Positions 1-23,408 of a stretch of 23,408 bases of DNA are shown in pieces. The stretch covers positions 1 through 23,408 of the forward strand of contig JAHQWL010000071.1 of the NCBI GenBank assembly GCA_029856155.1, given 5' to 3'. Numbering within the stretch: position 1 is the stretch's first letter; the number at the start of each line of letters is the position of its first letter. Origin of the DNA: Promethearchaeia archaeon (GTDB taxonomy: Archaea; Asgardarchaeota; Lokiarchaeia; Sigyniarchaeales; SOKP01). The position numbers were made by a program, and so were the translations under genes. A model generated the notes under the pieces. It made no database searches and had not been told where the DNA came from. It worked only from the letters and a program-made list of their open reading frames with translations.

Positions 1-1
1 G

Positions 2-832
2 AATAAGCTTATTCGGGATATTACACACCTAATGAATGATTATGACACAGCAGAAGTGAGTAGATTATTCTTCAATTTCATTGAGGATCTGTCTACATGG
101 TACATCAAACACAGTAGAAATCGATTTAAAAGTGAGATTATAAATGAAAAACTATCAGCGATGAATGCACTGTCGTATACGCTGTATAATTTGTCAAAAC
201 TCTTAGCTCCTCTAACTCCTTTTATTTCAGAGATAATATACAAGAAATTGATAGAAAAAGGAAGTGTAAATTTTGAATCCGTCCATTTAGAGTTTTGGCC
301 AGAATTTGATGAGACATTGATTAAAAGCGAAGTTCTAAAAAACATGGAATTAACAAGGGAAGTGGTAAAAAGATCCTTAGAATTACGAGAAAATTCTAAA
401 ATTCCAGTTAGGCAGGTTCTAAATGGGGTTACATTAAAAGGAGTGAATCTTGAAAAGAAATATTTAGATATTATAGCAGAAGCAATAAATGTGAGAAATG
501 TAAATATTGAAAAGGGAGAAGAATCTGAACTATTAGTAGAAATAGACACAAAAGTCACCCCAGAGTTAAAATTAGAAGGTATAGCTAGAAATTTAATTAG
601 GCATTTGAATAATTATCGAAAAAAACTGAATCTATCAACGAAAAATAGGATTAATTTATATTTGAAAACAAGCGATAAAGAGATAACAGAAGCTCTTGAA
701 AAACATAAGGAGAAAATAAAGAAGATGATACAAGCGGATTCAATCATTCAAAATCTGCAAGGGAAAGAAATTATAAAGGATTTTAAAATTGAAAATACCA
801 TTGTTAAGGCTTACATTGAGATAAAGGATTAA
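2..832 (+). CDS. ileS: Isoleucine--tRNA ligase, C-terminal part (5' end lies outside the window)
   Basis: Frame is open from base 2 (NKLIRDITHLMNDYD...). Anticodon-binding domain motifs LSTWYIK.SR.RF, LAPLTPFISE.IY and ESVHL..WP are present. The C-terminal EGIAR.LIR..N.YRK..L...RI segment is typical of archaeal/eukaryote-type IleRS. Confidence 0.92.
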   Translation, partial: NKLIRDITHLMNDYDTAEVSRLFFNFIEDLSTWYIKHSRNRFKSEIINEKLSAMNALSYTLYNLSKLLAPLTPFISEIIYKKLIEKGSVNFESVHLEFWPEFDETLIKSEVLKNMELTREVVKRSLELRENSKIPVRQVLNGVTLKGVNLEKKYLDIIAEAINVRNVNIEKGEESELLVEIDTKVTPELKLEGIARNLIRHLNNYRKKLNLSTKNRINLYLKTSDKEITEALEKHKEKIKKMIQADSIIQNLQGKEIIKDFKIENTIVKAYIEIKD

Positions 833-909
833 CTTATATTTAAAGAAGTAGAAGAAAGATCCTAAAATCTTTCGTAAAATTCTTATTTTTACTTAGTCTT
901 TATTATTTT

Positions 910-2334
910 ATGCTTAAAATCTATAATACCATGACTCGGCAAAAGGAAGTTTTTAAACCGATAGAAGAAGGTCGAGTTAGAATTTATACTTGTGGACAGA
1001 CTGTATACGATGATGTGCATATCGGTAATGCTAGAACTTATAGCTCATGGGATGTAGTTATTAGATACTTACGATATAAGGGCTATGATGTGTTCCATGT
1101 TCAAAACTTCACTGATGTCGGTCATTTGACTGATGATGCTGACCAAGGAGAAGACAAAATTGAAAAAAGAGCAAAAGAAGAAAAAATTAATCCCTGGGAG
1201 CTTGTCGATAGACAAATTCAAGAGTATTGGCAAGTAATTGATGATTTAAACATTCAAAGACCGAATATCTCCCCTAGAGCAACAGCTCTTATTCCTGATA
1301 TGGTTGAGATTATTCAAATTTTACTAGAAAAAGGTTATGCTTATGAAGTACAAGGAAATGTATATTATGATACTAAAAAATTTGAAGATTATGGGAAACT
1401 AGCAAGATTAGAGCTTGATGAAGAGAAAGCACAAGCACGTGTAGACCAAGATCCATTGAAAAAGAATTACTTTGATTTTGCTTTATGGTTAAATGCACGA
1501 AAAGGCGATCAAATCCATATTATGAGATGGAATTCACCATGGGGAGAGGGGTATCCTGGATGGCACCTTGAATGTTCAGTCATGGGCATGAAATTCTTAG
1601 GAGAGACATTAGATATTCACTGTGGAGGAATTGATCATATTCCTACTCACCACCCAAATGAAATTGCTCAATCTGAAGCTGCTACTGGAAAAAAGTTTGT
1701 TAATTGGTGGATGCATGCTGAATTTATCACGTTAAATGGAAAAAAAATGAGTAAAAGCCTTGGAAACTATGTCACCGCTCGAGAATTAATTGATGAACAT
1801 GGAGGACTCGTTGTGCGAATGGGACTTGTATCTGGACATTATCGGTCTGCAGTAGATTGGAATCCTAAAGTTATTGAAAATGCTAAGAATAATATTGAAA
1901 AAATAAGAAATTGTTTAACCGCAATTGAACACTCCCCTGGAGGAAATGAGGAAACTCTTGAAAAAGCAATAGAAATTGTTAAATTCAATTTTGAGGAATC
2001 AATGGATGACGATTTTAACAATCCAAAAGCTCTCGCAGCTATCTATGAGTTTATTAAAAGCATTAATAGTTCCTTAAATAATACAAAAGAATTACTAATC
2101 AAGGCAAGAGATACGCTACTTGAGCTTCTTGGAATTTTTGGTCTTGATTTCACTAAGAAAGAAAAAGGTGCTGATATAAAGTTTAATGACCTAATAGATC
2201 TTATTATAAATATACGTGAAAAAGCAAGAAAAGAAAAGAATTATGTAATTAGCGATGAAATAAGATATAAATTGAGAGACGTAGGAATACAACTTGAAGA
2301 TTCTCCCGAGGGACCTCGTTGGAAAATAATCTAA
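910..2334 (+). CDS. cysS: Cysteine--tRNA ligase
   Basis: Motifs CGQTVY (canonical CGPTVY), HIGNAR, SPWGEGYPGWHLECS, HH.NEIAQSE, KMSKSLGN, MDDDFN, and C-terminal SDEIR..L...GI.LED. Confidence 0.97.
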   Translation: MLKIYNTMTRQKEVFKPIEEGRVRIYTCGQTVYDDVHIGNARTYSSWDVVIRYLRYKGYDVFHVQNFTDVGHLTDDADQGEDKIEKRAKEEKINPWELVDRQIQEYWQVIDDLNIQRPNISPRATALIPDMVEIIQILLEKGYAYEVQGNVYYDTKKFEDYGKLARLELDEEKAQARVDQDPLKKNYFDFALWLNARKGDQIHIMRWNSPWGEGYPGWHLECSVMGMKFLGETLDIHCGGIDHIPTHHPNEIAQSEAATGKKFVNWWMHAEFITLNGKKMSKSLGNYVTARELIDEHGGLVVRMGLVSGHYRSAVDWNPKVIENAKNNIEKIRNCLTAIEHSPGGNEETLEKAIEIVKFNFEESMDDDFNNPKALAAIYEFIKSINSSLNNTKELLIKARDTLLELLGIFGLDFTKKEKGADIKFNDLIDLIINIREKARKEKNYVISDEIRYKLRDVGIQLEDSPEGPRWKII

Positions 2335-2477
2335 TTTGATGCATTATTAATTATTTTTATAGATTTTACAAACAATTTTAAAAAAGTGTATTGTGGGTAC
2401 TTTTTTGTTCTTAAAATAAGAGATAGATTTTAAAAAATCAGCACACAGTTTTAATGAATGCTTTTAAAAAAAATAAA

Positions 2478-2936
2478 TTAGGGAGTTGTTAAGACTTCCC
2501 ATTTTTTATATAAACTAGGTTCTCCTCCTTTTTCAATATAATCAACATACTTTTTTAGACCATCTAAAATTGTATCTGCTGTCTTTTTATATAATTTTGA
2601 GAGTTTCTTGTCCTCGAATTCGGTCCAAATTGTCACTTCTGTTTGATCAGCTTTAGGAGATAAAATATATCCAATTGAATTCATATCACCTTTCTCCGTA
2701 TACCATATAGTACTCTTGTTTTCATCATTTTGAGTTTTATTTATTATGATCCCCCCCAGATCTGTGTCTAGTTGGAATTTTCCTTCTTCAATAGGCATTA
2801 CCGCCGTTACGCTAGGATTCCATTTCGGCGTATTCAAACCGTCTGACACAACTTTATAAATATTTTCAGGAGTAGATTCAATTTTGATTTTTCTTTCTAA
2901 TTTTGGCAAAAAATTCACCTTATTCTGGAAATCCAC
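2478..2936 (-). CDS. SRPBCC/START-like (polyketide cyclase/dehydrase fold) protein
   Basis: N-terminal I.I..TPE.IY..V.D....PKWNP motif, beta-rich middle, and C-terminal helix ending LDGLKKYV. GTG start. Confidence 0.75.
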   Translation of the reverse strand: MDFQNKVNFLPKLERKIKIESTPENIYKVVSDGLNTPKWNPSVTAVMPIEEGKFQLDTDLGGIIINKTQNDENKSTIWYTEKGDMNSIGYILSPKADQTEVTIWTEFEDKKLSKLYKKTADTILDGLKKYVDYIEKGGEPSLYKKWEVLTTP

Positions 2937-3111
2937 ATAAATATATGATGTATTGTTTTATATAGATTTGTATAATTTTTAGATGTAAAATTTACAATAC
3001 AGTAAAGAAATATAAAGAATCATTAAAACCATCAAAAATTAATTTGCAATTTAGACATTTTAAAATTAAATAAATTAAATAAAAATAGTATTAAAAAATT
3101 AAGAGAATAAA

Positions 3112-4845
3112 TTATTTCTGAATTGCCTCTAACAACTTTTCAATCTCAGCTTGGATGACTTCGGGCTTTTTCGCCGTTTGACCGGCTATAGCTAATTGGC
3201 GCTCTATAATAGGTCTGTGAAGTGTGTTCATCGCACAGAAGGGTACTTCGCGAACTTTGCTAGGATCCTCCGGATCGATGACTCCATAATGAACAAGACA
3301 TCTGCATACTCTATCGAGGTCGAAATTGTAAGCATCTTGAAAATGCATCGATGACACCATTAGGTTGCGGTCGTTGAAGAATTTCCCCGCCGATTTTAAG
3401 TTTGGAGCCATTACTAACCGAGCGAATGCTTGATATGTTTTACTGGTAAGAATCTTTTCTGGACTTTTAATATATCGTGCTGCTCCAGCAAAGAAATATG
3501 CCTTCATAACTTGCCGATAACCTAAGCTAGTCATATCATCAACAAAATTTCCAATTTTGGAAGCTAGTTGCCCAAAATCGTCTAAGTTAATACCTTTCAA
3601 TAATCCAGTAGGTTTTGGGACTTCTTGTTTCTCTACCATATCCCAAACTTGATTAGCCCATCGAATCAATCCTTCCGCTTTAAAAAAGTTTTCGATAGGC
3701 TCCCACTCATCTTTTTCATTAATAACACATATCGTTGCAAATCCACAATCGCTATGGCTCGTCATGCTGAATGGTGGCATATCGTCAAACCAAGCTAGCA
3801 ATTTTGTAAACTTCGCTGTGAATGCAATTGGGTAAAACTTTTTTACTGAGCCATTTGTATACTTATTAATTGCTTCTTTTAGATCAGAAGTAGTGTATCT
3901 AATATCCATTAATTCTTCGAAGCTAATACGTCCTGTTAACGAGACGGGTTGGAAAATAAGGCCTGATACTACATCACAATTATTTTTTGCAAAATCTAAA
4001 ATTTTACCAATTTCATGGTCATTTACCCCTTTAGCGATTACTGGAACTAACATAACACCATAAAAACCAAGCTTTCGAGCATGTTCAATGACTCTCTGTT
4101 TAAGTGGCCATAAATTAACGCCTCTAATCTTTTTCCATACTTCAGGATTATCTGTGGCATCAAATTGGAGATATACTGCATCCATTCCAGCCTCCATACA
4201 TTCTTTCATAAATTCTATTGATTTACCAAATCGAACACCGTTAGTAGTAACCATGACTTCTGTAAAACCTAATTCATGTCCTTTACGAATTATTTTTGGT
4301 AGATCATCTCTTACTGTAGGTTCTCCTCCAGATAGCTGGAGTAAAACCGCAGAAATAGGTTTCATGGATCTAAAATGCTCCATAATTTGTACAAGTTGTT
4401 CGAAAGTTGGTTCAACAACATAACCTGCAGCACTTGCATTCGCAAAACAAATAGGACAAGCTAGATTACAGCGATTTGTGATATCTATTAAACATATATT
4501 TGGAGCGCTTTTATGATTAGTACATAAACCACAATCATATGGACATCCTTTATCTACTTCTTTAATTCCCGATGATACATATTCGGGTTTAGTAGAATTA
4601 TTTACAGTAGAACCAATTTCATTAGTAATATTTGATTGCCATTTATATTCTTCAGGATTAATTGATAATTTATCTTTGAAGTCTCCGTGATCTTTACAAT
4701 GTTTTCGCATCATAACCCAATTTGTTTCTGGATCTACGTAAATTTCAGCCGGAAGATGTTTCATACATTCTGGACAAATACTGGTAGTTGTTCGGATAAT
4801 CTCAACGTCATCCTTTTGATTAGTTTGAATCTCTAACTCTGTCAT
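3112..4845 (-). CDS. tes: Tetraether lipid synthase (Tes / GDGT-MAS, MJ0619 family radical SAM enzyme)
   Basis: N-terminal CPEC...C..HG metal site, CPYDCGLC..H auxiliary cluster motif, radical SAM CNLACPIC, GGEPT, FQPVS..GR, H.DCG, and C-terminal MHFQDAYNFD..RV.RC.VHY...VPFC..N. Confidence 0.88.
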   Translation of the reverse strand: MTELEIQTNQKDDVEIIRTTTSICPECMKHLPAEIYVDPETNWVMMRKHCKDHGDFKDKLSINPEEYKWQSNITNEIGSTVNNSTKPEYVSSGIKEVDKGCPYDCGLCTNHKSAPNICLIDITNRCNLACPICFANASAAGYVVEPTFEQLVQIMEHFRSMKPISAVLLQLSGGEPTVRDDLPKIIRKGHELGFTEVMVTTNGVRFGKSIEFMKECMEAGMDAVYLQFDATDNPEVWKKIRGVNLWPLKQRVIEHARKLGFYGVMLVPVIAKGVNDHEIGKILDFAKNNCDVVSGLIFQPVSLTGRISFEELMDIRYTTSDLKEAINKYTNGSVKKFYPIAFTAKFTKLLAWFDDMPPFSMTSHSDCGFATICVINEKDEWEPIENFFKAEGLIRWANQVWDMVEKQEVPKPTGLLKGINLDDFGQLASKIGNFVDDMTSLGYRQVMKAYFFAGAARYIKSPEKILTSKTYQAFARLVMAPNLKSAGKFFNDRNLMVSSMHFQDAYNFDLDRVCRCLVHYGVIDPEDPSKVREVPFCAMNTLHRPIIERQLAIAGQTAKKPEVIQAEIEKLLEAIQK

Positions 4846-5189
4846 AAGAATCTATACTCTGTTGTATTTTGTTTAAAATAGTATTTTAATAAATAGTTAT
4901 TCTATTAATTAAACTTTTAAATCATTTAAATCTTATAATAATCTCTATAGTATTATCGATATTATTAAAAAAGATTAAAAATCTTAATAAAATTGAAAAT
5001 TAAGTTTCATATTTTAATCTTTTTAAATGGAAAATATAACCATTAACTTTAAATTCTAAATTGCACAAAAAATTGGAAATTAATTATATTTTAATTCTTA
5101 ATTATCTTAAATTAATTCTAAAATTTCTTTAATTACTCCTTTTTAATGTATTTATTATTTATTAGGGAATAGATTTTTAAAAGAAAGGG

Positions 5190-5310
5190 TGACTCCTAGC
5201 CTACGAGACGCAAATAAGCGTCAAAAATAAAATAGGGGGAGGAGGGCGAAATCAGAGTGTAAGAATTTACACTACCAAAAGACAAAAATCCAGGGTGTAG
5301 GCAGGAGTCA
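5190..5310. ncRNA. Candidate structured non-coding RNA (~122 nt, closed multi-stem fold), family unknown
   Basis: GC-enriched island in a very AT-rich gap. Ends pair: TGACTCCT-A-GCCTAC (5190-5204) with GTAGGC-AGGAGTCA (5297-5310), 14 bp with one bulge. Internal hairpins GACGC-aaataa-GCGTC (5207-5222) and AGTGTAA-gaat-TTACACT (5256-5273). Confidence 0.6.
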
Positions 5311-5335
5311 TATTTTTAATTTTTTTTTATTTTTT
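5311..5335 (+). terminator. Oligo-T tract directly after the structured element (possible archaeal terminator)
   Basis: TATTTTTAATTTTTTTTTATTTTTT immediately 3' of the closing stem. Confidence 0.4.
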
Positions 5336-5538
5336 ATCGAATTTAAAAATTTTTATTGAATCGATATTTATGTCTGATAAATTTCAATTTTTATCTTAAG
5401 TTTATATATCATTAGGGATTTATAAATCAAATTGTTGGTGTTAGTAGGTTTTTATTATTATAAATAATTAGTTGATAATAGAAGATAAAAGTAAAAAGAG
5501 TTTTTTTAATTATACTACATAATATACTTTATTCAATC

Positions 5539-5931
5539 ATGACATACATCAATAAAGAACAAACAGTAGGAAGACCAGAACCAGAATTTAAAATTGATAT
5601 CTTTACAGTATTTTGGTTAATTGTAGGATTTATCGTATCTTGGTTAAATATGTTGGTTATTTTAACCTCAATGGAGATTTGGTCTTATTTAACAATAATT
5701 TTTACGACAATTATCCCTACGGTCATTATTGCTCTAAAGAATCGGGTCTGGGGGTATGGGTACTTATTCGGATTTTCGAGTGCTGGAATTCCTTTCTCCT
5801 TTTTCAAGCCCCCCTATGGAGATCTTTTTATTGGATGGTATACTTTTGCGACATCTTTATTTATTTTTGTAATATTATGGTTAATTTTTTGGAAAGCCTG
5901 GAGATCCTTATCATCAATTAAACAAGTATAA
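5539..5931 (+). CDS. Small integral membrane protein (~4 TM), function unknown
   Basis: 130 aa with four hydrophobic segments, ATG start and an upstream TATA-like TTTAATTATA. Confidence 0.75.
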   Translation: MTYINKEQTVGRPEPEFKIDIFTVFWLIVGFIVSWLNMLVILTSMEIWSYLTIIFTTIIPTVIIALKNRVWGYGYLFGFSSAGIPFSFFKPPYGDLFIGWYTFATSLFIFVILWLIFWKAWRSLSSIKQV

Positions 5932-5973
5932 AAAAGAAAAAGTAAAAGCAGAAAAAGCAATTAAAATAATGAT

Positions 5974-6180
5974 TTATAGTATAATTAATTGCTTGCATTT
6001 AATACATAATTTTCCTTCCAGTTTTGCTTTTTTTGCACATACCAAACAATAATTAGTTTTACAAGCGGGACAAGTGTATGTATCTCCTTGAATATCGCCC
6101 TTATGGAAAAGGCAAAAATTGTCCCCTATTTTAAAAGATGGAGGGAGTGCGGGTGGAGGTGGTGTTTTTTTATCTCTCAT
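5974..6180 (-). CDS. Small polyproline + RING/FYVE-like zinc-finger protein
   Basis: TPPPPALPP followed by C-x2-H-x10-C-x2-C-x4-C-x2-C-x10-C-x2-C (8 potential Zn ligands). Confidence 0.75.
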   Translation of the reverse strand: MRDKKTPPPPALPPSFKIGDNFCLFHKGDIQGDTYTCPACKTNYCLVCAKKAKLEGKLCIKCKQLIIL

Positions 6181-6266
6181 TAGATCACGGATAATTTAAT
6201 GATTTTAGATTAGATTTAAACTTAAAAGGTTATAAAAATGAAGCATATAATTGAGAGTTTACATTT

Positions 6267-6728
6267 TTATATTAACGAGGGAACTTCTTCAATTAGAACA
6301 CTAATAACATTTGCTACAGACATAAATTTTTCTTTAATCATATCAAGAGTTAATTGTCCAGAGTCTACTATATCTCCAATTAAATAAGTCTCATAAAAAC
6401 ATTTTTCCATTTCATAACATAATCCCGTTGTGTGTAAGATTTCTTTGCTTAGGTTCAATTCATTTAATACATTAGATATTCCTTTTACGAGTTCTGGTGA
6501 AAATTCTTTTAGTTTTACGAGAATTTTCTTAATATTTTTATTTTTAGTCGGAAAACAGCTTATTTTAACAACATCTTCACGAGAAATGAAAATTAGTAAA
6601 TAATAGGGTGAATCTAATATTTCTTCTTTAATTTCAGTAGGAAATATAGGATTAGTATTCAATTCTTTATCGTTTACAATTAGCCCTATCGAAATTTTAT
6701 TTTTTTGAGTAGGATTATCTGTTTCCAT
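6267..6728 (-). CDS. Putative ACT-domain protein with AbrB-like N-terminus
   Basis: The C-terminal half has a beta-alpha-beta-beta-alpha-beta pattern (ILVKL...PELVKGISNVL...ILHTTGLC...FMSVANVISV). The N-terminal IFPTEIKEEI resembles the AbrB I.IP.EIR motif. ATG at 6728 is preferred over TTG at 6737. Confidence 0.55.
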   Translation of the reverse strand: METDNPTQKNKISIGLIVNDKELNTNPIFPTEIKEEILDSPYYLLIFISREDVVKISCFPTKNKNIKKILVKLKEFSPELVKGISNVLNELNLSKEILHTTGLCYEMEKCFYETYLIGDIVDSGQLTLDMIKEKFMSVANVISVLIEEVPSLI

Positions 6729-6997
6729 TATTATCAAAAACCTAAAGGTAATTAAAAGTTATATTTGAGTAAAGATATATAAAGTTTTTTTCTATTTATT
6801 TTTATTTTTTTACATTGTTTATATAGTTATGTTTAAGGTGTTTTATAATCCTCAAATATTCAACTAATAATCGCACTTATTATTTTTTTATATTTAAAAA
6901 TGGGGTATTACTAAGATATTATTTGTATTTTATATCCAAATCCAATTTTCTTTACATAAGATCTTTATAAATTAATTTTTTTAATCAAGCTATAATT

Positions 6998-7495
6998 ATG
7001 GGTTTTCAAAATAATTTTAGGGAAATTAGAAATAAATTTGGATTTGAACTTGATAAGTTTAATTCTCAAGAGTGTAGATTTCATGCCATATATTTCATAG
7101 ATTATGAAACTGGTGCTTTACTTGTTAGTAATAGATATACAGATAGTTTGAATTTTTTAAAGGATGATTTAATTAGTAGTTTTTTAAATGCAATAAATTT
7201 ATTTATTAATGAAATTAATGAAGGTTCTAATGAAGAACTTCAAGATATTAATTTTAAAGGTACAAGAATCTTATATGAAAGGGAAGGGCGTCTTTTAGCT
7301 ATAGCCATTACAAAAAAAACTAACTTACAAATGGAAAGAGGGATTCTCCGAGAGATAATGGAAGATTTCTATATCAGATTCAAAAATTTCATTGATAATT
7401 TTAACGGTGCAATAACGCCCTCAATTAGAGACTATAAAAAAAGATTAAAAAGTATGAATTTAAACTCACTATTCAAATTCAATATTCAGATTTAG
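6998..7495 (+). CDS. Stand-alone longin-domain protein (Asgard eukaryotic-signature type)
   Basis: AIYFID.ETG.LLVS..Y, DLISSFLNAI..F..EI, three short beta-strands (DINF..TRILYE...LLAIAIT), then helix ILREI...F..RF...I..FNG. Confidence 0.75.
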   Translation: MGFQNNFREIRNKFGFELDKFNSQECRFHAIYFIDYETGALLVSNRYTDSLNFLKDDLISSFLNAINLFINEINEGSNEELQDINFKGTRILYEREGRLLAIAITKKTNLQMERGILREIMEDFYIRFKNFIDNFNGAITPSIRDYKKRLKSMNLNSLFKFNIQI

Positions 7496-7506
7496 GATAA
7501 TTATGA

Positions 7507-8874
7507 TTATTCTTCTTGTTTGTCTTTTTTGATTTTTTCTACTTTTGATTCAAATTTTTTAACAATAGTTTTTGCTTCAGTTTTAATATTAATTCGGTGT
7601 GTATCAATTTCCCGTTGTTCTTCGATTTTATCCGCTTGTTTTTCAACAAGAGTAGAAATCTTTTCAGCAGGACCTTCCAAATCAGGATGTATCTCCTTTC
7701 GTTGAGCAAGACTTTCTTTCTGACGATCAATAATAAAAGCCTTTTCTCCTATGGATTTCTCAATTTTTTCACTAGCACCTTCTATATCTGCATGTATCTC
7801 TTTTCGTTGAGCAAGACTTTCTTTCTGACGATCAATAATAAAAGCCTTTTCTCCTATGGATTTCTCAATTTTTTCACTAGCACCTTCTATATCTGCATGT
7901 ATCTCTTTTCGTTGAGCAAGACTTTCTTTCTGACGATCAATAATAAAAGCCTTTTCTCCTATGGATTTCTCAATTTTTTCACTAGCACCTTCTATATCTG
8001 CATGTATCTCTTTTCGTTGAGCAAGACTTTCTTTCTGACGATCAATAATAAAAGCTTTTTCCCCTATAGATTTCTCAATTTTTTCACTAGCACCTTCAAT
8101 ATCTGGATTTATCTCAATACGCTTTTCATCAATTTCACGTTGCTTTTCTACACGAAACGCTTTCTCTCCAATAGTTTTTTTAATTTTCTCTGCTGTACTT
8201 TCTATATCTGGATGTAATTCCATAAGATGCTGATCTAGTTCACGTTGTTTTTCTACGCGAAATATTTTCTCTCCAATTGATTTTTCTATTTTCTCTGCTG
8301 TACTTTCTATATCTGGATGTAATTCCATAAGATGCTGATCTAGTTCACGTTGTTTTTCTACGCGAAACGCTTTCTCTCCAATGAATTTTTCTAATTTTTC
8401 ACTAGTACTCTCCAAATCTGGATGGATACCAACTCGTTGCTCATCTAATTCCTTTCGTTTTATTACGTGGAAAGCTTTCTCTCCAATAGATTTTTCAATT
8501 TTCTCTGCTGTACCTTCGATATCTGGATGTAATTCCATACGATACTCATCTAATTCACGTTGTTTTTCTATTCGAAACGCTTTCTCCCCTACAGAACTTT
8601 CTATTTTTTCTCTCGTTCCAACAATATCTGGTTTGAGGTCTTTTAATTGAGCTGTAGTTTCTTTTTGAATATTAATTCTGAATGCTTTCTCGTCTATCAA
8701 ATTTAATATATGTTCTTTTCCTTCTGTAAATGATTTTTTCCTTTCTTCTTCAATACTTTTTAAATAAGCTTCTCTTTCTTCTTTTTCTTTCTTATAGAGG
8801 TCATCAACAAGTTTCTTTTGTTTTTCTATCTCATCAAGAGATAAAGGTTTTTCATTTTCACCCAATATACTCAC
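7507..8874 (-). CDS. Highly charged protein built from tandem 35-aa repeats, function unknown
   Basis: 455 aa: 60-aa leader, 10 clear plus 1 degenerate 35-aa units, 10-aa tail. No TM segment or signal peptide. GTG start. Confidence 0.85.
   Translation of the reverse strand: MSILGENEKPLSLDEIEKQKKLVDDLYKKEKEEREAYLKSIEEERKKSFTEGKEHILNLIDEKAFRINIQKETTAQLKDLKPDIVGTREKIESSVGEKAFRIEKQRELDEYRMELHPDIEGTAEKIEKSIGEKAFHVIKRKELDEQRVGIHPDLESTSEKLEKFIGEKAFRVEKQRELDQHLMELHPDIESTAEKIEKSIGEKIFRVEKQRELDQHLMELHPDIESTAEKIKKTIGEKAFRVEKQREIDEKRIEINPDIEGASEKIEKSIGEKAFIIDRQKESLAQRKEIHADIEGASEKIEKSIGEKAFIIDRQKESLAQRKEIHADIEGASEKIEKSIGEKAFIIDRQKESLAQRKEIHADIEGASEKIEKSIGEKAFIIDRQKESLAQRKEIHPDLEGPAEKISTLVEKQADKIEEQREIDTHRINIKTEAKTIVKKFESKVEKIKKDKQEE
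7540..8694 (-). repeat. Intragenic tandem repeat, 105-bp period, ~11 units
   Basis: ttttcgttgagcaagactttc recurs at 7801, 7906 and 8011. Units 7-10 (7645-8064) are nearly identical, and units 4-5 are nearly identical to each other. Confidence 0.95.
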
Positions 8875-9010
8875 TTTTAAAAATTATCGAGATTTTTTAC
8901 ATATAATATCAAAATTCTTATTTAATAATTTTTATGTTTATTCTATAAATAAGTTTTAAACTAAAGGAATCAGAATATTTTTTAGTAAAAAATAGCAGAG
9001 TTTAAACTAA

Positions 9011-9760
9011 TTATTTTATAGGAATGGGCTCAAAAGAATCATCAGAAATGTGATCCATGAGACTTAGCATTGTTAATTTCATTGTAAGCATTTCCATAAC
9101 TTCCAATTCTAATTTCTTTGATTTTTCAGAATCTATTGATAAGTTATGTTTGGTAATTAAATTTCTAAATTCTTGTTTTAAATTTTTATACGACTCATCT
9201 TGGTTATCTAAACTTATATCTTGATTTTTTAACCAGGCATCAATTTCATTTTTGATATGGACATCTATACCATTACCTATATAATAAGCGACTTCAACTT
9301 CTTTTAGATCATCTAAATTATTAAGATAATCTTGATCCTGATACATAGGTTTAATTAAAAATCCGAGATTTATAATTAAAGGCTCTATTTGAAGTTTTTC
9401 TAACGAATCTACTAGAAATTCTAACACTTTATCTTTATAATTTAATTTAGAATAATTAATGTATTCTTGGACAAAATGCATAATTGAATTTTTTACTAAT
9501 AATTCTTCAAATTCAAAGATAGAATCGGGTTTAATTTCAAGAGTATTATTAATACAGTTGTATAATGAGTTATTAAAGGGTTTGTTATCTTTAAACATTG
9601 AAAATTTGTTTATGAAACTCAGAATTTCGCTAATAATTTCGAGCTTGTTCTCATCGGGCTCCGAGTTATAATATTGATTAATATTTCGTTCTAAATCGAA
9701 ATTCTCATCAGAAATTGATAAGAGTTGCTTTATTTCAGAATATAAAGAACTAAAATCCAC
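9011..9760 (-). CDS. Hypothetical acidic, helical protein
   Basis: 249-aa ORF with normal composition, GTG start and a TATA-like box about 25 nt upstream. No motif recognised. Confidence 0.8.
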   Translation of the reverse strand: MDFSSLYSEIKQLLSISDENFDLERNINQYYNSEPDENKLEIISEILSFINKFSMFKDNKPFNNSLYNCINNTLEIKPDSIFEFEELLVKNSIMHFVQEYINYSKLNYKDKVLEFLVDSLEKLQIEPLIINLGFLIKPMYQDQDYLNNLDDLKEVEVAYYIGNGIDVHIKNEIDAWLKNQDISLDNQDESYKNLKQEFRNLITKHNLSIDSEKSKKLELEVMEMLTMKLTMLSLMDHISDDSFEPIPIK

Positions 9761-9805
9761 AATAATGTATTTGTTAAATATATTTAAAAAAATTTATTTT
9801 ATTCT

Positions 9806-9825
9806 AAAAAAAAATTAAAAAAAAA
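9806..9825 (-). terminator. Oligo-T terminator after the DUF362 gene
   Basis: Two T9 tracts on the minus strand directly after the stop codon at 9826. Confidence 0.55.
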
Positions 9826-11166
9826 TTAAAAAGCTGTGGTTATTAAGGCTTTTGTACCTTGCTTCTGGGCTTCTTGAATAAGTTCCATTACTTTTTCAGA
9901 TGATAAATTAGGTACTAAATCTAGAGCACTCATACCAGATAATCTTAATTCAGCAGTAATAGTGTCTGCAAGGTTGTTACAGTCTCCTGAAAAAAATACT
10001 TTCCTTCTCCCAAATTCTTTCCTTAATTTTTGTCCAACCTCTTCGATTGCGCAATATCCTGCCACAAGTCCTTTTGTATATCCTTCTTTTTTTAACTGAT
10101 TAATTAAATCCTCATCATGACCTTTACCCATTATAAGAAACCAACCACCATTAAATTTATCGGGAATATCATAAGCTAAAACTTGTAAAAATATTAAAGG
10201 ATTGTTTTGACAGCCTTCTCTGCATAATAATTCTTTACCTTTTATAATTCTAACATTCTCAGGAAATTTTTGAATAAGATCCCACTCATACTTTTTTTTA
10301 TATTGTTCTAAATCTTTTCCCATAACCTTAATTTTATTTAAATCCCCTTCACCCAATTCATGTTCATATGCGATTTTTAAATGAGGAACATCATCAATTT
10401 CGAATCCAAATAATCTTGCTCCTACAACATCTACGGCTAATGTATCTCTCCCCCCAATAAGGACATTGAATGGTATAACGAGTTTTTTTTCCCAAACCGT
10501 TGGAGGATAATGTCCGTGTATAATACCTTCAGTACCATCTATTATTGTAACATCTGGTTTAATTAGTTCAAATACTTCTACTAACTTTGAATGTAAATTA
10601 TAATTGTGATCTTTACCTCGATCTGCATGTTGGGGGAAGCCCCATTGATTCTTAATTCCCAATGTAACAACTGCCATGCTATGCGTTTTCAATTTTGGTA
10701 AATTAATGTATGTGACAGAATCTCTATTGTCAATAATATAGGCAATTGTTGTTGGTAATCTATAAGTTTTTAAATTATAACCCTTTGGATCTTCCGTTGT
10801 TGATGCCTTATATTTGAATTCATAAGTTTTGGTATCTTCTTCATCTAAATATATTATTTTTGCTTTATTTTTTTCACAGATTTCTTTATAACCGGTAATT
10901 TCAAATACAATTCTCGTTAAATTACCTTGCGTGGAGTTTTCCATTACAAAAACTTCGGCACCTTTTTTTTTCAAATAAAGAATAACAGCTTCCAAAACTT
11001 CAGGGGATGTATAAGTGTGTTTCTTAAAATCAATGCCATTAACTTTAAGATATACATTATTCGATTTTTTGATTAAAGGTTGTTCATTTTTCTCAATATG
11101 AGCAAAAATCTGATTTACCGCAGATTTAATCCCTTGATTTGTATCTTCAATATAAACTACTGTCAT
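9826..11166 (-). CDS. DUF362 domain-containing protein with C-terminal Cys cluster (probable Fe-S protein)
   Basis: VYLKVN, TSPEVLEAVI, INLPKLKTH...VTLGIKNQWG, IIDG..G..G..P, D.LAVD.V.ARL.G, and C-terminal CREGC / GYCA / GDC. Confidence 0.85.
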   Translation of the reverse strand: MTVVYIEDTNQGIKSAVNQIFAHIEKNEQPLIKKSNNVYLKVNGIDFKKHTYTSPEVLEAVILYLKKKGAEVFVMENSTQGNLTRIVFEITGYKEICEKNKAKIIYLDEEDTKTYEFKYKASTTEDPKGYNLKTYRLPTTIAYIIDNRDSVTYINLPKLKTHSMAVVTLGIKNQWGFPQHADRGKDHNYNLHSKLVEVFELIKPDVTIIDGTEGIIHGHYPPTVWEKKLVIPFNVLIGGRDTLAVDVVGARLFGFEIDDVPHLKIAYEHELGEGDLNKIKVMGKDLEQYKKKYEWDLIQKFPENVRIIKGKELLCREGCQNNPLIFLQVLAYDIPDKFNGGWFLIMGKGHDEDLINQLKKEGYTKGLVAGYCAIEEVGQKLRKEFGRRKVFFSGDCNNLADTITAELRLSGMSALDLVPNLSSEKVMELIQEAQKQGTKALITTAF

Positions 11167-11470
11167 AATTTTTCAAAATTTATTTAACTTTTATATTTTA
11201 TATTTTAACTCTTTTTCGTTATTTCTAATTATATTAATTTTATAAGACCAGAACGAGATAAAGAGTAATTTAGGTTTGAGGACAGATATTATCTTCTTTT
11301 GGACTTTTCAGAATAGGCTATCTTCTATTTCAAATTAGACAGAGCAATTTATTTACCAAAATCTTAGCGTTTTCTAAAAATAAGTGAAGATAAATATTGA
11401 TTTTTATTATTTACTTTCTTTAGTTCATACTTTTGAATCTATAGAGCTTTTTAATTGAGAGTTATATTTG

Positions 11471-11480
11471 GACATATGTC
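11471..11480. promoter_or_regulatory. Perfect palindrome GACATATGTC, candidate PadR operator
   Basis: 10-bp palindrome about 14 nt upstream of a BRE/TATA-like AAAGTTTAAATA (11491-11502) in front of the PadR gene. Confidence 0.35.
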
Positions 11481-11570
11481 AGATTACAATAAAGTTTAAA
11501 TAGAAGTCTTTTTTTAATATAATTAAAAATAACTTTAATCAATTTTACTAATTTTTAAGTGATATAAAAA

Positions 11571-12302
11571 GTGTTTAAAAAAGATATAGATCATTTCAGG
11601 TCTGAACAACCATATAGATTTATGGGACAAGGACCACCTGACCATCATGGATCTCCACATCACCCTCCTTTTGGTGGTATTCCACCCTTTGGTTCATTTC
11701 CACAATTTCTAAAGGGTTCTTTCAAACCTCCTTTACCAATAGGTAGAGAATCATTTCAAGAAATAAGAGATTTTATAGTTTTATTAATTATTTCTGAGTA
11801 TCCTAATGGGGTTACTGGCTATCAATTGCAAGACAAATATAATTTTCCAAGAGGAACCCTAATAAGAACCCTACAGGAATTAGAGGATAAGAAATATTTA
11901 ATATCTAAAGAGGAAATAATAGAAGGACGAGCAAATAAATTCTTTATAACGACGGAACTAGGAAGAAAATTTCTAGAAGAATTGAAACTGAAATGGGCAA
12001 ATTTATTTAGCATGATGTCAGAGATATCACCCTCTAAAGGGTTAAGATTAATTTTATTAGAAAAAATAAAAGAATTTGATTCGAAAGATGATGCAATTGA
12101 TTTTTTTAGGGGGTTAAGATCTTGGATGAAGGGAATGCTTCAGCAAATAGAAAAGAGAATTGAAAATTTTAAAGACAGTAAAGAGGATTTAGACAGACTA
12201 ATTGAGGAAATTGACAAGATGGATGCCTTAGATAAAGATAAAATAATAGAAATGGTTGAAGAATCAATCAAGAAAAGAGAAGAATATGAAAACAATGATT
12301 AA
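11571..12302 (+). CDS. PadR-family winged-helix transcriptional regulator
   Basis: FIVLLIISE...VTGYQL......RGTL.RTL.ELE...YL......GR..KFF..TELGR..L..L..KW, plus a C-terminal helical domain and a Pro/His/Gly-rich N-terminal arm. GTG start. Confidence 0.85.
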   Translation: MFKKDIDHFRSEQPYRFMGQGPPDHHGSPHHPPFGGIPPFGSFPQFLKGSFKPPLPIGRESFQEIRDFIVLLIISEYPNGVTGYQLQDKYNFPRGTLIRTLQELEDKKYLISKEEIIEGRANKFFITTELGRKFLEELKLKWANLFSMMSEISPSKGLRLILLEKIKEFDSKDDAIDFFRGLRSWMKGMLQQIEKRIENFKDSKEDLDRLIEEIDKMDALDKDKIIEMVEESIKKREEYENND

Positions 12303-12318
12303 GGACGAGGAAAAAACA

Positions 12319-13422
12319 ATGATGAAAATTCAAGAAAAAGCAATTCCAAAAAAACCAATTATTGACAGGTCTGAAGTAGTTATCAAACTAGAAAATTTAA
12401 CAAAGAAATTTGGTAATTTAACTGCTGTTAAAAATATAAACCTAGAAGTTTATAGAGGGGAAACTATAGGATTAGTTGGTCCTAATGGGGCAGGGAAAAC
12501 CACAACAATTAAAATGATTGCGAAAATACTAAGGCCAAATTCTGGGAGAATTCTTATTAGGACTAATCATAGCGAATTACAAGATTTAGCAAAAATATCA
12601 AGAACTATTAGCCAGATGGGATTTTTAATAGATATTCCCGCTTTTTACAATATGACTGCTTATCAATTATTAAGATATTTCGCAAACATCCAAAATTACC
12701 CTAAAGATAAAATCGATCAAAGAATAGATGAGCTTTTAGAACGCTTCAAGCTCTCTGAATGGAAATTTGAACCCGTAAAAAATTTTTCTAAAGGAATGAC
12801 TCAGAAGATAGGAATTATTCAAGCAATTATCCATGATCCAGAGATAATAATATTAGATGAACCCCAAACTGGCTTGGATCCATTAGCACGTGTTGAAATA
12901 CGGAAATATATCCGAGAACTTCAATCACAAGGAAAAACAATATTTGTTGCTTCCCATATGTTGTATGAAATATCAGAAGTATGTGACAAAATCGCTTTAA
13001 TTAATTATGGTTCTATAATTGGGTTTGATACAGTAGAGAATTTAGCTCTTACGTTAAAGACTAGTGAATTAAATTGCGAATTACTAAATTCAATTAATGC
13101 AAGTGAATTAGAAAGGTTAATAGATCGGTTAGCTGAAAGCCTTGATCCCTATCTAGACAAGAACTTAGATCCCATGATTTCGAAAATTCCAGTGAAGTAT
13201 TATCCTGAACAACAAGGGTTTAAAATTTTTTATGATGGAAAAAATGAATCAAAAGGAGAAATTTTGAAGATTCTTGTAAAGGAATTCGAATCAGATTTCA
13301 CAGTTGTCTCATTTACTCAGCCAAAAACATCTCTCCTAGAAAGAGTTTATGCAGAAATGGTAAAAGACAATGATGCAAAAAAGAAAAGTATATTAAGTGG
13401 AGGTTTAGTGAAAAATGAATAA
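12319..13422 (+). CDS. ABC-2 type exporter ATP-binding protein
   Basis: Walker A GPNGAGKTT, signature FSKGM, Walker B ILDEP, H-loop ASH. Start uncertain: ATG 12319 follows GAGG; ATGs at 12286 and 12295 are also in frame. Confidence 0.93.
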   Translation: MMKIQEKAIPKKPIIDRSEVVIKLENLTKKFGNLTAVKNINLEVYRGETIGLVGPNGAGKTTTIKMIAKILRPNSGRILIRTNHSELQDLAKISRTISQMGFLIDIPAFYNMTAYQLLRYFANIQNYPKDKIDQRIDELLERFKLSEWKFEPVKNFSKGMTQKIGIIQAIIHDPEIIILDEPQTGLDPLARVEIRKYIRELQSQGKTIFVASHMLYEISEVCDKIALINYGSIIGFDTVENLALTLKTSELNCELLNSINASELERLIDRLAESLDPYLDKNLDPMISKIPVKYYPEQQGFKIFYDGKNESKGEILKILVKEFESDFTVVSFTQPKTSLLERVYAEMVKDNDAKKKSILSGGLVKNE

Positions 13423-14269
13423 TACAAAAGAAAATCTTACTGGAATAAAGCCAATTTTATACACCATTGTATTTGAAATAAAAAAACAAAGAAAGAAATT
13501 TTATTTCTTTTCAGTAATTGCAATCATTATTGCGGTTTTATTGGGGTATATCCTGCAATTAATCCCTAGTTTCCTTCTATCAGATACACAAGCAGAGTTC
13601 TTTAATACTGGTCTACAATTTATTTCATTCTTAACTCTATTTGCGGCGTGTTTGTTTTTCTCAGGTATAATTTGTTCTGAATTTGATAAAAAAACGGGTT
13701 TTATTGTTTTTCCTAAAATAAACAAATATAAATTGATCCTAGGAAAATATTTTGGAAATTTATCTCTAGTAGTTGCAATTGTTACAATTTACTATTTTAT
13801 CTTAGGATTTCTAGGATTTTTCTATTATGGTGGACCAATTAACATTCGATTCTTTTATTCATATGGTGTTGCGATATTATATGTAATAGCATTAAGTAGC
13901 TTTGTAACATTTTTTAGCTCGTTTATGAGAAGTGTAAATCTTACAATCATATCAACCCTAATAATTCTCCTTATTGGATTTACTATCGTTGATCAGATTG
14001 TGACATTGATATTTGCGGAAAATTTTGAACCTTTATACTCTTTAGCATATTTAGGTTCTCTCATAACTGGGATACTCGAATATCCTTTTCCAGATCCGAG
14101 ATTTTCTGAATTTTCATTTAGTGGTATGGGACCCGGCGGTATGGGAGGGGATTTTACGTTCGGCCAATGGGTAACGCCTAGTATTGCAGCGGGAATTACA
14201 TTACTACTTGTTTTTATAGTTGTTTATTTTGTATTAGCAGCATATTTATTCAAACGGAGGCAATTATAG
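13415..14269 (+). CDS. ABC-2 type permease
   Basis: About six TM segments, ICSEFDKKTG..V.P..NKY.LILGKY motif, C-terminal F.RRQL. 8-nt overlap with the ATPase stop. Confidence 0.9.
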   Translation: MNNTKENLTGIKPILYTIVFEIKKQRKKFYFFSVIAIIIAVLLGYILQLIPSFLLSDTQAEFFNTGLQFISFLTLFAACLFFSGIICSEFDKKTGFIVFPKINKYKLILGKYFGNLSLVVAIVTIYYFILGFLGFFYYGGPINIRFFYSYGVAILYVIALSSFVTFFSSFMRSVNLTIISTLIILLIGFTIVDQIVTLIFAENFEPLYSLAYLGSLITGILEYPFPDPRFSEFSFSGMGPGGMGGDFTFGQWVTPSIAAGITLLLVFIVVYFVLAAYLFKRRQL

Positions 14270-14270
14270 A

Positions 14271-15245
14271 ATGAAGAAAAATACTAAAATTAGCATAATT
14301 GGAGTATCGCTTCTCGGCATAATTTTCTTGGGAATGTTTTCAACTATTAGTATTGCTAATGGGAATTATAATATTGCTTTAACTAAAGGTACCGAGATGT
14401 TTACAGTTGCTCAGTATGATGAAGCTGCTTGGAAAACCACAGTTAATTCATCCACGACACCTTCAAATTGGTTCGAAGGAGATTCAAATCATACTGGAGC
14501 GAAAAGTAAATACACAATTAAAGGCTGGAATTATGTTACTTGGGAATTTTATGATGTATTTGTTTCATTATTTTTACCAGCAATTTTCGAATTTGAAGAA
14601 CTTTTCCTATTATTAGGGGTAATGAATGGTCTAGGATATAATGAAACCACTATAAACACTAATTACACAAATAGCTACAATCTATGGGTTGGTCTACGCG
14701 CTGTATGGAATTTTACGATTGGAAGTTTTGAAGAAGACCCTACAAATGCAAATGATCCACTTTTAATATTCCAGAATCCAACGGATTTCGATGACATTCT
14801 TAATAGCTATAATAATTTATCAGCAGAACTAAATAGCCTTTTCGCGATTATATCTCCAAAAATTAGCTTTCCAATCTTAGAACCAGATGAATTTTTATGG
14901 TTATTTATCTTCAAAGGACTCACATTAGGTACTCCCTTTAGTTCATATTTAGAAGAACTAATTACAGCACTCGATTGTAAAAATGCAACGGTTAGCAATA
15001 ATGTTCTTACAATAAACCGGACTGGCGAATCAGATTATACTGTAGAAATTGCTTATGGTTCTGAAGGGATAATGTCTTCATTTGTCGTAAAAGATGTTGG
15101 GAGTAGTATAATATACCAGATTATTAGTAAAAATTCAGATTTGGTCTTTTATACGATAATCATCATATTAATAATTTGTATTGGAAGCTTAGGTGCTTAT
15201 TTAATATTCAGAAAACGGAAGATAAACAGAATAAGAAATAAATAA
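14271..15245 (+). CDS. Secreted, C-terminally membrane-anchored glycoprotein
   Basis: Signal peptide (MKKNTK + hydrophobic stretch), 8 N-x-S/T sequons, C-terminal TM helix and basic tail RKRK. Confidence 0.82.
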   Translation: MKKNTKISIIGVSLLGIIFLGMFSTISIANGNYNIALTKGTEMFTVAQYDEAAWKTTVNSSTTPSNWFEGDSNHTGAKSKYTIKGWNYVTWEFYDVFVSLFLPAIFEFEELFLLLGVMNGLGYNETTINTNYTNSYNLWVGLRAVWNFTIGSFEEDPTNANDPLLIFQNPTDFDDILNSYNNLSAELNSLFAIISPKISFPILEPDEFLWLFIFKGLTLGTPFSSYLEELITALDCKNATVSNNVLTINRTGESDYTVEIAYGSEGIMSSFVVKDVGSSIIYQIISKNSDLVFYTIIIILIICIGSLGAYLIFRKRKINRIRNK

Positions 15246-15251
15246 TTCCAA

Positions 15252-15264
15252 TTTTTTTTTTTTT
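15252..15264 (+). terminator. T13 terminator ending the first transcription unit of the ABC cluster
   Basis: Thirteen T residues starting 7 nt after the stop at 15245. Confidence 0.6.
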
Positions 15265-15333
15265 AATTATAAAAAAGTTAAAACCATTATTAGAAAAGTA
15301 TTATTGTAATGAAAAATTAACCTATGAGAGAAT

Positions 15334-16656
15334 ATGACTGAAAATATAATCGAAGTAAAGAATCTAACAAAGATCTATGAACAAGGGAATGTATTAGCTG
15401 CAGATGACATTAATATCAGTATAAAGAAAGGTGAAATTTTTGCTTTATTAGGTCCTAATGGTGCAGGGAAAACTACTACAATTAGTATTTTAGCTACATT
15501 ATTATCTTCTACAAATGGTAAAGCATATGTAAATAATTATGACGTAAGTAAAGATCCCGGTAAAGTTAGAAAAAGTATTGGTATTGTTTTTCAAGAACCA
15601 TCCTCAGATGGGGATATGACAGGTTGGGAGAATTTAGAATTACATGCCGTTCTCTATGGGATGCCTAAAAAGGAGAGACAAGATAAAATACGTGAAGTAT
15701 TAAAATTAGTGGATCTTGATGATAAAGCAGATATTTTTGTTAAAAATTATTCTGGGGGGATGAAAAGACGCTTAGAAATCGCACGTGGATTGATTCATGA
15801 ACCAAAAGTTCTTTTTTTGGATGAACCCACTTTAGGATTAGATCCTCAAACACGCAGAAAAATATGGGAAAAAATCAAAGAATTAAATCAGAGCGACTCA
15901 AAAATGACAATCTTAATCACTACCCATTACATGGAAGAAGCGGATGAATTAGCAGATAGAATATGTATCATGGACCATGGAAAGATTATTGCAATGGACA
16001 CCTCTGAAAACCTTAAAAACCAATTATCTGGAGATGTCATAGATATTAAATTTGAAAATCTTGATGAACCCTTTAAGATTTCTATAGTGATAAGGCAAGT
16101 TAAAGAGATTCCGGGAGTAAAAAATGTTACTATAGGTTCATCTGAAGACCAACAAGATATAATGCCTAATATACAATTACCTAAAGGTATGCCCAATGTC
16201 GATCCTGCAATGATACAAGCAAGGATACGAGAAACTATGTCAGACCCTAAGAAATTGATAGAGGCTTGGAAAAGAATGCCGATGTCAATTGGAATGTTTC
16301 TAAATGCTCCGTTGGTAATGAAAAAAAAAATCGCAAACATGTTTGATAACAAACTATTGGAAGAAGTTCCAGATAATATTAAACAAGAACTTATAAAGAT
16401 AAAGAAGGGAGAATATGAAGAAGAAGAGGAATTAGATCCTTCCATATCGATTTCTTGCGAAAATGGTGGAAAACAATTACCATTGATTATTCAAAAAATC
16501 AGTGATAACAAATTAAATATAAAAACAGTGCATATGCATCAGCCAACCTTGGAAGATGTATTCCTACATTATGTAGGAACTGCAATAAGAGAGGAATCTT
16601 CAAATTTTTCAAAAGATGTAAAAAAAATGATTCAAATGAGGCAATTAAGGAAGTGA
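15334..16656 (+). CDS. DrrA-type ABC ATP-binding protein with ~100-aa insertion in the C-terminal domain
   Basis: GPNGAGKTT, YSGGMKRRLEIARGL, FLDEPTLGLDPQTR, TTHYMEEAD, C-terminal PTLEDVFL. Confidence 0.94.
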   Translation: MTENIIEVKNLTKIYEQGNVLAADDINISIKKGEIFALLGPNGAGKTTTISILATLLSSTNGKAYVNNYDVSKDPGKVRKSIGIVFQEPSSDGDMTGWENLELHAVLYGMPKKERQDKIREVLKLVDLDDKADIFVKNYSGGMKRRLEIARGLIHEPKVLFLDEPTLGLDPQTRRKIWEKIKELNQSDSKMTILITTHYMEEADELADRICIMDHGKIIAMDTSENLKNQLSGDVIDIKFENLDEPFKISIVIRQVKEIPGVKNVTIGSSEDQQDIMPNIQLPKGMPNVDPAMIQARIRETMSDPKKLIEAWKRMPMSIGMFLNAPLVMKKKIANMFDNKLLEEVPDNIKQELIKIKKGEYEEEEELDPSISISCENGGKQLPLIIQKISDNKLNIKTVHMHQPTLEDVFLHYVGTAIREESSNFSKDVKKMIQMRQLRK

Positions 16657-16662
16657 TGATAA

Positions 16663-17448
16663 ATGTCTGATTTAAGTAATGTAAAAACAAAAGTAAATTA
16701 TAACGTAGTATGGATATTAGCAAAAAGAGAGTTAATGAGTTTCTGGAGAAACAAATCAAGAGTAATTTCATCAATAGCTCAAGGTTTATTATTTCTTTTC
16801 GTATTTGGTGCAGGATTCTCTCAAATCGCTATAGTTATAGATGGCATTGCCGTTAGTTCACGGGCCTTTAGCGGTTCAGGAATCGCAGCAATGGTTATTT
16901 TATTTACGGGTATATTTGGTGGAATGTCAATTTTCAGAGATAAAATGTTTGGGTTTATGAAGGAGTTAATGGTAGCACCGGTAAGTCGTAGCACTTTGAT
17001 GTTAGGAAGAACAGTAGGAGTAGCTTTACAAACAATGTTACAAGTTGTAATTATGATTGCATTAGGTGTAGCATTTGGATATTTTGGTTATGACCTTAGT
17101 TTAATTTGGCGTGTAATGTTAATAGTACCAGTAGCTTTTTTAGCAAGCCTTGGAATTGTAGGGATAGGGTTAACAATAAGTACACGCTTAAGCGATATGC
17201 AATCTTTTGGATTAATACAGACATTCATAGTAATGCCAATGATGTGGCTATCGGGAGCTTTAATACCACTTCCTCCACAGATAACGATGTTTAATCCCTT
17301 CACATATAGTGTAGATTTGTTCCGATTTGTATTATTAGGTGTTTCCTACTTTCCATTTTGGCTTGATCTACTAATTACAGTTGGTTTTGGAACTGCATTA
17401 ATATTAATCGGAGCCCAGTCTTTTAATAAAATGGAAATAAGCCAATAA
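16663..17448 (+). CDS. DrrB-type ABC-2 permease
   Basis: RD..FGFMKEL.VAPVSR, LSGA..P, NPFTY.VD..R, about six TM segments. Confidence 0.92.
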   Translation: MSDLSNVKTKVNYNVVWILAKRELMSFWRNKSRVISSIAQGLLFLFVFGAGFSQIAIVIDGIAVSSRAFSGSGIAAMVILFTGIFGGMSIFRDKMFGFMKELMVAPVSRSTLMLGRTVGVALQTMLQVVIMIALGVAFGYFGYDLSLIWRVMLIVPVAFLASLGIVGIGLTISTRLSDMQSFGLIQTFIVMPMMWLSGALIPLPPQITMFNPFTYSVDLFRFVLLGVSYFPFWLDLLITVGFGTALILIGAQSFNKMEISQ

Positions 17449-17452
17449 TTAA

Positions 17453-17475
17453 TTTTTTTTGTATAAATTTTTTTT
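17453..17475 (+). terminator. Oligo-T tracts after the DrrB-type permease
   Basis: A T8 tract and a second T-run directly downstream of the stop. Confidence 0.5.
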
Positions 17476-17526
17476 AAATAGATCGTTATTAAACTTGAAT
17501 TAAAATTAATAGCAGCTAGTTGTAAA

Positions 17527-19290
17527 ATGAAATCTGCTCGAATGATATTGAATTATTGGTCAAAATCGAAAAGAGCATTTATCTTACAAATCATATATTT
17601 ATCACTTTCAACAATTTTTAGTACAATAATTCCCATTTTTATAGGGAGAATGGTTGGATTATTGAATCCAAATCTTCCAAGCTTTAATATTATAGCATTC
17701 ATATTGTATTTTTCAAGTATATTACTATGTGGATTATTTACATATATTTTCAATAGAGTTGCTCGGCTTCAAGGAGCTGAAGTTTCATCAAGAGCTTTAT
17801 ATTATCTACGTGATGATATTAGTAATGCAATTTATCGCCAAACTTTTTCATATTTTGATAAAACTGAAACAGGGCAATTAATTTCAAGAGCTACCAGTGA
17901 TATTGAAGAAACTCGACAAATTTTTGGTATGGGTTTAATTTTAGGTTTTCAATCAATTCTTCAGATTAGTGGGATTATTATTGGCTTTATTGCTTTTAGT
18001 TTTGATTTATCAATTATCTTAGTTTCAGCAATTTTTATTTCTCTTTTATTATCATATTATATTGCAAAGAAATTGAAACCAATCTTCCTAGAAACAAGAA
18101 ATAGCTTTGGTGATTTAACTACAACAATAAGGGAAAACATTGTTGGTGCTCAAGTAGTACGGATATTTAGTACTCAAATTAAGGAATCTCAAAAATTTAA
18201 AGAAAATAATACTAGATTCTATAAAGCCAGTGTTAATTCTGTAAAATATAATTCACTTTATATGCCCTCTACTTATATAATTATCGGTGTAATGACAATT
18301 TCTTCATTATTTATAGGGGGTATTAGGTTTATAAATGGAACAATGGATTTAGACACAGTTGTAACTCTTCTTTCATATATAGCATCACTAGGGTTTCCTT
18401 TAATGATGTTAGGCCAAATTATGTTGGTATATATTCAAGCTGATGCCGCACTTACTAGGGTAAGAGATATTTTAGATTCCAATCCAGAAATAAATGATCT
18501 TCCAAATGCATCTCCTATCTCTAATTTAAAAGGCGATATTGATTTTGATAATGTTTGCTTTGAATATACACCTGATCATCGTATTTTAAAGAATATAACA
18601 TTTAAAATTCCAGGTGGAAAAAAACTTGCTATTTTAGGTACTACAGGTTCTGGTAAATCTACTATAATAAATTTAATCCCTCGGTTCTACGAGGTGAACG
18701 AAGGAACCATTAGAATTGATCAAAAAGATATAAGAAATTATTTACTAACTGATTTACGTAAAAATATTGGTATTGTATCACAAGAAACTTTTCTATTCAA
18801 TAAAACGATAGCAGAAAATATTGCGTATGGCAAAGAGGATGCTTCTAAAGATGAAATAATTGAAGTTGCTAAAATTGCTGATTTACATGATTTTATCATA
18901 AATTTACCTAAAGGATATGACTCTATTGTGGGAGAAAGAGGAACACGTTTGTCAGGAGGCCAAAAACAACGACTATCAATAGCTAGAGCTCTTTTAACAC
19001 AACCAAAGATCTTAATTCTTGATGACAGTACTAGTTCCGTCGATGTAGAAACCGAATATAAAATACAACAAGCCTTAACAAGAATAATGAAAGGCATAAC
19101 TTCTATTATTATCACACAGAGAATCTCGACCATTAGAGGAGTGGATTATATTTTAATTTTAGATAGGGGTCGTGTCGTAGGCTTTGGGACTCATAATGAA
19201 TTAATTAAATCAAATGTCTTATATAAACAAATTTATACAACTTTATATCAAAAACAAAAGTCAAAAAGTCGAGTTGGAGAAGGAACATAA
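17527..19290 (+). CDS. Heterodimeric ABC exporter, TM287/TmrB-like subunit (degenerate catalytic residues)
   Basis: TMD+NBD. GTTGSGKST, LSGGQ, Walker B LDDSTS (D replaces the catalytic E), switch ITQR (Q replaces H). Confidence 0.93.
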   Translation: MKSARMILNYWSKSKRAFILQIIYLSLSTIFSTIIPIFIGRMVGLLNPNLPSFNIIAFILYFSSILLCGLFTYIFNRVARLQGAEVSSRALYYLRDDISNAIYRQTFSYFDKTETGQLISRATSDIEETRQIFGMGLILGFQSILQISGIIIGFIAFSFDLSIILVSAIFISLLLSYYIAKKLKPIFLETRNSFGDLTTTIRENIVGAQVVRIFSTQIKESQKFKENNTRFYKASVNSVKYNSLYMPSTYIIIGVMTISSLFIGGIRFINGTMDLDTVVTLLSYIASLGFPLMMLGQIMLVYIQADAALTRVRDILDSNPEINDLPNASPISNLKGDIDFDNVCFEYTPDHRILKNITFKIPGGKKLAILGTTGSGKSTIINLIPRFYEVNEGTIRIDQKDIRNYLLTDLRKNIGIVSQETFLFNKTIAENIAYGKEDASKDEIIEVAKIADLHDFIINLPKGYDSIVGERGTRLSGGQKQRLSIARALLTQPKILILDDSTSSVDVETEYKIQQALTRIMKGITSIIITQRISTIRGVDYILILDRGRVVGFGTHNELIKSNVLYKQIYTTLYQKQKSKSRVGEGT

Positions 19291-19306
19291 TTAGGAACCT
19301 ATAAGT

Positions 19307-21523
19307 ATGAGTAATAATAAATATGAAAATGATGATGAGGAAAGAGAAGAAATAATAAAACCAAGCGCAAGTACTCGTCAACGTTTTATGTTAGAAGGGG
19401 ACAAATCGAAACTAGATCATCCAAGAAAAGAATTATGGAGATGGTTAATTTCATATTTAAAACCTCAAAAATTAGAATTCTTCCTGTACTTTATCTTTCT
19501 TTTGGTGGCAACTGTAATTTCCGCGTTAAGCCCAATTTTTTCTGCAAATATAATTGACAGAGGTATTGTCACGAAAAATACCTATTATATTGTTATAATG
19601 AGTGGAATTTTTCTAATATTAGTTTTAATTATGTCGATCACTAATTATTTTGCATTGTATGGGATGGGGAAAATATCTCAAAAAGTGACTTATCAAATTA
19701 GAAATGATCTTTTTTTTAAACTACAAGATATGTCTTTAAATTATTTTGATAAAAGATCTTCGGGACAAATAATATCTATTTTGACAAACGATGTTACTTT
19801 ACTTAATCAATTAGTCGGAGGACAATTCGTTCAAATTATAACGAGTATGGTTTCGATTGGATTAACTGTCATTTTTATGTTCTTCCTCAATGTGGGGTTA
19901 GCTTTAATTAGTCTGATAGCTTTTCCTATATTTTTTATATTTACTCGATTTTTCAAAAAAGTTGCTACTTTATTATTTAAAGAGGAAAGAAGAACCATAG
20001 GGAAAGTCACTTCTTCAATACAGGAAAATATTGAGGGCGCAAAAGTAGTGAAAGCATATGGGCAAGAAAAACGAGCCTCTATTGAATTTGATCAAGCAAA
20101 TACTGCAAATTATAAAATTATGGTTAAGATCCGAAATTATATGGCAACCATTTTTCCTTTAATCAATCTTACAACAACAATTATTACAGCAACCATTTTA
20201 TTAGTAGGAGGCTTTGTTTCATCTGGTAATATTTCATTTTTCGGGATGGTTGTTTCAGTAGGGGTCTTAAGTGCATTTATCACGATTTTAGGACAATTTT
20301 TTAGACCATTTATGACTTTAATGCAAATTCAAAATGTGATCGAATCTGCTCTTGCAGCTAGTGATCGAATTTATTCGTTATTAGAAGAAGAAGTTGAAAT
20401 CCCTGATATAAAGAATCCAATATTACTTGAAAAAATAAATGGTACTATTGAATTTGATAATGTGAGCTTTGGTTATATACTTAATAACGAAAGAGGGAGA
20501 AATGGTTCCAAGAAACAAAGATTAGTGGAGTCTGATAAAGTTGATGATACTATAACTTCTAAAACCCTTCTAGAGATGGTTAAATTTTTAGAACAGCTAT
20601 TAAGTTCTAAAACAAATCTTCAGCAGAGAAGCAGTTTTAGTGGAGAGGGAGGGGGAATGATTAGTAATGAAAGGGGAAAAAAGTCACCTCAAACTATTTT
20701 GGAAACACTTGCCAAAATATCTATACCACCCGAGATAAATGAAAGAATCCCAAAAATAGTAAAAGATGCAATTAAAGAGCAAAAAATACTCTTTCAACAT
20801 ATAGAATCAAAGGGTTTTGTATTAAAAGATCTCTCTTTTAAAATTCCAGAAGGAATAACATTAGCAATCGTGGGGGAAACTGGGGTAGGTAAAACAACAT
20901 TAATTAAATTAATTGCTCGATTTTATGATGTAAATAAGGGAAAGATGCTTTTAGATGGCGTTGATATACTAAAGCTTAAGAAAAAAGATTTAAGAGATTT
21001 AATCGGAATTGTCCCACAAGAAGCATTTTTATTTACAGGAACTATTCGAGAAAATATACTATATGGATATAATACCCTTACACCAGAACTTGAAGAAAAG
21101 ATGATAGAAGTCTCAAAGTTTTTAGGACTTCATAATTTTATTGATGCTTTATATAAAAATTATGATACTAAGTTAAAAGAAAATGGTAGTAATATTTCAA
21201 TTGGACAACGACAATTGATTGCTTTTGCTCGTGCTTTAATAACCGATCCAAAGATTTTAATATTAGATGAGGCAACATCCTCTGTAGATCCTTATACGGA
21301 AACTTTAATTCAGGATGCTTTGAACAAAGCACGTAAAGGGCGCACAACTATTATTATTGCACATCGTCTTTCAACTATTAAAAATGCTGATCATATAATA
21401 GTATTAAATGCTGATAAGAAAGGAATAATAGAACAAGGAAATCATGAACAGTTAATTGATTTAAACGGAAAATATAAGCGTCTTTTAGAAATGCAACATA
21501 GAGAAATTGAATTTCGAGATTAA
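19307..21523 (+). CDS. Heterodimeric ABC exporter, TM288/TmrA-like subunit with ~110-aa NBD insertion
   Basis: TMD+NBD. GETGVGKTT, degenerate signature ISIGQ, consensus LDEATS and IAHRL. Confidence 0.93.
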   Translation: MSNNKYENDDEEREEIIKPSASTRQRFMLEGDKSKLDHPRKELWRWLISYLKPQKLEFFLYFIFLLVATVISALSPIFSANIIDRGIVTKNTYYIVIMSGIFLILVLIMSITNYFALYGMGKISQKVTYQIRNDLFFKLQDMSLNYFDKRSSGQIISILTNDVTLLNQLVGGQFVQIITSMVSIGLTVIFMFFLNVGLALISLIAFPIFFIFTRFFKKVATLLFKEERRTIGKVTSSIQENIEGAKVVKAYGQEKRASIEFDQANTANYKIMVKIRNYMATIFPLINLTTTIITATILLVGGFVSSGNISFFGMVVSVGVLSAFITILGQFFRPFMTLMQIQNVIESALAASDRIYSLLEEEVEIPDIKNPILLEKINGTIEFDNVSFGYILNNERGRNGSKKQRLVESDKVDDTITSKTLLEMVKFLEQLLSSKTNLQQRSSFSGEGGGMISNERGKKSPQTILETLAKISIPPEINERIPKIVKDAIKEQKILFQHIESKGFVLKDLSFKIPEGITLAIVGETGVGKTTLIKLIARFYDVNKGKMLLDGVDILKLKKKDLRDLIGIVPQEAFLFTGTIRENILYGYNTLTPELEEKMIEVSKFLGLHNFIDALYKNYDTKLKENGSNISIGQRQLIAFARALITDPKILILDEATSSVDPYTETLIQDALNKARKGRTTIIIAHRLSTIKNADHIIVLNADKKGIIEQGNHEQLIDLNGKYKRLLEMQHREIEFRD

Positions 21524-21644
21524 ATACAATTTCAGTAGTATTTAATTAAATGGTTAGTAAAAATTTAACTTTCGATTTTTAATAAAACTAAATTATTATC
21601 TTTTTTTACTCAATATAATAATTTAACAATATTGGTGTATTGTA

Positions 21645-22406
21645 ATTCCATATTTTGAATATTCTAAAAAACAAATATTTTACCAAATTAAGGATAATAA
21701 TTCACAAAATACTCTTATATTCATACATGGATCGGGAGGTAATTCAAATTTCTGGGAGAATCAATTTTATTTAAATATAGATTATAATATAATAGCGATT
21801 GATTTACCTTCACATAATAAATCTAATACATTTCCAGAATTATCTCTAGATTTATATCTTGATGTTGTTAAGAAACTCGTTGATTCATTAAAACCTGAAA
21901 AATTAATTTTAGGAGGTCATTCTTTGGGGGGTGTTGTTATACAAGAATATTACTTTAAACACCCAAATGATATCTCTGCTCTTATTTTATGTGCTACAGG
22001 AGGAAAAATGCGAGTGAGTCAAGTTATCTTTAATTCTATAAAGCCTGACTATCAAGTTTTTTTGAACAATTTGAGAGTAGAGTTATTTTACAGGAAAACT
22101 TCTAAAGACATCATTGAGAATGCGATTTTGGAGACATCTCAAATAGACCCAGAGGTAACTTATGCAGATTTTAAAATTTGTGATGCTTTTGATACATTAG
22201 ATAAGACAAATTCAATTGATGTTCCATGTTTAATAATATGTGGGAAGAATGATCAACTCACCCCTGTAAAATATTCACAATTTTTTCATGATAATATTAA
22301 AAATTCAGAACTTAGCATAATAGATAAAGCTGGTCACGGTGTTATGTTAGAAAAACCTAACCAAGTGAACAAGGTAATAGAGGATTTTATTATTAAGAAT
22401 TTATGA
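21645..22406 (+). CDS. Alpha/beta-fold hydrolase (253 aa), apparent ATT start
   Basis: The ORF-track call (21924) starts inside the nucleophile elbow GHSLGG. The frame is open back to TAA at 21624 and encodes IPYFEY..QIFY, LIFIHGSGG...W..Q and IAIDLPSH.KS. Catalytic D (GKNDQLTP) and H (AGH) are present. Confidence 0.85.
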   Translation: MPYFEYSKKQIFYQIKDNNSQNTLIFIHGSGGNSNFWENQFYLNIDYNIIAIDLPSHNKSNTFPELSLDLYLDVVKKLVDSLKPEKLILGGHSLGGVVIQEYYFKHPNDISALILCATGGKMRVSQVIFNSIKPDYQVFLNNLRVELFYRKTSKDIIENAILETSQIDPEVTYADFKICDAFDTLDKTNSIDVPCLIICGKNDQLTPVKYSQFFHDNIKNSELSIIDKAGHGVMLEKPNQVNKVIEDFIIKNL

Positions 22407-22550
22407 TTCAATTAGTATAATAATCGAGCTGGTAAAAAAACGTTATTACGTAGGGGTGTCCATCTCAGACCTCAAATATATAAGTAAATTTTTCCGCCCT
22501 GACATACATTAAGTTTAAGCCTGAAAATTTCGGAAATTCCTTTTGTATAA

Positions 22551-22700
22551 GTGTTCAAGAGTTTAAAGATTGGCAGTGAAAGTGTAACTGTTATAAAAAG
22601 CATTCCCTCTCGACCTGTAATTTTAGGATATAATGTAGTTTTACTGATTGGTGTGATTTTAGTCGTAATCATTACAATAAAGAGAGTGAAAATAAAATGA
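22551..22700 (+). pseudogene. C-terminal remnant of a surface protein with Loki-CTERM-like anchor
   Basis: Translates to VFKSLKIGSESVTVIKSIPSRPVILGYNVVLLIGVILVVIITIKRVKIK*. I.GY motif + TM helix + basic tail. In-frame stops upstream at 22548 and 22500. Confidence 0.6.
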
Positions 22701-22864
22701 AAATAAAGAAATTAATTGAAGAATTATAGAAATTGAATCCAGAAGGTATCGTCGTTCTTTTTGAATATGAAAGTGATCAATATTATAGAATTTCTGAATT
22801 ACCCGTAGAAGGAGGGGGTAGTATCTATATAATAGGAATTCAAAAGACCAAGAAAAATGAATAA
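22697..22864 (+). pseudogene. Small ORF (55 codons) interrupted by an in-frame TAG
   Basis: MKIKKLIEEL*KLNPEGIVVLFEYESDQYYRISELPVEGGGSIYIIGIQKTKKNE*, with TAG at 22727-22729. ATGA overlap with the preceding stop. Confidence 0.55.
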
Positions 22865-22881
22865 TTTAAATATACTAAATG

Positions 22882-22906
22882 AAAAATTGCGAGATTAGCA
22901 ATTTTT
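22882..22906. promoter_or_regulatory. Inverted repeat AAAAATTGC-N7-GCAATTTTT (operator or hairpin)
   Basis: Perfect 9-bp arms with a 7-nt spacer, between two small ORFs. Confidence 0.35.
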
Positions 22907-22979
22907 AATATAAATTTTATTATTTTGGATTACTATTTTTGATTTTTTTTTTTAAATAATTAGATACTTAAAAATCAGT

Positions 22980-23246
22980 ATGAAGTTACCAAAGAATTTA
23001 CAAAAGAAGAACTTAGCCAAAAACAATCAATTAGTCTTTAATTTAATAGATAAGCAGAAAGGATTTTCTTACAAAAAACAATGCGAAAATTGTCAAAAAA
23101 TAAAACGATGTGCTTCCATTACATTTCACCACCCCAAAACCACACTCTATCTGTGCAAACCATGTTATATATCGATATTTTGTAATTCCTCCAAAAAAAT
23201 GACAAAAGAGGAGTTAATTAATAAATATGAACAATTTCTAGTTTAA
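22980..23246 (+). CDS. Small basic zinc-ribbon protein, function unknown
   Basis: 88 aa, CENC...LCKPC pair, Lys-rich. Confidence 0.6.
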   Translation: MKLPKNLQKKNLAKNNQLVFNLIDKQKGFSYKKQCENCQKIKRCASITFHHPKTTLYLCKPCYISIFCNSSKKMTKEELINKYEQFLV

Positions 23247-23408
23247 CCTGTGATTGTTTTTTCTTAATTTCTTCTTACTTTCGATTAATACATTAAGTAA
23301 AATATAAATTGAGGTTTTCCTTTTCTATCTTTATCCCAAATAGGACTAAATCATCCCCAATCATCTTTATATCCTCTCGTATCAGCAAAAATTACAAAAA
23401 AAATAGTC

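Follow-up and report, generated by a model that had tools for sequence, protein, structure and literature searches.

A predicted multicopy structured RNA family with a near-invariant U-rich core in two families of Lokiarchaeia

We describe a predicted RNA gene on the minus strand of a 23,408-nt stretch of Lokiarchaeial DNA (the window, which is contig C70 of a 4.1-Mb genome with 30.0% G+C and 97% completeness). On sequence and covariation evidence, the element at positions 5189-5311 is assigned to a structured RNA family that occurs in multiple copies in two families of Lokiarchaeia and lies outside every library family tested. As to its role, our best explanation is that the RNA serves an Sm-like ring (SmAP/Lsm) as scaffold or decoy, a reading that we advance tentatively and rate just short of an even call. 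A preliminary description of this DNA had proposed an undescribed Asgard small RNA, possibly bound by SmAP; an undescribed, conserved and covarying RNA of Lokiarchaeia is what was found, and the question of the partner is taken up with the core below. Of the outcomes named there as grounds for rejection, those that were checked did not occur: Rfam gave no match, homologues are numerous and covary, and target-site duplications are absent. The multicopy state and the viral copy go beyond that description.

Position and anatomy of the element

The element lies in a 693-nt gap of ∼20% G+C (20.1%) that separates a Tes-like radical SAM gene on the minus strand from a gene on the plus strand encoding a 130-aa protein (Table 1). 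The former, a Tes-like tetraether lipid synthase gene, scores slightly below the NCBIfam cut-off; among relatives of the 130-aa membrane protein, the majority of informative records carry the name Promethearchaeota (Lokiarchaeia). Elsewhere in the window, positions 11571-21523 hold a series of ABC transporter genes with a weak PadR-like regulator at its head. No tRNA or tmRNA was found within the window.

Table 1. Predicted features of the element and the genes beside it, in window coordinates.
Feature	Position	Strand	Basis or remark
Tes-like radical SAM gene (neighbour, outside the RNA)	3112-4845	minus	NF045702, 436 bits; NCBIfam cut-off 450
3' tail	5179-5189	minus	family pattern (A/U)CC(C/U)UUU; probably terminator or processed end
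Predicted RNA gene: stem-closed three-part junction and short 3' tail	5183-5311	minus	structure, covariation, strand, selection
P1 closing helix, 3' arm	5190-5204	minus	one bulged base at 5198
Hairpin SL-C, 5 bp	5207-5222	minus	covarying; missing in some divergent copies
U-rich linker before SL-C	5223-5234	minus	overlaps the non-conserved second heptamer; pairs with upstream leader in a subset of copies
C-rich linker with CCUCC	5235-5246	minus	variable
Second conserved word UGAUUU, after SL-A	5247-5255	minus	kept throughout the MK-D1 family; present in most host-family copies
Hairpin SL-A, 7 bp	5256-5273	minus	always directly 3' of core; sequence free, pairing kept
Near-invariant U-rich core, includes conserved AUUUUUG (5283-5289)	5274-5293	minus	family-wide minimum UUUUGUCUUUU(U)GG
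P1 closing helix, 5' arm	5297-5310	minus	conserved A(U/A)G boundary just before
A-rich leader	5321-5337	minus	degenerate in window copy
TATA-like box, candidate promoter	5340-5349	minus	consensus match only; contains TTTAAA
BRE/TATA-like motif pointing toward the RNA	5381-5397	minus	variable distance, many syntenic orthologues
130-aa hydrophobic protein gene (neighbour, outside the RNA)	5539-5931	plus	no known family

The GC-enriched island of the preliminary description is present, at 123 nt rather than the 122 nt given there, with 43.9% G+C. Its minimum free energy was -40.7 kcal/mol on the plus strand and -41.1 kcal/mol on the minus strand (z scores of -6.9 and -7.6), and none of 200 shuffles folded as well. 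The closing stem described earlier was recovered on folding, with 14 bp and a bulge, as were the two hairpins of 5 and 7 bp, and both AUUUUUG heptamers start where they had been placed, at 5222 and 5283. As paired Sm-like sites, the two heptamers did not hold up, in that only the word at 5283-5289 is conserved and that at 5222-5228 is not. The former occurred in 185 and the latter in 32 of 189 copies that had been selected on part of the core; in a set of 68 copies selected with the covariance model, the counts were 63 and 7. Two heptamers fall together in 0.12% of 123-nt tiles of the genome, for a motif chosen after the fact.

The core sits inside the loop closed by P1, a closed multiloop. 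For it the energy model gives a weak hairpin of 4 bp around a U4 loop, in which GUCU is unpaired with a probability of 0.17-0.29 and the U tracts are open, and the U-rich core may not be single-stranded in this model. A 4-bp core hairpin with a U4 loop can be folded in both host families by different routes, with GGAU 5' of GUCU in one and 3' of it in the other (window 5274-5293 and one further locus). The end of the core (window 5274-5277) reads UGGU, or UGGA in the MK-D1 type, and is complementary to the NCCA end of a tRNA in the manner of T-box bulges. In place of the C-rich linker, the MK-D1 family has a hairpin, SL-B, and in some copies the linker is enlarged by inserts.

In ∼48 of 164 non-redundant copies, the A-rich leader is complementary to the U-rich linker at 5223-5234. 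Where present, it lies 15-50 nt before P1, co-varies with the linker in several lineages, and starts ∼26-30 nt after the peak of TATA-like words; the pairing energy was -11.0 kcal/mol, versus -8.2 and -9.5 kcal/mol for controls. With the leader included, the order leader-P1-core-linker-SL-C-P1 is an HDV-like nested topology, and a catalytic or self-processing RNA would fit the invariant bases at a multi-way junction, the free helices, the dispersed copies (one of them virus-borne), and a pairing that tracks sequence changes and beats its controls. We nevertheless regard catalysis as improbable: the pairing is found in fewer than one third of copies, the junction for a catalytic C is 2 nt long and variable, and no Rfam ribozyme matched. 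U-rich cores are unusual for ribozymes.

Distribution, conservation and strand

BLAST gave best matches of 85-98% identity for the majority of genomes in the genus, and the same pair of genes usually flanks them. Among 24 syntenic orthologues the mean identity was 92% for the element, 58-63% for the flanks and 47% for four-fold sites of tes, the last comparison resting on few sites per pair; on these sequences, purifying selection on the element is strongly indicated. Of 126 genomes from the Lokiarchaeia family of the host, 119 contain the element by the covariance model, at 1-19 copies each, and a model built from the MK-D1 form alone detected it in 11 of 14 sister-family genomes. Note that related genomes in these counts are non-independent samples. 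Two cultured strains are carriers, Promethearchaeum syntrophicum MK-D1 (4-5 copies) and Ca. Lokiarchaeum ossiferum Loki-B35 (3-4 copies). These two and Ca. Harpocratesius repetitus have a second form with one extra hairpin. Because the MK-D1-form model also detects host-family copies, on the U-rich strand, the two forms belong together; UUUUGUCUUUU(U)GG is the sole sequence common to both host families. In metagenomes, ∼75 of 80 exact matches to a 21-nt core had the whole structure. One sister-family genome has, on a 1.8-kb contig, a copy of the host-family type, which would represent contamination or transfer.

Beyond the two families, the model gave weak matches in other Asgard groups (E no better than 4e-4), and the ones inspected were located within ORFs. 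Convincing copies were not found in the other Lokiarchaeia or Asgard genomes searched, and the exact core occurred at chance level in non-carrier Lokiarchaeia (9 places versus 21 for the control). Against Rfam 15 there was no gathering-score match in the window, the element included, and below that score only chance-level matches (E 0.3-7); the MK-D1, Loki-B35 and H. repetitus copies likewise had no Rfam match. No description of the element was found in the literature library searched, which includes few subscription papers.

All three helices covary. In a plain alignment, 12 of 21 predicted pairs covaried; among 81 metagenome copies, in an alignment fitted to the model, two-sided changes were seen at all 26 pairs and 91% of cells were paired, whereas slid controls gave 32-41% and none of 500 shuffles reached the score. 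For the MK-D1 type, SL-A and SL-C were 100% paired in a plain MAFFT alignment. In long forms, extra hairpins are inserted in the linker after SL-A (five loci) or between P1 and the core (three loci), and these mark positions that tolerate expansion.

The window's genome has three copies, the others being at C103:71371-71518 (plus) and C103:37936-38079 (minus), and one of these two is entirely without the C-rich linker. One genome has 18-19 copies, some of them arranged as tandem pairs at a spacing of 290 nt and some one core U short. Copies from one genome generally cluster together, and part of the paralogy is older (19 label changes versus 47 when shuffled, with rough support from few alignment columns), in what would be a birth-and-death pattern.

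Dispersal of this kind, at 1-19 copies with lineage-specific expansions, degenerate copies and a viral copy, is also what a selfish non-autonomous element would produce, MITE or SINE-like, with the paired ends and the core as its mobilisation signal. A target-site duplication signal is absent, however (4.7 versus 4.4 nt); terminal stems vary between paralogues with pairing kept; the tes-linked copy has stayed in place across several genera under strong selection; no reverse transcriptase was found in the host genome; and duplicates take in upstream promoter-like DNA. We consider this origin quite unlikely. A MITE in particular was rejected, as the ends covary freely and there are no fixed terminal repeats.

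The preliminary description had left the strand open. The minus (U-rich) strand is probably the functional one, on account of wobble bias, the extents of duplicates and TATA-like words. In-helix mismatches were scored as G.U on the minus strand versus G.U on the plus strand, with ratios of 58:10 and 33:12 in two alignments, or 37:9 and 21:8 when distinct contexts were counted. Note that these alignments came from a plus-strand model, yet favour minus. Recent duplicates have 60-250 nt in common 5' of the U-rich strand and often end at its 3' end. TATA-like words are enriched 5' of that strand, with no sharp promoter distance among copies, and the TTTAAA that had been singled out 31-36 nt upstream does not correspond to a TATA fixed at that distance across the family. 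Two other strand tests gave little separation: whole-molecule energies were flat (35:25), and a loose alignment of the arms was weak (distinct contexts 41:26, p 0.09). The stricter stacked-pair test was used for the strand call in place of both. The length of the U-run after P1 does not distinguish the strands, and a sigma-70 scan, a method not suited to archaea, gave chance counts. From the wobble bias, the duplicates, the TATA-like words and the tail pattern, we consider it very likely that the RNA is transcribed.

Copies occur in 69 gene contexts with no orientation bias, and no Pfam family is present in more than 2 of 101 neighbours. Since these contexts are unrelated, a stand-alone RNA is probable and a cis-regulatory role unlikely. 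A riboswitch-like leader of tes or of the membrane-protein gene would account for the position of the window copy on the tes strand, 345 nt upstream of tes, for a tes synteny kept in ∼40 genomes, and for the alternative leader pairing; most copies, however, adjoin unrelated genes in any orientation at up to 1 kb, and a U tail directly follows P1, and we hold this reading to be very improbable. The same tes-RNA-membrane gene locus, of Lokiarchaeial type, is present in DATKTW010000179.1, which is labelled Nanopelagicaceae bacterium and is probably mis-binned.

Known RNA classes and the U-rich core

Candidate classes were compared one at a time. The core resembles spliceosomal Sm sites in its AUUUUUG, and the host has LSM genes; as in U1, U2, U4 and U5, one fixed U-rich word immediately precedes a stem-loop, and the core is flanked by P1 and the covarying SL-A, as Sm-site stem-loop flanking requires. 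In contrast to Sm-class snRNAs, the site is enclosed by an end-to-end helix and there are two U tracts; in addition, no guide or splicing motif was found, the host is archaeal, and Rfam gave no match. The strict Sm consensus, PuAU4-6GPu (PMC3710371), occurs in 3 of 128 copies, and the relaxed form with the last purine dropped in 112 of 128. With the strict consensus so rare and the core inside a closed multiloop, membership in the Sm class was rejected.

Y RNAs are similar in size (∼100-130 nt), paired ends, pyrimidine-rich interior, U tail and presence in several copies. They differ in that the P1 bulge of the element is not conserved and its conservation is in the loop, not the stem; a TROVE/Ro60 gene was found in 0 of 151 genomes of the class, and this class was rejected. 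Vault RNAs also match in size, paired ends, variable centre and several copies, and were rejected because the vault domain was found in 0 of 74 searched genomes of the two carrier families (a search in which no positive control matched) and Rfam gave no match. A vault-domain protein (PF01505, over the cut-off, in a 561-aa frame) is present in one genome of a non-carrier Lokiarchaeia family (G058:C19:7043-7168). Dictyostelid Class I RNAs have a closing stem with an adjacent fixed motif. They form a multicopy family restricted to one lineage, in which structure and sequence motifs are conserved, and were identified with a covariance model (PMC7919456). The present element is like them in all of these respects; they are, however, eukaryotic and shorter, and the analogy is of design only, sequence having been compared via Rfam alone.

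Further classes were rejected as follows. lokiSECIS is likewise a structured RNA of Lokiarchaeia, with an AUGA/GA core, a 9-bp stem and an A-rich loop (PMC4989117); the element has no such core with its stem and loop and is not tied to selenoprotein genes. tRNA-Sec is present in the host genome. There was no match to RNase P RNA, and the true RNase P RNA is on contig C47. For a C/D or H/ACA rRNA guide, the longest Watson-Crick run was 9 nt and energies were within those of shuffles, in a comparison with three 23S and one 16S rRNA (the host's own 16S is not in the assembly). A telomerase or DRT-type template RNA was rejected since there is no RVT_1 in the element's own 97% complete genome and there are no tandem core repeats. 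For a small peptide gene, frames were distributed 53/69/30 and 82 of 234 copies lacked AUG; for a BHB-excised (circular) RNA, a comparison across 234 copies gave 15 motifs versus 16 in mirror image, the only one of note being a relaxed motif in the viral copy.

Cuckoo RNAs and other CCUCC anti-Shine-Dalgarno sRNAs share with the element a multicopy state and, in the window copy, the CCUCCUCCC tract. The tract lies outside the hairpin loops and is not family-wide, however, and the class was rejected; CCUCC, which had been raised as an anti-Shine-Dalgarno sequence, occurs in 31 of 68 diverse copies and gives way to a hairpin in the MK-D1 family. The same counts bear on a snRNA-like guide RNP, cf. 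U7 and cuckoo RNAs, in which the core would be an Sm-type assembly site and the SL-A/SL-C linker would pair with targets such as GGAGG ribosome-binding sites. Such an RNP would be consistent with a fixed U-rich site ahead of a hairpin, with a variable, pyrimidine-rich open linker that differs among paralogues, and with the resemblance of the core to the non-canonical U7 site AAUUUGUCUAG, UUUGUCU being common to both (PMC12360213). We judge a guide function unlikely, given that fewer than half of the diverse copies have CCUCC, that the MK-D1 family folds the linker into a hairpin, and that significant complements of the linker were not found in its own genome or in the rRNAs compared.

For the scaffold or decoy reading, the argument starts from the core. 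Helices of free sequence surround a fixed word, which for this reason is taken as a binding site. The core has no long complement in its own genome or in the rRNAs compared, and because there is also no kept reading frame and no reverse transcriptase or product repeat, binding of a protein is what remains; we think a protein-binding role for the core likely. Four LSM genes are present in the host genome, and by eye three of them show the usual uridine-pocket motifs. Rings of SmAP bind single strands that are rich in U (PMC3710371), and SmAP is therefore the leading candidate. SmAP as the partner is possible, though we would put it somewhat below an even chance. LSM genes are no less present in those Lokiarchaeia that gave no copy of the RNA, and their co-occurrence with it therefore says nothing. 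In the structural model, a preformed ring cannot thread onto a core in a closed loop; a ring would have to assemble on the closed loop.

As we envisage it, the element would be a stand-alone non-coding RNA of ∼125-150 nt, read from the minus strand and belonging to the multicopy family of the two Lokiarchaeia families, in which P1, SL-A, an optional SL-B and SL-C would form a frame of free sequence that displays one fixed U-rich word beside SL-A. The word would be a protein-binding site, most likely for the host SmAP/Lsm ring, and the RNA would act as scaffold or decoy. By titrating an Sm-like protein, it would leave copy number free to vary. Note that the likelihoods given for this reading and for its alternatives are separate estimates, not shares of one.

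All support for the scaffold or decoy reading, Sm likeness excepted, applies equally to a stand-alone RNP RNA with a non-Sm partner, be it another RNA-binding protein, RNA polymerase, the ribosome, or A-rich tails in a U.A-U triple helix; in the MK-D1 type there are also three U tracts around the junction. No candidate for such a partner emerged, Ro60 and vault protein were not found in carriers, and leader and core are out of triple-helix register (by eye). We consider a non-Sm partner doubtful, if still a serious option.

A viral copy and wider meaning

A complete virus or mobile element of 224,826 bp, IMGVR_UViG_3300029288_000001, carries a full copy at 102445-102592. Its termini are direct repeats, and it encodes six tRNAs and a Promethearchaeota-like RadA; by gene similarity its host would be one of the Promethearchaeota. 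No LSM gene was found in it. The copy lies a few bases past the stop of one ORF and ∼30 nt ahead of the next, and its P1 has a relaxed bulge-helix-bulge at the base. Other viral pattern matches were without the structure. Under the scaffold or decoy reading, a virus with its own copy would gain from titration. A bolder form, in which the element would be an archaeal counterpart of Sm-class snRNPs, with SmAP paralogues assembling on the U-rich site and the virus having captured it to hijack or titrate the ring, seems to us a long shot.

To our knowledge, Asgard archaea have so far yielded almost no lineage-specific non-coding RNAs. The predicted family is near-universal in two Lokiarchaeia families, is conserved far above silent sites, reaches up to 19 copies, and is present in a large virus. 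The targets of Asgard Sm-like proteins bear on how snRNPs arose. For one of the two cultured strains, RNA-seq has been made and was analysed for coding genes only (PMC7015854). Because both strains carry copies, the expression of the RNA, its ends and its protein partner are directly testable.

Follow-up and report, generated by a model that had tools for sequence, protein, structure and literature searches.

A conserved helical repeat protein of Loki-type Asgard archaea and its probable origin from a small Asgard protein

The repeat gene and its surroundings

The window, by which we mean the whole 23,408-nucleotide stretch of DNA that was analyzed, carries on its reverse strand a gene for a tandem-repeat protein, the parts and neighbors of which are collected in Table 1. 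This is a real and conserved, although unnamed, gene of Loki-type Asgard archaea; it is present as a single copy in its genome and is under purifying selection, with dN/dS of 0.09-0.23 for units 1-3. The frame is open over 455 codons (7507-8874, reverse strand), and the initial annotation placed the start at GTG 8874. That codon lies within a conserved GTGA word resembling a ribosome-binding site. Translation probably starts instead at TTG 8865: in 43 of 48 homologues the corresponding position is occupied by TTG, ATG, or GTG, and the GTGA word lies 5 nt upstream of this TTG. Further upstream, a conserved TATA/BRE-like block suggests that the gene has its own promoter.

Within the family of Lokiarchaeia to which the genome belongs, the neighbors of the gene are conserved: the 249-aa gene upstream and, downstream, the convergent longin-like gene, the 156-aa gene, and the Tes-like radical SAM gene. 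They differ in other families. A second Tes-like paralogue is found on contig C6. Between the Tes-like gene and a gene for a 130-aa membrane protein lies a non-coding block (5184-5327) that retains ~74-93% identity in 12 related loci; it returned no Rfam match at E 0.1 and is a candidate structured RNA or regulatory leader. A 68-aa open reading frame (5974-6180, reverse strand), 61-94% conserved in ten related loci, combines a polyproline stretch with a Cys/His-rich, zinc-finger-like pattern.

Table 1. Features of the locus; residue (aa) numbers are counted from GTG 8874 and positions within a unit from its Pro
Feature	Position	Strand	Remarks
Whole repeat-protein gene	7507..8865	-	Probable start TTG at 8865; 452 aa
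Conserved upstream block	8901..8933	-	A-run, then TTATTAAATA, then TATTAT; TATA/BRE-like
Head	8680..8865	-	One long predicted helix (AlphaFold pLDDT 78-88 over aa 11-60), the end of which carries the first I-xxx-I-x-E-K-A motif
Ten gap-free 35-aa / 105-bp units	7645..8694	-	aa 61-410; each a ~31-residue predicted helix plus an I-H-P-D hinge
Units 4-5	8170..8379	-	Unit 5 copied in place from unit 4
Units 7-9	7750..8064	-	Protein-identical; unit 8 copied in place from unit 7/9
C-terminal capping helix	7510..7644	-	Degenerate last unit without Phe
249-aa gene	9011-9760	-	Syntenic in 12/14 loci; no Pfam match
Convergent gene	6998-7495	+	Weak longin-domain match (Fuz_longin_1, E 0.08-0.12); syntenic in 14/14 loci
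156-aa gene	6267-6737	-	Syntenic in 14/14 loci; no Pfam match
Tes-like radical SAM gene	3112-4845	-	436 bits against an NCBIfam cut-off of 450

Units, their turnover, and the predicted fold

The protein was first described as 10-11 gap-free units of 35 aa rich in Glu, Lys, and Arg, and both observations stand. There are ten full units and a partial eleventh without the Phe; ten [G/D]EK[A/I]F motifs are spaced by exactly 35 aa (aa 61-376), TRF reports a 105-bp period with scores of 547-813, and the composition is 18.5% E, 15.2% K, 12.5% I, and 5.7% R. The statement that no catalytic or membrane domain is attached has to be divided: neither a membrane segment nor a signal peptide is visible in the sequence, but a head of 60 aa, which is the oldest and most widely conserved part of the protein, had been overlooked. 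Several homologues (at loci L081, L069, L067, and L071) carry an extra conserved motif, EKWL.Q.KK.RK, at the C terminus, which this gene lacks.

Pairs of units in the protein are identical at 13-35 of 35 residues. Over 454 distinct units, conservation is concentrated in a few positions (K17, 100%; I10, 99%; F19, 97%; I/V14, 95%; E16, 92%; A18, 89%; D2, 87%; P1, 81%) and the others drift; I10, E16, K17, and F19 are near-invariant in each unit. The first half of the unit presents a narrow hydrophobic stripe of Ile positions (3, 7, 10, 14, 18, and 21) with a periodicity of 3.6-3.67 residues and a hydrophobic moment of about 0.5, flanked by basic residues on one side and acidic residues on the other. 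As computed from the 454-unit profile, F19 is placed ~165 degrees away from this stripe, on the opposite face. Charged residues predominate in the second half and account for 45% of the whole unit, the net charge of which is near zero.

The array is subject to internal copying. Only 0-2 nucleotide differences are found among units 7-9 and 7 between units 4 and 5, and internal units are usually closer to units of the same genome than to those of distant genomes. In close relatives most positions remain in register, with positions 5 and 8 overwritten by copies of different units: position 5 holds unit-3-like or mosaic sequence, and position 8 is a copy of unit 6 in two of them. Such in-place conversion between units shows that they are interchangeable. 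It also bears on the suggestion that the length of the protein is set by its repeat number. Of 14 gap-free copies drawn without bias from the genus, 11 contain ten units, and the remaining three contain 7, 9, and 13; the count is 4-13 within the family, two- and three-unit forms exist, and the range across the order is 2-13. Some of these counts may be affected by assembly errors. The period is 35 aa in the gene's own family, 32, 37, or ~40 aa in other lineages, and 32-41 aa across the order. In-place overwriting can explain a stable count of ten without any selection on length, and ten units therefore need not mean a ruler, a proposal that finds no support in these data. We consider it scarcely credible that the protein is a true length ruler acting as a nebulin-like liner of Lokiactin.

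An extended, non-compact helical repeat protein had been expected, and this is what the predictions return. The AlphaFold model of the full protein has a confident head helix followed by long helices broken at each H-P-D (pTM 0.19), and the head helix has a hydrophobic periodicity of 3.67 residues. Three units modeled with a 123-row alignment give helices at residues 3-33, 38-68, and 73-104 (pLDDT 70, pTM 0.25), that is, one helix of ~31 residues per unit and no compact fold. Covariation peaks at i+1, i+3, and i+4, as for helical neighbors, and the unit alignment contains no antiparallel diagonal or hairpin across the hinge and no long-range covariation. An antiparallel zigzag fold was rejected for want of such a signal, and the combination of one helix per unit with no hairpin across the hinge tells against PPR, a superhelix of stacked 35-aa helix-turn-helix hairpins, or any other solenoid, in line with the earlier view that this is not a PPR protein; nor is there a PPR Pfam match. 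For a repeat aligned at modest depth, a low pTM is also compatible with a bundle, or with an oligomer to which a monomer model would be blind. Shape matches are generic, consisting of long helices and coiled coils. Foldseek returned nothing at E 0.001 (a row for 8glv at E 1.1 is meaningless), VIA-align found generic long helices only (best Z 6.4, rmsd 7.8, 104 aligned), and the Atlas shape search gave generic rows that include an unnamed 248-aa Promethearchaeota cluster at TM 0.55.

Relatives and origin

The claim that the protein belongs to no known family withstood profile/HMM, structure, and Atlas searches: no entry in Pfam, NCBIfam, PHROG, PDB, or Atlas explains it, and the Atlas feature search gave no usable match. 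Matches to Pfam families (Sulphotransf, UBA_SIK3, and CAT_RBD) and to PHROG are treated as artefacts because they are summed from short stretches over the repeats and differ between members; the weak matches P0038, P0052, P0055, and P0058-P0060 represent repeat proteins of unrelated kinds. When the whole protein was used in a word-based search, no homologue was returned, although relatives exist. Profile matches occur in 109 of 134 genomes of the gene's own Lokiarchaeia family, in 1 of 14 of a second family, and in 2 of 4 of a third, and relatives come from genomes labeled Promethearchaeota. Neither the closed genomes of P. syntrophicum MK-D1 and Harpocratesius repetitus nor the other Asgard families searched yielded a member, although so short a helix might have changed too much to be detected. 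The protein belongs to the known class of extended helical repeat binders and has a traceable origin, and its family is undescribed in the literature searched.

That origin emerged from a phylum-wide search with a profile of the head plus first unit, built solely from repeat-bearing proteins. In two other families, with 5/5 and 6/6 genomes positive, it recovered stand-alone proteins of 65-67 aa (E 1e-7 to 1e-14); they are hypothetical proteins of Freyarchaeum deiterrae (e.g. WXG41426.1, Ca. Freyarchaeum deiterrae) and of Jordarchaeales. Weaker stand-alone proteins of 59-63 aa occur in Atabeyarchaeia and share just the first ~35 residues of the head. Scores are 47-49 bits for the Freya/Jord proteins and 23-26 bits for the weaker group (Atabeya, family f5), compared with shuffle maxima of ≤10. 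All these stand-alone proteins are true homologues of the head, those of Freya/Jord down to its terminal [LI]-E-x-H-[IV]-x-E-K-A motif; the latter end in the same I/L-xxx-I/V-x-E-K-A but without the Phe, which is also absent from the capping helix of the repeat protein. Unlike the repeat protein, none of the stand-alone forms (59-67 aa) has an array or a Phe19. Profile comparison aligns the end of the head with the unit at a probability of 87% (E 4e-6). Because the end motif is shared and aligns with the unit, we conclude that the array arose in Lokiarchaeia by repetition of the C-terminal helix of an older small Asgard protein, with the Phe and the Pro hinge acquired later. The later 40-aa units of Sigynarchaeota lack both. 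A resemblance between the head and the stathmin helix cap found no backing in Pfam and was discarded.

Candidate functions of the array

The reading that we favor, albeit tentatively and with slightly less than even confidence, is a multivalent binder: the protein would be a segmented helical rod in the cytoplasm that engages a repeated protein surface, and it may do so as a parallel dimer; its location, dimerization, and partner are all part of what is postulated. The differing gene neighbors of other families weigh against this reading. In essence, an ancestral Asgard helix of ~65 aa, represented by today's head, had its amphipathic C-terminal end duplicated in Lokiarchaeia, and each copy then acquired a Pro hinge together with a second half rich in charge. 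Every unit would present an Ile stripe with acidic and basic flanks, the invariant Lys17, and an outward Phe19. Interchangeable units of this kind would most likely dock successively on a filament or other multi-subunit assembly, possibly with pairing of two parallel chains through the Ile stripe, and the number of units would tune avidity and reach rather than fix a length. An extended polymer-binding or scaffold protein had been proposed at the outset; the extended helical form is supported and a role as multivalent binder or scaffold is plausible, whereas the length-setting function is not supported. With members that range from one module (65 aa) to thirteen, the family offers a ready series for the evolution of a multivalent helical binder.

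The invariant residues could instead serve self-contacts. The protein might also be a self-assembling structural protein that needs no other partner, with right-handed coiled-coil rods or a meshwork formed when units pair along the Ile stripe. The 3.6-3.67 periodicity, the small residues beside the stripe, the opposite charges of its flanks, the high charge content with near-zero net charge, and the generic long-helix and coiled-coil shape matches are all in keeping with this. A generic coiled coil would not, however, require an invariant exposed K17 and F19 in every unit, the helix is interrupted by a Pro at intervals of 35 residues, and long-range covariation is absent; we regard self-assembly as unlikely, if still the strongest competitor of the multivalent binder.

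A more specific version of the multivalent-binder reading is a convergent, nebulin-like liner of Lokiactin in which each unit would contact a single actin subunit. Nebulin itself lines F-actin in a 1:1 ratio; its units are 31-38 aa long, with a helix that starts at a Pro and an SDxxYK motif, and their key positions are D3, P5, K11, S18, D19, Y22, K23, and K30 (10.1101/2021.10.06.463400). The present unit, 35 aa long (32-41 across the order) and helical from position 3 after P-D, lies within this length range and shares the Pro start. The initial annotation considered SDxxYK to be absent, which holds for the strict motif (0/454 units) but not for a degenerate [SG][DE]xx[FY][KR], found in 136/454; the degenerate nebulin-like pattern can be written P-D-I...[G/S]EKAF. 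With F19 set in register with Y22, G/S/A15 (81%), E/D16 (97%), and R20 (36%) are conservative matches, so that conservative matches exist at nebulin positions 18, 19, and 22 and, for a third of the units, at 23. There is no match to D3, P5, K11, or K30, and all eight positions together do no better than column shuffles (P 0.42). The pattern plus P-D does beat column shuffles (P 0.0004), a result that is suggestive only because the pattern was chosen after the fact.

The two proteins are alike in their ~35-aa period with tolerated variation, their helix from the Pro, their small-acidic-x-x-aromatic motif, and their lack of a globular core. They differ in that the repeat protein has no SDxxYK, no D3, K11, or K30, no HMM match, and no 7-unit super-repeat, and in that it has the invariant Lys17, the Ile stripe, and an independent origin from a small Asgard helix. 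The HMM of the nebulin family (PF00880; nebulin, nebulette, and LASP) has no match at the locus at E 10 and is not among the families listed in scans of other members. A relationship by descent with nebulin is therefore unsupported, most of the actin contacts having no counterpart; a faint likeness to β-thymosin fares no better, with no match to PF01290 in the genome at E 10 and, in the unit profile, no LKKT-type motif of the kind that follows the amphipathic helix in β-thymosin and WH2.

Geometry is more accommodating. The rise of Lokiactin is 27.9 Å (PMC9834061), hence 56 Å per step along one strand, a distance within the reach of a 31-residue helix and its hinge, but a compatible geometry does not demonstrate binding. 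Two close Lokiactins are encoded in the same genome as the repeat protein. Asgard actin regulation seems to be mainly profilin- and gelsolin-based (PMC13716822), and no side-binding stabilizer is named in the Lokiactin papers searched. Against a liner stand the eight-position result and the silent PF00880 model, the invariant K17, which has no nebulin counterpart, the absence of the Phe from ancestral forms and of both Phe and Pro from the later Sigynarchaeota units, the failure to find the gene in the closed MK-D1 and Harpocratesius genomes although nearly all Asgards have Lokiactin, and the variable count of 2-13. A nebulin-like liner is accordingly judged improbable, and the same low odds attach to its predicted history, namely independent evolution in Lokiarchaeia from the last helix of a small Asgard protein, of which the 65-aa proteins would be the monovalent precursor. 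Should the partner be Lokiactin, prokaryotes would have an analogue of nebulin in this protein; otherwise its interest is moderate, as a family of Asgard structural proteins not described before.

A coat on a lipid or storage-granule surface, comparable to apolipoproteins or perilipins, is a further prediction that we hold to be distinctly doubtful. Exchangeable apolipoproteins such as ApoA-IV likewise consist of Pro-punctuated amphipathic helices with 11/3 periodicity, and the hydrophobic moment of the first half of the unit would suit such a role; ApoA-IV is the best PDB sequence match, at a non-significant E 0.17, and one segment matched ApoLp-III at E 0.038. The neighborhood may point the same way, with a Tes-like lipid synthase gene near the repeat gene in its own family and, in Freyarchaeia, a small homologue that adjoins a Tes-like gene and an inositol-phosphate-synthase-like gene. 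The two Tes-like genes are, however, not clear orthologues (38% versus 39% to two paralogues), and the link is missing in four other lineages. Apolipoproteins are built of 22-mers, whereas the 35-mer has a narrow Ile face confined to half a unit, with one acidic and one basic flank, an asymmetry that class A lipid-binding helices do not have.

It is very unlikely, and already largely refuted, that a known repeat type has been misread. LEA proteins, GvpC, PPR solenoids, and subunit H of the A-ATPase are charged helical repeats of similar length, and the head has weak compositional matches to ATP synthase b/H models (E 0.003-0.07), but no such Pfam family appears among the matches of members and each unit is a single helix. 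An LEA protein, with its loosely conserved 11-mer repeats, is contradicted by the invariant columns and the dN/dS of 0.09-0.23, with no LEA Pfam family among the listed matches. GvpC also consists of helical tandem repeats, of 33 residues, which run along a protein lattice; its repeat HMM (PF01304) had no match at E 1, and GvpA and the assembly genes were not found in this genome or in 60 genomes of the family, in a search where no positive control gave a match. Subunit H/G of the A/V-ATPase was set aside since the small homologue has no match to the AhaH model at E 0.5 and since a separate H gene accompanies subunit E in Freya, Jord, and Atabeya genomes.

Two further observations concern other genes. 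In an A-ATPase-like cluster (L146; G000:C46:148-4856), subunit E is very divergent (E 2.6e-5) and one gene, of 103 aa, is missed by the AhaH model. The two close Lokiactin genes of this genome (L083:1474-2619 and L084:1495-2622) are 85% identical and are accompanied by three divergent actins; the first (L083) is ~100% identical at the protein level across genera of the family.
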